From Candidatus Bathyarchaeota archaeon (GTDB lineage: Archaea > Thermoproteota > Bathyarchaeia > Bathyarchaeales > Bathycorpusculaceae): a DNA stretch of 64,000 bases. The translations under genes and the position numbers were made by a program. Positions within the stretch are counted from its first letter, which is position 1; each line of letters opens with the position of its first letter. The stretch is from positions 96,001 to 160,000 of the forward strand of contig CAVYES010000007.1 of the NCBI GenBank assembly GCA_963767735.1, written 5' to 3'. The notes beneath the pieces are model-generated. The model was not told the origin of the DNA, did not search any database, and worked only from the letters and a program-made list of their open reading frames with translations. This document shows, piece after piece, positions 1 through 64,000 of this stretch.

Positions 1-2058
1 TTGCGCAAAAAAGAATTCACGAGCTTTGATATTGCAGCGGCAGTCAGTGAGCTAAAAGGATTAATCGCTGACTCAAGAGTGAACAACATCTACCAGCTTG
101 GCGAGAAAACATTAATTTTCAAGCTACACAAAATTAACCTTCCACCAATACGATTAGTCATGGAAGCAGGACGAAGATTACACTCGACCGTTTACGCGCA
201 GGAAAGCCCAGCTGCTCCGCCAGCATTTTGCATGTCACTAAGAAAATATTTGCGTGGAGCATGGCTATTAGGCATCGAGCAGTACGAGTTTGAAAGAATC
301 GTAACGGTGACTTTTAAGACTAAAGAAGGGCTGCTTAAGCTTGTTGTAGAACTTTTCGGCGAAGGCAACATCATCTTAACAAACGAGAAAAATATGATTT
401 TACAGGCGCTATTCTTTAAGCACATGCGTGACCGAAACATCTTGCGCAACGAAGTCTTGGTGGTTCCTCCTCCCAGCGGCAAGAACCCATTCAAAGTTTC
501 TCTACCCGAATTAGACGAAGCCCTCAAAAATGCTGGTGACGCCGAGGTTGTTAGGACAACAGCCCGTTTGTTAGGCATCGGTGGAGTTTACGCTGAAGAA
601 GTATTACTCAGAGCTAGCGTCGATAAAGCTAAGCCATGCCAAAACCTAACGGACACTGAAATTAAAGCGGTTTTTGACGTACTTCAAAATTTGCTTTCAA
701 AGATTTCCACAGGCAATTTTGAAGCCAGCATAATTCTCGACGAGGAGGGGGGCTTTTTGGATGTTGTGCCCCTCAAACTTAAGCGTTATGAAGGTTTCAA
801 AGCTCAAGTTTACAGCAGTTTTAATCAAGCACTGGACGAGTTTTATCTTCGCGTAACGACGGCTGAAAACGCGCTTGCCAGTGTTGACGTTGATCAACTA
901 AAAAAGGAAGCAGCACGGCTAAAACGTGTGGTTGCAGAACAGGAAAAATCCATAAATGAAGATGAAGCAAAAGCCGAACGGGACAAATTAATTGGAGATA
1001 CCATTTACTCTCACTTCAACGAACTGCAAACATTCCAAGACAAGATACTGAATGCAAACCGGGCAGGCAAAGACTGGGAAATAGTTATCAATGAAGCGTT
1101 AGCAGCTAAAAAAGCCGGTAGCACACCTGAAGCGTACATTCAATCCTTCGACGGGCGCAACCTCGCACTTAACCTTTGCATGGACAACTTCCAGTTCAGC
1201 TTTAAAATACGGGGATCACTTTTTGAGAATGCTAACGAATATTATGAACGGGGAAAAAAGGCGAAGCAAAAATCCGCAGGCGCATTTTCGGCATTGGAGG
1301 ATTCTAAGAGAAAGTTAGCGAAAATTGAGAGGGAGCTAAGTGCGGCGGAGGAGTTGAAAAGTCTTAAGCCAGCGGCACTTATGGAAGCGCTCGCTAAACG
1401 TAAAGTGGAGAGGGAAAATAAGGAGTGGTACGAGAAATTCCGCTGGTTCACGTCTTCCGACGGGTTCTTGGTGGTGGCTGGCAAAGACACGGTCAGCAAC
1501 GAAGTACTCGTCAAGAAGTATACTGTGCAGGAAGACGCGGTTTTTCACGCTGAAATCTCAGGTGCACCATTCGTAGTTGTTAAAGCAGAAGGTAAAACCA
1601 TAAGCGAACAAACACTTCGTGAAGCCGGCGAGTTTGCGGCGTCTTTTTCGCGTGCTTGGCGTGAAAACGCAGGTTCAGCCGATGTTTACTGGGTTAAACA
1701 AGACCAACTAAGCAAAAGCGGTCCTTCGGGCGAATCTGTTCCCCACGGCGCCTTCGCAGTTGTTGGCAAACGCAATTGGACTCGAAGTGTCCCGCTTAGA
1801 ACTGCAGTTGGCATAATCGTTAATGAGGAAACAAGCTATGTCGGCGGACCGGTAGATGCAGTGAAAGCAAAAACTAAAGCGTACATTGTTCTGGCGCCAG
1901 GTGATACTCAAGGAAAGGAGCTTTTACAGCAAATCCTTAAATCTCTAATGCTTAAACTTCCGAAGGAGCAAAGGGAGAGAGCTGGAAAAACGTCGATTGA
2001 GCAGATTAGGGAGTTTGTGCCTTACACGAAAGGAACGATAACTCAGAAAACAATGTAA
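1..2058 (+). CDS. rqcH: Ribosome quality-control protein Rqc2/RqcH (NFACT family)
   Basis: NFACT-N start (FTSFDI..V.EL..RVNNIYQ), ERIV and ELFGEGNIIL motifs, coiled coil, C-terminal NFACT-R (WYEKFRWF, GKD..SNE, FHAEISGAP). Confidence 0.9.
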   Translation: MRKKEFTSFDIAAAVSELKGLIADSRVNNIYQLGEKTLIFKLHKINLPPIRLVMEAGRRLHSTVYAQESPAAPPAFCMSLRKYLRGAWLLGIEQYEFERIVTVTFKTKEGLLKLVVELFGEGNIILTNEKNMILQALFFKHMRDRNILRNEVLVVPPPSGKNPFKVSLPELDEALKNAGDAEVVRTTARLLGIGGVYAEEVLLRASVDKAKPCQNLTDTEIKAVFDVLQNLLSKISTGNFEASIILDEEGGFLDVVPLKLKRYEGFKAQVYSSFNQALDEFYLRVTTAENALASVDVDQLKKEAARLKRVVAEQEKSINEDEAKAERDKLIGDTIYSHFNELQTFQDKILNANRAGKDWEIVINEALAAKKAGSTPEAYIQSFDGRNLALNLCMDNFQFSFKIRGSLFENANEYYERGKKAKQKSAGAFSALEDSKRKLAKIERELSAAEELKSLKPAALMEALAKRKVERENKEWYEKFRWFTSSDGFLVVAGKDTVSNEVLVKKYTVQEDAVFHAEISGAPFVVVKAEGKTISEQTLREAGEFAASFSRAWRENAGSADVYWVKQDQLSKSGPSGESVPHGAFAVVGKRNWTRSVPLRTAVGIIVNEETSYVGGPVDAVKAKTKAYIVLAPGDTQGKELLQQILKSLMLKLPKEQRERAGKTSIEQIREFVPYTKGTITQKTM

Positions 2059-2114
2059 TGACGGCCATAAAAGGAAGAAAATAAAAAGAAGGCGCTTCTA
2101 AGCGCTAATTGAGT

Positions 2115-2624
2115 TTATTTTGCTTTATTGGCTTCTGCTGTTTGGAACAGGTTCTTGACGGCTTTTTGCCTGTATTTCTGCGATAAGGTTTCTGCAGTAA
2201 CGTATGTTAATGCTTCTTCTGGGCACCATTTGACGCATTGAGGCTCTTTTGTGTCGTTGTCCGTGCAGCTGTTGCATGTGAACACGATTTTCTTGTCTGG
2301 ATGCATGTTCATTGCGCCGAATTGGCATGCGCTGATGCACCATCCGCAGCCGTTGCAAGCGTTCTCGTCCACGCGGATTATTCCACTGTTTTCTTCTTGC
2401 GAAAGCGCGTCTCTTGGGCACGCAGCAACGCAGGCAGGGTCTTCACAATGCCTACAGGTAACTGCCATGTTCAGGAGGGGTCCCATCCGCATAGCCCGTA
2501 TTCGTGATTTAGTAGGATTGAAGGTTTTCTCGTTAACCATGCTGCATGCGTATTCGCAAACGCAGCAACCTATGCATTTTTCGGGGTCAGCTGTTACGAA
2601 TTTTCTGTCTTGTGGTCGCACCAT
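2115..2624 (-). CDS. 4x[4Fe-4S] ferredoxin-like subunit (DmsB/HycB type) associated with AOR
   Basis: Four Cys clusters (CIGCCVCEYAC, CRHCEDPACVAACP, CNGCGWCISAC, CNSC...CVKWCP); ATG at 2624 just after the AOR stop. Confidence 0.85.
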   Translation of the reverse strand: MVRPQDRKFVTADPEKCIGCCVCEYACSMVNEKTFNPTKSRIRAMRMGPLLNMAVTCRHCEDPACVAACPRDALSQEENSGIIRVDENACNGCGWCISACQFGAMNMHPDKKIVFTCNSCTDNDTKEPQCVKWCPEEALTYVTAETLSQKYRQKAVKNLFQTAEANKAK

Positions 2625-2625
2625 A

Positions 2626-4545
2626 CTAGTTTCCTCCTTGAGCCACTGCTTGTTGAGCAACTTGAGGTTTAGCTTCTTGAGCAGCTTTCATTGCGTTCTC
2701 GGCAATGTAGGCTAAGTCGCCTAATCCTACCTGTTGTAAGCGTTCAACTGTTGGAATACCGTCAGCTGTCCATCCTCTTGAAGCGTAATAGTCATCTAAG
2801 CCAACAGCCATTTCTTCGTCATTAACGCAGACGCCTTTGGCTGGTCCTTCATCTGGCACTGGGAAATTCTTTATTTTGTAGGGTACATCGTCGTATTTTC
2901 TTGTGCCTTTGCCTTCTCGGATATTGAAGAGTCTGGCTAAGTTTTCGATTCTGTCGCCGTCTTTAATCATTTCTTCAGGTGTAATCGGTATACCTGTTGC
3001 AAGCGTGTAATAGTTGGTTAGGTCTTTCCATCCGTCGTAGTATGTGCCTCTGCTGAACTTGCAGACGATGAGTGAGTCAATGATGTTGTACATGTAGCTT
3101 TCTTCAGTGATCATTTTGCCTCTGCCTTTCTCAATCTTGAAGCGGTTAACTTTGCCTTTAACGTCAGGTGAGTAAGCGCCGTTTCTGAGGTGGCATGCTC
3201 CGCGGAACGAGACACTGAAGCCTAGTGCGGCTGTCTTTAAGGTTCTTAAGTCGTAGCCCGGTAGTTCTAAGCCTTTGATGTGGCAGGCGTACTTGTATGC
3301 GTCTCCGCCGATTAAGTCTGCAGCTTTTGCTACACCTTCCGCAAGGATATTGCCAAGCCAGCCTTCGCGTTTACCAATCTTGTGGATTTCAGCAATCAAT
3401 GCTTCTGCATTGCCGAATTTGAGGTCGATGCCGTCTGTTTGTTCCTTTGTGATTATACCGTGCTCATAGAGGTCCATTGCGAACGCTACTACGACTCCGA
3501 TGGATATGCCGTCCATGCCGTACTCGTTTACAATGCGCATTGCTTCAATAACTGCGTCTAACCTGTCGATGCCGCAGAGAGGTCCCATGCTCCAAAGACA
3601 CTCGAACTCCAATCGTGAAGTTGAGCCCTTGTAGGGTCCCTCTGGAACAACACCGATATGGTCACAACGCATACCGCAAGTTGCGCATCCGACAATTTTC
3701 TTAACATAATGCTCGTTAAAGTATTCGCCGCTGACTTTGTCGGCGCCTTCAAAAGTTGCGTTCGTCCAGTTCCTCGTTGCTAATGCTGAAAGAGAGTTGA
3801 GAACAAGAACGTTTTCGGGTGTTCCCAAGGTTTTATATTTCTTGGTCGATGGACCTTTCATGCGTTCATAAATCATTTTAACGAATTCTTTGAAGCCATC
3901 AAGGTTTGCAACGTTAACGTCATGTGTTCCCCGAACTGCAACTGCTTTGAGATTTTTAGAGCCCATGACTGCGCCCATGCCGCTTCTTCCAATGGCACGG
4001 AACTCATCATTTATGATTGCCGCAAACCTGCAAAGTTTCTCACCAGCTTCGCCGATGGCTGAAACGCGGATATAAAAGTCGCCGAGTTCAGCTCGGATTT
4101 TATCGTCGGTTTCCTTAACTGTAGCGTTCTTTAGATACTCCGCATTTCGGATTTCAACTTTGTCATCGTCAAGCCAAAGGTAAGATAGTTTCGGCGCTTT
4201 ACCAGTTATGATAACAGCATCGTAGCCTGCACGTTTCAGGTCTGGACCAAAGAAGCCGTGGGCTTCAGCATTGCCGATACCGCCAGTGGCGGGAGATTTG
4301 GATACGACGGCGTAGCTGTTTCCACCTGTTGGTCCCATGGTGCCGCTTAGTGGACCTGTTAAATAGATAATTGGGTTATCAGGGTCAAAAGGGTCAGTTC
4401 CCGGTTTTGAATTGTCAAAAAGTAAGCGAATGCCTAAGCCTATCCCGCCGATGTAATCTTTCGCCATCTGTTCTGATAGTGGCTCGGTTTTTATTTCTCC
4501 TGTTGTGAGGTTAACATGTAAAATTTTTCCTGCATAAGCAAACAT
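2626..4545 (-). CDS. aor: Tungsten-dependent aldehyde:ferredoxin oxidoreductase family protein
   Basis: YAGKILHVNLT start, YIGGIGLG, KSPATGG, GRSGMGAVMGSKNLKAVAVRG, CATCGMRC, GACH, YYASRGW. Confidence 0.92.
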   Translation of the reverse strand: MFAYAGKILHVNLTTGEIKTEPLSEQMAKDYIGGIGLGIRLLFDNSKPGTDPFDPDNPIIYLTGPLSGTMGPTGGNSYAVVSKSPATGGIGNAEAHGFFGPDLKRAGYDAVIITGKAPKLSYLWLDDDKVEIRNAEYLKNATVKETDDKIRAELGDFYIRVSAIGEAGEKLCRFAAIINDEFRAIGRSGMGAVMGSKNLKAVAVRGTHDVNVANLDGFKEFVKMIYERMKGPSTKKYKTLGTPENVLVLNSLSALATRNWTNATFEGADKVSGEYFNEHYVKKIVGCATCGMRCDHIGVVPEGPYKGSTSRLEFECLWSMGPLCGIDRLDAVIEAMRIVNEYGMDGISIGVVVAFAMDLYEHGIITKEQTDGIDLKFGNAEALIAEIHKIGKREGWLGNILAEGVAKAADLIGGDAYKYACHIKGLELPGYDLRTLKTAALGFSVSFRGACHLRNGAYSPDVKGKVNRFKIEKGRGKMITEESYMYNIIDSLIVCKFSRGTYYDGWKDLTNYYTLATGIPITPEEMIKDGDRIENLARLFNIREGKGTRKYDDVPYKIKNFPVPDEGPAKGVCVNDEEMAVGLDDYYASRGWTADGIPTVERLQQVGLGDLAYIAENAMKAAQEAKPQVAQQAVAQGGN

Positions 4546-4734
4546 GCATTTTTTCCCTCAATTCTACTATGGGAATTCAATTGAAAAGTATATTAAGTTA
4601 ATGGCTGATTTGTTTAAATTTTCACGGTTAAATCCGACTTGTTTTAACTTGCATAACGCAAAAATAAAGCGAAAACTTAAACCGAGTAAAAATCATTCCC
4701 TGTGTTTAGGGGCGAAAAAATTTGAACAAAATAA

Positions 4735-5796
4735 ATGCTCTCAAGCAATCAGCATTTAAAGACGGAAAATTTGAGTTTTTTCCTAATTTTTAACAGTTTT
4801 AACTTAACGTACTTCACTGGTTTTTCAGGAGCCGCGGCACTGGCAATCCCCGAACAAGGGGAAAACGTCCTATATGTTGCAGGAGTCAACTACGAGCAAG
4901 CTAAAGCAGAAACTAACGGGTTAACAGTGGAGCTTCTAAAGCGAGGCGAAAACCTAATGGAAAAAATCGCCAACCAAACAGTCCCCAAGAAACCAAGCAA
5001 ATTTGCCGTGGACACTGTGCCAATTGAAAGTTGGCGTGCCCTTGCCAAAGCATTCGGCGGCGAAGAAAAACTCGAGCCAGCTAACAATGTAATCCGTGAG
5101 ATGCGAAAAATCAAAGATAAAGAAGAAATCCAGAGAGTCCGTGAAGCCTGCAATTTATCAAGTATAGGTATGCAAGTAGCGTTTGAAATCATTAGGCCAG
5201 GAGTAAAAGAGAAGCAAGTAGCAGCAGAAATCGAGTATGCCATGCGCAAGAAAGGCTCAGACGGAACCAGCTTTGACACCATTATCGCTTCAGGCGCTGC
5301 CTCAGCTTTTCCTCATGGCTCCTGCTCAGACAGAACAATCCGAGAAGGCGACTTGGTAGTGGTGGATTTAGGCGCAACCTACAACCTCTACCGCTCAGAC
5401 ATGACCCGAACCTTCACAGCTGGAAAGCCCTCCGAAAAACAAAACAAAATCTACGAAACGGTAAAGCTTGCGCATCAAAAAGCCTTCCAAACCATAAAAC
5501 CCAACATTCCAGCCAAAGAAGTTGACGCTGCAGCTAGGCAGACAATAGAAGCAGGTGGTTATGGCGAGTTTTTTGTTCACAACCTTGGCCACGGTGTTGG
5601 CTTGGAAATTCATGAAGCACCCACAGTAAGCCCTGACAGTAAAGACATCTTGAGCACTGGCAATGTGATCACGGATGAACCAGGAATTTACTTGCCAGGT
5701 TATGGCGGAGTCAGAATCGAAGACACCGTTCTAGTCACGCGCGATGGAGTTGAGAAACTTACCATTGGAGCCTACTCGTTAGGACCCAAGCTTTAA
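4735..5796 (+). CDS. Xaa-Pro peptidase (M24 family)
   Basis: PHG, DLGA...SDMTRT, HNLGHGVGLEIHE, EPGIY, GVRIED motifs. Confidence 0.9.
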   Translation: MLSSNQHLKTENLSFFLIFNSFNLTYFTGFSGAAALAIPEQGENVLYVAGVNYEQAKAETNGLTVELLKRGENLMEKIANQTVPKKPSKFAVDTVPIESWRALAKAFGGEEKLEPANNVIREMRKIKDKEEIQRVREACNLSSIGMQVAFEIIRPGVKEKQVAAEIEYAMRKKGSDGTSFDTIIASGAASAFPHGSCSDRTIREGDLVVVDLGATYNLYRSDMTRTFTAGKPSEKQNKIYETVKLAHQKAFQTIKPNIPAKEVDAAARQTIEAGGYGEFFVHNLGHGVGLEIHEAPTVSPDSKDILSTGNVITDEPGIYLPGYGGVRIEDTVLVTRDGVEKLTIGAYSLGPKL

Positions 5797-5833
5797 GGTA
5801 AAACTAAATAGCTTGTTCGTGCGTTTTGTCTAG

Positions 5834-6412
5834 TTGAGAGTGAAATTTTTGGATAACCCAGCAATCATACTTGTCGACATGTTAAACGACTTCGTCACTG
5901 GGACATTAGAAGTTAAACGGGCCAAAGCCGTTATTCCGCCGCTTCAGAGGCTTGTTGTTGCTGCTCGCAAAAACGATGTGCCCGTCATCTACAGCAACGA
6001 CGCACACTACCCCCAAGACGTTGAAGTAACGCGGAAATGGGGCAACCATGCCATAAAAGGCACACTTGGTGCACAGGTTATTGCTGAGCTCAAACCTGAA
6101 GAAGGCAAGGATTACGTTGTGGAGAAGCGCACTTACAGCGGCTTTTATGAGACAGGCTTAGACCCACTTCTGCGAAGCCTCTACAAGGGTGAAGGCGTAA
6201 GAACGGTGGTTTTAGGTGGGTTGCATACGCACATGTGCGTGCGTCATACTGCCGCTGATGCTTTCTTCAGGGGCTACCACATAGTTGTCGCCAGCGACGG
6301 TGTAGAAGCTTTCACAAAAGAGGACCAAGAGCAAGGGCTAAAGTACCTTGAGAACGTTTACAACGCCAAGATAATGACTGTTGACGAAGTAATCAGAGAA
6401 ATAGTAAGGTGA
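5834..6412 (+). CDS. Isochorismatase-family cysteine hydrolase (nicotinamidase-like)
   Basis: ILVDMLNDF, KRTYSGFYET, GLHTHMCV catalytic motifs. Confidence 0.88.
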   Translation: MRVKFLDNPAIILVDMLNDFVTGTLEVKRAKAVIPPLQRLVVAARKNDVPVIYSNDAHYPQDVEVTRKWGNHAIKGTLGAQVIAELKPEEGKDYVVEKRTYSGFYETGLDPLLRSLYKGEGVRTVVLGGLHTHMCVRHTAADAFFRGYHIVVASDGVEAFTKEDQEQGLKYLENVYNAKIMTVDEVIREIVR

Positions 6413-6666
6413 ATGCGCTGAGAAAGCCGCGGTTTGGCTGGAATTTTGTTCTTGATGTTCTGTTTGCTTTTTTTTGTTCAGAATCCTATTCGTTTGCGAG
6501 CTGCGACCCTAAACGGCCCAAAATGACCCTGTTCGACCCGTTCCGACCTTTCCCGCTCCAATTCGACTAGCAGTAAATGTATTTTGGAGCTGTTCTTCTT
6601 GAGAACACTTTGGAACATCTGTGTTCTTGAGAGAGAATTATTAGGCGCTTTGAGGTTGCTAGAGCG

Positions 6667-7539
6667 GTGAAAAACCAAATGATCGAAAAGAAACTGATAC
6701 TATGCGCAATACTCGCCATAGCAATAGGAATAGCAACAATCGTGCCAGTACAATACATGATGGCTGCCCAAGCGCAAGCAAACACTCAAACTGCCCAAGC
6801 GCAAGCAAACACTCAAACTGCCCAAGCGCAAGCACAAGCCCAAATCCAAGCCAACGCTCAGGCAACGTTGGCTCCATGGTTCAACGTTAGCATCCCATAC
6901 ATCTACGTCAACCTTGACCAAAGCGGCGGAAACAACACAATGACATGGGACGGAGCTATGATTCAAGGAATCGCAAACTTCACTTTTACCCCTCAAGCCT
7001 TCGCCCTCAACAACACAGATGCCAGAATAGAGTTCTACCAATTCCAAGTCTCATCTGACCAAGGACCAATCCTAAACATGACCTACAGCATTGCGGTAAG
7101 CAAAACAGAGTATAACGTCTCTGGACTCCCAGGCGGCGTATACACAGCAATCACTGGGTCAGGAGCCAACTCGTTCATCTTCGCAGACGGAACCATCTAC
7201 AGAGCACCCGTCAACGGCGATTGCATGGGAGGCATGGTTCTATACAGCAGCCCAGCCATTGGAAACTATACCTGCGCAGTTCTAAGCGACTACATTGCCA
7301 GTTATAACGGAAATAATGCTCCAGCAGCAATTGCTGAACTAAGAAACGCTCAAAACCTATACATCGATGTAACCAGAGCATTCTCAGTCTCGTTTGAAGG
7401 CAACGCAACCACAGCCACCACAACTACGATGACAAGCAACCAAGTCCTGCAGCACATAGAGCTAACGAAAATAGACGGCGGCTTTGTGTACGGAACCTAT
7501 ATTCAAGGAACCGTACCATTCCCAATGGAGACACCATAG
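6667..7539 (+). CDS. Hypothetical secreted/membrane-anchored protein with Gln/Ala-rich repeat
   Basis: N-terminal hydrophobic helix, AQAQANTQT repeats, Thr/Asn-rich body. Confidence 0.7.
   Translation: MKNQMIEKKLILCAILAIAIGIATIVPVQYMMAAQAQANTQTAQAQANTQTAQAQAQAQIQANAQATLAPWFNVSIPYIYVNLDQSGGNNTMTWDGAMIQGIANFTFTPQAFALNNTDARIEFYQFQVSSDQGPILNMTYSIAVSKTEYNVSGLPGGVYTAITGSGANSFIFADGTIYRAPVNGDCMGGMVLYSSPAIGNYTCAVLSDYIASYNGNNAPAAIAELRNAQNLYIDVTRAFSVSFEGNATTATTTTMTSNQVLQHIELTKIDGGFVYGTYIQGTVPFPMETP
6764..6834 (+). repeat. 27-bp in-frame tandem repeat (~2.6 copies)
   Basis: ctgcccaagcgcaagcaaacactcaaa at 6764 and 6791, partial copy at 6818. Confidence 0.95.
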
Positions 7540-7561
7540 AATTGCTCAGGTTGCGGCAAAC

Positions 7562-8014
7562 TTGGCTAATGAAGAACTTGAAGGCAACACATTAACCGTC
7601 TATGCCTACATAGTCCACGTTGCAAAGCCAGTGGGAACAAGAGACGTTACCAGAGGCGCAAATCTAAGTAGTACAAGCGTTGCATTCAGGCACTTGCAAA
7701 AACTGGAATCCTGGGGATTAATCGAGAAAAATGAATATGGCGACTACATTCTAAAGGAGAAAACAAGCATCAACGGACACGTCTGGGTCGGCAAAAACCT
7801 CGTGCCCCGATTGATGTTTTACTCCTTCTTTTTTCTAGGCGCTTTCGCCGCCGAGATATCATTAATAATGTTAAGCTTTCTAATAAAAGATATTGTGATC
7901 CAGGTCAGCTTTCTTTTCTTAACAGGCATGACTGCGGTGGCAATGATTCTTTTCTTAGTCGAAGGAATACTGCTATACAGAAAATTTAACCAGAACCATA
8001 CAAACAACAATTAA
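7562..8014 (+). CDS. Winged-helix protein with two C-terminal TM helices (membrane-anchored regulator)
   Basis: GNTLTVYAYI...GTRDVTRGANLSSTSVAFRHLQKLESWGLIEK HTH pattern followed by two hydrophobic segments; TTG start at 7562 inferred. Confidence 0.7.
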   Translation: MANEELEGNTLTVYAYIVHVAKPVGTRDVTRGANLSSTSVAFRHLQKLESWGLIEKNEYGDYILKEKTSINGHVWVGKNLVPRLMFYSFFFLGAFAAEISLIMLSFLIKDIVIQVSFLFLTGMTAVAMILFLVEGILLYRKFNQNHTNNN

Positions 8015-8535
8015 GCTTCGGGATGTTTTTCATGATAGATTCTACTGTGAATGTACAGTGAGGCAGCTCCGATTATTAGTGCAATGAGGCTACCGATAAA
8101 AAGTGGGAAGACAAGCAAGTTCCCGTAGGTTGCGATTTCTGCCTGCCATGGCCATGGATACCCTTGACTGAATAGAGGCCATGCGCCTATCACTTGATAG
8201 GTAAATCCGAGCGCGGTTACCAATATCGCGGCGTTTTCTTTATTGTCAACTCTTTCCGGTTGAATGTCCCTTATGCAGTAAACGCTTAGAATCAAGGTTC
8301 CAATCAGGCTGATAATTAGAAGGATGGGAATAGTAAAACGCCATTCGGGCAAATAAAAACTGAAAAAGGGCATTATAACCTGCCAATGAAGCAAAACAGC
8401 ATACATATTTGGCATAACAAACCATAAGTCAGCTACACCAAAAAAAATCAGCAACAAGCCGATTGAGAACTGATGGCGCTTGACAAAATTGGTCACGGCG
8501 TAACCTTGATTTGTTTGATCCAGAGTATGATTCAC
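8011..8535 (-). CDS. Hypothetical 4-TM membrane protein
   Basis: 174-aa ORF with four hydrophobic stretches. Confidence 0.6.
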   Translation of the reverse strand: MNHTLDQTNQGYAVTNFVKRHQFSIGLLLIFFGVADLWFVMPNMYAVLLHWQVIMPFFSFYLPEWRFTIPILLIISLIGTLILSVYCIRDIQPERVDNKENAAILVTALGFTYQVIGAWPLFSQGYPWPWQAEIATYGNLLVFPLFIGSLIALIIGAASLYIHSRIYHEKHPEA

Positions 8536-8565
8536 CCATTATGCGTAATGCTGTCTAAATTTTAG

Positions 8566-8642
8566 TGGTGGGCCCGAGGAGATTTGAACTCCTGACCAAC
8601 AGATTATGAGTCTGGCGCTCTACCTAACTGAGCTACGGGCCC
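8566..8642 (-). tRNA. tRNA with CAT anticodon, most likely tRNA-Ile2 (agmatidine-modified) rather than Met
   Basis: Reverse complement GGGCCCGTAGCTCAGTTAGGTAGAGCGCCAGACTCATAATCTGTTGGTCAGGAGTTCAAATCTCCTCGGGCCCACCA; GGGCCC acceptor stem typical of archaeal Ile tRNAs; encoded CCA; no intron. Confidence 0.9.
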
Positions 8643-8719
8643 GCACCGCTTTCTCTAAATATTGCTGTTTCATACTACATTTAAACATTTTCCGCATTTT
8701 CGCTAATCAACCTAACGGT

Positions 8720-9580
8720 TCAACGCTGTGTTCGCTCATAATGGAAGAGGTACTCTTGGGCATAACCAGCGTACCGTCCAAAGTAGCTTCTTCCGAAAGC
8801 GTTGAGCTTTTCGTATTCGCCGTTGGTTAAAGAATCGTGGCTTAAGAGTTTTTTAACGAGCGCTTCCGGAAGCTGATTTGCATAGTGGTTTAGGATTACG
8901 CGTTTGACCCAAACGTCCACTGGGAGAGCCTCCATTTTTTCAAGCGAAAAAAGCAGGACACAATCAGCAACTTTCAATCCAACGCCTGGAAACTCCACAA
9001 GTTTTTTTCGGGCTTCAAGGTATGGCATCGCCTTTAAGCTTTCAAGGTCAAATTTTTCTTCGAAGATTTTTTTTGCGGTCGCCTGCACATACTTAGCCCT
9101 GTAGCCTAAACCGCACTCCTGCAACCCGTTTTCGCTTGCCAAAGCAAGCCTTTGCACGCTCGGAAAAAAGTAAAAATCTAATCCGTCAAAAACCCTTTTT
9201 TCACCAAACTTCAAGGAAATCTTGCTCAGCATCTGTTGTATTGCTGCAATGTTCTTGTAGGTTGCGCAGATAAAGCTGATAAGGCATTCCCAAGGCTCCT
9301 GCCTAACAATCCGCAACCCCTCAAAACGGTGCAGAGCCGCCTTAACGTAATCGTCTCTGCCTATGCAACGGGTGATTAGTTCTAAATCATCGTTTAAACC
9401 AAAATAGCATTTCACAAACTCGCCAGTTACGCCGTTAAACTCCAATTCGGAGCCGTATTGGCGAATCTTAAAGACATTTTCGCCGACAACGCCGTACCAC
9501 CATTCACCAATCTTTTTCCACCTGAAAACTTGCCCGCAGCAAACGGAAAGATCCAAATCGAAAGGAACATCAAGGTGCAT
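8720..9580 (-). CDS. ogg1: 8-oxoguanine DNA glycosylase (Ogg1 family, HhH-GPD)
   Basis: CGQVFRW, EPWECLISFI, GLGYRAKY, FPGVGLKVADCV, PVDVW, AGYAQEYLF. Confidence 0.88.
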   Translation of the reverse strand: MHLDVPFDLDLSVCCGQVFRWKKIGEWWYGVVGENVFKIRQYGSELEFNGVTGEFVKCYFGLNDDLELITRCIGRDDYVKAALHRFEGLRIVRQEPWECLISFICATYKNIAAIQQMLSKISLKFGEKRVFDGLDFYFFPSVQRLALASENGLQECGLGYRAKYVQATAKKIFEEKFDLESLKAMPYLEARKKLVEFPGVGLKVADCVLLFSLEKMEALPVDVWVKRVILNHYANQLPEALVKKLLSHDSLTNGEYEKLNAFGRSYFGRYAGYAQEYLFHYERTQR

Positions 9581-9584
9581 GAGG

Positions 9585-11708
9585 TTACTGCTCCGTGAAT
9601 TTTTCTGGTTTAGGCACCTCTGGCGAGAGACCTTTGCGTTGTCGTAAGTCACTTATGACCTGCAATGATATTTTTGGCGGCATTTTTTCCCAATGATCAA
9701 AAAACATTTGCCAAAAAGCCCGACCTGAAGTGGCTGAACGCAGTTCCTTTGAGAAGCCAAAGGTTTCAGAGACGGGGATAAATCCGCTGATAACTGTTAG
9801 AAGCCCTTTCTGCTCAAACAAGGTAACTTTTCCACGCCTGCTGCTCAGCATTCTTGAGGATTCCCCCGCTAATTCCGATGCAACAGTAATGATTATTTTG
9901 TAAATAGGCTCCAAAAGAGCGGGGTCAGCTGTCAAGAAGGAACCGAAAACCGCTTTGCCTACTCCACGCATAATCTCAGCTGAATCAAAATCGCCGCATA
10001 GTTGAAAGTCAACCAAGTTCACCTGTACATGGCGAAGTGGTTCACCGCAAAGCGGACCATCCTTGCAAGCAAACTCGAACCCCGCAATAATCGCTTCTAA
10101 AACCTCTTCAGACACCCGCTCAGTTTTTCCGCTGCAGTCTAAAAGCACGTTTCGACGCTCATCAACCGAAAGAATACCAGCCGACTCTTCTGCCGCTGAA
10201 GATTTTGCTTGGTCTTCGCCGTCAGGTTCAACCTGCACCCAAAAACTGTTCTGTTTATTTGGACTTTTCGCTAAAGCCACAGCGCCTTTTTTCTCAACGC
10301 TTTCCATGTAAACAACTCTAGGCGACGAAAAAGCAACCTCAAAGCCGCAGCTGCTTTTCAGCTGGTTGATGGCGACTTCCAGATGCAGCTCGCCCATGCC
10401 GCTTAGCAGGTACTCCCCTGTTTCCTTATCCGCCACGACCTTAAGATTTGGGTCCTCGCTTGCAAGCTTATCAAGTGCCTCAAGCAAAACTGGGATGTCT
10501 TGGGGGTTTTTGGGTTCAATCGCCAAGGTTACAACTGGTTCTGAAACGTAGTTTATGCCTTCAAAAGGAACCATTTCAGCTTTATGCTTAAAGTCAACGA
10601 GTGTTTCGCCGGCTTTAACCTCACCAGCCAAAGTTACAGACGCTAAGTTGCCCGCGGGAACCGAGTTGACTTCTTCTCGAAATGGGCCCATGTCGATATC
10701 GACTTGGTCAACAACCGTTTCTGCTAAAGCATCTACAAGATGCAAGCGGTCACCTTTCTGCAGTTTTCCTGAAAAAACTCTGCCTGTTGTAACTGTGCCG
10801 GCATCGTCAGAATGTACATTGGCTACGTAGAAAACAGCTGGTCCATCATCGCTGCAGTCAACTAATGCCTGTCCAATCGGTGACTCAACGTGCCCATCCC
10901 AAATCTCCTCGATTCTGTAGGTTTGCGCTTCCCTCGGATTTGGAAGCTTTTTGATTGCCATTTCAAAAATTGCTTCGTAAACAGGCAGCGCTTTCGCCAG
11001 CTTTTTACAGTCGCCTTTCATGTAGGCTGTGATGATGTCGGAAAACTTTAAGCCCCTCTCTTTTGCCATCTCCATCGTGAAGCCCCAGCCATGCAGAGCT
11101 GCCCCAAAAGCAACATTACCAGATGAAGCATCAATTTTCCACTGGTTTTTGAATGGCTCCGCGCAAAAAAGCTCTATTTGGTCATTGAAGCTGCTGATGA
11201 TATGGTTTAGCTTCTTTTGGAGCTGCTCCTCGTTCAGTTGTAACTCTGTAATTAAGCGGTCAACCTTGTTGATGAAAAGCACAGGTCTAACGCGTTCCTC
11301 AAGAGCTTGCCGAGTAACAATTTCCGTCTGCGCCATAATCTCCTCGACAGCATCCACAACCACCACTGCCCCATCGATGACGCGCAGGGCTCGGGTGACT
11401 TTACCCGTGAAATCCACGTGCCCAGGAGTGTCCACAAGATTGATGATGTATGGGTCGCCAGCGATTTTGTATAGCAGGCTGATGTTGGCAGTTTTTATGG
11501 TGATTTTTCGTTTTTGCTCTTCATAAAGATAATCAAGCACACGCGCAGTTCCAGCCATTGTCGTAGACAGCAAACCTGCTCCTGCCAAAAGGGAATCGGC
11601 AAGGGTTGTTTTGCCGTGGTCGATGTGGGCGATTATGCCTATGTTTCGGATAAGCTCTTTTCTGCCCATTAGCCCCTGAATCTGCGCTATCTGCTTGAAT
11701 CTCGACAT
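9585..11708 (-). CDS. Elongation factor 2 paralog (aEF-2p-like)
   Basis: AHIDHGKTT, DTPGHVDF, NKVD, GMGELHLE, LRSATSGRA; the diphthamide HRG loop is absent. Confidence 0.85.
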   Translation of the reverse strand: MSRFKQIAQIQGLMGRKELIRNIGIIAHIDHGKTTLADSLLAGAGLLSTTMAGTARVLDYLYEEQKRKITIKTANISLLYKIAGDPYIINLVDTPGHVDFTGKVTRALRVIDGAVVVVDAVEEIMAQTEIVTRQALEERVRPVLFINKVDRLITELQLNEEQLQKKLNHIISSFNDQIELFCAEPFKNQWKIDASSGNVAFGAALHGWGFTMEMAKERGLKFSDIITAYMKGDCKKLAKALPVYEAIFEMAIKKLPNPREAQTYRIEEIWDGHVESPIGQALVDCSDDGPAVFYVANVHSDDAGTVTTGRVFSGKLQKGDRLHLVDALAETVVDQVDIDMGPFREEVNSVPAGNLASVTLAGEVKAGETLVDFKHKAEMVPFEGINYVSEPVVTLAIEPKNPQDIPVLLEALDKLASEDPNLKVVADKETGEYLLSGMGELHLEVAINQLKSSCGFEVAFSSPRVVYMESVEKKGAVALAKSPNKQNSFWVQVEPDGEDQAKSSAAEESAGILSVDERRNVLLDCSGKTERVSEEVLEAIIAGFEFACKDGPLCGEPLRHVQVNLVDFQLCGDFDSAEIMRGVGKAVFGSFLTADPALLEPIYKIIITVASELAGESSRMLSSRRGKVTLFEQKGLLTVISGFIPVSETFGFSKELRSATSGRAFWQMFFDHWEKMPPKISLQVISDLRQRKGLSPEVPKPEKFTEQ

Positions 11709-12180
11709 AGCTAATACACAAACAGAAACCCATTAATGTCAACGCCCTATTAAATTTATAATTCCTTCTTTCCTTAACGCAGCTCTATTTCCTTTAGTTA
11801 ATTTGATTAAAATTTAGGTTTGGAATTTTTTGGGTTAAAATCTAGTTAAAGCAGCGATTTAGCTCAGGTAAAATTGCAATAAAAACGAAAATAAAATGTT
11901 TTTTTGTTGTTGTATTATGGAAGCCACATATGAATATTAACACTTTTGAGAGTCATTAAATTAGTAACAGTATAGCCTGCGATATTCCAGCATGTTATGC
12001 TTTGGTAAACTGCAGGCAAAGTGGTAGCTGATTTGGAGAAACGATTTTTGAGTCAAATAAAAGTTGCTGTGAAACAAGCCTTTGATACCGTTGACGGAAT
12101 TATATTCGAAGCCGCTTTGGTATTGAACGCGATAGAAACAGAGTACAAACAAAAAGAGTATACCAGTTGAGGTGCAGTTT

Positions 12181-12387
12181 TTATTTGGATAATGATTGCA
12201 CTCTGCCAACTTTGCCGTCTGTAAGTCGTACCTTGATTCCGTGGGGATGAGTCGGGCTGTTGGTAAGGATATCCTTGACGATACCTTCAGTTAATTTACC
12301 GCTTCGCTGGTCTTGCTTCAAGACGATTTTTACGCGGATGCCCGCCTTGATTTGACTCCTCTGTTGATTAGGTTCCATCCCCGTCAT
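12181..12387 (-). CDS. YwbE family small protein
   Basis: VLKQDQRSGKLTEGIVKDILT..HPHGIKVRL..GKVGRV signature. Confidence 0.85.
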   Translation of the reverse strand: MTGMEPNQQRSQIKAGIRVKIVLKQDQRSGKLTEGIVKDILTNSPTHPHGIKVRLTDGKVGRVQSLSK

Positions 12388-12535
12388 ACACGCTTCGCGG
12401 CTTATAGCGCATTCGCACTCATATTCAAACTTTAACATTATTACGAAATCCGAAATAATAAGATTAGCGAAATACGACTTTTAATGCGAAATCACTAGCT
12501 CATTCATAGAAAACACCTCTAAAAAAGGAAACAAA

Positions 12536-12997
12536 ATGACCATAACTTTCTCCAGAAAAGCATTTCTTGTTACAGCTTTAGTGATAGTTTTCGTATTATC
12601 TTTAGCTGTGGTGACCTACACAGAGGCAATAGCGGGTAGCGTAAAACCATTACAGGGCACCGTCACGTACAGTCTCAATAACGTTGAAACTGGAACATGG
12701 ACTACCACTCTCACACTCAGCAACGCTTCTAGCCCTTGGTATTCAAGACTGGAAATCAACGCCGCCGGCTATAATGGACCCGTAATCGTAACTTGGAACC
12801 TACAGCAAAAAACTGGGGTTTCCAGTTGGACGGATGTTTCTGGAGATGCAATATCAACCTCGATGGTGTTGTCAGGAAGCGTACATAATATCTACGCTAC
12901 AAACAACGGCTCTTACAGTTCAAGCAATTATAATTGGGAACAAGATGTCTCTGCATCAGGAACGTATCGAGTAGTTGCGACTGTTATGGCTCCTTAA
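12536..12997 (+). CDS. Hypothetical secreted protein
   Basis: N-terminal hydrophobic helix followed by Ser/Thr-rich beta-type domain. Confidence 0.65.
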   Translation: MTITFSRKAFLVTALVIVFVLSLAVVTYTEAIAGSVKPLQGTVTYSLNNVETGTWTTTLTLSNASSPWYSRLEINAAGYNGPVIVTWNLQQKTGVSSWTDVSGDAISTSMVLSGSVHNIYATNNGSYSSSNYNWEQDVSASGTYRVVATVMAP

Positions 12998-13121
12998 GAT
13001 TAGAATATTGGGTGTATCGCCAAGGTCATGCATATCGAGGCGCCTTCAGTAATCAAAGTTTCAATGGATGGTTCTTCGCAGTACCTAATATCAAATTTAT
13101 AATCCCGCCGACGCAGTAATC

Positions 13122-13910
13122 GTGCTTAGAAGGAAACGGCAGGTGAAAAAGCCCACAATCGTCCAACTTAACCAACTGACCCAAGAACCTTACCCTTCGG
13201 TCTTGTGCTTCCCAAATCCCAGCGAAGCTGAACTGCAAAGCCGCATCCAAGAACTTCGCAGCCTCGACGTCACGGCTCTTGAGTTTTCGGGGACAGCAAG
13301 CCTCTTCGGCGTTGCGGTTCCAGTCTTGGGCAAGGGCTTTGTCGGCATCGTAGTCATTGCGCATGTAAACAGGAAGAGAGTGGCGGTTAAAATCCGTAGG
13401 ACAGACGCAGACCGAGCCGACCTGCTTCATGAAGCGCACATGTTATCCAAAGCAAACTCTGTAAATGTGGCTCCGAAACTCATGGCGGCAAGCAAAAACT
13501 TTCTTCTTATGCAGCTCATTGACGGCGATCTGTTTCCCAATTGGCTAAAAACAAACAAAGAATCAGCCCGGGTAAAACAGATTTTGAGGGAAGTCTTGGA
13601 ACAGTGCTTCAGACTCGACAAAGCTGGCTTGGACCACGGTGAACTCAGCAAAGCACCTAAACACCTGCTAGTCGACAAGACTGAGAAACCCTTCATTGTA
13701 GATTTTGAAACAGCCAGCGAGGAGCGAAGAGTGGCAAATGTTACGGCGGTTTGCCAGTATCTTTTTGCGGGCAACAGCTCTGCATCGAAGATTTTGGCTG
13801 AAATTTTTGGAGAAAGAAATAGATTGGAATTAATTGACGCGTTGAAGGCTTACAAGAAAAACAGAATCAGAAGCAACTTTGAGGGCTTACTTAAGGTTTG
13901 CCTCAATTAG
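13122..13910 (+). CDS. Atypical Ser/Thr protein kinase (RIO/Bud32-like)
   Basis: LGKGFVGIV, VAVKIRR, HGELS, IVDFETAS motifs. Confidence 0.8.
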   Translation: MLRRKRQVKKPTIVQLNQLTQEPYPSVLCFPNPSEAELQSRIQELRSLDVTALEFSGTASLFGVAVPVLGKGFVGIVVIAHVNRKRVAVKIRRTDADRADLLHEAHMLSKANSVNVAPKLMAASKNFLLMQLIDGDLFPNWLKTNKESARVKQILREVLEQCFRLDKAGLDHGELSKAPKHLLVDKTEKPFIVDFETASEERRVANVTAVCQYLFAGNSSASKILAEIFGERNRLELIDALKAYKKNRIRSNFEGLLKVCLN

Positions 13911-13918
13911 CACATAGC

Positions 13919-15004
13919 TTAAGCTAAGATGTCAGTCAGTCTTTTCTGTTCTTTAGCCTCTTTTATTTCCATGGCTATGCGTTTGCCCATGTACATGTTT
14001 TCGCCGTATTTCAGGTAAGCGTAGGGTGAAGTGCCGATACCAACGTTTGTTCCTGCCACGATGCGAGCGGAAATCTCGAAGGTGAAAATTTTCAAATCGT
14101 CAGTTATCACGGTTTCAAGGCAGAAAGGACCTATGATTCCTGGCGGCGCAAGTTCTTTAGCTTTCTTGTGGACACTGTCGCCCATGCGCATCAGTTCAGG
14201 CAATAGTGATTCTCGGAGTACAATTGGGAAGTTGCCTACTACGGTGTATGTGGGGTTAACGTCTATTTCTAGCTGTTCGGCTGCGGGTATTTTGCCGATG
14301 GAGTCCACGGCTGATTCGTATCGCCTATCAACACAGAGAAGTTCCACGTCATCGTTTAGGATTGAGCTGAAGTAGCTGGGGTAAACGTTCACTCCCATCG
14401 CGTACTCTTGCAGGTGAATCTCGCCTAAATCAGCTTCTTTAAGCAAGCCACGTTTAACTAACTCATTGAATTTCTTGTGAAACGCCTTTGGTGAATTGGC
14501 TAAGAAGTATCCTCGTCCACCTTTGGCACCGGGCAATTTGACGATGACTAAGCGGTCAATGTCCTCAGGAGTTTTGAATGTTGCTGGCAAGCGCAGCCCT
14601 GCTTGGCGCAGCCATTCTGCCTGGGATTTGCGGTTGGCTTCCCAATGGAGCAATTGGCGGTTCCCAAACATAGGCACCAAAAGGCGGTCAGTTAATTCTT
14701 CGGTGCTCAAATAAGCGGTAAATGACCCGTGCGGAATCAAAATGACGTTTAGCTTACGCAACCTTTCCTGCAACTGCTCGTTTAACAGTTCAGTAAAGTC
14801 TTTAACGATAATTAATTCGTCGACAAGAGGGAATTTCTTGTACATTATAGCGTCTTTTTCTTTGCATACGCATACTGTTAGGAAACCTTCTTCCTTGGCA
14901 CCCTTGAATATGTTGAGTGAACTGTGGGAGCCTAAAGTGCCGATGGCCAGCTTTTTCTGGTCGTATTTTTCAACTATTTTGGCGATGTCTTTGTGGGTTA
15001 TCAC
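13919..15004 (-). CDS. purP: Formate-dependent AICAR formyl ligase PurP
   Basis: GTLGSHSSL, IPHGSF, GAKGGRGYF, DRRYES, GPFCLE, FEISARIVAGTN. Confidence 0.9.
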   Translation of the reverse strand: MITHKDIAKIVEKYDQKKLAIGTLGSHSSLNIFKGAKEEGFLTVCVCKEKDAIMYKKFPLVDELIIVKDFTELLNEQLQERLRKLNVILIPHGSFTAYLSTEELTDRLLVPMFGNRQLLHWEANRKSQAEWLRQAGLRLPATFKTPEDIDRLVIVKLPGAKGGRGYFLANSPKAFHKKFNELVKRGLLKEADLGEIHLQEYAMGVNVYPSYFSSILNDDVELLCVDRRYESAVDSIGKIPAAEQLEIDVNPTYTVVGNFPIVLRESLLPELMRMGDSVHKKAKELAPPGIIGPFCLETVITDDLKIFTFEISARIVAGTNVGIGTSPYAYLKYGENMYMGKRIAMEIKEAKEQKRLTDILA

Positions 15005-16098
15005 GTTCCCACTTCCGCAAGCCTGCCTTCCTTAACTGCACGTTTAACTTCCATAGCAACGCGTCTACCAGGACCAACTTCTATGCCGTACTTGTATTTC
15101 ATGTATGGCGAAGTGGGCTCAACGCATGGGCATCCTGGGACTCTTGGGCTGACATCGAAAACATAGAAAGTCAAGTCTTTCGTTATGGCACCTTGTAGTG
15201 CAAATAAACCTATCATTCCAGGCGGGTACTCTTTTTTGCAGGCGTCTACAAAGCGTTCTGCCGCTTCAAAGATTTTTTCGATTTGGCTCTCACGCATGGT
15301 GGCTCCCATGTGCCCGATTTCAATGTTCTGCGTGGGAATGTTGAGCTCTAACTGCTCCATCGCTGGCAAATCCAGCACTCCATCGAGGTCTGTTTGAATG
15401 CGCCTGTCAAACCCTAAGAGGTCAATTTCATCGGTTAAGGGTGACCAAAATAGATTAGCGTTAAATTTTGCTCCGACAACGTACTCTTCTATTACCGCAT
15501 GTTCCAGCGCTTCACAAGTTATTATGCCTTGCATTATGCGTTTTTGTGATGTTTTCACGTACTCTTCAGGAGAAGAAGCGAAGAAAAAGGCTCGTTCAAT
15601 TGCCCGTTTTTTTTCGGGAACTTTTACGAGTACTAAGCGGTCAATTTCTTCCGGTGACTCAAAGGTTTTCGGCGTCGCAATCCCAGCCTTCTGAAGCAGG
15701 TACAGCTGGTTTCTTGGCGTGTTGCGCTCTTCAGTCCGCAGCATAGCTCGGTTACCCATCAAAGGCACAGCGAACTGGTTCTCTATTGCCTCGTAACCAG
15801 CATAAACTGAGAATGAACGGTTTGGAACAAAAACTGTGTTCAAATCAACCAGTTTTTTAACGTTCGCTTCGCTTGTTATCTCCAAGAATTTATCCAGCAT
15901 AATCACGTGGTCAAAGAGGTTTCGGTAATATTTTGTGTAGGTTTTTTCTCTCCCAGTCTGGCATACGACTACTGTTTCTAAGCCTTCTTGTTTTGCGCCT
16001 GAAGCTATCTCAAGCGCCGAGTGCGAACCTAAAACCCCTATGCGGATCGCTGCGGGATTGTATTTTTTTATTACTTGCTTAATTTCCTCGCCTAACAT
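15001..16098 (-). CDS. PurP-like ATP-grasp paralog
   Basis: GSHSALEI, VPNRSF, ERAFF, DRRIQTDLDG, GLFALQG, DVSPRVPG; 4-bp overlap with purP. Confidence 0.85.
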   Translation of the reverse strand: MLGEEIKQVIKKYNPAAIRIGVLGSHSALEIASGAKQEGLETVVVCQTGREKTYTKYYRNLFDHVIMLDKFLEITSEANVKKLVDLNTVFVPNRSFSVYAGYEAIENQFAVPLMGNRAMLRTEERNTPRNQLYLLQKAGIATPKTFESPEEIDRLVLVKVPEKKRAIERAFFFASSPEEYVKTSQKRIMQGIITCEALEHAVIEEYVVGAKFNANLFWSPLTDEIDLLGFDRRIQTDLDGVLDLPAMEQLELNIPTQNIEIGHMGATMRESQIEKIFEAAERFVDACKKEYPPGMIGLFALQGAITKDLTFYVFDVSPRVPGCPCVEPTSPYMKYKYGIEVGPGRRVAMEVKRAVKEGRLAEVGT

Positions 16099-16100
16099 GC

Positions 16101-17153
16101 TTATTCCTTCATGTATTTTTTGTACTTCGCGATTACTTCTGAAAGTTTTGGAGCACCAAACATTTTGCGACTAGTCATTTCGTTTGCCGCCGCCATGTAC
16201 ATTTCACTAATGACCGCTTTGAGCTGAGCGTCAAGCTTAGGAGGCTGCGACTTGCACAGCGACTTCCAGTCTCGTATGCCTTTGGTTTCAGCCTCTTTCT
16301 TAGCATGCTCCAAATCCGCATACCAGCTGGTTTTCTTGTAGAATTGCCGCGCAACCTCCTTGCTGACATGCACACCGTCATAAGTGAACCTGCATTCGTC
16401 AAGAGTCCCAACGACGTCAACTATCATGAGTTCTCTTTTTTCGTCGAAAGCTAACTCGATTTTTCCATCCTCATTCTTTAGCCCCGCTTTAGAGGCAACC
16501 TCAGTTATCGTTTCATCCGCCTCAAGAAGGACAGCTTTCACATCGGCTAATTCTTCGTCGGCTAACCCCGCGATTTTCTGCGCCTCCTGCCATGTGACGT
16601 AGCGGTCGGTTTCTTCAAGTTTGGTGCTAACGTCAAAGATTGGCTTGGAAAGTTGTTCGCCAGGCTTTGGATAGTGGTCTAAGCCTAAATCTTTGAGGGT
16701 GATTTTTGCTTGTTCGAGCCTTTTGAAAACCGATGAGCCTTCTGGTAAGCCGTTTCGATAGATTATTTCGAGGGGAACAAGGCAGTTTTTCAGTTTTGGC
16801 GTATAGTCGCTGTAATCGTGGACTATTTTGCCGTTAACTACGCTTGTCTGTGGCCTGTAAACGTTAACTAAACTGACTTCCATGATGTTTGAGTGCTGCT
16901 TTAACTCGTTGAATTTGACGGCTTCGCCTTCTGAGTCAACTAAGCCTCTATAATGGGTCTTAACTCCTTTCCGCTCTAACTGCTCAAAACAGTAAGCGCC
17001 CATCATGCATAAAGCTGCGCCTTTGCTGTCGATGTGGTCTGGCATTTCGCCCCAGTCAAAAACGCTGTAGCGGTCGGAAAAAGCGAATCTACCTATGCCC
17101 ATGGCTTGCCCAGTCGGCTTCTTGATTACTTCGAGGTCTTTTACGCTGCCCAT
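16101..17153 (-). CDS. purC: SAICAR synthase
   Basis: MGSVKD, FSDRYSVFDWG, PLEIIYRN, STKLE, DGKIE, GTLDECR. Confidence 0.9.
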   Translation of the reverse strand: MGSVKDLEVIKKPTGQAMGIGRFAFSDRYSVFDWGEMPDHIDSKGAALCMMGAYCFEQLERKGVKTHYRGLVDSEGEAVKFNELKQHSNIMEVSLVNVYRPQTSVVNGKIVHDYSDYTPKLKNCLVPLEIIYRNGLPEGSSVFKRLEQAKITLKDLGLDHYPKPGEQLSKPIFDVSTKLEETDRYVTWQEAQKIAGLADEELADVKAVLLEADETITEVASKAGLKNEDGKIELAFDEKRELMIVDVVGTLDECRFTYDGVHVSKEVARQFYKKTSWYADLEHAKKEAETKGIRDWKSLCKSQPPKLDAQLKAVISEMYMAAANEMTSRKMFGAPKLSEVIAKYKKYMKE

Positions 17154-17554
17154 GCTGCTATCCCAAGGTTATCTTAGTTCTATCAGAATATTCTATTTTA
17201 GCTTATATATCGCTATCTAGTAAAAAAATCAGCCACTTTTAAAAGGCACAAAAGAATGATTTCTTGAAAGCGGATTAATACAGCCCAGTGTCTTCCAGCA
17301 AAAAAATCAATAATGTTTGAATTTGGCGCCATAAAGGCGTTTTTGTTGGCAACATCTTGCAGTGGCACTGTCCTATTTGAACGTCAACCTAAAATTTTAG
17401 ACCCCGACTGCCCACTGAAGCATAAAACACCTGTTATTGTGCAGGTTTTCTCCCTAACGGACCTATAGACCAACCTAATATTTGTGACAAAAAAAACGCC
17501 ACAAAAAAGCAACCCTGCCAAATAGTGGAGCCAGAAATCTAACGGGCCGAGCAG

Positions 17555-18040
17555 TTACTTTAGTTTCTTTACTGATTCGTTTGCCTTTTCGAGCTCCTTC
17601 TTCTTTGAGGCTTGGTAATTTTTAACTCTGTCAGCCATCTCGCTGTCGCCTAAAGCAAAGATTTTCGCAACAGCAATCGCCGCGCCCTCAGACTCTATGG
17701 TTACTAATGAGCCTATGCCGCTTGGCACTCTGAGCGAAGAGATGATGTCTGCTCCGCCGAATTTTTCACTGTAGGGGGGGCACGCGATGACGGGTTTAGA
17801 AGTGTTGCCATCAATGAAAGCGCTTAGGGCATTGGAGCGTCCGGCAACGGTGACGTAAACTAGTTTTTCGTTTTCGAATTCTTTGATTATTTCAATGACT
17901 TTTTCCGGAGTCTTGTGTGCTGAAGCAACCCGAAACTCATAGCTAACTCCCAAAAGCTTAAGGTACTTTGCAATTTCTCGGGAAAAATCCAAATCCCGCT
18001 CTGAACCCATAATAATTAACGCTTTTCCAGACATGACCAT
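17555..18040 (-). CDS. purE: AIR carboxylase / N5-CAIR mutase
   Basis: IIMGSERD, VASAHKTP, VAGRSNAL, SSLRVPSG. Confidence 0.9.
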   Translation of the reverse strand: MVMSGKALIIMGSERDLDFSREIAKYLKLLGVSYEFRVASAHKTPEKVIEIIKEFENEKLVYVTVAGRSNALSAFIDGNTSKPVIACPPYSEKFGGADIISSLRVPSGIGSLVTIESEGAAIAVAKIFALGDSEMADRVKNYQASKKKELEKANESVKKLK

Positions 18041-18101
18041 TTCCCAATAATCTAACTGAAAACAGGCTAATTAACTAACCTATTTAAACTGTGTTGGAAA
18101 G

Positions 18102-18587
18102 CTAACCAAGCAGCCCGAGCAAAATCTTTGTTAGCCGATCAGCTGCCGCTTGAACTTCAGCGGTCAACCCTTCACCGAACTCCACGTTTTTGGGCTCAAT
18201 TAGTAGTAAAGCAATTTTTGTTCCCGTCGTTTGCTTAAGGTATTCACAGAAAATCCGAAGGGGCAAAAAATGCGTCGTGATCGCCGAAGAATCTTCTATC
18301 TTTTCAGAATCTACCAATCTTGCTTCCCCGGGATTTAAACCTAAAAAGGCAGCATCAATTAACAGGACATGAGTTGGTTTAAACTCCTCGATTTCAAAGA
18401 GGTAGCTTTCTGGCACTGTCTCGCATTCCAGGAGGCAAACCGTTTCTGGAAGCTTGCCTTTTAGTTTTTCCACGATGTTTAATCCTACATAGTCATCTAA
18501 GCGTATGGAGTTGCCGATGCCCGCTATGACGACTTTCTTTGCATCTAAAAACCAGTTTTTAAGCTCTCTTTCAATTTCATCCGGCAT
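18102..18587 (-). CDS. hycI: Hydrogenase maturation protease (HycI-like)
   Basis: GIGNSIRLDD, ETVPE, IDAA, TTH motifs; downstream of hydrogenase genes. Confidence 0.85.
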   Translation of the reverse strand: MPDEIERELKNWFLDAKKVVIAGIGNSIRLDDYVGLNIVEKLKGKLPETVCLLECETVPESYLFEIEEFKPTHVLLIDAAFLGLNPGEARLVDSEKIEDSSAITTHFLPLRIFCEYLKQTTGTKIALLLIEPKNVEFGEGLTAEVQAAADRLTKILLGLLG

Positions 18588-18645
18588 CGAAGCACCAATG
18601 CAAATGAATGACATTAATGGTAGAAAAGGTTTACCACCTATTATC

Positions 18646-19137
18646 CTAAAAGAGCGAGCTAACTAATTTGGGGGTAAGTGTTTGACACCAGGCGGCGATT
18701 TGTTTTTCTGACTCCTCTTTGTTTGCTAAAGGGTTAAGTATTGAGAAGTCTGCGATGAAGTTAGAGTTTGGCATTAATGCTTTTGTTTGCTCAATAGCCT
18801 GAGGTTTTTTCCCTCCTCCCGCAAAGAAAACCGCAACCTTCTTCCCTGAAAGGTCATTCTTTTTTAGGTAAGTTGCGATTGCGGGGCTTGGTCGTCCTGC
18901 CCAAACAGAAGTTCCAACAATTACTAAGTCGTAGCTGGAGGGTGATTTTGTGGTCGGGGCTATCTTGGTTTCTTTGCCGAGCCTAGCAGCAAAACCGCCA
19001 CTAAGAAAACCGAATATGCCGTTTTGCTTTTTCAAGTCGATAACTTCTTCGATGTCCGCGCCGATTTCTGCCGCAATGGTTTCAGCGACGAAGCGTTCGT
19101 TACCTGTTCGGGAATAGTAAACAACAAGACTCTTCAA
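18646..19137 (-). CDS. Flavodoxin family protein
   Basis: VYYSRTGN FMN loop, GTSVWAG. Confidence 0.85.
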   Translation of the reverse strand: MKSLVVYYSRTGNERFVAETIAAEIGADIEEVIDLKKQNGIFGFLSGGFAARLGKETKIAPTTKSPSSYDLVIVGTSVWAGRPSPAIATYLKKNDLSGKKVAVFFAGGGKKPQAIEQTKALMPNSNFIADFSILNPLANKEESEKQIAAWCQTLTPKLVSSLF

Positions 19138-19213
19138 TTGTAATCCCAGCCAAAGCTGTATTGAAAAGCGAACGCTTATAAGATTTGCTTCGAAGACGAT
19201 GAACAGAGTAAAA

Positions 19214-19755
19214 GTGAACTACTCGCCTCTTCCGAGGCGAGCATCCACATCTAATTTTTGTTGATATATTCCTCTATTTTCGCACTAGTAACAACGCCTG
19301 CAGTTCTTACAGCATAGCCCTCAGACCACAAATGCCCACCCCAAAGCTGCAACCTAATCTCAGGAAACTCCTCAAACAGCAGTTTAGCAGAATTACACTT
19401 CAAGACACGCACCATCTCAGGTATACATAGCTTTGGCCGAGCTGAAACAAACACGTGAATATGGTCGCCATGATGAACTTTGGCAGCCATCAGTTGGAAG
19501 CCGTGTGTAGTAGCAATCGTTTTAAGTACTTCCTCCAATCTAACCTCAACTGAGCCTAGAAGTACCTTGCGCCGGTATTTGGTGGCCCAGATAAGGTGGT
19601 AGTTAGCTTGGTAAGCACACGATCTTGCTTTCTCCAAGTCTATCACCCCCCCTTATCCAATGGTGACAGACCTATCGGCTTGAACGGCTAATAGAACTGC
19701 GGGTTGGACGCATTCATCCTGCCGCTAACGCGGCAGGTATTCTGCTAAGTTTTTT
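19214..19755 (-). mobile_element. IS200/IS605-family element carrying tnpA only
   Basis: Subterminal hairpins ctcgcctc-ttcc-gaggcgag (19222-19241) and cctgccgc-taac-gcggcagg (19718-19737); minus-strand end ...GTAGTTCAC typical of IS605 right ends; boundaries approximate. Confidence 0.8.
19251..19646 (-). CDS. tnpA: IS200/IS605 Y1 HUH transposase
   Basis: YHLIWATKYRR, DHIH (HUH), LWSEGY, IEEYI catalytic Tyr. Confidence 0.92.
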   Translation of the reverse strand: MIDLEKARSCAYQANYHLIWATKYRRKVLLGSVEVRLEEVLKTIATTHGFQLMAAKVHHGDHIHVFVSARPKLCIPEMVRVLKCNSAKLLFEEFPEIRLQLWGGHLWSEGYAVRTAGVVTSAKIEEYINKN

Positions 19756-19798
19756 ATAAAATAAAGAAAAGATTGCCCTTAAGAAAAAGGCGGTTAAA

Positions 19799-21253
19799 TT
19801 AACGTTTTACTGTGCTGATTAACTGTTTTTCAGCGTTGAAAACTTCAACTGTCAGCGGCATTTGTCCAACTGCAAAGTGTGTTGCGCATCCGAAGCATGG
19901 GTCGTAGGCTCTGAAAGCCATTTCAACCATGTTCAGTATGCCTTGGTCAACTTTGCCTTTGTGGATTAAGCCTTTGGCTGCGTCGCGAATGCTCATGCAT
20001 ATTGCTGGGTAATTGTTTGTGGTTGCAACAATTAGGTTTACGTCTTTGACAAGCGCATCTTTGTCTAATGTGTAGTGGTGAATCAACGTGCCTCTTGCGG
20101 CCTCCACTATGCCGATGCCTTCGCCTGGTTCTCCCGGCGTGTTACGGACGTTTGTGCTGGTGATTTCTGGATCTTTAACCAGCTCCATGGTTCTTTCTGT
20201 GGCGTAGAGGAGCTCGATTAAGCGTGCCCAGTGGAAAGCCAGTGTGCTGTGGACTGGTTTGCCGCCTAGTGTCTTGTACATTACTTCGTATTCTGCCTGC
20301 GCTAAGGGTGTTGCCATTCCGTCAGAAGCGTTTAATCGTCCAAGTGGACCGACACGGTAAACACCGCTGTCTGCGCCTGCAACTTGGCCTTTCCAGCCAA
20401 CGGCTTTGAGATATGGGAACTTGCTGTATGTCCATTCTTCGACGTGTTCGCCGATGTGTTTGAGGTAGTCTTTTGATTCGAACTTTAGGAATTCTTTGCC
20501 GGTTGGGTCTACAACGCGGATTTTGCCGTCGTAAAAGTTTACTTTGTTGTTTTCGTCAACCATTCCCATGTAGTAGGTTGGCATCGTGTAGGCTTGGCTT
20601 TTGATTAGGTCGACGTATTTGGTGTTGCCTAAAACGATGTCATGGAAAATTTTAAGCGTGAACTGTGCGAAGTTTACGCATGAAGAAGCCATTTGCTCGA
20701 TTTCTTGCCTGTTTTCTTCGCTCAGTGGCTTGGAGATTCCGCCTGGTAGTCCGCAAACTGGGTGGGTTGCTTTTCCTCCGATGATTTCAGTTATTTTTTG
20801 TCCGTATGCCCTGTGTTTTATGACCTCTTTTGCAACTGGCAAACCAGCTTTCTCAATGACGCCGAGTATGTTGCGTTTTTCTGCTGGTGCGTCTGGTCCA
20901 ACTATGAAGTCGGGTCCGCCAAGGAAGTAGAAGTGGAGTATGTGATCGTAGATATAGTAGCCATTGTACATTAGCGCGCGTAGTTTTTTAGCGGCTGAAG
21001 GTGGTTCAACATTGAATGCTGCATCTAAGGCTTTCACTGCTGCAAAATGGTGAGCTACAGGACAGACACCGCAGATTCTGGTCGTGAGCTGCGGCATGAG
21101 TTCTGCTTTTCTGCCGATGCAAAATTTCTCGAAGCCTCTTAGTTCTGGAATTTTAAGGTAAGCATTTTCTACTTCACCTTGATCATTTAGGAATATGGAT
21201 ACGTTTCCGTGTCCTTCAAGACGAGTGATTGGGTCTATAATTATTTCTTTCAT
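19799..21253 (-). CDS. mvhA: [NiFe]-hydrogenase large subunit, MvhA type (group 3c)
   Basis: PITRLEGHG, RICGVC, EAARGTLIHHY, AFRAYDPCFGCATH plus C-terminal extension. Confidence 0.9.
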   Translation of the reverse strand: MKEIIIDPITRLEGHGNVSIFLNDQGEVENAYLKIPELRGFEKFCIGRKAELMPQLTTRICGVCPVAHHFAAVKALDAAFNVEPPSAAKKLRALMYNGYYIYDHILHFYFLGGPDFIVGPDAPAEKRNILGVIEKAGLPVAKEVIKHRAYGQKITEIIGGKATHPVCGLPGGISKPLSEENRQEIEQMASSCVNFAQFTLKIFHDIVLGNTKYVDLIKSQAYTMPTYYMGMVDENNKVNFYDGKIRVVDPTGKEFLKFESKDYLKHIGEHVEEWTYSKFPYLKAVGWKGQVAGADSGVYRVGPLGRLNASDGMATPLAQAEYEVMYKTLGGKPVHSTLAFHWARLIELLYATERTMELVKDPEITSTNVRNTPGEPGEGIGIVEAARGTLIHHYTLDKDALVKDVNLIVATTNNYPAICMSIRDAAKGLIHKGKVDQGILNMVEMAFRAYDPCFGCATHFAVGQMPLTVEVFNAEKQLISTVKR

Positions 21254-22239
21254 TTTTTAATCACCTTTCTTTTAAGAATCGAAGCTGGAAGTGAATACAT
21301 GAAGAATGAGCCGACAGGATCCTTTACTTGGCTAAGCAAAGTCTCAATCTCTTTTTCAGTGTATTTCGCCTTTCCTGGTTCACCATCATACCCCAGTATT
21401 GAAGCTAAAGCGGATATCATTGCTGCTCCTTGATCGGGCACGTTCGGAGCTGGACCACCGCACCCTGTGCACGGCATGTCAACCTTTAAGCATTGAGCGC
21501 CGCAGCCACTTCTGGTTGCAAGTCCCATGCAGATGATGCCTTGTTCAAGGAGGCATTTTTCTGGCTCAGGAACCTTCTCGTAGACTCGGTAGATTTTGTC
21601 GATTTTTTTGTTTTCGCGTTTTCTTGGGCATTCGTCGCATACTGCTTTGAGGGGTGCAAGTACCGAGCCTTTTGGCGGCAGCTTGTTGCTTGCTATTGCA
21701 TCTACTGCACCAGCGATTAGTTTGACTGGCGGTGGACAACCTGGGAGGTAATAATCCACATCTACCGTTTGCGCTAAGGTTTTTACTGTGTCGTAGAACT
21801 CGGGGATTTTAAGTGTGCCTTCTTTGACTTGAGTTTGAGTTTTAGGTATAGTTGCTTGTGGGTTAACGTTTGATTTGTCTTTTATGTAAACTTGATCGAA
21901 AATTTCTTTCTTGTCATTTAAGTTCGCTAGTCCTGGCACGCTTCCTTGGTGAGCGCATGAGCCGAAAGCAACAAGGGTTTTTGATTTTTCTCTCAGCACC
22001 TTGGCCATGTGTTCTTGTTCGGAGTTGCGTATTGAACCGTTGAAGAATGTTATGTCAATTGACTTGTCAGGCATTGCTTCGACGTCTTTGTATTTGATGT
22101 CGATGGCTACTGGCCAAAAAACTATGTCGGCTAATGCTACTACGTCAAGGATTTTCTCGTTTAAGTCTAAGACGGCTATTTCGCAGCCGCCGCAACTTGC
22201 AGCCCAGTAAAAGGCTATTTTTAACTTGTTTTTACTCAT
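21250..22239 (-). CDS. mvhG: [NiFe]-hydrogenase small subunit, MvhG type
   Basis: ASCGGCE, FGSCA, PGCPP, CDECP, CLLEQGIICMG, PCTGCGGP. Confidence 0.9.
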   Translation of the reverse strand: MSKNKLKIAFYWAASCGGCEIAVLDLNEKILDVVALADIVFWPVAIDIKYKDVEAMPDKSIDITFFNGSIRNSEQEHMAKVLREKSKTLVAFGSCAHQGSVPGLANLNDKKEIFDQVYIKDKSNVNPQATIPKTQTQVKEGTLKIPEFYDTVKTLAQTVDVDYYLPGCPPPVKLIAGAVDAIASNKLPPKGSVLAPLKAVCDECPRKRENKKIDKIYRVYEKVPEPEKCLLEQGIICMGLATRSGCGAQCLKVDMPCTGCGGPAPNVPDQGAAMISALASILGYDGEPGKAKYTEKEIETLLSQVKDPVGSFFMYSLPASILKRKVIKK

Positions 22240-23129
22240 TGTTTGTTTACTCCCTCAGTTACTTGTTTTAGGATTTTTGATGCGTTTACTCGGAGTTCGT
22301 TGAAGGCTAATTCTTCAGGTGTTAAGCCCATTGCTAACCCGAGTAGCTGTGGGTAATGGAGTATTGGAATCCCATAGGTTTCATTAAACGTTTTCTCTAT
22401 TCGCAACTCGTTTGTGTCGTACATTATGTGGCAAAATGGACAAATTGTGATTAACGCTTGAGCCTCAACCATTTTTACGTGGTTTAGTTTGTCTCGTGCG
22501 AGTTGCAGTGCAATTTTGTCGCTGACTCCGACGCTTGGTGCTCCACAGCACTCGGTTTCGTCAATGTAGTCTAGGCATGCGGCTCCCGTTGCTTCGATGA
22601 GCATCTTGAGGGTTTGCGGGTCTTCGGGGTCGTCAAAGCCAATGTATTCTTTGGGTCTCAGGACGTGACAGCCGTTGTGTTCAGCGACTTTAAGCATGGT
22701 AAGCGGCTTTACGATGGAGGCTTTTATTTTTTCTATACCCACGTCTTCCTTTAGAAATTGCAGCAGATGTTTTGTTTCAATGGTTCCTTTAAATTCTAAC
22801 CCTGCTTCTTTGAGGTGACAGTTAATTTGCTCTTTTAGGGCTTTGTCTTCTTTTAGGATTTTATTAACTTTCTTGAGCGTGCCTGCGCAACCCGGACAAA
22901 GCGTGAGAATATTCAAGCCTTGTTGTTCTGCCAGTGCCAAGTTTTTGGCTGCTAAAATAAGCATGGTTTCATGGCTCACGGGATCTAACGGTAAACCGCA
23001 ACAGTTGAACTCAGGCATTTCAACCAGGTCAACGCCAAGTTTAGTGAGCACTTTGCGTGCGGAAATCTCGTAAGCTGAAACCCGGTACGGGATAGCGCAT
23101 CCAAGAAAAATGAGGCACTTATTGCCCAT
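22236..23129 (-). CDS. hdrB: Heterodisulfide reductase subunit B
   Basis: Two CCG domains (FNCCG, TECCG), CPGC, GCH, CPFCH, LHYPQLLGLAMG. Confidence 0.9.
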   Translation of the reverse strand: MGNKCLIFLGCAIPYRVSAYEISARKVLTKLGVDLVEMPEFNCCGLPLDPVSHETMLILAAKNLALAEQQGLNILTLCPGCAGTLKKVNKILKEDKALKEQINCHLKEAGLEFKGTIETKHLLQFLKEDVGIEKIKASIVKPLTMLKVAEHNGCHVLRPKEYIGFDDPEDPQTLKMLIEATGAACLDYIDETECCGAPSVGVSDKIALQLARDKLNHVKMVEAQALITICPFCHIMYDTNELRIEKTFNETYGIPILHYPQLLGLAMGLTPEELAFNELRVNASKILKQVTEGVNKQ

Positions 23130-23676
23130 TCGTTTTTTCTCCAGTTGTCGGTTGGATGCTTTCGACGAATTTTACGCCTTTGAGCGCTTTCCGCACCTTC
23201 TCCGGATTACCTTTCGGCAGTGGCGGTAAACATTGCGATTCACGCTTTTTGATTCTTAACTCAGGAATCTTATAAGCATAACCTGATTCAAGCAGGCTGG
23301 CGGCTTGCTCTTTGAAAACTTGAGGTATGCAGCCATTTTCCACGGCTAAATTGCGAAGTACACGGATTACGCTTGCCACTTCAACATCCTGTGGACAGCG
23401 GTCTGTGCATGTGAAGCAAGCGGCGCATAACCATAACGTGTCGCTTTTAAGCACGCGGTCACGAAGGCCAAGTTGAGCCATGTGGATTAGGGTTCGCGGA
23501 CGGTAACTATCGCTGAATCTTGCAACTGGACAGACTGAAGTGCATGTTCCACATTCGAAACACTTGAGAATTTTTTCGCTTCCGTGCATTTTAAGCAGTT
23601 CATACTTAAATTTAGGGTCTAGCTCGGAAGCTCTTATAGGCTCTTTATGTAACGTTATTGAGGATGTTTCAGTCAT
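23119..23676 (-). CDS. hdrC: Heterodisulfide reductase subunit C
   Basis: CFECGTCTSVCP and WLCAACFTCTDRCP. Confidence 0.9.
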   Translation of the reverse strand: MTETSSITLHKEPIRASELDPKFKYELLKMHGSEKILKCFECGTCTSVCPVARFSDSYRPRTLIHMAQLGLRDRVLKSDTLWLCAACFTCTDRCPQDVEVASVIRVLRNLAVENGCIPQVFKEQAASLLESGYAYKIPELRIKKRESQCLPPLPKGNPEKVRKALKGVKFVESIQPTTGEKTNGQ

Positions 23677-23856
23677 GTGTAATTCACTTTGACTGTAGCA
23701 CCAAACGTGCTTATTTCAATCAGAATGCCAAACTCAACTAAATAAATGTTCAGCCGAAGCTTAGACTATTCTTCCATGTTTTATTCAGCGTTTTCTCTTT
23801 CCAGCCGCTTCATTAAAAAACTAATTATATTAAATAAAAATTAAAATTGTGCTGGT

Positions 23857-25282
23857 TTACCTTATTTTGCGGTCAACCAGTTTGCCATCAGCATCGACCA
23901 GTTTTATGTCTAAGGGCATTTTGCCAACGGCGTGTGTTGCACAGCTTAAGCATGGGTCGAACGCTCGGATTACTGCTTCAACACGATTGAGCATGCCTTC
24001 TTGAAGCTGTTTTGCTTTTACGTATTTTTTGGCCACCTGTGTTATTGCCATGTTGTAGGCGAGGTTGTTGTGTTCTGTTGCGATCATCATGTTGTTCGAT
24101 GTGATTAGTCCTTGCGGGTCAACTTTGTAGTGGTGGATTAGTGTGCCTCTTGGTGCTTCAGCTACTCCGACGCCTTCATACTTGTTTACCATTGCTTTGG
24201 ATGTAACGTGTTCGGAGAGGATTTCTGGGTCTTCAAGAAGTTTTTTGGCGGTTTCAACACAGAACAGCAACTCCACCAATCGTGCGTAGTGATAGTGGAA
24301 GGTGCTTTGAACCACGCCGTTCTTGCCCAGTTTCTTGAATTCTTTCAGTTCTTGGTCTGCAAGCGGTGTATCGCAGTGAGAAGCAACATTAAGTCTTGCT
24401 AATGGTCCGACTCGGTAGGCGCCGTCTGGGTAACCGATGGCTTTGAAGTATGGGAACTTCATGAAGGACCATGGTTCAACGGCTTCACCGATAAATTCAT
24501 TGTACTTTGCTGGGTCAACGCATTCCGCCGCTACTTTGCCATTTTTATCCATTATGCGGATTTTGCCATCGTAATGTTCAAGTCCGCCGTCAGGAGTCAC
24601 CAAACCCATATAGTAAGTTGGGAAGTTGCCGAAGTTTTCAACTTCTTCGCTCAAATCCATCTAAGCATTTTCTTGAACAAGGCAATGGTTTTCAGTGTGC
24701 TTTCTAGGGCTTCAGGCAGATTAGCTATCAGGTAATCAGCTCTTTCTTTTGTTAGTGGCCATTTGGCGCCGCCTGGCAGTATCCAGTCGCTGAGTGGATT
24801 CGTTTGCCAGCGATTTTCTCGATGATTTCTTGACCGAACTTTCGAAGTTTAATACCTTGCCGTGCAAGTTCTGGGTCTTTCTCGATTAAGCCGAAGACGT
24901 TTCTTACTGCTGGGTCTGAGTCCATACCTAAAAGCAGGTCAGGTGAGGAGAGGTGGTAGAAGTTTAAGGCGTGAGATTGAATTAGTTGCCCCATATGCAT
25001 TAAGCGTCTTAGCATTATTGCTGTTTTTGGTGGGCTAACTCCGACGATGGCGTCGCATGCTTTGGCTGAAGCTAACAGGTGGCTTACTGGGCAGATGCCG
25101 CAGGCTCTAGAAGTTATGCTTGGCATTTCATAGAATGGTCTGCCTTCAGTGAATTTTTCAAAACCTCTGAAGTCAGTTACTTGGAACCTTGCTTCTTTTA
25201 CTGAATCATCGTTGTTTAGGAAGATGGTTACTTGAGCGTGCCCTTCTATTCTTGTTATTGGGCTATTACGATTTGTTTACAG
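23857..25282 (-). pseudogene. hoxH: HoxH-type (group 3d) [NiFe]-hydrogenase large subunit, frameshifted (decay or consensus error)
   Basis: [28 protein letters not shown] split over several frames; indels near 25265, 24790 and 24660; 5' end approximate. Confidence 0.8.
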
Positions 25283-25294
25283 TCTTTTTGTTCT

Positions 25295-25838
25295 TTAACC
25301 ATATTTTGATTTACCCTCCATGTTTGGTGTTCTGCCAGCCAACAGCTCAGTTAACACGTAGTTAATCAGGTCTGCTGATGGCGGACACCCAGGAATGAAA
25401 AAGTCAACTTTAACAGCTTCGTGAAGCGGGCGAGCCTTAACAAGCAGTTTTGGCACATTGGTCTGGTATTGAGCGTTTAAATCAGACTTTTCAATGTATG
25501 CTCGTTCCATGATTGCTTGATCACTGTGACGCCAAGAATTTCTTAGATGCGGTAACGTTTCCTGTTACGGCGCAATCACCAAGTGAAATCAAAACTTTTG
25601 TTCTAGCTCTTACCTTCTGAAGCATGTGCAGTTGCTCTTCGTTTGCTATTGCGCCTTCGATGAGTGTTACGTCAACGTTTTCTGGAAATTCCTTTACGTC
25701 AGCGATTGGGCTGTAAACTAACTGTATTTTCTGGGCTAAATCAATAAGTCGCTCATCTTGGTCTAGGAATGACATGTGGCAGCCTGAGCAGCCGCTAAGC
25801 CAAACGGTGGCGACTCTAACTTTTCCTTGTGCGGTCAT
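25295..25838 (-). pseudogene. hoxY: HoxY small subunit with one frameshift
   Basis: [26 protein letters not shown]; one extra base in the expected TALRN motif near 25546. Confidence 0.8.
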
Positions 25839-26544
25839 TTGCGGTTCCTCCTTGCCAAGATAAACTCGGCAATATCTTTACGCTTGGTATGGTCGATGGG
25901 TTCTGCTTCAATGTAGATTGCTCCTACAGGGCAAACTTTTGCGCATTTGCGGCATGAAGTGCAAGAGCAAGAATTAGCCCAGTGTTCATCAAGATCCATG
26001 ATTACTTGAGAGTCTTTACCTCGTAGCTTAAGGTCAAGCGTGTGAACGCCTTCAATTTGATCACAGACACGAATGCATCGAGTACACAAAATGCATCTGT
26101 TGCGGTCAATAACTAAGAAGTCATGAGTTAGAATCAATTTGATCATTGCTCCAGTTTCGCTCAAACATGACATGGTCAACGCCCAGCTGGTTTGCCAACG
26201 CTTGCAGTTCACAGTGGTCGTTAGCTACACAGACTGAGCAGATGTGAGTTCGCTCAGCAAGAAGCATTTGCACAACCATCTTGCGGTGATCTTTAAGCCT
26301 GTCTGAATTGGTTGTAATTTCCATTCCTGGTCCTACTGGTGTTGTGCAAGCAGGGAAGAGCTTTGGTGAACCGCTAATTTCAACTAGGCACATGCGGCAG
26401 CCGCCATAGGCAGTTAAACCTTCTAGGTTGCATAATGTGGGAATTATGATGCCGTTATCTTTAGCAGCTTTCAGAATGGTGGTGCCTTCAGGAACTGAAA
26501 CTTCAATGCCGTCAATTTTGAGTTTAACACTTTGAAACGATCAT
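25835..26544 (-). pseudogene. hoxU: HoxU diaphorase Fe-S subunit with frameshifts
   Basis: IPTLC...GGCRMC, HICSVC...CELQ, CILCTRC, CTSCRKC; extra bases near 26541 and 26132. Confidence 0.8.
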
Positions 26545-26546
26545 GT

Positions 26547-28193
26547 TTATTCTTCCTCCTTAGCCTTCTTGAAGCATTTACCCGCTTCACACTTCTTTTC
26601 AACGATATGTTTGATGTATTCATCTTTGAAGTATCGAAGAGTAGTTATAACTGGATTAGGAGCTGTTTGACCAAGACCGCAAAGGCTTGCATCCCGTATG
26701 AAGACACCGGATTTCTCCAGAGTGGTAATGTCTTCCATTTTTCCGTCGCCTGTAGTAATTTTGTCATATATTTCTTTAACTCGGGCTAAGCCTGCTCTGC
26801 ATGGAGTACATTTGCCGCATGATTCGTCTACACAGAATTCGGTGAAGAACCTTGCAGTATCAACCATACAGGATTCATCGTCAAGTACTACGATACCGCC
26901 TGAACCCATAATTGCTCCAACTTTTGTTAATGACTCATAGTCGATTGGAGATTCAAGCAATGTTTCAGGTAGGCAACCGCCTGAAGGACCGCCTACAAGG
27001 ACAGCTTTGAATTTTTTTCCGTCAGGAACGCCACCGCCGATTTCGAATACTACTTCTCTAAGGGTGATTCCCATTGGCACTTCGATTAAGCCTGGATTGT
27101 TAACTTTCCCAGTTAATGAGAAGCATTTGGTTCCACTGCATCTTGGCGTGCCCATCTTTGAGAACCATAAGCCGCCGTTTTGTATGATTAGCGGTATGTT
27201 GGCTAAGGTTTCAACGTTCTGTATAAGCGTTGGTTTCTGCCATAAACCAGAGTTTGCTGGGTATGGTGGACGTGGACGAGGCATTGCTCTGCGACCTTCA
27301 ACTGAGGCAAGAATAGCTGTTTCTTCTCCAGCTACGAATGCGCCTGCGCCGAACCGTAGTTCAAGGTCAAACTTGAACTGAGTCTCCAAAATATTATCAC
27401 CTAGTAATGACATTGCTTTTGCTTGAGCTATAGCTTTCACTAACGTTTGAATAGCTAATGGATACTCGGACCTAATGTAAATGTAACCTTTTTCTGCTCC
27501 AACAGCATAAGCGGCAATAAGCATGCCTTCGATAATAGCGTGCGGATCAGCTTCAGCTAAGGTTCTGTTTGCGAAGACACCTGGGTCTCCTTCGTCTAAG
27601 TTGGCAACTATGTATTTTGGAGAGTTGTGTGCCCTTGATACAAGAGCCCATTTTTGCCCAGTTGGGAAACCTGCGCCGCCTCGACCTCTAAGACCGCTGG
27701 TTGTAACTTCGTATATTACACCTTGCGGCGTCATTGTTGCGAGACATTTAGCTATGGCAGAGTAGCCGCCTGCAGAAATGTAATCTTGAATTCTTGAAGG
27801 GTCAATTTTTCCAGCATTGCGCAAGACAAGTCGATGTTGCTTTTTGAAGTAAGCTTCATTTTTGTACAGCATTTCTTTAACTGGTAAACCAAGAACTATG
27901 TGGTCACGAACTATTTCTCTCACTGTTTCCGGAGTAACGGCTTGGTAAAGGTAGTCTCCCGGTTCAATTAGCACTGCTGGACCAACAGAGCATGTGCCGA
28001 TACAGCCTGTACGCGCAACTTTGCATTCCTTATCTACGCCGAATTCTTTTACGGCATCTTCGAATGCTTTCAGTACTTTGAATGCTCCGAAAGGAACACA
28101 TCCGCTTGAACAGCAAACGTTAATGCGGTATTTGTAAGCTTTTTGAAAATCAAGTTCTTGCTCTGTTATTTTTTGAAGATCAGCTAGTTTCAG
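26547..28193 (-). CDS. hoxF: HoxF / NuoF-like NADH-binding diaphorase subunit
   Basis: GLRGRGGAGFPTG, NLDEGDPG, GEETA, ESCGKCTPCR, LCGLG; frame stays open upstream of 27974 to a CTG at 28193 preceded by GGAGG, adding a thioredoxin-like 2Fe-2S domain. Confidence 0.85.
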   Translation of the reverse strand: MKLADLQKITEQELDFQKAYKYRINVCCSSGCVPFGAFKVLKAFEDAVKEFGVDKECKVARTGCIGTCSVGPAVLIEPGDYLYQAVTPETVREIVRDHIVLGLPVKEMLYKNEAYFKKQHRLVLRNAGKIDPSRIQDYISAGGYSAIAKCLATMTPQGVIYEVTTSGLRGRGGAGFPTGQKWALVSRAHNSPKYIVANLDEGDPGVFANRTLAEADPHAIIEGMLIAAYAVGAEKGYIYIRSEYPLAIQTLVKAIAQAKAMSLLGDNILETQFKFDLELRFGAGAFVAGEETAILASVEGRRAMPRPRPPYPANSGLWQKPTLIQNVETLANIPLIIQNGGLWFSKMGTPRCSGTKCFSLTGKVNNPGLIEVPMGITLREVVFEIGGGVPDGKKFKAVLVGGPSGGCLPETLLESPIDYESLTKVGAIMGSGGIVVLDDESCMVDTARFFTEFCVDESCGKCTPCRAGLARVKEIYDKITTGDGKMEDITTLEKSGVFIRDASLCGLGQTAPNPVITTLRYFKDEYIKHIVEKKCEAGKCFKKAKEEE

Positions 28194-28647
28194 CTTTAAT
28201 TCCTCCCAGCACGTTTTTTATTTTTTCTATCACTATTTCTTTTGTGGCTTTACCTATAACTTCATCATCAACCACAATGTTTGGTGCCATAGCGCATGCG
28301 CCGATGCAGCGTGTAATAAGCAGGGAAAGTTTTCCATCAGCAGTTGATCCTCCACGTTTAAGATTAAATTCGTATTCAATTGCCTCCATGATTTTTTCAA
28401 CACCTTTCACGTAGCAGGCAGTTCCTAAGCAACCAGTCACAATGTGTTGGCCTGGTTTTCTAAGTTTGAAGAAGCTGTAGAAGGTGGTTACACCGTAAAC
28501 GTGGCTCGGAGGGATGTTAAGTGACCCAGCAATATCCATAAGCAAATCTTTATCTAAATAACCGTAAATTTCTTGGGCACGATGAAGTATTTCTAGAAGA
28601 GCACTTTCTTGATAATTATGTTCTTTCAGAACTTTTTCCAACAACAA
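28180..28647 (-). CDS. hoxE: HoxE / NuoE-like 2Fe-2S subunit
   Basis: VYGVTTFYSFF, CLGTAC, CIGACAMAP. Confidence 0.88.
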   Translation of the reverse strand: MLLEKVLKEHNYQESALLEILHRAQEIYGYLDKDLLMDIAGSLNIPPSHVYGVTTFYSFFKLRKPGQHIVTGCLGTACYVKGVEKIMEAIEYEFNLKRGGSTADGKLSLLITRCIGACAMAPNIVVDDEVIGKATKEIVIEKIKNVLGGIKAETS

Positions 28648-29030
28648 ACGTCTATTATCTATCTCAGACCAAGCATTTGATCCTCCTTTGTTTTGTTAGC
28701 GGAACCAATTTTTGCCTCAGGGCATTACGGAAAAGTCTAATATAAAAGGTTTAAGGAAGGACTTTGAGAAATTTTACCGAAAAAAATGGGAAATCACAGA
28801 AAGTGGTGGAATCTAATATCTGTTAATGCCGTTGAAAGAGTAATTTGAAACATAAAAATATGGAAAAATTTTCATAAATTTCATAATAAGCATCTATTTA
28901 TTGTAAACAATCTATACTGTATATACAGGTATAGCGCAATCTTTTGAGAAAACAACAAATGAGAAAAATTATGCGAGAGTTACAGGTAAGAGGAAGCAAC
29001 CTCTGGTTGCATGAGGATGCCTCTGTCTCC

Positions 29031-31805
29031 TTATGTGCCGCGAATAATCCGCTGTTCTTCCGCTACAACTTTCTGCGAAATATTTGATCGGAGATGACAT
29101 CGACCATCCACTTCCATATTTTTGAGGTCTAAAACGCCCTTTACTGTGCCATCGCTTAAGTATTCGAAGTTGAAACCCATTTTCCTTGTAAGACTTAAAG
29201 CTCGATAATTATCACGTAACATTATCGCATAGACGTTTTCAATGCCTTTCTCCTTAGCTATGTCAAGCACGTAATCAACCATTTTGGTGCCCAAACCTAA
29301 ACCCTGCCAGTAGTCAGTCACGATAAAAGCCATTTCACCGCTTTTCCCATCTGGCTCTATGCTGAGGCGTGTCACTCCCAGTATTTTTCGGCGTCCATTT
29401 TCGGCTAATTCAGCTACAATGGCTATTTCTCGGTCGTAATCAATGTTGCAGTAGCGGACTCGAACTTCATGTGGTGTATCTTTAAGTATCTGGAAGAACC
29501 GATATCGAATTGCTTCTTCAGAGAAGCTTTGGAACATCTCAAGCCACATAGGCTCATCCTCGGGTTTTATAGGTCGCAATAGCACTTCTTGACCGTTTTT
29601 AAGAGGCCAAGGCATCTCGTATTTTTTGGGGTAAGGACTGATAACCATATGGGCGTGAGGCTCAAATTTCTTGCAAACATTGTTTCTGTCAACTGCTATT
29701 GTTGCATCAAGGATACTGGCTTCTTTTTCAGTTACCAATAGCGGATTAATGTCAATTTCTTTTATCTGTGGAAAATCAATGAGCAACTGAGAAAAGAGCA
29801 ACACAGTTTCTTCAAGCCGTTTAAGATCAACTGGCGGCCTATTACGATACCCTTTCAGAAGCTGGTAAACCTTTGTTTCCTCCATCATGCGACGCAAAAG
29901 CGTGGTATTTAACGGTGGAAGCCCGATGGAGTAGTCCTTGTAGAGTTCCACACCTACGCCGCCCATTCCGAACAATATCACTGGTCCAAAGACAGGATCG
30001 GTTTTTCCGCCTATTATTAATTCGTAGCCATTTTTCTCAATCATAGGCTGAACTATAACACCGTTTATTTGGGCATTCGACTTGTAGTTTTTTGCCCTTT
30101 GAATTAATAATTCAAAATTTTCACGCACCGCGCTTGGCGAATTTACGTTTAAGATAACTCCGCCCGCCTCGCTTTTATGGACAATTTGGGGTGAAAGAAT
30201 TTTTAAAGCCACAGGGAAACCAATTTCTTGCGCCAACGTAACCGCTTCGTCAACATTTTGGGCGACAACAGTTTTTAAGACTGGAAAGTTGTAGTATTTG
30301 AGTACTTTTTGAGCTTCACTTTCCGTTAATTCTTCACGGTTTTCAAGCGAAGCATTTCTTAGTATAGCCATGATAGGGCGTTTGGGCGGTGAAGCATCGA
30401 CTGGTAACTCTTCAGGAGTTTCATAAAGAAGCTCAAGATTACGCTGATAATCGTACATGTACATGTATGTTTTGACTGCTTGTTCAGGCGTGGAGTAGGT
30501 TGGAATGTTGTTGGCGTTAAAAATATTGTTCGCCTCGTGCACTGCATCAAAACCCATGAAAGAGGTAAGTACTGTTTTGTTTTGGTTGTCTTTGCCGCGA
30601 ACAAGTTCAGCTATGCCCTTTGCAATCTCTACCGGTTCTGAACCTGCTTGCTTGGTGAAAATAACCAGTACTCCATCAACAGTATTATCGTTTAGGCAAG
30701 CTTCCACCGCAGTTTTATAACGGTCAACTCTAGCATCTCCAAGAACATCAATCGGATTGCATTTGCTCCAGAAGGGAGGCAAAACACGGTTAAGCATATC
30801 CATTGTTTTCTTGCTCAGCTCAGCTAATCTGCCGCCCCGAGCAATCAAAGCGTCAGTAGCCATTACTCCAGGACCGCCAGCGTTAGTTATCACAGCAAGT
30901 CTTGGCCCTTTCGGCAGTGGCTGGGTTCCTAAAACCTCTGCGGCATTGAACAAATCAGCTACCTCTTCAACCCGAACTATGCCAGCCCGTTTGAAAGCAG
31001 CATCATACACGCTGTCTTCTCCTGAAAGCGAACCAGTATGGGAAGCAACGGCTTTTGCGCTTTCAGTAAATTTGCCTGATTTTACGACGATTATGGGTTT
31101 GGTTCTTGCAAAGTGCCTGGCGGCGCTCATGAACTTTCGGGCTTCGGTTATTCCTTCTATGTACATGAGTATGCTCTTAGTTTTTGGGTCTGAACCAAAA
31201 TAGTCAATTAAATCGCCAAAGTCAACATCAATCATTGACCCAACTGAAACAAAGTTACTGAAGCCAATGTTTTCGTGAATTGCTAAATCAAGGATTGCTG
31301 AGCCTAAAGCGCCGCTTTGTGATAGAAAGGCAATATTGCCTTGTTTAGGCATCTTGTCTAAGAAGGTTGCATTTAGATTTATTTTTGGGTGGATTATGCC
31401 AATGCAGTTTGGACCAACTACACGAATATCATATTTCTTGGCTACTTCAAGAATTTTATCTTCTAAAGCCTTACCTTCAGGACCTGTCTCTTTGAAGCCT
31501 CCAGAAACAATAATTACGCCTTTCACTTTTGCCCTTCCGCATTCGTCCATAACGTCCGGAACGGTTTTGGCAGGCGTAGCAATTATGGCTAAATCAACGG
31601 GTTCAGGAATCTGATCAACTGTTTTATATGTTTTAAATCCTAAAATCTCGGGCTTTCGAATATTCACTAAGTAAACTTTGCCAGCATAGCCCAGTTGAGT
31701 AAAATTTTTCACTAAAGCATACCCAACCGAACCTTCAACGTCACTAGCTCCAATAATGGCTACATTTTGAGGGTTGAAAATCTTGTCAAGATTTAATGTA
31801 ACCAT
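29031..31805 (-). CDS. ADP-forming acyl-CoA synthetase-like (alpha+beta) fused to GNAT (Pat/PatZ architecture)
   Basis: IIGAS, GPNCIG, SQSGA, SHTGSL, ATP-grasp (HKSEAGGV, DINPL), C-terminal GNAT with QGLGLG. Confidence 0.88.
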   Translation of the reverse strand: MVTLNLDKIFNPQNVAIIGASDVEGSVGYALVKNFTQLGYAGKVYLVNIRKPEILGFKTYKTVDQIPEPVDLAIIATPAKTVPDVMDECGRAKVKGVIIVSGGFKETGPEGKALEDKILEVAKKYDIRVVGPNCIGIIHPKINLNATFLDKMPKQGNIAFLSQSGALGSAILDLAIHENIGFSNFVSVGSMIDVDFGDLIDYFGSDPKTKSILMYIEGITEARKFMSAARHFARTKPIIVVKSGKFTESAKAVASHTGSLSGEDSVYDAAFKRAGIVRVEEVADLFNAAEVLGTQPLPKGPRLAVITNAGGPGVMATDALIARGGRLAELSKKTMDMLNRVLPPFWSKCNPIDVLGDARVDRYKTAVEACLNDNTVDGVLVIFTKQAGSEPVEIAKGIAELVRGKDNQNKTVLTSFMGFDAVHEANNIFNANNIPTYSTPEQAVKTYMYMYDYQRNLELLYETPEELPVDASPPKRPIMAILRNASLENREELTESEAQKVLKYYNFPVLKTVVAQNVDEAVTLAQEIGFPVALKILSPQIVHKSEAGGVILNVNSPSAVRENFELLIQRAKNYKSNAQINGVIVQPMIEKNGYELIIGGKTDPVFGPVILFGMGGVGVELYKDYSIGLPPLNTTLLRRMMEETKVYQLLKGYRNRPPVDLKRLEETVLLFSQLLIDFPQIKEIDINPLLVTEKEASILDATIAVDRNNVCKKFEPHAHMVISPYPKKYEMPWPLKNGQEVLLRPIKPEDEPMWLEMFQSFSEEAIRYRFFQILKDTPHEVRVRYCNIDYDREIAIVAELAENGRRKILGVTRLSIEPDGKSGEMAFIVTDYWQGLGLGTKMVDYVLDIAKEKGIENVYAIMLRDNYRALSLTRKMGFNFEYLSDGTVKGVLDLKNMEVDGRCHLRSNISQKVVAEEQRIIRGT

Positions 31806-32182
31806 TTCTAAATTTAACCTCCCGATTACTGGGTCGCGCAGGCGTAATTAAGTTTGTTGTGTCACCATTTTTCTTTAACGAAACCGAGCATTTCTACTTA
31901 CTGGAAATACTTTGATTTTATCAATTGAAGGAGTAGCAACGACTTCTGTAACATTTGCTCGGCTTTCTCGACGCTTCAAGGAGGCAGGGCTGCGCACGAT
32001 CAACGAGGAGTCCCCGTCTTGCTATTGAAATAACATTCATCATTCGTTGAAATATGGCTAAAAGAAGCTACCATCTCTATAGGAAGTAAGAATTGTTTTA
32101 AAAGGGAAGAGTAGGGAACTTTTATCTAATAGTCACATAAAAGAAGTATATCTACGCCTTTGAAAAGAGCGAGGGAACGAAA

Positions 32183-33502
32183 ATGGTAGAGGGCAAATAC
32201 TGGAACGAAAAAATCGAAACCATGCCTGCTGAAGAACTGAAGGTATATCAGCTTAAAAAATTAAGGGAACAGGTAAAACTTTGCTACGAGAACAGCGCTT
32301 TTTATAGGAAAAAATTTGACCGCGTTGGTTTGAAACCTGAAAACATACGCTCACTAAATGACCTTGAGAAAATTCCTTTCACGGTAAAGAATGATTTACG
32401 CGATACATACCCATTTGGCATGGTTGCCGCTACATCTGACGAAATAGTGGAAATTCATGCTTCAAGTGGCACAACGGGAAACCCAATAATCGGCGCGTAT
32501 ACAAAAAACGACATGGATGTTTGGCAAGAATTAATGGCAAGATCCATTTACACGGCGGGCGGAAGACGCCAAGATGTAATACACATTGCTTATGGTTATG
32601 GTTTATTCAGTGGCGGATTTGGTTTTCATTATGGTGCTCAGAAGGTTGGAGCCAAAATTGTTCCGGCAAGCGGGGGAATGACGCAGCGTCAAATTAAGTT
32701 CATGAAAGACTTGGGCGTTACTATTTTAGCTTGCACCCCAAGTTTCGCAGTTTATCTAGCGGAAACAATGGCTCATGAAGGTGTTGATCCAAGAAAAGAC
32801 CTTAAACTTAAACTTGGTATGTTCGGAGCCGAACCATGGTCAGATAAAATTAGGGAAAGAATCGAGAAGGATATGGGAATTGAAGCTTTTGATGTTTATG
32901 GGTTAACAGAGCTTTGTGGCCCCGGTGTTGCCGTAGAATGCTCGGAACATAAGGGGTTGCACGTTTGGGAAGACCATTTTATTGTGGAAACAATTGACCC
33001 TGACACAGGCGAAGTTTTGCCTGCTGGAGAAGAAGGCGAACTAGTCTTCACGACTCTCACTAAAACAGGCTTGCCCATGCTCCGATATAGAACACGGGAC
33101 ATCTCAAAAATTGAAACAGGAAAATGTGTGTGCGGGCGAACACACGCTAGAATGATGCGCGTTCATGGAAGGTCAGATGACATGCTGATTATTCGGGGGG
33201 TTAATGTATTTCCTTCACAGATAGAGTTTGCAGTAATGTGCTTCTCAGAGCTAGCAACTCAGTATCTAATAGTTGTTGACAGACCAGGTGCTTTAGATAC
33301 ATTTGTCGTTAAAGTTGAATTGTCAGAGAAGGCTGCCAAAGATCCACAGTTAGACAAAAATGTGTTAAAAAATGACATTCAAAAAAGAATTCACATCGTA
33401 ACTGGGATAACAGCCGATGTTGAAATCGTCAAGCCAGGCGAACTTCCAAGAACAGAAGGAAAAGCAAAAAGAGTTCTTGACCTGCGCACTGGCAAAATGT
33501 AA
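32183..33502 (+). CDS. paaK: Phenylacetate-CoA ligase
   Basis: HASSGTTGNP, YGYGLFSGG, GAEPW, YGLTE, RYRTRD, GRSDDMLIIRGVNVFPSQIE. Confidence 0.9.
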   Translation: MVEGKYWNEKIETMPAEELKVYQLKKLREQVKLCYENSAFYRKKFDRVGLKPENIRSLNDLEKIPFTVKNDLRDTYPFGMVAATSDEIVEIHASSGTTGNPIIGAYTKNDMDVWQELMARSIYTAGGRRQDVIHIAYGYGLFSGGFGFHYGAQKVGAKIVPASGGMTQRQIKFMKDLGVTILACTPSFAVYLAETMAHEGVDPRKDLKLKLGMFGAEPWSDKIRERIEKDMGIEAFDVYGLTELCGPGVAVECSEHKGLHVWEDHFIVETIDPDTGEVLPAGEEGELVFTTLTKTGLPMLRYRTRDISKIETGKCVCGRTHARMMRVHGRSDDMLIIRGVNVFPSQIEFAVMCFSELATQYLIVVDRPGALDTFVVKVELSEKAAKDPQLDKNVLKNDIQKRIHIVTGITADVEIVKPGELPRTEGKAKRVLDLRTGKM

Positions 33503-33513
33503 AGGACTAAAAT

Positions 33514-35706
33514 ATGACCTTCAAAATTGCAGCGGATAAGCCCAGCACTTTTGCTTTGCTTAACGGCGACGAAGCAGTTGCACGAGGAGCAATTGAAGCC
33601 ACCGTTAAAGTTGCAACGTCGTACCCTGGGACGCCCGCGACTGAGATTTTGGAAACTCTTGCTGAAGTTTCAAAAGACCTAGGCATTTATGCGGAATGGA
33701 GTACAAACGAGATTGTAGCCACCGAAGTTGCTGCAGGCGCTTCGATGACGGGTGTCAGAGCCATCGTTTCAATGAAGCATGTTGGTTTGAACGTAGCTGC
33801 AGATGCAGCAATGACTTTGGCATACACCGGAATTGAAGGTGGGCTGGTAATTGCAGTCTGCGACGATCCATCATTACACAGCAGCCAAAACGAACAAGAC
33901 ACGAGATACTTTGCGGTCCATTCGAAGCTTCCGTTGCTGGACGCAGGCAACCCGCAAGAAGCTCTAGATATGTCCAAGGAGGCGTTCGAATTAAGTGAAA
34001 AATTGCATTTGCCAGTCATCTTACGTTTAACGACAAGGGTAGCCCACGGGAAGGCTCGAGTGAAACTCGGGCGCATGCATAATCTAAGTCGAAAGGCAGA
34101 TTTTGATAAGCAAAGTTCGAAATGGGTTATGGTGCCGTCAAATGCAATTCGACAACACAGAGTCTTAGAAGTAAAAATGGCAGAAGCAAAAATTCTCGTA
34201 AATCATTCAAAATTTAATCAGATTGAGGATAATGCGAGCGACATTGGAATTATAGGAAGCGGCGTGGCTTACTATTATGCTCGTTCGGTACTTGATACCA
34301 AAAAGTTTTCTTGGCTAAAATTAGGTTTCGTTTATCCATTTCCTCAAGAAATAGTTAGAAGATTCGCGCTTAAAGTAAAGAAAATCATAGTGATCGAGGA
34401 GTTAAGACCTTACCTTGAGGAAAATATGCAACGGTTAGGTCTACACGCACTTGGAAAGAATGAGTTAGGCTTAGAGGAAATTGGAGAGTTAACGCCTGAC
34501 AAGGTACGCCAAGCCTTCGCAAGTCTAAATTTAACTAATAAAGCTGAACCACCAGAGCTTTTGGATTTGCCGCCTAGACCGCCGGCACTTTGCCCGGGCT
34601 GCCCTCATAGAGCATTTTATTACGCGTTAAACATGGTTAATCAACATCTTGATTGTGATAAAGACAAATGCGTTGGCTGTGGTATTTGCGAATACGCCTG
34701 CTCTTTTGAGAAAGAGAAGATTTTCAATCCAATCAAATCGCGTATTCGTTCGGTTAGAATTGATCAAATACTCAATACTGCAGTAGCTTGCAAGGCATGC
34801 GTTAATGCGGTTTGCATTGATGCTTGTCCTGAAAAAGCCCTTATCAGATCAAAGGAAACTGGAGCTATTTTTGTTGATGAAAACAAATGCAAAGGTTGCC
34901 CTTGGTGCATACAAGCCTGCGAGTTTGGGGCCGTGACGATTCATCCGACCACTCATAAAGCCATAATGTGTGACAAATGTGGCGGTGAACCGAAATGCAT
35001 TCCTTTTTGTCCAGAGAGCGCTTTAAGCTTATCTGGCAATTCTAACGACAAAATTGTCACAGGCGATATAGGCTGTTACACTTTGGGTGTCTTGCCCCCT
35101 GAAAGTTCTGTTCAAACATGCTTGTGCATGGGCGCTGGCATATCTCAGGCTGCAGGCATGTTTCATGCTGGTGTTAAAGAAAAAGTGTTCTCAGTTATTG
35201 GCGATTCAACATTTTTCCACGCTGGAATGCCTGGGCTGGTGAATATTGTGTACAATAAAGCTAATGTTTGCGTAATTATCATGGATAACAGTACAGTAGC
35301 AATGACTGGGCATCAGCCAACTCCTGGTTCAGGCAAAACAGCGATGGGTTCTGACACTAAGGTTTTGAGAATCAAGGATGTTGCTGAAGGACTTGGAATA
35401 GATAAAGTGGAAGTCGTTGACCCGTATGACATTGAAGCAACAACTCAGACCATAAGGAAAATTTTGGATTACAATGGTCCATCCGTTATAATTTCTCAGA
35501 GGGCATGTCCGCTTTTGGTTGAAAGAGGCAAAGCCCCGGAAGTTTTGGAGAAATGTGATGCTTGCGGCGTGTGCGTGAAAGCTTTCGGTTGCCCAGCGAT
35601 TACTTTATCAGGCAATCGGGCGGAAATAGATGCGACTCTATGCTACGGGTGCAACGTCTGCGAGGTTGTCTGTCCCTCTGGCGCCATTAGGAGAAAAGAG
35701 AAATGA
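33514..35706 (+). CDS. iorA: Indolepyruvate:ferredoxin oxidoreductase alpha subunit with an internal polyferredoxin insertion
   Basis: SYPGTP, MKHVGLN, SSQNEQD, CPGCPHR, GDIGCY, IGDSTFFH, AMTGHQP, C-terminal 2x[4Fe-4S]. Confidence 0.9.
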   Translation: MTFKIAADKPSTFALLNGDEAVARGAIEATVKVATSYPGTPATEILETLAEVSKDLGIYAEWSTNEIVATEVAAGASMTGVRAIVSMKHVGLNVAADAAMTLAYTGIEGGLVIAVCDDPSLHSSQNEQDTRYFAVHSKLPLLDAGNPQEALDMSKEAFELSEKLHLPVILRLTTRVAHGKARVKLGRMHNLSRKADFDKQSSKWVMVPSNAIRQHRVLEVKMAEAKILVNHSKFNQIEDNASDIGIIGSGVAYYYARSVLDTKKFSWLKLGFVYPFPQEIVRRFALKVKKIIVIEELRPYLEENMQRLGLHALGKNELGLEEIGELTPDKVRQAFASLNLTNKAEPPELLDLPPRPPALCPGCPHRAFYYALNMVNQHLDCDKDKCVGCGICEYACSFEKEKIFNPIKSRIRSVRIDQILNTAVACKACVNAVCIDACPEKALIRSKETGAIFVDENKCKGCPWCIQACEFGAVTIHPTTHKAIMCDKCGGEPKCIPFCPESALSLSGNSNDKIVTGDIGCYTLGVLPPESSVQTCLCMGAGISQAAGMFHAGVKEKVFSVIGDSTFFHAGMPGLVNIVYNKANVCVIIMDNSTVAMTGHQPTPGSGKTAMGSDTKVLRIKDVAEGLGIDKVEVVDPYDIEATTQTIRKILDYNGPSVIISQRACPLLVERGKAPEVLEKCDACGVCVKAFGCPAITLSGNRAEIDATLCYGCNVCEVVCPSGAIRRKEK

Positions 35707-36287
35707 AGTTAGACACGGTTTTCAGCGGCGTTGGGGGGCAGGGAATTGTGGTTTTAAGCGACATTTACTGTGAGGCGGCCATGTTAGACGGTTTTGATGT
35801 GGCTAAGGCGGAGGTTCATGGAATGGCTCAGCGAGGAGGCTCTATTGTTGCTTATGCAAGAATCGGCGATAAAGTTGAATCTCCGCTGATTGAAACTGGG
35901 AAAGCGGATGTGCTTGTTGGTTTTGAGATTCTTGAAACAGCGAGGGCGTTGCCAATGCTGAAGAAGAATGGTAGCGTGGTTGTTAACTTGAAGTACATTC
36001 AGCCAAGTTGCTTGGGTTCAGCTAAGCCAAAAAAAACCGAAGAATTAATTGGATTCTTGAAGGCAAAAGGCAAGGTTCATGAAGTGGACGGGGCAGAATT
36101 AGCCGAAAAGCTTGGAAACCCAATGGTCGTCAACACTATTCTTCTGGGGGCTTTATCTGCTCTTCCAGAAAATCCAGTTAAGAAGGAAACCTTCCAGCAG
36201 GCTATAGCTGGCAGATTAAAGGAGAAATACATTGACGTGAACCTTAAGGCTTTCCAGTTAGGTAGAGAAAGCGTTTTAAAGAGTTAG
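35703..36287 (+). CDS. iorB: Indolepyruvate:ferredoxin oxidoreductase beta subunit
   Basis: GVGGQG, EVHGMAQRGGS, NTILLGA, NLKAF. Confidence 0.92.
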   Translation: MKLDTVFSGVGGQGIVVLSDIYCEAAMLDGFDVAKAEVHGMAQRGGSIVAYARIGDKVESPLIETGKADVLVGFEILETARALPMLKKNGSVVVNLKYIQPSCLGSAKPKKTEELIGFLKAKGKVHEVDGAELAEKLGNPMVVNTILLGALSALPENPVKKETFQQAIAGRLKEKYIDVNLKAFQLGRESVLKS

Positions 36288-36344
36288 TTTTATTTAGCTT
36301 TCCGCTTGATTATAAGAACAATTTAGAATTAGGATGCAAGTTAC

Positions 36345-36707
36345 ATGAAAGGAAAGGACCATTTTGCAGAAGATTTAGGCATTCATCTTATTGAAGCAAG
36401 AGATGGCTATGCAAAAGTATCGATGAAGGTTGTGGAGAAGCATTTGAACGCCCTGGATTTTACGCATGGAGGGGCACTTTTTTCGCTTGCAGATTACGCG
36501 TTTGCGCATGCATGCAATTTTGGTGAAAACGTCGCCGTCGCAGTTCAGGCAAACATAAACTATCTTAGACCTTCAGTTAAAGGTGACTATTTGACGGCTG
36601 AAGCTGAGAGGATTTCCGACGGAAAAACCATGGGTTTATACCATGTAACAGTTAAAAACAATGAGAAGACCGTGGCGTTCTTTTCCGGACTAGCCTTCAA
36701 AAAGTAA
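36345..36707 (+). CDS. paaI: PaaI-family hotdog thioesterase
   Basis: HLNA...HGGALFSLAD motif; in the paaK/ior cluster. Confidence 0.85.
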   Translation: MKGKDHFAEDLGIHLIEARDGYAKVSMKVVEKHLNALDFTHGGALFSLADYAFAHACNFGENVAVAVQANINYLRPSVKGDYLTAEAERISDGKTMGLYHVTVKNNEKTVAFFSGLAFKK

Positions 36708-36813
36708 ATATTATTGAATTTCTTGATTTCTACAAACCATGTTTGTGTCCCAAAACTTTTTCAGCATCATATTTTTTAAGAAGACCCTACAAAGTGTTTC
36801 TAGGTGGGTTATT

Positions 36814-37096
36814 TTGGTAAAACCTCAAAAATATTTAGCTATGATTAAGATAAGCCCAAATATGGCTGCTAAACTAGTATGAGCCGTTGATGGAATTTAG
36901 CGAAAGCCCAATTAAAGGAGTAACGCTTGAAGAAGCCTTTCAAGTGTTTGGTGAATGGGATTATGCTCTACTTTTTCAGGCAGACACGAACGAGAATGCT
37001 TTGCATTTTGTCGGAGACAAGATTCGCTTGGTAGAAGGGGTTGTGCAGACTCTCACTATTCCCATGACACCAATTAAGGAATATCGCAAACGCTAA
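36814..37096 (+). CDS. Small GYD / Lrp-AsnC ligand-binding-like protein (possible frameshift near 36876)
   Basis: VFGEWDYALLF...IRLVEGVVQTLT motif; N-terminal part lies in another frame. Confidence 0.55.
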
Positions 37097-37306
37097 AACT
37101 GCCTTACATCATTGCAAGTCAAGAAAACGACGCCATAAAAAACAGCACTATCTTAAAATTCCTAATCGAAAAACAGTGGGAAACCAAACAGCATTTATTA
37201 TTACATACTTGGCGGGCAAGAAGGGCTAATATTCTGGCTGTTTGAATAAGAAGCTGGCGGCGAACCAACAATATTTTTATGTTGGACTCAATCCTAGAGG
37301 TGAGAT

Positions 37307-37382
37307 GCTGGGGTGGCCGAATGGTTCAGGCGACAGCCTGCAGAGCTGTTATATATGGGTTCAATTCCCATCCCCAGCTCCA
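37307..37382 (+). tRNA. tRNA-Cys(GCA)
   Basis: GCTGGGG...CCCCAGC-T-CCA acceptor, ACAGC-CTGCAGA-GCTGT anticodon arm, GGTTCAATTCC T-arm, U discriminator. Confidence 0.95.
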
Positions 37383-37420
37383 TAGTTCGAGTCTCAGTTC
37401 CGCAAGTCTCTATTTCTCTT

Positions 37421-37630
37421 ATGGGTACAATTACGAACCCAAAGAGAATAGACATATACGGAATTGATAAAATCTTTGAACAAGCCCTTAAACGGCTAAA
37501 AACAAAAACTGACATAACGGAAGAAGACAGGAAAAGCATCCTCGAGTTTGTCGACCATCTTTTGGCCAAACGCTTTACATTTTCGAAGAGATACACAATC
37601 TGCAGGTGGATAGTCCTTTTATCCCAATAA
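37421..37630 (+). pseudogene. N-terminal remnant of an archaeal tyrosine integrase
   Basis: DIYG..IFEQALKRLK..DITEEDRKSILEFVDHLLAK resembles the N-terminal helical domain of archaeal integrases; truncated with no catalytic domain. Confidence 0.6.
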
Positions 37631-37728
37631 ATTCTAAAGCAGAATAACTATTCTCCAAACGGCGCATACCTATTTGCAAAAAAATGAATGCAAGGACTCG
37701 GTAATCCTTGGGCGTACAAAGGTAAGCA

Positions 37729-38169
37729 TCACAAGTAACACTCGGCTAACTCGTTGCCGCTTAACTCAATATAGGCCTGATTTGTTCTTATCTCAACATG
37801 TGGTTTAGTATAGTCCACCGACTCAGGTCCACCGCCAGGTTTACCTATGTAACTAAATTGATACTCCATACCGTTTCGTCTGCACCTCATTATTGCTCCA
37901 TACCATAACCGCTCTATGTCAACCAAGCTGTAGCCTCGATCTTCCACCAGGATGCCTTCGCAAACATACAACTCAACGTCATCTCTGCCATCGACACACC
38001 CGTAATTATGCAACCATATTTGAAAGGAAACTATTTCTTTTAACTCTTCATCTGTTTTGCCTTCATACAATTTTCTGGCACGAAGCGAATTACGCACAAC
38101 TAAACCCTTCGCCTCCTCTATCATTTCTTCGGTTATCGGTATTTTTACAAAGTCTTCTTCTTTGACCAT
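37729..38169 (-). CDS. Hypothetical protein (island cargo)
   Basis: 146-aa ATG ORF, no recognisable motif. Confidence 0.55.
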   Translation of the reverse strand: MVKEEDFVKIPITEEMIEEAKGLVVRNSLRARKLYEGKTDEELKEIVSFQIWLHNYGCVDGRDDVELYVCEGILVEDRGYSLVDIERLWYGAIMRCRRNGMEYQFSYIGKPGGGPESVDYTKPHVEIRTNQAYIELSGNELAECYL

Positions 38170-38397
38170 TTCTTATGCCTCAATAGAATAATATACGCCA
38201 AAGCAAAGAGTAACGGATTGACGCTTGAAAACAAAACAGAAATGCAGAAAGCTCAGACGCTACTCGTCAACAAACTAAACAGCAGGTCAGACAAACAAGG
38301 AATAATTAACGTTAAGCATTTCAAAGGCTTATTCGAAGTTATCTCATGCCTTCTGGAAAAGAGCAGGATAGAGACCAATATATAAGGTGGAAAAAAG

Positions 38398-39786
38398 TTA
38401 AAGCACTGAGTTCTTTTTTCCATATACTCTGAGATTAGGATATACTTTTTCATAAGCTAAACTTAGTTCATAATCTAATGGTTTAGAGGGATTACTTCCG
38501 TCAACTTTTAACCCAAAAAGGTAACCAATCCACTCATGAAGCATTCCCGATTCCTTAAGTTTACGTTTAAGTCTTTTTCGTAACGATTTTGGAACGGTTT
38601 TTCCTTTCTCATAAAATCCAACTTTCTGACAGCAATGCTGGAATTCCAAGTTAAAATTGCTCCGTCTTTTGTAAGACCAAGGGTGGTCTTGACCAGAAAA
38701 GTTATTCTTTTTAAAATATTCTTCCAGTAAATCTTTTGCATCTGAACCGATAAAAGTTGTATAGCCGTAGTTATTATTGACTTCCTGTCGAATTTGAACT
38801 TGATAAAAATCCTTGGTCTCATCCCATTCTCCCATGTGGAAATCATCAACAGTTAGCAATGAAAGCTTTGCGAGTTTAAGACCCATGTAACTATTTGCCA
38901 GAAGCCAACTTTTGGTGCGTAAAGGGGCTTTTTCAATCATCTTTCTAAGTTGCTCTGTGGAAATTTCTTTAACTGTACTATGTGGTTTGTATTTAGGACA
39001 AGGCAAAGTGATTTCAATTTTGTGAAAGTCGTAAAAATTCTTCATTATCGTATGATAAGAATAAGGAAAACTTACCGACTTTTCGAACCTTTTTAAATCT
39101 TCATCAGGTGAAACATACCCATTATTAGCATACTCAACTAATTCATCGGGATTCATGCCCAAAAATCTGCAATACCTTCTCATATGCGTAAGTAACTGTT
39201 GCCTATAATCCTCTGAAATTTCACCACCGTGTTCAACCTCAACATTTTTTATCCAATTCTTAATTGCCTTATAGCTCTCCTGAAGAGGCTCATTCAATTC
39301 TGCTTCGTAATTTGGTGTAAAAGTCTTTTCTTTTGTGAGTTTTACCCATGTAACTCTTAATTGTAACGGTAGCTCGTAAACCATAGTCAGCCCCTGAAAA
39401 TTGTCTTTTGCAAATCTATCCATAAACTTGCAAAGCCATTGCATATATTGTTGAGAAGTGAGTGAATCAGTGATTATCCCCTGATGTTGTGAAAAATTTC
39501 TCGCTTCATGGACTTTTCCAAGGTATCTCTTTTCATCTTCAAAAAAACTAATTCTTTTGTCTTGAATCCCACTCCAAAAATTCAATTCATTTTGCTTATC
39601 CATGAATTCTTTTGGGTCAAATTGGTAAATCTTAGCTTTCAAAATATATTCAACTGAATTATCCATGAGTATGATTGCTCCAAATCTACGCCTCTCTTGC
39701 TCTTTCGGGTCATCTTTTTGGTAGAGTTCAAGAGCGTTAATCAAACTATAAATCGACATTCCCAAAAGAGGATTCGTGTAACTCAT
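38398..39786 (-). CDS. HEPN-like domain fused to a degenerate tyrosine-recombinase fold
   Basis: AIILMDNSVEYILKA and RNFSQH (Rx4H); C-half RRYCRFLGMNPDEL, MGLKLAKL, YTTFIG, KSLRK, YLFGL. Confidence 0.65.
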   Translation of the reverse strand: MSYTNPLLGMSIYSLINALELYQKDDPKEQERRRFGAIILMDNSVEYILKAKIYQFDPKEFMDKQNELNFWSGIQDKRISFFEDEKRYLGKVHEARNFSQHQGIITDSLTSQQYMQWLCKFMDRFAKDNFQGLTMVYELPLQLRVTWVKLTKEKTFTPNYEAELNEPLQESYKAIKNWIKNVEVEHGGEISEDYRQQLLTHMRRYCRFLGMNPDELVEYANNGYVSPDEDLKRFEKSVSFPYSYHTIMKNFYDFHKIEITLPCPKYKPHSTVKEISTEQLRKMIEKAPLRTKSWLLANSYMGLKLAKLSLLTVDDFHMGEWDETKDFYQVQIRQEVNNNYGYTTFIGSDAKDLLEEYFKKNNFSGQDHPWSYKRRSNFNLEFQHCCQKVGFYEKGKTVPKSLRKRLKRKLKESGMLHEWIGYLFGLKVDGSNPSKPLDYELSLAYEKVYPNLRVYGKKNSVL

Positions 39787-39913
39787 GGGGCTTACCGATT
39801 CCTTCCTTATCTCACCTTTACATATATTATTATTTTCATTAGGTCAGTGACTTACGCTTGAAAGTAAGCGATCCCCACTTTGCAAGCACACACTTTGTTA
39901 CGAAATAACGTTC

Positions 39914-40035
39914 GATGCTCAATTTTATAAGTCAGTTTCCCAACTGGAGGATTCAAGGTAATGAGCATGCAAGCCACTCCTTTGAAGCCTAAGCGGGGTA
40001 GGGAATCGCACCTCAACTCAAGAGCCCATCCCCAG
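39914..40035 (+). repeat. Conserved element right arm, copy 1, ending in 11 bp of the tRNA-Cys 3' end
   Basis: Homologous to 44862-44980; last 36 bp identical; ends cccatccccag. Confidence 0.92.
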
Positions 40036-40260
40036 TATAATTACTGAGATGGATGTTTAGGGTTCGGTTCCCCAACCGTTTGAGGTAAGTGAAGCTACCA
40101 CTGGTTTTTACTTGAATGCACACGGTTCGCATCCGAAACAGAAACCAATAAAACTTTGCTCTTTTTAGCTTATTTTTTGTTAACGCCAAAAACTGAATAA
40201 CTGGATATGACACAATACTTAATATACCATATGATTACTTATTCTACGGTATGGGGAATC

Positions 40261-40389
40261 TTGGCGACTGAATGCCCTTACTGTCACATGGATGTTCCAA
40301 AATCTCACACTAAATTACAAAACAGCTTTTTCGCAATCGAAGTCTATAATTGTAATAAATGCAATACCAGATTCACTGTAACAAAATAA
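40261..40389 (+). CDS. Zinc-ribbon microprotein
   Basis: CPYC...CNKC within 42 aa; TTG start inferred. Confidence 0.6.
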   Translation: MATECPYCHMDVPKSHTKLQNSFFAIEVYNCNKCNTRFTVTK

Positions 40390-40531
40390 GTTGACATTTT
40401 GAAAACGGTAATTAATTTCTTTCACATTTGACACAAATATGATTAAGCAGATTTAACCAAAGCGCCAATACTGAAAAGCGCCAAAAAATCGCGGGAACGC
40501 CTTTTCAGATTCTAGCAATAAGACCAAGAAA

Positions 40532-41107
40532 CTATGCACTTGGTTTTGGAAAGTCCTGTCTCAGATACGGACAATACTTGTCTTCCAAGCGGTCATAATA
40601 CCCTACTTCCATCCCAGAAGTGCTAAGCAGCCCATATTCAGTGCAACCAAGCATCCATGATGCGACGTGTGATAGTTCAGCTCTCTCGTTTGAAGAAAAG
40701 TAGTCATACTCAATTAATTGAACAACGATAGCGCTCAGGTTTTTGAGAACATCAATGAACTGGTTAAATTTGGTTTGTCCATACTCCGCAATTCTCTTTT
40801 CAGGCAGCCAAGCAACATACTACGCAAGACTGCTTCCTGCAGATGGGTCAATGGCATACTTGTCTTCGGATAGTAATGTGCCCAGTTTTGAGGCTAATTT
40901 GCTTTTGACGGCCTCTTTAAATTTAGGGTCAACCATAGCTCTGAAACTGAAAACAACCTCCCCCTCAACTCTATCTCTGACCAAAAAATGGAGACTTTGC
41001 ACACCTTTTAATGCATCAGCAAACCTGTAAACTTCAACAAGAACCTTTTTCACCAAGCCAGGATTGCATTTGAAAACTGCCACACACCATTCATTCGACG
41101 TTGTCAT
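40532..41107 (-). pseudogene. 191-codon ORF interrupted by one in-frame TAG; remote Lant_dehydr_C-like resemblance
   Basis: Frame continues past TAG (40820-40822) as YVAWLPEKRIAEYG...ELSHVASWMLGC...PSA* ending at 40532. Confidence 0.6.
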
Positions 41108-41236
41108 TTAACATCGATAAGCGTTTCACAAGATTATACTTAAGAATATTGCTTCAATGAAAAAGGTGGATCTTATCGAATTTTAATAAAAGATGGGTGT
41201 ATTTGTCTTCGTTGGTCGAGTCCCAGAGGCAGTTTC

Positions 41237-41530
41237 TCATTTAATTTGTCGAGTCATTTTTTGAGTGATATCTGAACTAGCACTGCCTTGGTTGAACCGC
41301 ATTAAGCGCATGTTCTTTCCGTCAAGCTCTACATAAGTATTATACGTTTCTTCGTCGTTGACCCACGATCCCGTGTTCACCAAGTTTTGAGTCGGGCTAA
41401 CAAATGGTCTATGAGTATGACCGAAAACAAGCAGTTGCCCCTTTTGAACACTTTGGGCTGCTTTTTTCTCGACCTCGCCAAAAGTCGCGCCAGAAGTGGT
41501 TGATAGCCGATCCTTTGAACTGTCAGTAAC
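41237..41530 (-). pseudogene. C-terminal fragment of a calcineurin-like metallophosphoesterase
   Basis: VFGHTHRP and VNTGSW motifs; N-terminal metal motifs missing, adjacent to the IS. Confidence 0.7.
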
Positions 41531-41576
41531 CGTTACAGTGATTGAGAAAGTACCCACGTAAAGAAAAACATAAGGC

Positions 41577-42689
41577 GCGCGCTGGCTTGTCCCTTAATTA
41601 AGTCAACGTTTATTTTTGAGTTGGGGCCTCGTTTCAAATGAGTTACGTCCAAGCTTAGGAGGTGACCCCAAGCGGGACAAGATGAACACGAGACCCTAGA
41701 AACCCTCTTCAGAAACGTAGACTTAAGTTTTGCTAAAGCAGCCTTACTCGACTGCTTCCATTCCGATGGTCCAGGAAGACCCCCCAGAAACCCAATGGGA
41801 CTTTTCAGAACCTTCATCGTTATGCGCATGAAGGGCGTTCGCAGCCTAAGAGAAATGACCAGACTACTCGACGCAGACCCAAGACTTAGACGATTGTGCC
41901 TCATCAAACCAGCCGAAAAAGGTTACCCACGAAGCGTTCTCAGCAGGTTCATCCGCAAAGTCGGAGAAATCCGCCTCATTAACATAATAGACGAGAAAGT
42001 TGTTAAGCTCTCGAAACACAGCAGTGCAAGAGACGTTGATTCCATTTTTGATGCTTCCTTTATAGATGCGTGGAGTACACGTGATCCACTGGACAACCAG
42101 ACTGGCTATTCAGACAAGGAAGCCAGAGTCGGACGCGCAGGCAGATCATTCGGACTCGGCTACAAGCTGCACTTAGCTATCGATTCTGCGACTATGCTTC
42201 CTTTAGCCTGCATTTTTGCTTCGGCTAATCAGAACGAGCAGAAACACTCATTGAACCTGCTGGAGAAGACCAAGCTGATTCTCAAGCAGTCTGAGGCTAA
42301 ATTGAGAAGTGTGATAGCTGACAGCCAGTACAGCGACGGCAAACTCAGAGACGCTGTTGAACGCTGCGGTGATACCGTATCGTTCAAACCAGAAACTGGA
42401 CGTTAAGGGCTTGCTGAGAGTGGACAAGAAGTTTCGAGCCTATGGACCGGAAGAACAGAAGAAGGAGTACCACAAAAGACCTCATGTAGAGGCAGTCTAC
42501 AGCTTCCTAAAGACACAGTACAGCCTAACCGTCAATAAAGTAAGAGGCTTAGGCAACGTAGCTTCATATGCGCTCTTTAGCATTCTATGCTTAGTTCTGA
42601 ACCGAGAGGCGGCAGAAAACTTCGGAAGATACGATAAAGCAGTCTCACCAACATACTTCAACACGTAATATCGGGACAAGGCAGCGCGC
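41577..42689 (+). mobile_element. DDE insertion sequence (IS5/IS1182-like) with frameshifted transposase
   Basis: 17-bp inverted repeats gcgcgctggcttgtccc (41577-41593) and gggacaaggcagcgcgc (42673-42689), one mismatch; GRPPRNP, DAS, GYKLH, ADSQY, R..VE..S.LK motifs; frameshift near 42360. Confidence 0.85.
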
Positions 42690-42751
42690 TTAGAAGAGCT
42701 TTGTTTCAAAACTCAATTTTGATTGAAACGGAAAAAAAATAAAAAGGGAAG

Positions 42752-43636
42752 CTATTTTCTTATTGTTCTCTTTTTGACAAATGCCATTGACAGTAATAGT
42801 ACTGCTGCAAACAGTGGAAGAATTATCAAAGTTGTAAACTCAGGGACGGTGGGTGTGGATGATGGCGTTGGTGCATTTGATGTGGTTAAGGGCGTAGGGG
42901 TAGCTGTTGGAGCTGGGGTAGGTGTTGAAGATGCTGATGAAGTCGTTGAGCCTGTTGCGTAATTGCTGATATAATTATCCGATATAGCGATTAGCGAATA
43001 ACTGGCGTACTGTGACAGCTGTGTTTCGTCATAAGGCGAAAATACGAATGATGATGTACTGCCTGATAGAATGTCGGGTGTGGTAGGATATCCTGACGCA
43101 GTATCAACGACTTTTCCGCTTGAATCATAGAAAGTTGCATAAATTGCTGTAGCGGTTGCCGTTGCTGACCCTGTGTTTTGAATTTGACCCTGAACTTCAA
43201 AGATGCCTCCTAAATTTGCATTTGTGGTTGTGTTACTATTTGTGATTTCTAAGTCTTGCGGAATTGAGGCGCTAACTGATGATTTTACCACTAAAGAGTA
43301 AGTGCTAATTTGTGGAACTATAGTTGATGTTGTTTCTGAAATTTCGAATGGTGATTTGCCGTTGGGGCTGAGGGTTGCAAGAAAAGCAGATTGAGTTATT
43401 GTATCAAGAACGTTGCCGTGTGCATCACTGAGGGTTGCTGTTATTAGTACGTATGCCCAGGCAGAGCCTGTATTCTGCACTTCGCCAACTATGTTGTAAT
43501 TTCCGCTTGAATCAGTGTAGCTGCTACTTGATACTACTGTAACGCTGTCAGCTTTAACAAGATTGAGACCTGCCATACAAATCATTGATGTCAAAAGCAA
43601 TAACGAAACGAATGCAATCAATATTTTTTTATTCAT
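42752..43636 (-). CDS. Secreted FxLYD-domain protein with PEF-CTERM sorting signal
   Basis: Signal peptide, two GEVQNTG...AT(F/L)(Y/S)D repeats, PT-rich linker, VPEF + TM helix + basic tail. Confidence 0.8.
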   Translation of the reverse strand: MNKKILIAFVSLLLLTSMICMAGLNLVKADSVTVVSSSSYTDSSGNYNIVGEVQNTGSAWAYVLITATLSDAHGNVLDTITQSAFLATLSPNGKSPFEISETTSTIVPQISTYSLVVKSSVSASIPQDLEITNSNTTTNANLGGIFEVQGQIQNTGSATATATAIYATFYDSSGKVVDTASGYPTTPDILSGSTSSFVFSPYDETQLSQYASYSLIAISDNYISNYATGSTTSSASSTPTPAPTATPTPLTTSNAPTPSSTPTVPEFTTLIILPLFAAVLLLSMAFVKKRTIRK

Positions 43637-43670
43637 GTGGATTTCTCCTTATGTGTATTTTTGCCTTATG

Positions 43671-43713
43671 TGTAGGAGTGCTCTTATAAGACTAGTTAGG
43701 TAGTGCTCCTACA
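43671..43713. promoter_or_regulatory. Candidate operator: inverted repeat flanking a TATA-like box between divergent genes
   Basis: tgtaggag (43671-43678) and ctcctaca (43706-43713) around cttataag. Confidence 0.5.
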
Positions 43714-43783
43714 TACAAAATCGAAAAACTTAAACTACGCTCGTAACACAATCTAATCAGATTATGGTTTCAAATTCGGGTCG

Positions 43784-44602
43784 ATGCATTTGGAAGAACC
43801 AATTGATACTCTTACAGGTCTCGGGCTAACAGTTGTTCAAGCCAAAGTTTACGTGGCACTTGTAAAACACGGTCCATTATGCGTTAGAGAAATCTCAGTT
43901 ACTTCAAAAGTTCCCCGAACTGACCTTTATAGAATATTAGAAGAGCTTGGAAAAAAAGGTTTGACGGAAAGAGATATTGCAACCCCAATCAAATTCAAAG
44001 CAACCCCTTTAGTTGATTGCGTCAATATGTTGCTTCAAGGTAGACGAGAGGAAAGCCTTGAACTTGAAAAAAAAGCCTTTAAATTACAACAAGACCAGCA
44101 AGTGGTAACAAACAATGAATCTCCCCTAAAAGGGAAAACGAAGTTTATACTAGTCCCAAGCGGCAGAGTGATGGAGAAAATGGCAAACAATATTGATAGC
44201 TCTCAAGAAAGCCTCGATGTCGTCCTCTCATACAAACGATTCTCACATGTTGTATTCACCTATATTGAGAAGATTCAGGAGGCTCTATCAAGAGGTGTAG
44301 AATGTAGATTTGTGGTTGAAAAAGATGAAAAAGAACAACTTTCTATGAAATACACGGAGCTCTGTGGAAAAAACACTTCTTGCAGAGTCAAAAGTGTTGC
44401 TGCTATGCCTCAAACGATATTCGCTATATTCGATAAAAAATCAATTTTTATCATTGAGAATTTGCCTTCCAGCTCAGAGGAGGTATCCTCTTTGTGGTCA
44501 AACAACTCTAGCTTAGTTGCATTGGCAAGTGACCATTTTGAAGTACTATGGGAAAGATCCATGAAAGTTAAAAACAAGAAAAGTCCTGATGAAAATGTCT
44601 AG
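43784..44602 (+). CDS. TrmB-family transcriptional regulator
   Basis: LGLTVVQAKVYVAL, VPRTDLYRILEEL..KGL, C-terminal PLD-like effector domain (IFDKK, F..LW). Confidence 0.85.
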   Translation: MHLEEPIDTLTGLGLTVVQAKVYVALVKHGPLCVREISVTSKVPRTDLYRILEELGKKGLTERDIATPIKFKATPLVDCVNMLLQGRREESLELEKKAFKLQQDQQVVTNNESPLKGKTKFILVPSGRVMEKMANNIDSSQESLDVVLSYKRFSHVVFTYIEKIQEALSRGVECRFVVEKDEKEQLSMKYTELCGKNTSCRVKSVAAMPQTIFAIFDKKSIFIIENLPSSSEEVSSLWSNNSSLVALASDHFEVLWERSMKVKNKKSPDENV

Positions 44603-44861
44603 TTAGCTAGCTGTTTAAGAACTGAATAAACCGCCAACCAATTTGAAATTAAAATCATAACGAAGGCTTGTTACATTGGGGTTTTTAATTGAATTATCCT
44701 AAAAAGCCTTCAGCTCCAGATTTGATTTTACCTGGATATAATTTCGTGATTCTGGAGCTAACAAAGTCTGAAGCTTGTGGATAGCGTGGAAGAGGCACAT
44801 GCCTCTTTTCCATCTATGTGCGCGTTTGGGTTCAAGTTCAGCTCGGCTTGACCGTTTCGTT

Positions 44862-44985
44862 GATGCTCATTTTTATAAGCCAGTTTGCCACTGGAAGAGC
44901 AGGTAATTAGCATGCAAACCACTTCCTTAAACCCTAAACGGGGAAGGGAATCGCACCTCAACTCAAGAGCCCATCCCCAGCTCCA
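44862..44985 (+). repeat. Conserved element right arm, copy 2, ending in 16 bp identical to the tRNA-Cys 3' end
   Basis: cccatccccagctcca at 44970-44985 equals 37367-37382. Confidence 0.92.
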
Positions 44986-45110
44986 ATGTCTTCACCCAGA
45001 GAGGTTCAACTCCTACTTAGACAGCACATCAGGGAATGCACTTTTAAGACATTCATTAAGAGAATTCGAGGATTGAGCCATCTACAGCGGCAACGGTCTA
45101 TACAACTTTT

Positions 45111-45542
45111 TTAACCGAATTTCTTACAGTGAATCTGATTTATTCGGCTTTCAATTTTCTGTGATTTGCTGATCAAGGAAACGCGCCGCCTTGTCCCGAT
45201 ATTATGTGTTGAAGAAAGTAGATGAGACTCTTTGTCGTGTCTGCCGATGTTTTCTGCGGTTTGGTATGGGTCTGAGATGGATCCAAAACAGACTGGTTCT
45301 CTCGGTTTGCCTTTGGCTATTCTATTTTGAAGTTCTTTCTTGAGTATTTCTGGAGCGTTTATTTTTACTTTTATCTCATCTCGTTTGCAGTACCATTTGG
45401 CGTAGCAGTAAGCACAATCGTAAAGGCATCCTACATAAGCGTTGGCTGTGAGCCTAGGGGGAAAAATTAAAAAAATTAAAGGATATTGGTCTACCGATAC
45501 CAGAATTGTTTTGCAGGTCAATTCTTTTATTTCTTTTTCCAT
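45111..45542 (-). pseudogene. Truncated radical SAM protein (SPL-like family)
   Basis: NAYVGCLYDCAYCYA, VKINAPE.L..EL, GSISDPYQ, then similarity stops. Confidence 0.75.
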
Positions 45543-45836
45543 GAAATTTCAATTATGAAGCTAGTAAAAAATCTATTGAAAGATTAACTCTATTTGGCAG
45601 ATTTTGACAATTTAGCCGTAAATTAACCGTAATGAGACGTTTTGTCTTTCAGGTTGCTTTAATTTCTGCCTCTTTTGAGTCACATATTGAAGGATAAGTG
45701 TTTCGCCCACCGCAAAATTAACAATAAGTAAATTTGTGCAGACCCCCGAGCGTACTGCTATTTGATGCAAAAAACCGAAATCTCATTCTGCTTGGTTTCG
45801 GGAAGTTAGAATAAAGTCTCTATCGCGTAAATAAGG

Positions 45837-46109
45837 CTAATGTGAGCGTATCTTTTTTTTGGCACTAATTAACTTAAGATTATACCTGATTATGAACACT
45901 AATACGGGTAAGACTATGAATAAAATAGTCGCAATTACAATTTCTAAAGATTGTATAAAATTTACGTTGTGGTTTGAGTCAAAAATCAAATAAAAAACTA
46001 TTCCAAAACTAATTAACCAAATTAAGAACAACGCAATCATTTTGCTTTTTTTTCTTACATTCTTCATTAACATGTTTAGTTTATTTCTATGCCGTTGCAG
46101 ATTTAACAC
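45837..46109 (-). CDS. Small 2-TM hypothetical membrane protein
   Basis: Two hydrophobic helices with basic flanks; start uncertain. Confidence 0.45.
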   Translation of the reverse strand: MLNLQRHRNKLNMLMKNVRKKSKMIALFLIWLISFGIVFYLIFDSNHNVNFIQSLEIVIATILFIVLPVLVFIIRYNLKLISAKKKIRSH

Positions 46110-46230
46110 TTTTCGTGCTTTTTAAAAAAGACAAAAAAAGCAAAAGGTTGATTTGAAAAAACTGTTGTAGCTTATTGCAGTCACATATCATTATTAGCTA
46201 TAGCTAGTTTAGGGAACACAGGTAAGCATT

Positions 46231-46527
46231 ATGCAATTTCTTGTAACATTTACAGTGAGAGAATCAATTCTGTTGTCGGAAATAACCAGTGTACAAAATA
46301 GGATTGGGGAAACGGTACAAAAAATACTGAAAACAGGAAAAGTCAAAGAGTCAGGACTCCTTATTGATGACCGTAAAGGGTTCTTCATAATCGAGTCGGA
46401 TTCAGCCGAAGGGCTATGGAAGTGGTTAGCTCCCTTCTACGACGTTGCCAAACTAGACATACAGCCAATAGTATCGTTCGAGATTCTACCCAAAATCTTT
46501 GAGGAACTACAAAAACTCCACTACTAG
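46231..46527 (+). CDS. DUF3303 / muconolactone-isomerase-like small protein
   Basis: MQFLV start, GFFIIESDSAE.L..WLAP, IQPIV pattern. Confidence 0.6.
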   Translation: MQFLVTFTVRESILLSEITSVQNRIGETVQKILKTGKVKESGLLIDDRKGFFIIESDSAEGLWKWLAPFYDVAKLDIQPIVSFEILPKIFEELQKLHY

Positions 46528-46560
46528 AAGCATATGGAAATGCAGCGGTAGACTGAAATT

Positions 46561-46797
46561 ATGAACAAAATCTATCTATTGTTAGTTATAGATGACTGTA
46601 GAGACATTGACCTTGAAGAGTATTCCAAAACAGGGCATGTACACCGTATTAAAGGACCCATAAAAGGCTGGATATTAAATGAGGAAATAGGAATTGACAC
46701 TATTAGCGGTTTCAAATTGACCGAAGAAGAAGCTAAAAGTTGGGCAGTGGAAAGATGCAAACTTGGCGAAGAATTAACCCGACAAACCCGTTTCTGA
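46561..46797 (+). CDS. Hypothetical protein
   Basis: 78-aa ATG ORF following the previous gene. Confidence 0.4.
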   Translation: MNKIYLLLVIDDCRDIDLEEYSKTGHVHRIKGPIKGWILNEEIGIDTISGFKLTEEEAKSWAVERCKLGEELTRQTRF

Positions 46798-47249
46798 AAA
46801 AATTGTTCCTTTTGAAAAACTAATCTATATTGACCATCAAACCGTTCTGGTTGAACCTGACAGATGGGAAAAACATGTTAAATTCAAAGGATACAGAAGA
46901 GAAGATTGTGAACTGCCTGTGTTTGGCTATATAGAACTACTTGAACGGCCAGAAAAACAATGAACAAAGACAATAGAACATAATCCCGTTCTTCTTGTTG
47001 CGATTTCCAATAGCAAGTTTCTGAGTTCTGAGTAAAAAGAATAGAAGGATGTCACAACATATTGGGCACTCAAGTGGAAGCTTTTGCAGATAGATTTGTT
47101 CAACTCTGCATGTGGAAGCAAAAAAATTGCACATGTAATAATTTAAACTAAAATTTAAACGAATACCTTGTCAAACCCTAAACCAAAAAAGCAACTTAGA
47201 ACGGCTTGTTTAAAATTTGCCGCAAAACTACGCAGAACGCCGCTTCAAT

Positions 47250-47330
47250 AATCCACACAATTCCGGCACAAATCAGCACAAATCCGCACAATTCGGCACA
47301 AATCCGCACAAAAATGCACACAATCTGCAA
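47250..47330. repeat. Degenerate 10-bp tandem repeat (aatcNgcaca), about 8 units
   Basis: ttccggcaca aatcagcaca aatccgcaca attcggcaca aatccgcaca aaaatgcaca. Confidence 0.9.
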
Positions 47331-47718
47331 ACAAAACCAAGCCTAAATTAAAAAAGCAACCCAAAACAGCCTGAACAAAAATTTGCGACACAACAACTGT
47401 ATTCTGCACAAACGACAACCACACCAAAAATTAGAGACAGAGCAGCGCGCTTTGTTTATTGTTTTCGTGTGCCTCAGAATTCGTATAACTGACATCATCA
47501 AATAGGACTACCAATCCTTTCTCCGACTGACGTGTTTATCTTCATAGGCAACACGCTCTAATGCGGGCTGTTAAATAAAAATAATCGCGCTCGTTGCGCC
47601 ACAAAAGGATAAGAAATGGTAACAGAGAACAATCTATGCCGAATTTGTGTTCTCATTGCAACTTTCTTTAGGCTAAAATAAAAAAAAGGAAATACGGGTG
47701 AAATCTCTTTCTATGTGA

Positions 47719-47740
47719 GGTTCAATTCCCAGCCCCAGCT
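47719..47740 (+). repeat. Outer attR-like copy of the tRNA-Cys 3' half
   Basis: ggttcaattcccagccccagct matches 37358-37379 at 21/22. Confidence 0.88.
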
Positions 47741-47915
47741 TTTCGGTACACAGTTGGAACTTTTGGATAAATCCCTATCTTTGAACGATTAACGGATAAG
47801 ATTATACGCGTTTTCTAAATGGCTGTTTTCTGGATTCACATTTTTACGATTTTAGGAGCTTTTTGGCATATGTATATTAATTTATACTAATCTGTTATAC
47901 GAGAATTGAGGGCAG

Positions 47916-48218
47916 ATGATCAGGCAGAGAGCATCAATCAAAAAATGGGCTTGGCGTTACATAAAATATAATATTATAGGCTTAACGGTATTCGCAATAA
48001 ACATTGTTATTTATGTGATTATCTTCCCTTTTTTAGGAGAATGGTCCTATATTCTCGTTAGCGTGGCTGGCGGAATTATGGAGTTTGCATTGATAACCTA
48101 CGTTAACAAAACCAAAAAAGGAGTAATATTTGACAGCTGCACTCCAATTGATAACAAATCAAACGACAAACAATCGTCTCCTGTAACGAATACTTACCAG
48201 ACACATAGATTAAACTGA
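47916..48218 (+). CDS. GtrA-like small membrane protein
   Basis: RYIKYNIIG..VF, two TM helices; paralog of 48451-48729. Confidence 0.6.
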   Translation: MIRQRASIKKWAWRYIKYNIIGLTVFAINIVIYVIIFPFLGEWSYILVSVAGGIMEFALITYVNKTKKGVIFDSCTPIDNKSNDKQSSPVTNTYQTHRLN

Positions 48219-48450
48219 ATCAGTTAGAGAACTAATCGAGAAAGTCGGGAAGAAAAGTTTTAGACAGCTACCCCAGAAAGTGATTATGCCCATATCGGAC
48301 AAGTTAGCTTATCGTACTTGAGTTTCTGTAGATATAGAGTTTGGCCTTTTCGCTCGTTTTGACGTTTTGGAGTAAAAAAAGTAACATTGTTGATTGCTTA
48401 AATATGTGCAATGATTCTAAATATTATAAACAAGTTTTGAGCATGATAAC

Positions 48451-48729
48451 ATGGACACTGGAAAGAAGAGTTTTGGAAGAACAGCATTGGATTGGATTTT
48501 ACGCTTCATCAAATTCAATATTATTGGATTTATCGTTTTCCTCATCGGAACCGGCATCTTCGCGCTTACTTTCGGCACGTTTGGGGCTTGGGCATGGGTA
48601 ATCGCAAGCGGCTCAGGAGGCATATTACAGTTTATCTTAATCAGTTTCTTAAACAAAACAAAGATAGGAAAAATATTTGAAAGTTGCGATAATAAAAACA
48701 GACATGAAAACGAAGACAAAAGTAAATAA
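48451..48729 (+). CDS. GtrA-like small membrane protein (paralog)
   Basis: RFIKFNIIG..VF, shared NKTK.G.IF.SC tail. Confidence 0.6.
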   Translation: MDTGKKSFGRTALDWILRFIKFNIIGFIVFLIGTGIFALTFGTFGAWAWVIASGSGGILQFILISFLNKTKIGKIFESCDNKNRHENEDKSK

Positions 48730-49105
48730 AAACGAATTCTTGCGAAGAAAAGAGTTTTTCAGTCGAAGTAGAATGGTCCCGTGAAGCTTTAATCTTATAA
48801 AAATCGGCTCTGCGCGTTTAAGATCATCGAAAGCAACTATCAAGAGAACATCCGTAAATCGTTTAACGCTGTTCCGAAAAAAGGCAAAAAAATAATGGCT
48901 CGAGGGCAGCAACTGAGCTTAACCGATTGGGATGCTTCACATCCTTGCTTTTCCGCAAAGACCCCTCCTCGCCAACTTGTTTTGCCCAAAGTAAATTTTT
49001 TCGATTTTTCTATTCTATCTTTCTTCGAGAAAAATCAGGTATCTGACAAAAAAGTAATAAAGCTTAAACAACCGAGTTATTTCATTCTTAAAGGGGGAAA
49101 ACTGG

Positions 49106-50383
49106 TTGAAGTTAATCTATGTTGCAATAGACGGCATGGGAGATTTACCAATCAAAAGTTTAGGAAACAAAACACCTCTTGAGGCAGCTGAAACCCCAAA
49201 CATGGATGCTCTTGCCAGAGGGGGAAAAACTGGGTTAATGTACTCAGTGAAGAAGGGTGTTGCGCCGGAGAGTGACGTTGCTGTTATTTCACTTTTAGGT
49301 TATGACCCATTCAAGTATAGCACTGGCAGAGGCGTTATCGAGGTCGCTGGCTCAGGTTTAGAAATGAAAGATGGCGATTTAGCGTTAAGGTGCAACTTTG
49401 CAACTTTAGGTCAAGGAAAAAACATAATTGACCGCCGAGTAGCAAGAACACTAACCACTGAAGAAGCCACTGAGCTAAGCAAGGCAGCTAACGAAAAGGT
49501 TAAGCTTGAATCGTACCCTACCACCTTTGAGTTCAAAAACACGTTGGGGCACAGGGCAGTTCTATTAATAAAGAGCAGGGGAAAGCCTCTTTCAAGCAAC
49601 ATAACCAACAGCGACCCAGCCTACACAATAGTTAACGGCATCGGCGTGGCGCAAGCTAACGTTGAAATGGTGCTGAAAACCTGCGAACCAACAGACAAAA
49701 CAGAAAAAGCCAAAGTTTCTGCGGCACTGGTTAACGAGTTCATTGAGAAAACTCATAAACTGTGGGAAAATCACCCCGTAAACATAAAGCGTGCGGCTGA
49801 GGGCAAACTTAAGGCAAATGTTGTTTTGACTCGAGATGCAGGGCACCTTCTCCCAAAATTCTTCAACATAAACCAGCACTACCACGTTAACTTCGCGGCT
49901 CTGGCAGATATGCATGCTGAACGGGGCATCGCGCAGTTGGCAGGCATGGACTCCAAGCTTTTGCCGCCGCCTTCAGGCAACCTTCGAAAAGACTGCGAAG
50001 TAAGAGTCAAAGCTCTGCTAGATGTGCTGCCCAACCATGATTGTTTCTACATTCACCTTAAAGGTCCAGATGAACCCGGACACGACGGAAACTGCACCGC
50101 CAAAACGCAGATTATCTCAGCAATCGACAAATACTTCTTTGGACCATTGCTAAAACAGATTTCTCTAAAAGACAACATCATCTGCATAACGGCCGACCAC
50201 GCTACGCCTTGCTCATTAAAAGTGCACAGCGACACACCAGTCCCCGTATTAATTTCAGGCGACAGGATAGACGACGGCAAAGCTGTAAAGTTCTCAGAGA
50301 AAGAATGCGCGAAAGGAAGCTTAGGCATAATTGAGCGTGGCTGCGAATTAATGCCAAAACTCATGAAGCTAATAAAGGAATAA
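49106..50383 (+). CDS. apgM: 2,3-bisphosphoglycerate-independent phosphoglycerate mutase (archaeal type)
   Basis: DGMGD, TPLEAA.TP.MD, PESD, KGPDEPGHDG, TADHATP, HS.TPVP. Confidence 0.9.
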   Translation: MKLIYVAIDGMGDLPIKSLGNKTPLEAAETPNMDALARGGKTGLMYSVKKGVAPESDVAVISLLGYDPFKYSTGRGVIEVAGSGLEMKDGDLALRCNFATLGQGKNIIDRRVARTLTTEEATELSKAANEKVKLESYPTTFEFKNTLGHRAVLLIKSRGKPLSSNITNSDPAYTIVNGIGVAQANVEMVLKTCEPTDKTEKAKVSAALVNEFIEKTHKLWENHPVNIKRAAEGKLKANVVLTRDAGHLLPKFFNINQHYHVNFAALADMHAERGIAQLAGMDSKLLPPPSGNLRKDCEVRVKALLDVLPNHDCFYIHLKGPDEPGHDGNCTAKTQIISAIDKYFFGPLLKQISLKDNIICITADHATPCSLKVHSDTPVPVLISGDRIDDGKAVKFSEKECAKGSLGIIERGCELMPKLMKLIKE

Positions 50384-50394
50384 ATCTGCAAAAA

Positions 50395-52032
50395 CTAATT
50401 TCGACGCACCGACAAGACCTGATTTCTTTCTAATATTCTGGAAAAATATGGCATGAAATCGGAGAGCAGTTTAAAATTAAGCGCCTCTATGTTGCTGTCA
50501 ATTTTAGGGTTGGTAATTCTTTTTCTCACATAGAACACGTCGGCTAACAGTACAACCACAACCATACCAGCTACAAATGCAATGGCAGCGATGACCATTT
50601 GAGAATTCATAGCGCTTGACGGAGTTGAACTAGGCAACACCGATGGAGTGGAAGTAACAATAGGAGTAGGAATTGAAGTGGCTACTGGAGTAGGACTTAA
50701 AGTAACAACAGGAGTAGGAGTCGAGGTAGCGACAGGAGTAGGAGTCGGAGTTGGAAAAACGACGGAAACTGGATCAGTTATATCTATAATCCTGTACACG
50801 TACCACCCGACTGGAAACGTCCAAGTCCTCACCACCTGCCCAGCAGGATTCACCTCCACAAACACCGCACCCGTGTCGTTAAAGTTCCAAGATAGATTTT
50901 GTCCGTTTTCTGAGTCTTGCTGCAATTGGTGTGTTGGGTCCCCGAAGTCACCGATAAAGTCTCCATTAGGAAGGAGCAGGGCTCCGCCGCCATATGAGGT
51001 CCAGTACTGTGTTGGGGCTTCCCAGCTCCAGTTTACGTAGGCTGTCATGCTTGTTTGGTTTAAAGTCACTTCCAAAATTTCGCTGTGGCAATTGTCTGGG
51101 TTAGTGTTGTTCTCGTAGTCGTTGTCAAACATGAGGAAGACATCTGGAGCGACCTCTTTGACATCGTGGCAGTGATACCATAAACTGGGCGGCACGTCAT
51201 TAGCGCCGACAAGCGGTTGACCATTAGCGCCAAGAAGAGTAAAGTTGCCAAATTCACCACAAGCCCAAATTATGTTCCCCGTCGTTTGGTTAATCGCATA
51301 GAAGGTGTTTGTGTTCCGCAGGTTTAGGTAAATAATGCTGTTGTTGTAGTCCCAGTCAAGGGTGTTTGCATGAGTTACGTCCATCACTGTTTGTCCATTA
51401 GGCAACGTATCTGTCTCGTTATAAGGGGAGATTTCGCTGAGCGGTATGTAGTTGTAGGTGTCCCAGCTCCAAAGGACATTGCCGCTCGGGTCAACTTGTG
51501 CAATTCTGTCGTATAGAATGGGGTTGTTTCCAACTTGCCGGACGTAGTCTTGAAGAGTTAGAAAAGTGTTATTGACTGGATCGTACTGAATATCATGTTC
51601 GCTGAGGACATTAGGAAAGGTTTCGATTGTGTTTGAGGTTAAATTCAAGAAATTGGTGACCCAGGTTGGCCAGGCAGAGTCAGGGGTACCTACTTGTGGC
51701 TCGCCTTCGAACATTAAAGTGTCAGGTGCAATGTTGTACGCAGGCCCATAACTACTGGCAGACTCACGCACACTAAGCAGGGTGCCATTGGTGTTCATAA
51801 CCACAAAATAATTGCCTGTTCCCCCAACGCCCATAAAACCAGCACCTAATTCCAAGTCAAAAGCTATGTCGCCACTCCACGCGCTTCCGGTTGTGTTGAT
51901 TTTGCAGGGTAAAGTAAAGTTGCTGGTGGGTTGAGAGTGGGTGATTGGCAAAAAGATGGAAAGTACAAGACATAATGCAGTAGCAATTACTACTGTAAAA
52001 ATGATTTTCCGGTTTCTTGTAAAATGAAACAT
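50395..52032 (-). CDS. Arylsulfate sulfotransferase-like surface protein
   Basis: Signal peptide, EHD, DVTHANT, N.RN, HCHD, MFDN, GG..LLPNG; PT linker and C-terminal TM. Confidence 0.75.
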   Translation of the reverse strand: MFHFTRNRKIIFTVVIATALCLVLSIFLPITHSQPTSNFTLPCKINTTGSAWSGDIAFDLELGAGFMGVGGTGNYFVVMNTNGTLLSVRESASSYGPAYNIAPDTLMFEGEPQVGTPDSAWPTWVTNFLNLTSNTIETFPNVLSEHDIQYDPVNNTFLTLQDYVRQVGNNPILYDRIAQVDPSGNVLWSWDTYNYIPLSEISPYNETDTLPNGQTVMDVTHANTLDWDYNNSIIYLNLRNTNTFYAINQTTGNIIWACGEFGNFTLLGANGQPLVGANDVPPSLWYHCHDVKEVAPDVFLMFDNDYENNTNPDNCHSEILEVTLNQTSMTAYVNWSWEAPTQYWTSYGGGALLLPNGDFIGDFGDPTHQLQQDSENGQNLSWNFNDTGAVFVEVNPAGQVVRTWTFPVGWYVYRIIDITDPVSVVFPTPTPTPVATSTPTPVVTLSPTPVATSIPTPIVTSTPSVLPSSTPSSAMNSQMVIAAIAFVAGMVVVVLLADVFYVRKRITNPKIDSNIEALNFKLLSDFMPYFSRILERNQVLSVRRN

Positions 52033-52121
52033 GCTGCCCGTTTGAAGTTCTTTGTGAGCATATAAAGCTCTTTCTAAAATCAAGGAAATAAAGTTAGAAT
52101 CTTGAGAGAAGCAGTTTAAAA

Positions 52122-53654
52122 TTAACCGTTCCCTATGGTGCCTTCAATTTTAGGGTTGTTAATTCTTTTTCTCATGTAAAACATGGCAGCTAACACAACA
52201 ACCACCACGACAACTACTATAAGTGCAATGCTGACGATGATTGTTTGAGAATTCATAGCGCTTGGCGGAGTGGCACTTGGCAACACCGACGGAGTGGAAG
52301 TAACAATAGGACTGGGGGTTAAAGTAGCTGCAGGAGCAGGAGTTGGGGTGGCAATAGGAGGAGTTGAAGTGGCAACAGGACTAGGAGTAGGGGTCGGTGT
52401 TGGGAAAATAACGGAAGTTGGATCGGTTATGTCTTCAATTCTGTACACGTACCACCCGACTGGAAACGTCCAAGTCCTCACCACCTGCCCAGCAGGATTC
52501 ACCTCCACAAACACCGCACCCGTGTTAGTAAAGTTCCAAGATAGGTTTTGTCCGTTTTCTGAGTTTTGCGGCAATTGATGCGTCGGATCACCAAAGTCAC
52601 CCATAAAATCCCCGTTCGGAAGGAGCAGTGTTGCACCTCCATAGGAATTCCAATATTGAATTGGGGCTACCCAACTCCAGCTCACGTAAGCTGTCATGCT
52701 TGTTTGGTTTAGAGTCACTTCCAACATTTCGCTGTGGCAATTAATAGGGTTACTGTTATTGTCATAATCGTTGTCAAACATGGTGAAGACATCAGGAGTC
52801 ACTTCTTTGACATCGTGGCTGCCATACCATAAACTGGGCGGCAGAAGAGTACCATTAGGACCATTAACACTGGGAAGCGGCTGACCGTTAGCGCCCAGAA
52901 GGGTAAAGTTGCCGAATTCCCCGCATGCCCAAATTATGTTCCCCGTCGTTTGGTTGATCGCGTAGAAAGTGTTTTTGTTCCGTAAATTTAGGTAAATGAT
53001 GCTGTTGTTGTAGTCCCAGTCAATGCTGTTTGCATGAGTGAAATCCTCCACGGTTTGTCCGTTTGGCAATGTGTTTGTTTGGTTATACGGGGAGGCTTCG
53101 CTTAACGGTATATAATTATATGTATCCCAACTCCAAAGGACATTGCCGCTTGCATCGACTTGTACAATCTTGTCCATGAGAATCTGGTTGTTTCCAACTT
53201 GCCTGACATAATCTTGCAAAGTCAGAAAAGTATTGTTAACCGGATCATACTGAAGATCATGCTCACTAAGAACGTCAGAAAATGGTTCGATTGTATTTGA
53301 GGTTAAATTCCAGAAATTCGTAGCCCAGATTGGCCAGGCAGTGTCAGAGCTACCAACTTGCGGTTCACCTTCAAACATTAAGGTGTCAGGTGCGATGTTG
53401 TACGCAGGCCCATAGCTACCAGAAGACTCACGCACACTAAGCATAGTACCATCGGTATTGATAACAACCAAAGCATTGACTGTTGTATTTGACAGGTCAA
53501 ACGCTACGTCGCCATTCCATGCGTTTCCGATTGTGTTGATTGTGCATGGTAAGGTGAAATTGTTAGTTTGAGAAAGGATCATTGGCAGAAAACTTGAAAG
53601 CACAAGAACCAATGCAGTCGCCATCACTACAATGAAAATCCTTTTTTTGCTCAT
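52122..53654 (-). CDS. Arylsulfate sulfotransferase-like surface protein (tandem paralog)
   Basis: Same motif set (DFTHANS, GSHD, MFDN); long near-identical DNA blocks shared with 50395-52032. Confidence 0.75.
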   Translation of the reverse strand: MSKKRIFIVVMATALVLVLSSFLPMILSQTNNFTLPCTINTIGNAWNGDVAFDLSNTTVNALVVINTDGTMLSVRESSGSYGPAYNIAPDTLMFEGEPQVGSSDTAWPIWATNFWNLTSNTIEPFSDVLSEHDLQYDPVNNTFLTLQDYVRQVGNNQILMDKIVQVDASGNVLWSWDTYNYIPLSEASPYNQTNTLPNGQTVEDFTHANSIDWDYNNSIIYLNLRNKNTFYAINQTTGNIIWACGEFGNFTLLGANGQPLPSVNGPNGTLLPPSLWYGSHDVKEVTPDVFTMFDNDYDNNSNPINCHSEMLEVTLNQTSMTAYVSWSWVAPIQYWNSYGGATLLLPNGDFMGDFGDPTHQLPQNSENGQNLSWNFTNTGAVFVEVNPAGQVVRTWTFPVGWYVYRIEDITDPTSVIFPTPTPTPSPVATSTPPIATPTPAPAATLTPSPIVTSTPSVLPSATPPSAMNSQTIIVSIALIVVVVVVVVLAAMFYMRKRINNPKIEGTIGNG

Positions 53655-53875
53655 TCCAAAGCGCAAAATATTTTTCTCCCTTCAAATGAGTTATTTCTTA
53701 GAGGTTCTATTTCATTATTAAAAGACCGCGGATCGCTATTTCACCATTAAAAGGTTAAATAGAAATCGAAATTTAAGTCTTTACCCAATTTCAGAAGCTA
53801 ATTAGCAGATAAATTCATAAAGATTTTTAGGTTATTACTATTAGCGAAGGGAATTAAGATTTTGGGGTGAATGAA

Positions 53876-54010
53876 GTGTTAAAATGTAATAATTGTGGAA
53901 TGGAGATTTCAGAAGAAGAATATTTTCTTAACGAAGGCCTATGTGAAAAATGTTATAATGAGAATTTAGAAAACGACAACAAATTTAGAACTGTGGATGC
54001 CCAAACATAG
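53876..54010 (+). CDS. Zinc-finger microprotein (44 aa; not in ORF track)
   Basis: GTG start after GGGGTGA; MLKCNNCGMEISEEEYFLNEGLCEKCY... Confidence 0.6.
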   Translation: MLKCNNCGMEISEEEYFLNEGLCEKCYNENLENDNKFRTVDAQT

Positions 54011-54298
54011 CAAAATGCTCTAGGATGGCATCATGTTTTCACAAAGCAGGATGAAGGAAGTATCTCGTTTAAATTGCTATATTAAAGGAACCGAGAAGGG
54101 GAAGAAGTTCTGCGGTCTTATGGAAGATAAAATTATGCGTTAATTTTATATAGTAAATAACTCCTTAAACCTAAGACATGTATTCAATACAATATTGGCG
54201 TAGTCGCTTTGTTGTAGATCGTTTTTCCATGACGAGCGGCGGTTATTTCCCAATAACCTTGTCATTGATGCTTATCGAGAAAATGGGGGGCAAAGAAG

Positions 54299-55763
54299 TT
54301 GAGTAGTTTGCCTCCTAAAGTGACTGACGAGGAAACGAAGAATGCCGAGATAATCGCTCGACAAGACAGGATTCCAATATGGGCTTTGTCTTACCTATTC
54401 ATTGGAATACTGGGAATCGGGTACATCTTTATCTTTTTTGACATATTCAACATTAACGTCTCATTTATCCAGACCGCATTAACTTTGAATTGGGCAACAT
54501 CACCCACTTCATCAACGATAACGAGTCTGGAAGGATTCGTCGTTCTTCTGAACCTCATCGGATACGTTATAGGCGCATTAATTCTCAGCCCACTCTCAGA
54601 CAGGTTCGGAAGAAGAGACATGCTTATAGTAACGCTTTTGATAACTGGATTAGGCTCAATTTTCAATGCACTCGTCACTACTTATCCTCAATTTGCCCTT
54701 GCAAGGTTCATAACGGGATTAGGAGTCGGTGCTGATCTTGCAATCGTTAACTCTTACCTTAATGAAGTTGCTCCGAAAAACGGAAGAGCCAGATACACAT
54801 CATTTCTGTTCGTTCTTGCAGGAATCGGAACAGTACTTGCCGTTTGGCTTGGTCTCATATTAACCACCCCTGCGGCAGCGTTTCCATATGGTCTTTCATT
54901 CGCGGTCGGGGGAGCCGGTTGGTTTGCTACAAACGGTTGGCGACTGATGTATGGCATCGGCGGATTTTTAGCTTTATTCGGCGTTTTGCTTAGATTTGGA
55001 CTGCCCGAATCTACCAGGTGGCTCATAACTCACGGGCGACCCAAAGAGGCAGAGAGAATTGTATCGGAAATGGAAGCACGTGCACTGGATCACATGGAGG
55101 AACTTCCACCAGTACGAGGCAGCTATTCCCATAATTCAGAAGGTTAAGCCGGCTCCTTACTCTGAAATCTTAAAGAACAAGCTATACAGAAACAGAACCA
55201 TTCTTCTCTTTTCAGTTTGGTTCTTTGGATACATGACGGTATACATTAACGCCGCAGGACTTTCATCACTTCTCGCTGGAGTAGGCTATGCTTTCCCCGA
55301 AAACGGCATGGTTGTTGCTTTAGGCATCTTTGGGTTCTTAGTAGCAGGTGTAATGGCTGCTTTTATAGGAGACAAATTGGAGCGAAAACTTTGGTTGCCA
55401 ATTGCAGCCGTCTTCACCTTCATCGGAGGGGTATTTGTTGCCTTTGGAGTTAATCATTTTGACATTGCTGTTACTGGCGCATTCTTAATCTTCTTCGGAA
55501 TGGACTTTTGGATTCCAATAGCCTACACATGGGTCACAGAAAGCTTTCCGACGCGTGCAAGAGCAACTGGCTTTGCAATGGCAGACGGACTAGGTCACTT
55601 AGGAGGAGGAATCGGCTTGATAATTGTCGGCGCATTAATAGCTTCGGGTCTACCAATACTTACTCTGTTCGTCATAATTGCAATGTTCCAGATAATTTCC
55701 GCTATCATCGCACAGTTTGGGCCAAAGACAGCAAACAAGAGACTAGACGAAGTATCACCCTAA
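54299..55763 (+). pseudogene. MFS transporter split by one frameshift near 55115
   Basis: SDRFGRR motif A, RFITGLGVG, EVAP..GR, PES.RWL; second half ESFPTRARA. Confidence 0.8.
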
Positions 55764-55968
55764 AATCCAACACTCAGCTCCAAAGGTGAGGATTCCGCTT
55801 TTTTTAGCACCTCTTTCCTTTTTCTTGGTTGAAGGTTCAAAACAAAGTTTTGGGTCAAATTCACTAGCGAAAAAAGGCATTAAAATTAGGATGTAGGCTA
55901 CATACTGGTGCGTTCAATAGCAAAAAGATGAGGAATAGCCCCTCTTAGCTGATTTTTTGGTTTCCAAA

Positions 55969-56382
55969 TCAAGCTTTTGATTGCTCGCTAAAGTACTTTT
56001 TAAGCGGATTCCAGTACCACTCCATCCAGCCGTCAGCAGCGTCATCTGCTTGTTCTTCTGGAACGTTCGAGTGAACCATAACAAGTTCTGTTCCTGCGGG
56101 GATTGCGTTGAAACATAACTCTAATCTTGAAGGGTCGGCACCTTTTGGAAAATCGGTCGAAGTCCACTCTTGAACTACGCGTTTTCCGTCGTCAAGCTCA
56201 AGGTATTTACCGAAAATGTAACCGTCCCAAGCCGTGAATTTGCCGCCGACCACTGCCTTGCCAGTAGCCTTGGAACCTGTGAATTTACCTTGTTTTTTTG
56301 GGTCAACATAAGCATCGTAAACTTCTTTGGGAGAGGCTGGAATAACCACTTTTTGCTTTATAGTTCTAACTTTTGCTTTCAT
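55969..56382 (-). CDS. SRPBCC / AHSA1-like protein
   Basis: ASPKEVYDA, VGGKF...G.I.G, W...YW.PLK.Y. Confidence 0.8.
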   Translation of the reverse strand: MKAKVRTIKQKVVIPASPKEVYDAYVDPKKQGKFTGSKATGKAVVGGKFTAWDGYIFGKYLELDDGKRVVQEWTSTDFPKGADPSRLELCFNAIPAGTELVMVHSNVPEEQADDAADGWMEWYWNPLKKYFSEQSKA

Positions 56383-56524
56383 AAAAAACGTCTCTGCCAA
56401 ACTAGAAGCTTGAAGAGCTTTTTAACTATAACGCCACATGATCAACTGAGGCAAGTTGCACACCTATTTTTTGACGTATTTTGATTAGCTAAAAAATAGA
56501 CTTTCTATATTTTGTGACTGCTAC

Positions 56525-57574
56525 TTAAGAAGCGTTTAAAGTGCTGATTATTTCCCTGTATGCCTTCATGGCTTCTTTTTCGCTTGCAACATTTTTGATT
56601 AGCATTCGTCCACCGTTAAACAAGCTAACCTCATAACCTTTATAATTAAACATAAGGGCCAAACGTGACTTTAAACTAACATTAAACCGCTTGTTCACCA
56701 CTGGGTAAATCTCCTCAAGGTTCAGCTTTAATGGTTTTTCCGGGTTAATGTTAGCTGTGTCTCTTCCGCAAAGCCAAACCAGCCGTTCACCGCCAGCAAC
56801 CGAAGCTAAATCGCCGTGGCAGACTGAGCAACGGGTGCTTTTTGAAATGTCAATGCTGGTGAAATCCATGTCGCTGAAGTCGCAGACAAGCAGTTTGCCC
56901 TTCAAAGTTGAGCCGATTCCAGCTAAGAGTTTTATTGTTTCCATGGCTTGCAAAGCGCCAATTATTCCAGTTGTCGCCCCAAGGACTCCACGGGTGCTAC
57001 AGGTTAGTAAATCCGTATCGGAAAGGTTAGGCATCAAACATTCCAAGCAGCCAGTTTCGGGCGGAGCAAACACGGAGAGATTGCCCTCGATGCCGATGGC
57101 TGCGCCGAAAACGTATGGAATCTTGAATTTTACGCAGGCACGATTAACAAGATAACGAGTCACCATGTTATCCAAACCGTCAACGACACAGTCGACTCCA
57201 GCTAAAAGTCGTTCAACATTGCTTGCATTCACATTCTCGGGGAATGCTTCGACAGTTAAGAGCGGGTTGATTTTTTCTAGTTTTTTTGCGGCGACCTCGG
57301 TTTTGGGATAATTCAAGTCGTCAACGTTGTATAGGATTTGCCTGTGCAGGTTATGGGTTTCCACGGTATCTTGGTCAATTAAGCGCAGGTAGCCGACGCC
57401 GGCTAAAGCAAGATAAAGTGAAGAAACCGTTCCTAAGCCTCCGGCACCGACAATTGCAACTTTAGATTTAGCCAGTTGCTGCTGCCCTCTTTCTCCGAGT
57501 TCTTTAAGTATTGTTTGACGACTGTAGAATTCTTTAGCGAACGCTCTCTTTTCTGCGTCATCCACCTTAATCAT
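56525..57574 (-). CDS. MoeB/ThiF-family adenylyltransferase (E1-like)
   Basis: YSRQ, VGAGGLG, D..E..NLHRQ, DGLDN, CLEC, C..RGV, CSVC. Confidence 0.9.
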   Translation of the reverse strand: MIKVDDAEKRAFAKEFYSRQTILKELGERGQQQLAKSKVAIVGAGGLGTVSSLYLALAGVGYLRLIDQDTVETHNLHRQILYNVDDLNYPKTEVAAKKLEKINPLLTVEAFPENVNASNVERLLAGVDCVVDGLDNMVTRYLVNRACVKFKIPYVFGAAIGIEGNLSVFAPPETGCLECLMPNLSDTDLLTCSTRGVLGATTGIIGALQAMETIKLLAGIGSTLKGKLLVCDFSDMDFTSIDISKSTRCSVCHGDLASVAGGERLVWLCGRDTANINPEKPLKLNLEEIYPVVNKRFNVSLKSRLALMFNYKGYEVSLFNGGRMLIKNVASEKEAMKAYREIISTLNAS

Positions 57575-58276
57575 TCTCCAAGTGTGAGTGGTTATTCTAG
57601 CTTATATTTTGCCTCTTATTCCAAAAAGAAATAAAGTAAATGAGGTGACTATTGTGTTTTGTGAAATGAAATTTTATGTTTTGTTCAGTTTTTTGTCTTG
57701 TTGTTGTTACTTGTTAATGGGAGTGAAATGAGGTGTTGCTTGGGTAAATGTTTATAGGCTAAGCTACTACCAAAGATAGTAGCCAGAGAAAGAGAACCCG
57801 AAAGAAAACATCTACTGAGCAAACAAAGCAACGACCGCCTCCACGACAACGGATCTAACCAAACCGATAAATTCATTCTCCTTTCAATCTGTTTGTGACC
57901 CGTTAACCCCTTTTCCCGTGGAGGCGGCGAAGCTCCCCTTGCTTCGAAAAGAAGCGGGTTTCTTAAAGAAAGTTGGCCTCAGAATCTTTGTTCTCTAAGA
58001 ATTTTAACGTAGAAAGCGACCATTTCATGTTGAAAGTGCGGGACGTTGGGTCTGTGCACACCTATGTTGAATCATGTTTGGCGTCTATTGAATCATCTAG
58101 CAGACCTGATGGTAGGCTGTAGCGCACAAAAACGATGCCTCCTATAGGAGACCTAATTTTTGTGACAAAATCCAGCCACAAAAACATTGCGTGACCGACC
58201 CCCCCCCCTCCCCACTATTTACAACCAACGCACTAGAGGAAAAAGCAAACAAATAGAAAATAGATATTTAACGAGG

Positions 58277-59971
58277 CTATATTTCTGGTGACTTGCCTTT
58301 TAAGAGGAACTGCTTTTCATATATTTCTCTGACTTTTTCAATGGTGTTGGCTTCCTGCGGGGTTTTGTCGTCCCTTATCCGGCTGATTCTTGCAAACCGC
58401 AACGCCATCTGGCTCTTGTACTTGGGGCTCCTCTGAATCTCATTATAAGCTACTTCAACCACGATTTTGGGAATAACTATAACGCGATGCCCTTCCTGCT
58501 CAACCATTGATTGTTTTAACTGCTTGGTCATCTCTATGATTTCGGCATCAGTTAAGCCTTTGAAAGTTTTACCCACATTAAGAAATTCTCCAGTCTTGGG
58601 TTCTCTTGCTCCAAGATAGTAATCGGAAAGCCAACCTTTCCGTCTTCCATAACCGTACTCAGCGGCGGTGATAACGAGGTCTAAGGGTTCGAGGACTGTT
58701 TTGATTTTCAGCCACTTTTTTCCTCTGCGCCCAGGAGTATATGGACTCTCGAGTTTTTTTGCCATTAACCCTTCGTGCCCAGCGGCTAAGGCTTCTTTGA
58801 GAAAACCGTCCGCTTCCTCAATTTTGTCAGTGACGATTTGTTTGGACAAAGGTATTTCGCCAGCGTTCTGTGCCAAAATTTGCCTGCGCTGGAGGTAAGG
58901 ATGAGCGATTAAGCTTTCACCATTAACGTAGAGAACATCAAACAGGTACAGGGTTAAGGGAATTCTCTGAGCCATGCTGGCGACGCCGCGGGTTCGTTTG
59001 AAGCGCCGCATCAAATGTTGAAAGGCAATCGGATAACCCGCATTATCTAGCGCGACCACTTCGCCTTCAACGATAGCTGACTGCGCTTTAATGTTCCGTT
59101 TTACTGCTTCAACAATCTCAGGCAAACTTTCTGTCACGTTTGTTAGTCTTCTGCTGAAAATCTCTACAGTACCGTTTTGCTTGTGAATTTGGACCCTGGC
59201 GCCATCGTACTTGTATTCAAAAGCGGTTTTGCACCTTTGCTCTGTTAATGCTTCGTATACTGTTTGAGCCGTCTGGGCGAGCATAAGTTTTACTGGTCTA
59301 AAAACACTGAAACCTGCTTTCTCCAAACCTTCCACGCCGTATGTTTTCATTGTTGATGATACTTCACCTATGTCGCCAAGAACCATGCTTGCGTGCTGAA
59401 CCTTCTGGACGGGAACGTTGAAAGATCTTGCAACTGCTTGCTCCATTAAGCCTTCCTGTAGTCCCGTGCGCATTTCGCCCGTGAAGATTTTGACCAGGTA
59501 TTTGGCCTCAACCGGAGTTGTTTGGCTTAGCAGAGTAGATATCAAGCGTTCTTTTTTGGTTCGGGAACGTGCACCTGAAGTTTGGGCGATGGCTTCGAGT
59601 GCTCGCCTGACCTCGGTTATCGTTAGTGACCTCTCGGTTAGCTGTGTTTGCTTTTTTGCTTTGGCTTGCTCAAGAACCATTTTAGTGGCTGAGCCGATGT
59701 CGCCTGTGCTTGCCATGGCTTGGCGGAACATGCCCCAGTCAAATTGGCTTACTCGCTCTAAAACGCGGGTTAGGGTTGACCAGCTTACATCAAGCGATTT
59801 TTGGCTATATTTTGGGAATGCTCTGCCAACCATCATGTTTGTGGCGGGTTCAATCTCTTCGGGGCTAAGTGTTTTCAGGTAGTTTGCAGTTAAATCTATG
59901 ATTTCGAGCCGTTTCTTAGTAGCTTCTACTCTTTCAAGCAGTTCAGAGAGGGATTTGAAAGATACAGACAT
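58277..59971 (-). CDS. lig: ATP-dependent DNA ligase
   Basis: EYKYDGAR, EGEVV, FDVLY, EGLMAK, WLKIK, LRFAR..R.DK. Confidence 0.93.
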   Translation of the reverse strand: MSVSFKSLSELLERVEATKKRLEIIDLTANYLKTLSPEEIEPATNMMVGRAFPKYSQKSLDVSWSTLTRVLERVSQFDWGMFRQAMASTGDIGSATKMVLEQAKAKKQTQLTERSLTITEVRRALEAIAQTSGARSRTKKERLISTLLSQTTPVEAKYLVKIFTGEMRTGLQEGLMEQAVARSFNVPVQKVQHASMVLGDIGEVSSTMKTYGVEGLEKAGFSVFRPVKLMLAQTAQTVYEALTEQRCKTAFEYKYDGARVQIHKQNGTVEIFSRRLTNVTESLPEIVEAVKRNIKAQSAIVEGEVVALDNAGYPIAFQHLMRRFKRTRGVASMAQRIPLTLYLFDVLYVNGESLIAHPYLQRRQILAQNAGEIPLSKQIVTDKIEEADGFLKEALAAGHEGLMAKKLESPYTPGRRGKKWLKIKTVLEPLDLVITAAEYGYGRRKGWLSDYYLGAREPKTGEFLNVGKTFKGLTDAEIIEMTKQLKQSMVEQEGHRVIVIPKIVVEVAYNEIQRSPKYKSQMALRFARISRIRDDKTPQEANTIEKVREIYEKQFLLKGKSPEI

Positions 59972-60157
59972 AAGAATAACCTAAACTTCACAATCCAAAG
60001 AAGACTCTCCCAACTTATTTTATTTGCTTATTTTTAAGCTTGCCCTGACGATTTCCGTTGAATAGAGTTGTTCTGTTTTGTGTTTTTAGTTAAAGGTAGG
60101 CGGCTGATAAGTATTAACCATGCTTTTTGCGCTAAACCGAAAAACAAATAACTAAAT

Positions 60158-60784
60158 GTGAATGCAACAAGCTTAATGGGAAAATCCACAAAAACGGGGC
60201 GCTTAAGAGAAAAAATGCTTGCTGAAATAAAACAGTCTAAGCAGACAACATTTGACACTATACCCACTGTAAATGAGAAACCCTCCCCCAAGGTCGAAGC
60301 ATACAGCAACAAGCAGATAACGATAATTGGGGTCAGCACTCAAGCAAGGGAAGACGACTTGGAGCTTAAAGTTGGATTCAAGTTAGTCCCCTCAAGAGCT
60401 TCCTTTTCAAAGATAATTGCCGAACTATATTTTGATGGACAAAAACTTTACTGCAAAACCGTCCGAATCCCCCAAGGTTCTCTTTCAGCCGATGAGTTAG
60501 AATTGCCTGATGCTCTGGATATGAGGGGAATAAGCGCTGGAAAACACCTTATCCAAGTTGAAATGTACGAGCTGTGGAATTCTGAGGAAAAACTCAATTG
60601 CGCTTCGAAAGAAGTAACGATCGATTATGTCCCTGTGCGCAGGCAAGATAGGTTCATAAAAATTCCAATTGTGAAAAACCATTCAGGCGAGATTGATGTT
60701 GTTTTGGAATCGGAGAGAAACGTTTGGAGCGAAATTGAAGAAGACCATAGAAAAGAGCTCGTGGGCAAACGCGATGAATGGTGA
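60158..60784 (+). CDS. Hypothetical protein
   Basis: 208-aa ORF with an Ig-like beta-rich middle; start uncertain. Confidence 0.55.
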   Translation: MNATSLMGKSTKTGRLREKMLAEIKQSKQTTFDTIPTVNEKPSPKVEAYSNKQITIIGVSTQAREDDLELKVGFKLVPSRASFSKIIAELYFDGQKLYCKTVRIPQGSLSADELELPDALDMRGISAGKHLIQVEMYELWNSEEKLNCASKEVTIDYVPVRRQDRFIKIPIVKNHSGEIDVVLESERNVWSEIEEDHRKELVGKRDEW

Positions 60785-60925
60785 AATTGCGTGACTACAC
60801 CGTCTATCCTCCGCATGGCAAAATATAATATAAGCTTTGCCCGAAGAGCCTTAGAGTTCGCCTAGGAGAGAAGCAAGATAAAGCCGCTAAACCAAAAAAC
60901 CAAAGATCGCTTAGTTATCCTCGGA

Positions 60926-61147
60926 TTGTTAGCTTTAGAAACGGGCTTAATTTACAATGTGGTGATTAATTTTTACAATTACGTTGTTAAAGGGATGTGG
61001 TACTTTTTGGTTCTTGCCATTCTTGCGTCTGTCGGAACAGCAGTTTTGTTTGTGTATTTACTTGTGATTCTTTTTTCTTATTTGGCTAAGAGAGAAGTCT
61101 TAAGGAGCTTTCAAAAAAAACCCAAAAAACCCTTATCACAGCGTTAG
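60926..61147 (+). CDS. Small hypothetical membrane protein
   Basis: Hydrophobic helix with basic tail. Confidence 0.35.
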   Translation: MLALETGLIYNVVINFYNYVVKGMWYFLVLAILASVGTAVLFVYLLVILFSYLAKREVLRSFQKKPKKPLSQR

Positions 61148-61216
61148 AAAGATTAGGCGGAGCGTTGACAGGAGAAAACAAAAGAGAAAAAAATCTGATT
61201 TTGCGACCCTAAACAA

Positions 61217-61618
61217 TCAAGAAAATACAGAGAACGATGATTCGCCTTCAGGCTCTTTTTGTTTATCGTTGATTTCCTTAATTTTCTTTTCAAGTTCCTC
61301 TACTTCTTTAGTATTACCCAACACTTTTTGGCAGTCCCTTGCCTGCTCAAGTCCACTCAGGCCATATCTGTCAAATGCCTTGCTAAACGCGATATCTGCC
61401 GATTTCATGAAAAGTTCGGTGCCTTTCACGCAGTCCTTGAGGGCAACAGCGGCTTCACCAGCTTTATAATACATTTCTGCTGCACCAAAATAGTTCTGTC
61501 CTTTATAGTAAAGCTCGCCAGTTTTGGCAAACATGTCTTTTGCTTCTTCATATTTGCCGTTTTCCATTAGTGAAATGGCTTGTTTGTGCATTTTTATTGG
61601 GTCTACTTTTTCAGTCAT
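61217..61618 (-). CDS. TPR / alpha-SNAP-like helical repeat protein
   Basis: Repeating A..(F/Y).KA.E helical pattern. Confidence 0.65.
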   Translation of the reverse strand: MTEKVDPIKMHKQAISLMENGKYEEAKDMFAKTGELYYKGQNYFGAAEMYYKAGEAAVALKDCVKGTELFMKSADIAFSKAFDRYGLSGLEQARDCQKVLGNTKEVEELEKKIKEINDKQKEPEGESSFSVFS

Positions 61619-61759
61619 GAGTTGTCACTCTTTGTCTCTATTTTGAGGTGAACTCCCATTTAGATTTTCCTCTCCAAAAACCTCAAAAAAAGAAAGTAGC
61701 CAAACGGTGAATGGCATAACATAAAAGGCTCTTCCAATATGCAGTAAATAGGAATAAAC

Positions 61760-63160
61760 TTGATGCTACGCTGCATTCAATGTATTCGCTGCGGAACAGA
61801 GTTTCCAGTTTACCCACTGCGAAGTAACTGCGAAAAATGCGGCGGAACACTTGAATTCATAGCTGACTTTCCAGAAGCTGCAAAATTAAGCCTTTCTGGT
61901 CCTTTCGGATTTTGGCGGTACAGACTGATGCTTCCTCCCGTTAAGCATATGGTCAGTTTGGGAGAGGGCGGAACACCATTGCATAGGGCTGAAAGGCTTG
62001 CTAAAGCCGTTGGATTGAAAGACCTTTATTTGAAAGATGAAACCCGCAACCCCACAAGCTCCTACCGAGACCGCGCCGCAGCTTTCTTGACGTCAAACGC
62101 GATTGATCAAGGTTATGCCGCCTTAGTATGTGCCAGTAACGGAAACATGGGGGCTTCTTTAGCTGCCTACACCGCAAAAGCAGCGTTGATTTGCCATGTT
62201 GTGGTTCCTAAAGTTGTTGATGTTGGAAAACTGGCGCAGATGATTGCTTACGACGCCGTCATCGAGGAATCAGGCGTCATCGTGGATGACTCAATCCGAA
62301 AAGCAGCTGGCTTAGCCAAGGAAACAGGATGGTACCAAGCCACCGCCGAACTCAATCCGCTAGTTGTTGAAGCCCAAAAAACCATTTCGTATGAAATTTC
62401 TGAACAGTTTGCCGTTCCAGAATGGGTTATTGTTCCAATGGGAAGCGGCGGAACCATCTATTCTCTTTGGAAAGGGTTTAAAGAACTCAAACAGCTGGAA
62501 CTTACCAGTTCGCTGCCCCGGATGGTTGGGGTTCAGACTGAAGGCTGCGCGCCAATAATCAGCAAACTGAAACAAAACGGTTCCCTAAAAGCCTGCAACC
62601 CATCAACGCGAGCATTAGCTATTCTGGTAGGCGAACCACTCCAAAGCGACTTAGCAATTAAAGCCATAAAAGAATCAAACGGACTAGCTTTAACCGTGAC
62701 AGACGCGGAGATTTTTGCTTCGGAGCTTTTGGTCGCCAAACTCGAAGGAGTCTTCGCCGAACCCGCAAGCTCAGCCGCTGTAGCGGCATTACAAAAATTG
62801 AAAGATGATAAAATTTTAGGCGATGGAAGCGTGGTTTGCCTAATTACGGGGAGCGGCTTAAAGGCGACTGATGTTTTGCAAGCATTGACGAAAAAACAGA
62901 AAGCAGCAGGATTAGGGCTTGCAGTGAGTACAAAACAGAAAATTCTCAAAATCCTCAGCGAAAAAGACACGTATGGTTATGATTTGTGGAAGCAGTTGGG
63001 ACAGATCATGACTCGCGCCGCGGTGTATCAGCATCTCAATGAGTTATCGGACAGAGGGTTGGTGGTTGGCTATGAGGAGAGCGGCAAGAAATTTTTCCGA
63101 ATTACTGAGCGTGGAAGGAAGGTTCTGGCAGCTTTTGATGATATACAGTTGCTTTTGTGA
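61760..63160 (+). CDS. Threonine-synthase-fold protein lacking the PLP lysine, fused to a C-terminal PadR-like wHTH
   Basis: Zn ribbon, SLGEGGTPL, NPTSSYRDR (canonical NPTGSFKDR), ASNGN, PMGSGG, EPAS, TGSGLK; tail ILKIL...YGYDLWK....RAAVYQHL.EL...GLV....KFFRITERG. Confidence 0.85.
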   Translation: MMLRCIQCIRCGTEFPVYPLRSNCEKCGGTLEFIADFPEAAKLSLSGPFGFWRYRLMLPPVKHMVSLGEGGTPLHRAERLAKAVGLKDLYLKDETRNPTSSYRDRAAAFLTSNAIDQGYAALVCASNGNMGASLAAYTAKAALICHVVVPKVVDVGKLAQMIAYDAVIEESGVIVDDSIRKAAGLAKETGWYQATAELNPLVVEAQKTISYEISEQFAVPEWVIVPMGSGGTIYSLWKGFKELKQLELTSSLPRMVGVQTEGCAPIISKLKQNGSLKACNPSTRALAILVGEPLQSDLAIKAIKESNGLALTVTDAEIFASELLVAKLEGVFAEPASSAAVAALQKLKDDKILGDGSVVCLITGSGLKATDVLQALTKKQKAAGLGLAVSTKQKILKILSEKDTYGYDLWKQLGQIMTRAAVYQHLNELSDRGLVVGYEESGKKFFRITERGRKVLAAFDDIQLLL

Positions 63161-63183
63161 TTGTTGTTCCGTAACGCTTATTT

Positions 63184-63209
63184 TATAGTATAGCTGCAAC
63201 TATACTATA
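63184..63209. promoter_or_regulatory. 26-bp near-perfect palindrome overlapping the predicted pdxS promoter (candidate operator)
   Basis: tatagtatag-ctgcaa-ctatactata; overlaps TATA-like ttttatag at 63181; ends 14 bp before the pdxS ATG. Confidence 0.7.
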
Positions 63210-63222
63210 GGTGCGGTTTTGA

Positions 63223-64000
63223 ATGAGCGAAACTAAGAGAATAGTTGAGCAAAAAGGAACTGACAGGTTGAAAAGAGGATTTGCCAAAATGGTCAAAGGC
63301 GGCGTAGTAATGGATGTCACTAATGCAGAGCAGGCAAAGATTGCCGAGGCTGCAGGCGCCGTTTCCGTTATGGCACTAGAAGCTGTTCCTGCAGACATAC
63401 GCGCAAGAGGCGGCGTAGCAAGAATGGCTGAACCAAAAAGAGTTAAAGAAATCATTGCCGCAGTAACTGTTCCGGTTATGGCTAAATGCAGAATAGGTCA
63501 TATTGTGGAAGCACAAGTGCTTGAAGCCTTAGGTGCTGACATGGTTGATGAAAGTGAAGTATTAACTCCAGCAGACGAAGACGACCACATCGAAAAAAGA
63601 AAGTTTACTGTTCCTTTTGTATGTGGTGCAAGAAACCTAGGCGAAGCTTTAAGAAGAATAAATGAAGGAGCCGCCATGATAAGGACTAAAGGTGAACCAG
63701 GAACCGGAAACGTCGTTGAAGCGGTAAGACACCTAAAACTCATGAACAGAGAAGTAGCAGCATTAAAACGAATGTCAGACGACCAATTGATAGAAAAAGC
63801 TAAAGAATACTTTGTTCCAGTAGAATTAGTTAAAGAGACAAGAGACCTGGGAAGATTACCTGTCGTGAATTTTGCTGCAGGAGGAATTTCCACACCGTCT
63901 GATGCAGCATTAATGATGCAGTTAGGTGCCGATGGCTTATTTGTTGGTTCAGGAGTATTCAAATCTAAAAACCCCCAAGCTTACGCAAAAGCAATCGTAG
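63223..64000 (+). CDS. pdxS: Pyridoxal 5'-phosphate synthase lyase subunit (runs off window end; absent from ORF track)
   Basis: [72 protein letters not shown]. Confidence 0.95.

Follow-up and report, generated by a model that had tools for sequence, protein, structure and literature searches.

The window analysed here is a 64,000-nucleotide stretch of a contig from a Candidatus Bathyarchaeota archaeon, and two forward-strand genes lie at its 3′ end. The first (positions 61760–63160) encodes 466 residues when read from a TTG codon; since the frame opens TTG-ATG, the ATG at 61763 may be the true start. The predicted product, referred to below as the regulator, consists of an N-terminal zinc ribbon, a lysine-less threonine-synthase-fold (PALP) domain and a C-terminal PadR-type winged helix-turn-helix (wHTH). 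The second gene, pdxS, encodes the lyase subunit of PLP synthase and begins at 63223, 62 nt after the regulator stop codon. The window holds the first 259 of its 302 codons (63223–64000), and about 131 nt continue beyond. The initial annotation had placed pdxS directly downstream of the regulator, and this identity is confirmed by matches to PF01680 (E 4.6e-103) and NF003215 (443 bits against a cut-off of 395). Just past the window, the end of pdxS overlaps with pdxT, after which comes an AIR-synthase-related gene. Short contigs from RNA libraries touch parts of both genes and contain no transcript start, end or proof of transcription; among the sequencing runs, none contained half or more of the words sampled from the stretch (best share 0.32).

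The zinc ribbon (61772–61843, forward strand) carries four cysteines (Cys8, Cys11, Cys24 and Cys27), each at least 90% conserved in the family alignment A1 (70 sequences), and the canonical threonine synthase (ThrC) of the same genome has a ribbon of the same kind. The fold-type II PLP-enzyme domain covers residues 65–364 (61952–62851, forward strand; PF00291, E 1.1e-71) and retains the PLP-pocket motifs reported earlier, all at the expected places: PMGSGG at residues 227–232, EPAS at 334–337 and TGSGLK at 363–368. The C-terminal wHTH fusion that had been proposed corresponds to a Pfam PadR domain (PF03551) at residues 395–457 (62942–63130, forward strand; E 3.9e-11, 43.2 bits against a cut-off of 27). 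It is the sole DNA-binding domain, with no GntR match in the regulator at E ≤ 0.1 in Pfam.

The AlphaFold2 model of the regulator has a mean pLDDT of 92.1, and its secondary structure and pLDDT place a long helix and a low-confidence linker (residues 379–387) at the junction between sensor and wHTH. The best Foldseek matches in fold are the threonine synthases 6nmx, 2zsj and 2d1f, with a TM(target) of 0.85; a fused form of this fold with a wHTH was not found among the solved structures in the PDB. A homodimer model, run with PLP included and scored with small molecules left aside, reached 0.85, compared to 0.00 for the best of three controls, with at least 46% of contacts agreeing between runs and a partner pLDDT of at least 85. 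This value of 0.85 is reached by 20 of 30 proteins whose solved structures pair two copies of one chain and by 1 of 23 solved as single chains, although the pass may reflect likeness only, as threonine synthase dimers are already solved.

In fold-type II enzymes, PLP forms a Schiff base with a lysine, and to our knowledge this lysine of the SFKDR motif is essential for all fold-type II catalysis. The regulator reads ETRNPTSSYRDR in this region, with SYRDR where threonine synthases have SFKDR, so that the lysine position is occupied by Arg103 (codon CGA at 62066–62068, forward strand). This replacement, from which the initial annotation had started, is borne out by the ORF translation and by homologues. 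Arginine stands at position 103 in 121 of 121 sequences (the query and its 120 best matches, at least 74% identical) and in each of the 30 fused ORFs that come from further genomes in the phylum (loci L004–L033). Arg103 is not a sequencing slip: the codon shows no difference in the contigs of two DNA runs, either of which may be the source sample.

The loss of the lysine extends to the family as a whole, which we surveyed with 150 cluster representatives, 75 having a wHTH tail and 75 having no detected tail. A non-lysine residue is found in 71 of the 75 tailed representatives (Leu 18, Ile 16, Arg 15, Val 5, Thr 5, Met 4, Phe 3, and Ser, Tyr, Ala, Asn and His once each); two others, P0123 and P0128, still carry lysine and two are motif-less fragments. 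The tail-less representatives, in contrast, retain lysine in 66 of 75 cases, and the expected association of lysine loss with wHTH fusion is thus observed. Residues Asn97-Pro-Thr99, Ser101, Asp104, Arg105, Gly128, Asn129, Gly228, Gly230, Thr363, Gly366, Leu367 and Lys368 vary little or not at all in either of the fused groups.

A separate canonical thrC, whose presence had been named as a point to check, lies on contig C5 beside the genes for homoserine dehydrogenase and aspartate kinase and encodes a 416-residue protein with the motif NPTGSFKDRG. The regulator is thus neither the sole copy nor set in a threonine-pathway context. It shares with ThrC (TIGR00260, NF004170/PRK05638) its fold, its zinc ribbon and most motifs of the PLP pocket, but differs in lacking the Schiff-base lysine, in its added wHTH and in its gene context. 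The regulator passes the thrC equivalog cut-off of TIGR00260 (189.8 bits compared to 167.1), and NF004170 covers its residues 6–459, including the wHTH, at 406 bits against a cut-off of 421. Because NF004170 spans the wHTH and, among the matches listed, the genomes scoring best against it carry arginine, this NCBIfam model appears to be built on regulators and to describe their family under the name of the enzyme, which amounts to systematic mis-annotation. We assign the regulator to this large archaeal family, modelled in NF004170 as "threonine synthase". On the best reading, the gene is predicted to encode a one-component transcription factor and not a threonine synthase.

The spacer between the two genes contains the 26-bp palindrome described in the initial annotation, which we confirm as an inverted repeat (TATAGTATAGCTG/CAACTATACTATA, positions 63184–63209, no strand assigned) and predict to be an operator. 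Its 13-nt arms (63184–63196 and 63197–63209) are 92% complementary with zero spacer; it starts 24 nt past the regulator stop codon, and its centre is 26 nt ahead of the pdxS ATG. The left arm overlaps an A/T-rich, TATA-like element (TTATTTTATAGTA, 63176–63188, forward strand), a putative pdxS promoter element recognised by sequence alone; relatives' sites have a similar A/T-rich stretch at their left edge. The palindrome exceeds what chance would give: it occurs once in the 3.04-Mb genome, even with 6 of 26 mismatches permitted.

Comparison with relatives allowed the palindrome to be identified as a member of a conserved family of sites. A weight matrix trained solely on 13 sites upstream of relatives' S-component transporter genes ranks the pdxS palindrome of the window first in the whole genome (31.6 bits, with the next match at 15.0), and another matrix, also made from relatives' sites only, again places it at the top genome-wide (28.2 compared to 16.9 bits). 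The window's site follows the family-type pattern ..TAGTATAGTT-NN-AACTATACTA.., and the family motif is conserved in sequence beyond mere pairing. In 13 of 14 same-class Arg-type loci, 4 of these 13 sites being outside the training set, the best matrix match in about 17 kb sits 11–45 nt before the S-component gene (about 145 nt in L067).

The operator also recurs away from the regulator. With the 13-site matrix, unlinked pdxS promoters score 33.8 bits in G148, 28.2 in G101 and a weak 14.5 in G300, and unlinked S-component genes score 21.4 in G045 and 26.3 in G017. In G198, a genome of a different family, the unlinked pdxS shares a CTTAAAG..TAAACTTTATAT motif with the spacer between its regulator and transporter genes. 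Counting the window's own genome and G270, a conserved operator precedes pdxS in six genomes, weakly in G300; the pdxS promoters of G241 and G274 have no recognisable family operator (2 of the 8 pdxS-bearing regulator genomes).

Further targets were sought and rejected. In the genome of the window, the next-best matrix matches (C7:237398, C4:86231, C2:195012 and C9:28861) either fall within coding frames or score weakly, at 16.9 bits or below. In relatives, searching for a short core motif with one mismatch allowed yielded 5–8 matches per genome, no excess over the 2–7 of the reversed control, and six secondary matches fetched from relatives all fall within ORFs at 10.6 bits or less.

The genes next to the regulator were compared across 41 loci. 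The co-occurrence foreseen in the initial annotation holds for lysine loss, the wHTH and the palindrome family, but adjacency to pdxS is rare: it is found in 2 of 41 loci, the present one and that of G270 (L064), where pdxS-pdxT is divergent from a regulator of the distant Leu-type group. The usual neighbour, in 27 of 41 loci, is an ECF S-component. This S-component matches PF07155 (all four tested, E 1e-25 to 5e-30), which carries a riboflavin-transporter name in Pfam and is given in a survey as the family of PdxU and PdxU2/HmpT (PMC9997740). Its only significant PDB match is 4hzu_S (5.9e-8), which PMC4860826 identifies as the pyridoxamine transporter HmpT/PdxU2; against NCBIfam it scores only weakly (TIGR04002, 31–43 bits against a cut-off of 120). 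PMC9997740 itself warns that annotations of these transporters do not propagate easily, and we regard the S-component as a candidate archaeal B6 transporter with a predicted substrate. As the usual target thus belongs to the PdxU/PdxU2 family, the link to vitamin B6 is strengthened, not weakened, by these neighbours.

The genome of the window has pdxST and no S-component homologue detectable by tblastn with three queries. pdxS (PF01680, E ≤ 1e-30) is present in 7 of 55 other regulator-bearing genomes, a set taken from among the matches listed, compared to 133 of the 245 remaining sample genomes, which may include further regulator genes; the contrast is descriptive and not a test, since kin are not independent. 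Canonical pyridoxal kinase (PF08543) was not found in the genome of the window or in G264, and is weak in G288; strong matches are confined to G013 and G252, where the frames are about 460 aa long. The pattern is thus a mixed one with regard to a kinase role of the AIR-synthase-related gene.

The domain architecture, the family-wide loss of lysine, the conserved operator and the content of the regulon are established by computation. From these we infer that the regulator is probably a dimer that responds to PLP and represses both the synthesis and the uptake of B6. The initial annotation had proposed that a fold-type II domain without catalytic function senses B6 and acts on pdxS through the palindrome. 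This is favoured by every comparative test that it put forward, with the ligand, the DNA binding and the direction of control being our inferences. The sensor domain keeps the PLP pocket, whose ligand would be PLP or a phosphorylated B6 vitamer closely related to it. Without the Schiff-base lysine this ligand would be held in a purely reversible way, as befits a protein that senses the pool of free cofactor. Dimerisation through the enzyme-like domain would bring a pair of PadR-type winged helices to bear on the 26-bp palindrome, which may span the region from the TATA-like box to the likely start of the pdxS transcript. When B6 is plentiful, the liganded dimer on the operator would keep the pre-initiation complex from assembling and would thereby shut off pdxS-pdxT and probably the gene that follows; when B6 is scarce, the regulator would dissociate from the DNA. 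The same pairing of regulator and operator would, in most relatives, control instead a PdxU/PdxU2-type ECF uptake component, whose place behind the operator would be taken here by the PLP-synthase genes.

The effector need not be free PLP. Another vitamer (pyridoxal, PNP or PMP) or a PLP-amino-acid external aldimine would leave the regulon and the architecture unchanged. In the absence of the lysine, the aldehyde of bound PLP would be free to react with an amino acid, as in the GABA-PLP of GabR, and the literature describes MocR regulators of such a kind. The substrate-side residues also differ from those of the genome's own canonical ThrC (Thr to Met at 130, Arg to Val at 202, and loop GNAGN to GSGGT), indicating a remodelled pocket. 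However, the conserved phosphate-loop glycines and Thr363 fit a phosphorylated vitamer, and the regulon consists only of B6 synthesis and B6-type uptake genes, without amino-acid genes. We consider a different effector unlikely, but worth bearing in mind.

The assignment of repression follows from our reading of the TATA box in the DNA sequence alone. Archaeal repressors usually bind at or after the expected TATA position, which is where the operator centres lie relative to the pdxS ATG and the transporter starts. This placement argues against an activator like bacterial PdxR, one that at low B6 would bring TBP/TFB to the promoter of pdxS or of the transporter gene and that PLP would release or silence. 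The title of a reference in PMC9997740 names PdxR as regulating pdxST positively, and the palindrome arms are themselves TATA-like, which makes the real TATA box uncertain. Nonetheless, activation seems to us quite improbable.

Descent of the sensor domain from threonine synthase would also suit a sensor of threonine or O-phosphohomoserine that controls threonine biosynthesis, with the pdxS and transporter links incidental, and a canonical thrC is found divergently beside the regulator in L040 and L048. These are just 2 of 41 loci, however, and in both the high-scoring operator precedes the S-component, not thrC. The thrC of the window's own genome lies on another contig without an operator site, whereas the operator recurs at unlinked pdxS genes, and this alternative is very unlikely. 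Finally, the palindrome could fold as RNA so soon after the regulator stop codon, but a transcript hairpin or terminator of the upstream gene, or a merely symmetric A/T-rich promoter, is scarcely credible for a motif that is conserved in sequence, unique in the genome, without an Rfam match at E ≤ 1 over 61500–64000, and present before unlinked pdxS and S-component genes with different upstream neighbours.

A repressor of B6 synthesis and uptake would have consequences beyond this locus. The family would supply an archaeal B6 regulator, its operator and a candidate B6 transporter. B6 auxotrophy and cross-feeding would then become predictable in uncultured Bathyarchaeia and other Thermoproteota, as most carriers of the regulator are without pdxS. 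It would show clearly how the loss of one residue can turn an enzyme that depends on a cofactor into a sensor of that cofactor, in convergence with bacterial PdxR. The contribution of the window is the direct link to PLP synthase, with pdxS-pdxT behind a transporter-type operator. We put at slightly better than even the broader claim that this is the first archaeal vitamin-B6 regulator and a new class of PLP sensor, in which a lysine-less fold reads free PLP reversibly and governs pdxST and PdxU-type uptake across Thermoproteota. Were this true, thousands of "threonine synthase" annotations would be wrong and, by extension, the conserved AIR-synthase-related gene of the same operons could be a missing B6 salvage enzyme.

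Our search of the main texts of open-access articles found no threonine-synthase-fold regulator and no archaeal B6 regulator; PMC11237513 and PMC10783522 were rejected as precedents because their mentions of "threonine synthase" concern other things. In a 2023 survey of PLP synthesis and salvage, only bacterial PdxR-type regulators are listed and B6 transporters are called poorly known (PMC9997740).

Known PLP-sensing regulators (MocR/PdxR) place a fold-type I domain on a GntR HTH. PdxR, MocR and GabR of Bacteria resemble the regulator in being one-component proteins that join a domain derived from a PLP enzyme to a winged helix, and MocR-type regulators use repeats, inverted or direct, to control pdxST or B6-related genes (PMC5320631, PMC4944035). 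In MocR, however, the wHTH is N-terminal and of the GntR type and the sensor is fold-type I and aminotransferase-like, whereas the regulator has a C-terminal PadR wHTH and a fold-type II domain without a Schiff-base lysine. As the two are unrelated in sequence and come from different domains of life, their resemblance is convergent, as had been suggested for PdxR in the initial annotation.

PadR proteins are typically small and carry their wHTH at the N-terminus, together with a short helical tail for dimerisation. The regulator shares with PadR-family factors the above-cut-off PF03551 match and a palindromic operator at the promoter of a neighbouring gene, but here the wHTH comes after a domain of 380 aa for sensing and dimerisation. 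Of like design are archaeal proteins that fuse a vitamin-pathway enzyme domain to a DNA-binding domain: RbkR, which unites riboflavin kinase with a wHTH, and ThiR, which follows the same logic with a ThiN-like domain. RbkR controls the synthesis and transporter genes of its vitamin in Archaea (PMC5397151); the terms "pyridox", "vitamin B6" and "PLP" are absent from that paper. The sensors of RbkR and ThiR come from enzymes of the pathway that they regulate, whereas that of the regulator comes from a PLP-using enzyme of threonine synthesis, an unrelated pathway, and thus the cofactor, rather than the substrate, is the presumed ligand.

The regulator is encoded by a 466-residue ORF on the forward strand (61760–63160) that opens TTG-ATG; translation may in fact begin at the ATG (61763). 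It consists of a PALP fold-type II domain (residues 65–364, Pfam E = 1.1e-71) followed by a PadR winged helix-turn-helix (wHTH; residues 395–457, E = 3.9e-11). Both features of the protein highlighted in the initial annotation are present: the wHTH is fused, and the Schiff-base lysine is replaced by Arg103 (CGA, 62066–62068, forward strand) in the motif NPTSSYRDR. The pdxS gene starts 62 nt after the regulator stop, at 63223, and continues on the same strand past the window end (PF01680, E = 4.6e-103; NF003215, 443 bits); pdxT overlaps its end just beyond the window. Close homologues carry names that assign the source organism to Bathyarchaeia. The source assembly (3.04 Mb, 10 contigs, 94.9% complete) also contains the separate canonical threonine synthase envisaged earlier, a 416-residue homologue. 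Its NPTGSFKDRG motif and its neighbors, homoserine dehydrogenase and aspartate kinase, identify it as the real thrC. Differences of the regulator from this enzyme include Met in place of Thr at 130, Val in place of Arg at 202 and a GSGGT loop where the enzyme has GNAGN; these are positions that also vary within the unfused set. On the 5′ side of the regulator, the reverse strand encodes a helical protein of 133 residues (61217–61618) and a 564-residue protein (58277–59971), putatively an ATP-dependent DNA ligase. These two genes (clusters c8 and c14) also lie 5′ of the regulator in relatives, in five and four loci. The synteny is thus conserved, but no functional connection is apparent.

Loss of the lysine is a property of the family. 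Arginine occupies the position in the query and in each of its 120 top hits, which share at least 74% identity (121 sequences in all), and in 30/30 fused ORFs taken from further genomes in the phylum (32–78% identity); the single unfused ThrC caught in a fetched flank has lysine. We compared 150 representatives, each from a cluster at 50% identity; a wHTH tail was detected in 75 and not in the other 75. The tailed proteins are non-Lys in 71 cases (R15, L18, I16, V5, T5, M4, F3, and S, Y, A, N and H once each), Lys in two (P0123 and P0128) and fragments in two, whereas the untailed proteins have Lys in 66, Arg in four (three fragments of 131–247 residues and P0129), Val in one and lack the motif as searched for in four. 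The expected co-occurrence of lysine loss with the wHTH fusion is thus borne out. A FastTree phylogeny of the enzyme-like domain groups the 59 unfused Lys proteins in a single clade (support 0.947). P0123 (NPTSSFKDR) and P0128 (NPTNSFKDR), which are fused and retain the lysine, are nested in Arg clades and therefore look like reversions from Arg to Lys, although sequencing variation or a bifunctional protein could also account for them. The remainder of the pocket is kept in both the Arg and the hydrophobic (Leu-type) groups of fused regulators (N97-P-T99, S101, D104, R105, G128-N129, G228, G230, T363 and G366-L367-K368). From threonine synthase structures, we take these motifs to contact the PLP ring, O3′ and phosphate.

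The AlphaFold2 model of the regulator (70-row alignment) has a mean pLDDT of 92.1 and a pTM of 0.82, with a single low-confidence segment, the linker preceding the wHTH (379–387). By fold, it is closest in the PDB to threonine synthases (6nmx, 2zsj and 2d1f; TM over target 0.82–0.85), and a sequence search of the PDB found no solved structure including the tail. Homodimer prediction with PLP included scored 0.85, compared to 0.00 for the best of three controls, a mark attained by 20/30 proteins solved as one-chain pairs and 1/23 solved as single chains, but which may reflect likeness only since threonine synthase dimers are solved. The dimer runs share at least 46% of contacts, with a partner pLDDT of at least 85. 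The predicted interface lies within the enzyme-like domain, and such a dimer would fit a two-fold symmetric operator.

We clustered the ORFs in ~17 kb around 40 fused genes of other genomes and our own locus (41 loci). The proposed tie of the fusion to pdx genes holds in our locus (regulator, pdxS, pdxT, AIR-synthase-related gene) and in L064 of genome G270, where pdxS and pdxT diverge from a Leu-type regulator, but adjacency to pdxS-pdxT is restricted to these 2/41 loci. The commonest neighbor, in 27/41 loci, encodes a membrane protein of ~250 residues, a putative ECF S-component. In the Arg group, its gene directly follows the regulator; in the hydrophobic group, it lies upstream and is transcribed divergently. 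Four of these proteins were tested, and all match PF07155 (E = 2e-25 to 5e-30), with only weak NCBIfam matches. The B6 transporters PdxU and PdxU2/HmpT belong to COG4720/PF07155, according to PMC9997740. In the PDB, the archaeal S-component has one significant match by sequence, 4hzu chain S (5.9e-8). This is the HmpT/PdxU2 component, whose substrate is reported in PMC4860826 to be pyridoxamine. One family of the phylum has a fused EcfA/A′ gene after those for the regulator and S-component, and then the gene of a membrane protein, which we take as EcfT though it lacks a Pfam match. In six loci from two families (L038, L043, L050, L052, L053 and L070), the regulator directly follows gatD-gatE (Glu-tRNA amidotransferase, named by reading the sequences rather than by family scan), with no adjoining S-component.

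The AIR-synthase-related gene (PF00586 and PF02769) follows the S-component in eight loci (e.g. L067:10774–11838 and L072:6842–7864) and pdxT in our genome (G000:C7:160824–161828, approximately window 64824–65828). Its product is HypE/ThiL/SelD-like, yet falls below the cut-offs for all three, and may be an unrecognized B6 salvage enzyme, such as a kinase that uses ATP. Neither our genome nor G264 yielded a PF08543 (PdxK/ThiD) match.

The palindrome with one mismatch noted ahead of pdxS is indeed an inverted repeat (63184–63196/63197–63209) with 12/13 complementary pairs. In same-class relatives, the regulator/S-component spacers contain palindromes that align with it (consensus AATAGTATAGTT-NN-AACTATACTATT), and the locus-wide best matrix match (28–37 bits) is just 5′ of the S-component in 13/14 Arg-type loci, including four sites outside the matrix training (L040, L041, L066 and L067). 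In G045, the fourteenth genome, the site (21.4 bits) lies ahead of an unlinked PF07155 gene; operator-like sites also precede unlinked PF07155 genes in G017 (26.3 bits), G065 (16.5) and G057 (16.6). With our site omitted, the matrix ranks 63184–63209 first in our genome (28.2 bits, next 16.9), and under a stricter matrix, from which pdxS sites were excluded so that only 13 transporter sites remain, it scores 31.6 bits and the runner-up 15.0, in line with the suggested co-occurrence of palindrome and regulator. The stricter matrix also scores unlinked pdxS promoters in G148 (33.8), G101 (28.2) and G300 (14.5). In G198, of another family, pdxS is ~400 kb from the regulator and bears CTTAAAG..TAAACTTTATAT, like that genome's own regulator-transporter spacer. 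No family operator site was recognized 5′ of pdxS in G241 or G274.

The hydrophobic group, in which L, I, V, M or T replaces the Lys, has another palindrome, ..GCCTATATATAGGC.., a few nucleotides before the regulator's start codon and after a ATATATAAG box (L054, L055, L057, L058, L060, L062 and L064), with a variant between regulator and pdxS in L064. Its placement suggests that the regulator controls its own gene and, divergently, the S-component gene (in L064, pdxST). In L078 (G241), pdxS is preceded by a perfect 16-bp palindrome, TATTGAACGTTCAATA, just after a small winged-helix-like ORF, perhaps another pdxS regulator in that lineage. Between the divergent canonical thrC and regulator of L040 (G101) lies an inverted repeat, TTCAGTTAA-N7-TTAACTGAA, with the operator's AGTT/AACT core and a longer spacer.

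Full-length, tail-covering matches identify 55 carriers besides our genome among the matches listed for the 301-genome sample, whose genomes are related rather than independent. PF01680 (E ≤ 1e-30) occurs in seven of these 55 (G101, G148, G198, G241, G270, G274 and G300), compared to 133/245 others, which may hide carriers given 605 further matches beyond those listed; absence from an incomplete genome means only not found. Our PdxS as query matched 2/10 carriers searched. Thus, most carriers appear to be without PLP synthase, with the regulator beside a B6-type uptake gene. Our genome is the reverse case: pdxST lies behind the operator, and tblastn with three queries (E ≤ 1e-3) found no S-component homologue. 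Compared with window 63161–64000, the relatives L045, L067 and L068 show the order regulator, operator, S-component and AIRS-like gene. Our operator arms are of transporter type (TATAGTATAG..), while the unlinked pdxS sites of G300, G148 and G101 share the left arm TATATTCAAG. The transporter-type arms suggest a replacement, in which pdxST seems likely to have taken the place of the transporter gene behind a retained operator. A metagenome contig (run X2) matches the window as far as the operator (63210) and continues with an operator-like half-site, after which another gene begins; the contig probably comes from a relative in which the transporter gene holds this place.

The regulator has a wHTH and a PLP pocket that is conserved except for the missing Lys, and it probably forms a dimer; B6 synthesis and B6-type uptake genes are preceded by a conserved palindrome. 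We propose that PLP or a close vitamer binds reversibly and that the liganded dimer would occupy the operator. Since this site spans from a TATA-like stretch (63176–63188) to within 14 nt of the pdxS ATG, occupancy would block initiation, making the regulator a PLP-dependent repressor acting by negative feedback. Alternatively, it may act as an activator, or respond to another vitamer or a PLP-amino-acid adduct. A threonine-related signal is weakly supported: thrC adjoins the regulator in only 2/41 loci, and the operator there precedes the transporter. That the palindrome recurs at unlinked promoters, and that no Rfam family matches, does not fit a role purely at the RNA level.

We class this PLP-dependent repressor candidate as a one-component vitamin sensor assembled from new parts, to which the window would add a direct operator-level link to PLP synthase. 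No published description was found in the literature searched, mainly the main texts of openly accessible papers. The regulator differs from threonine synthase in missing the key lysine, though it passes the TIGR00260 cut-off. It is just short of that of NF004170 (PRK05638), an "equivalog" of 442 positions named threonine synthase that covers the wHTH tail. The best-scoring genomes against this model (461–703 bits; L004–L008) all have Arg at the Lys position; thus, NF004170 appears to label the regulator family as an enzyme. In design, the regulator resembles the archaeal ThiR. It is also similar in design to archaeal RbkR (PMC5397151). The defining features of the MocR family, a GntR domain and a fold-type I domain, are both absent from the regulator, yet, as proposed here, it would work like the bacterial MocR-family member PdxR.
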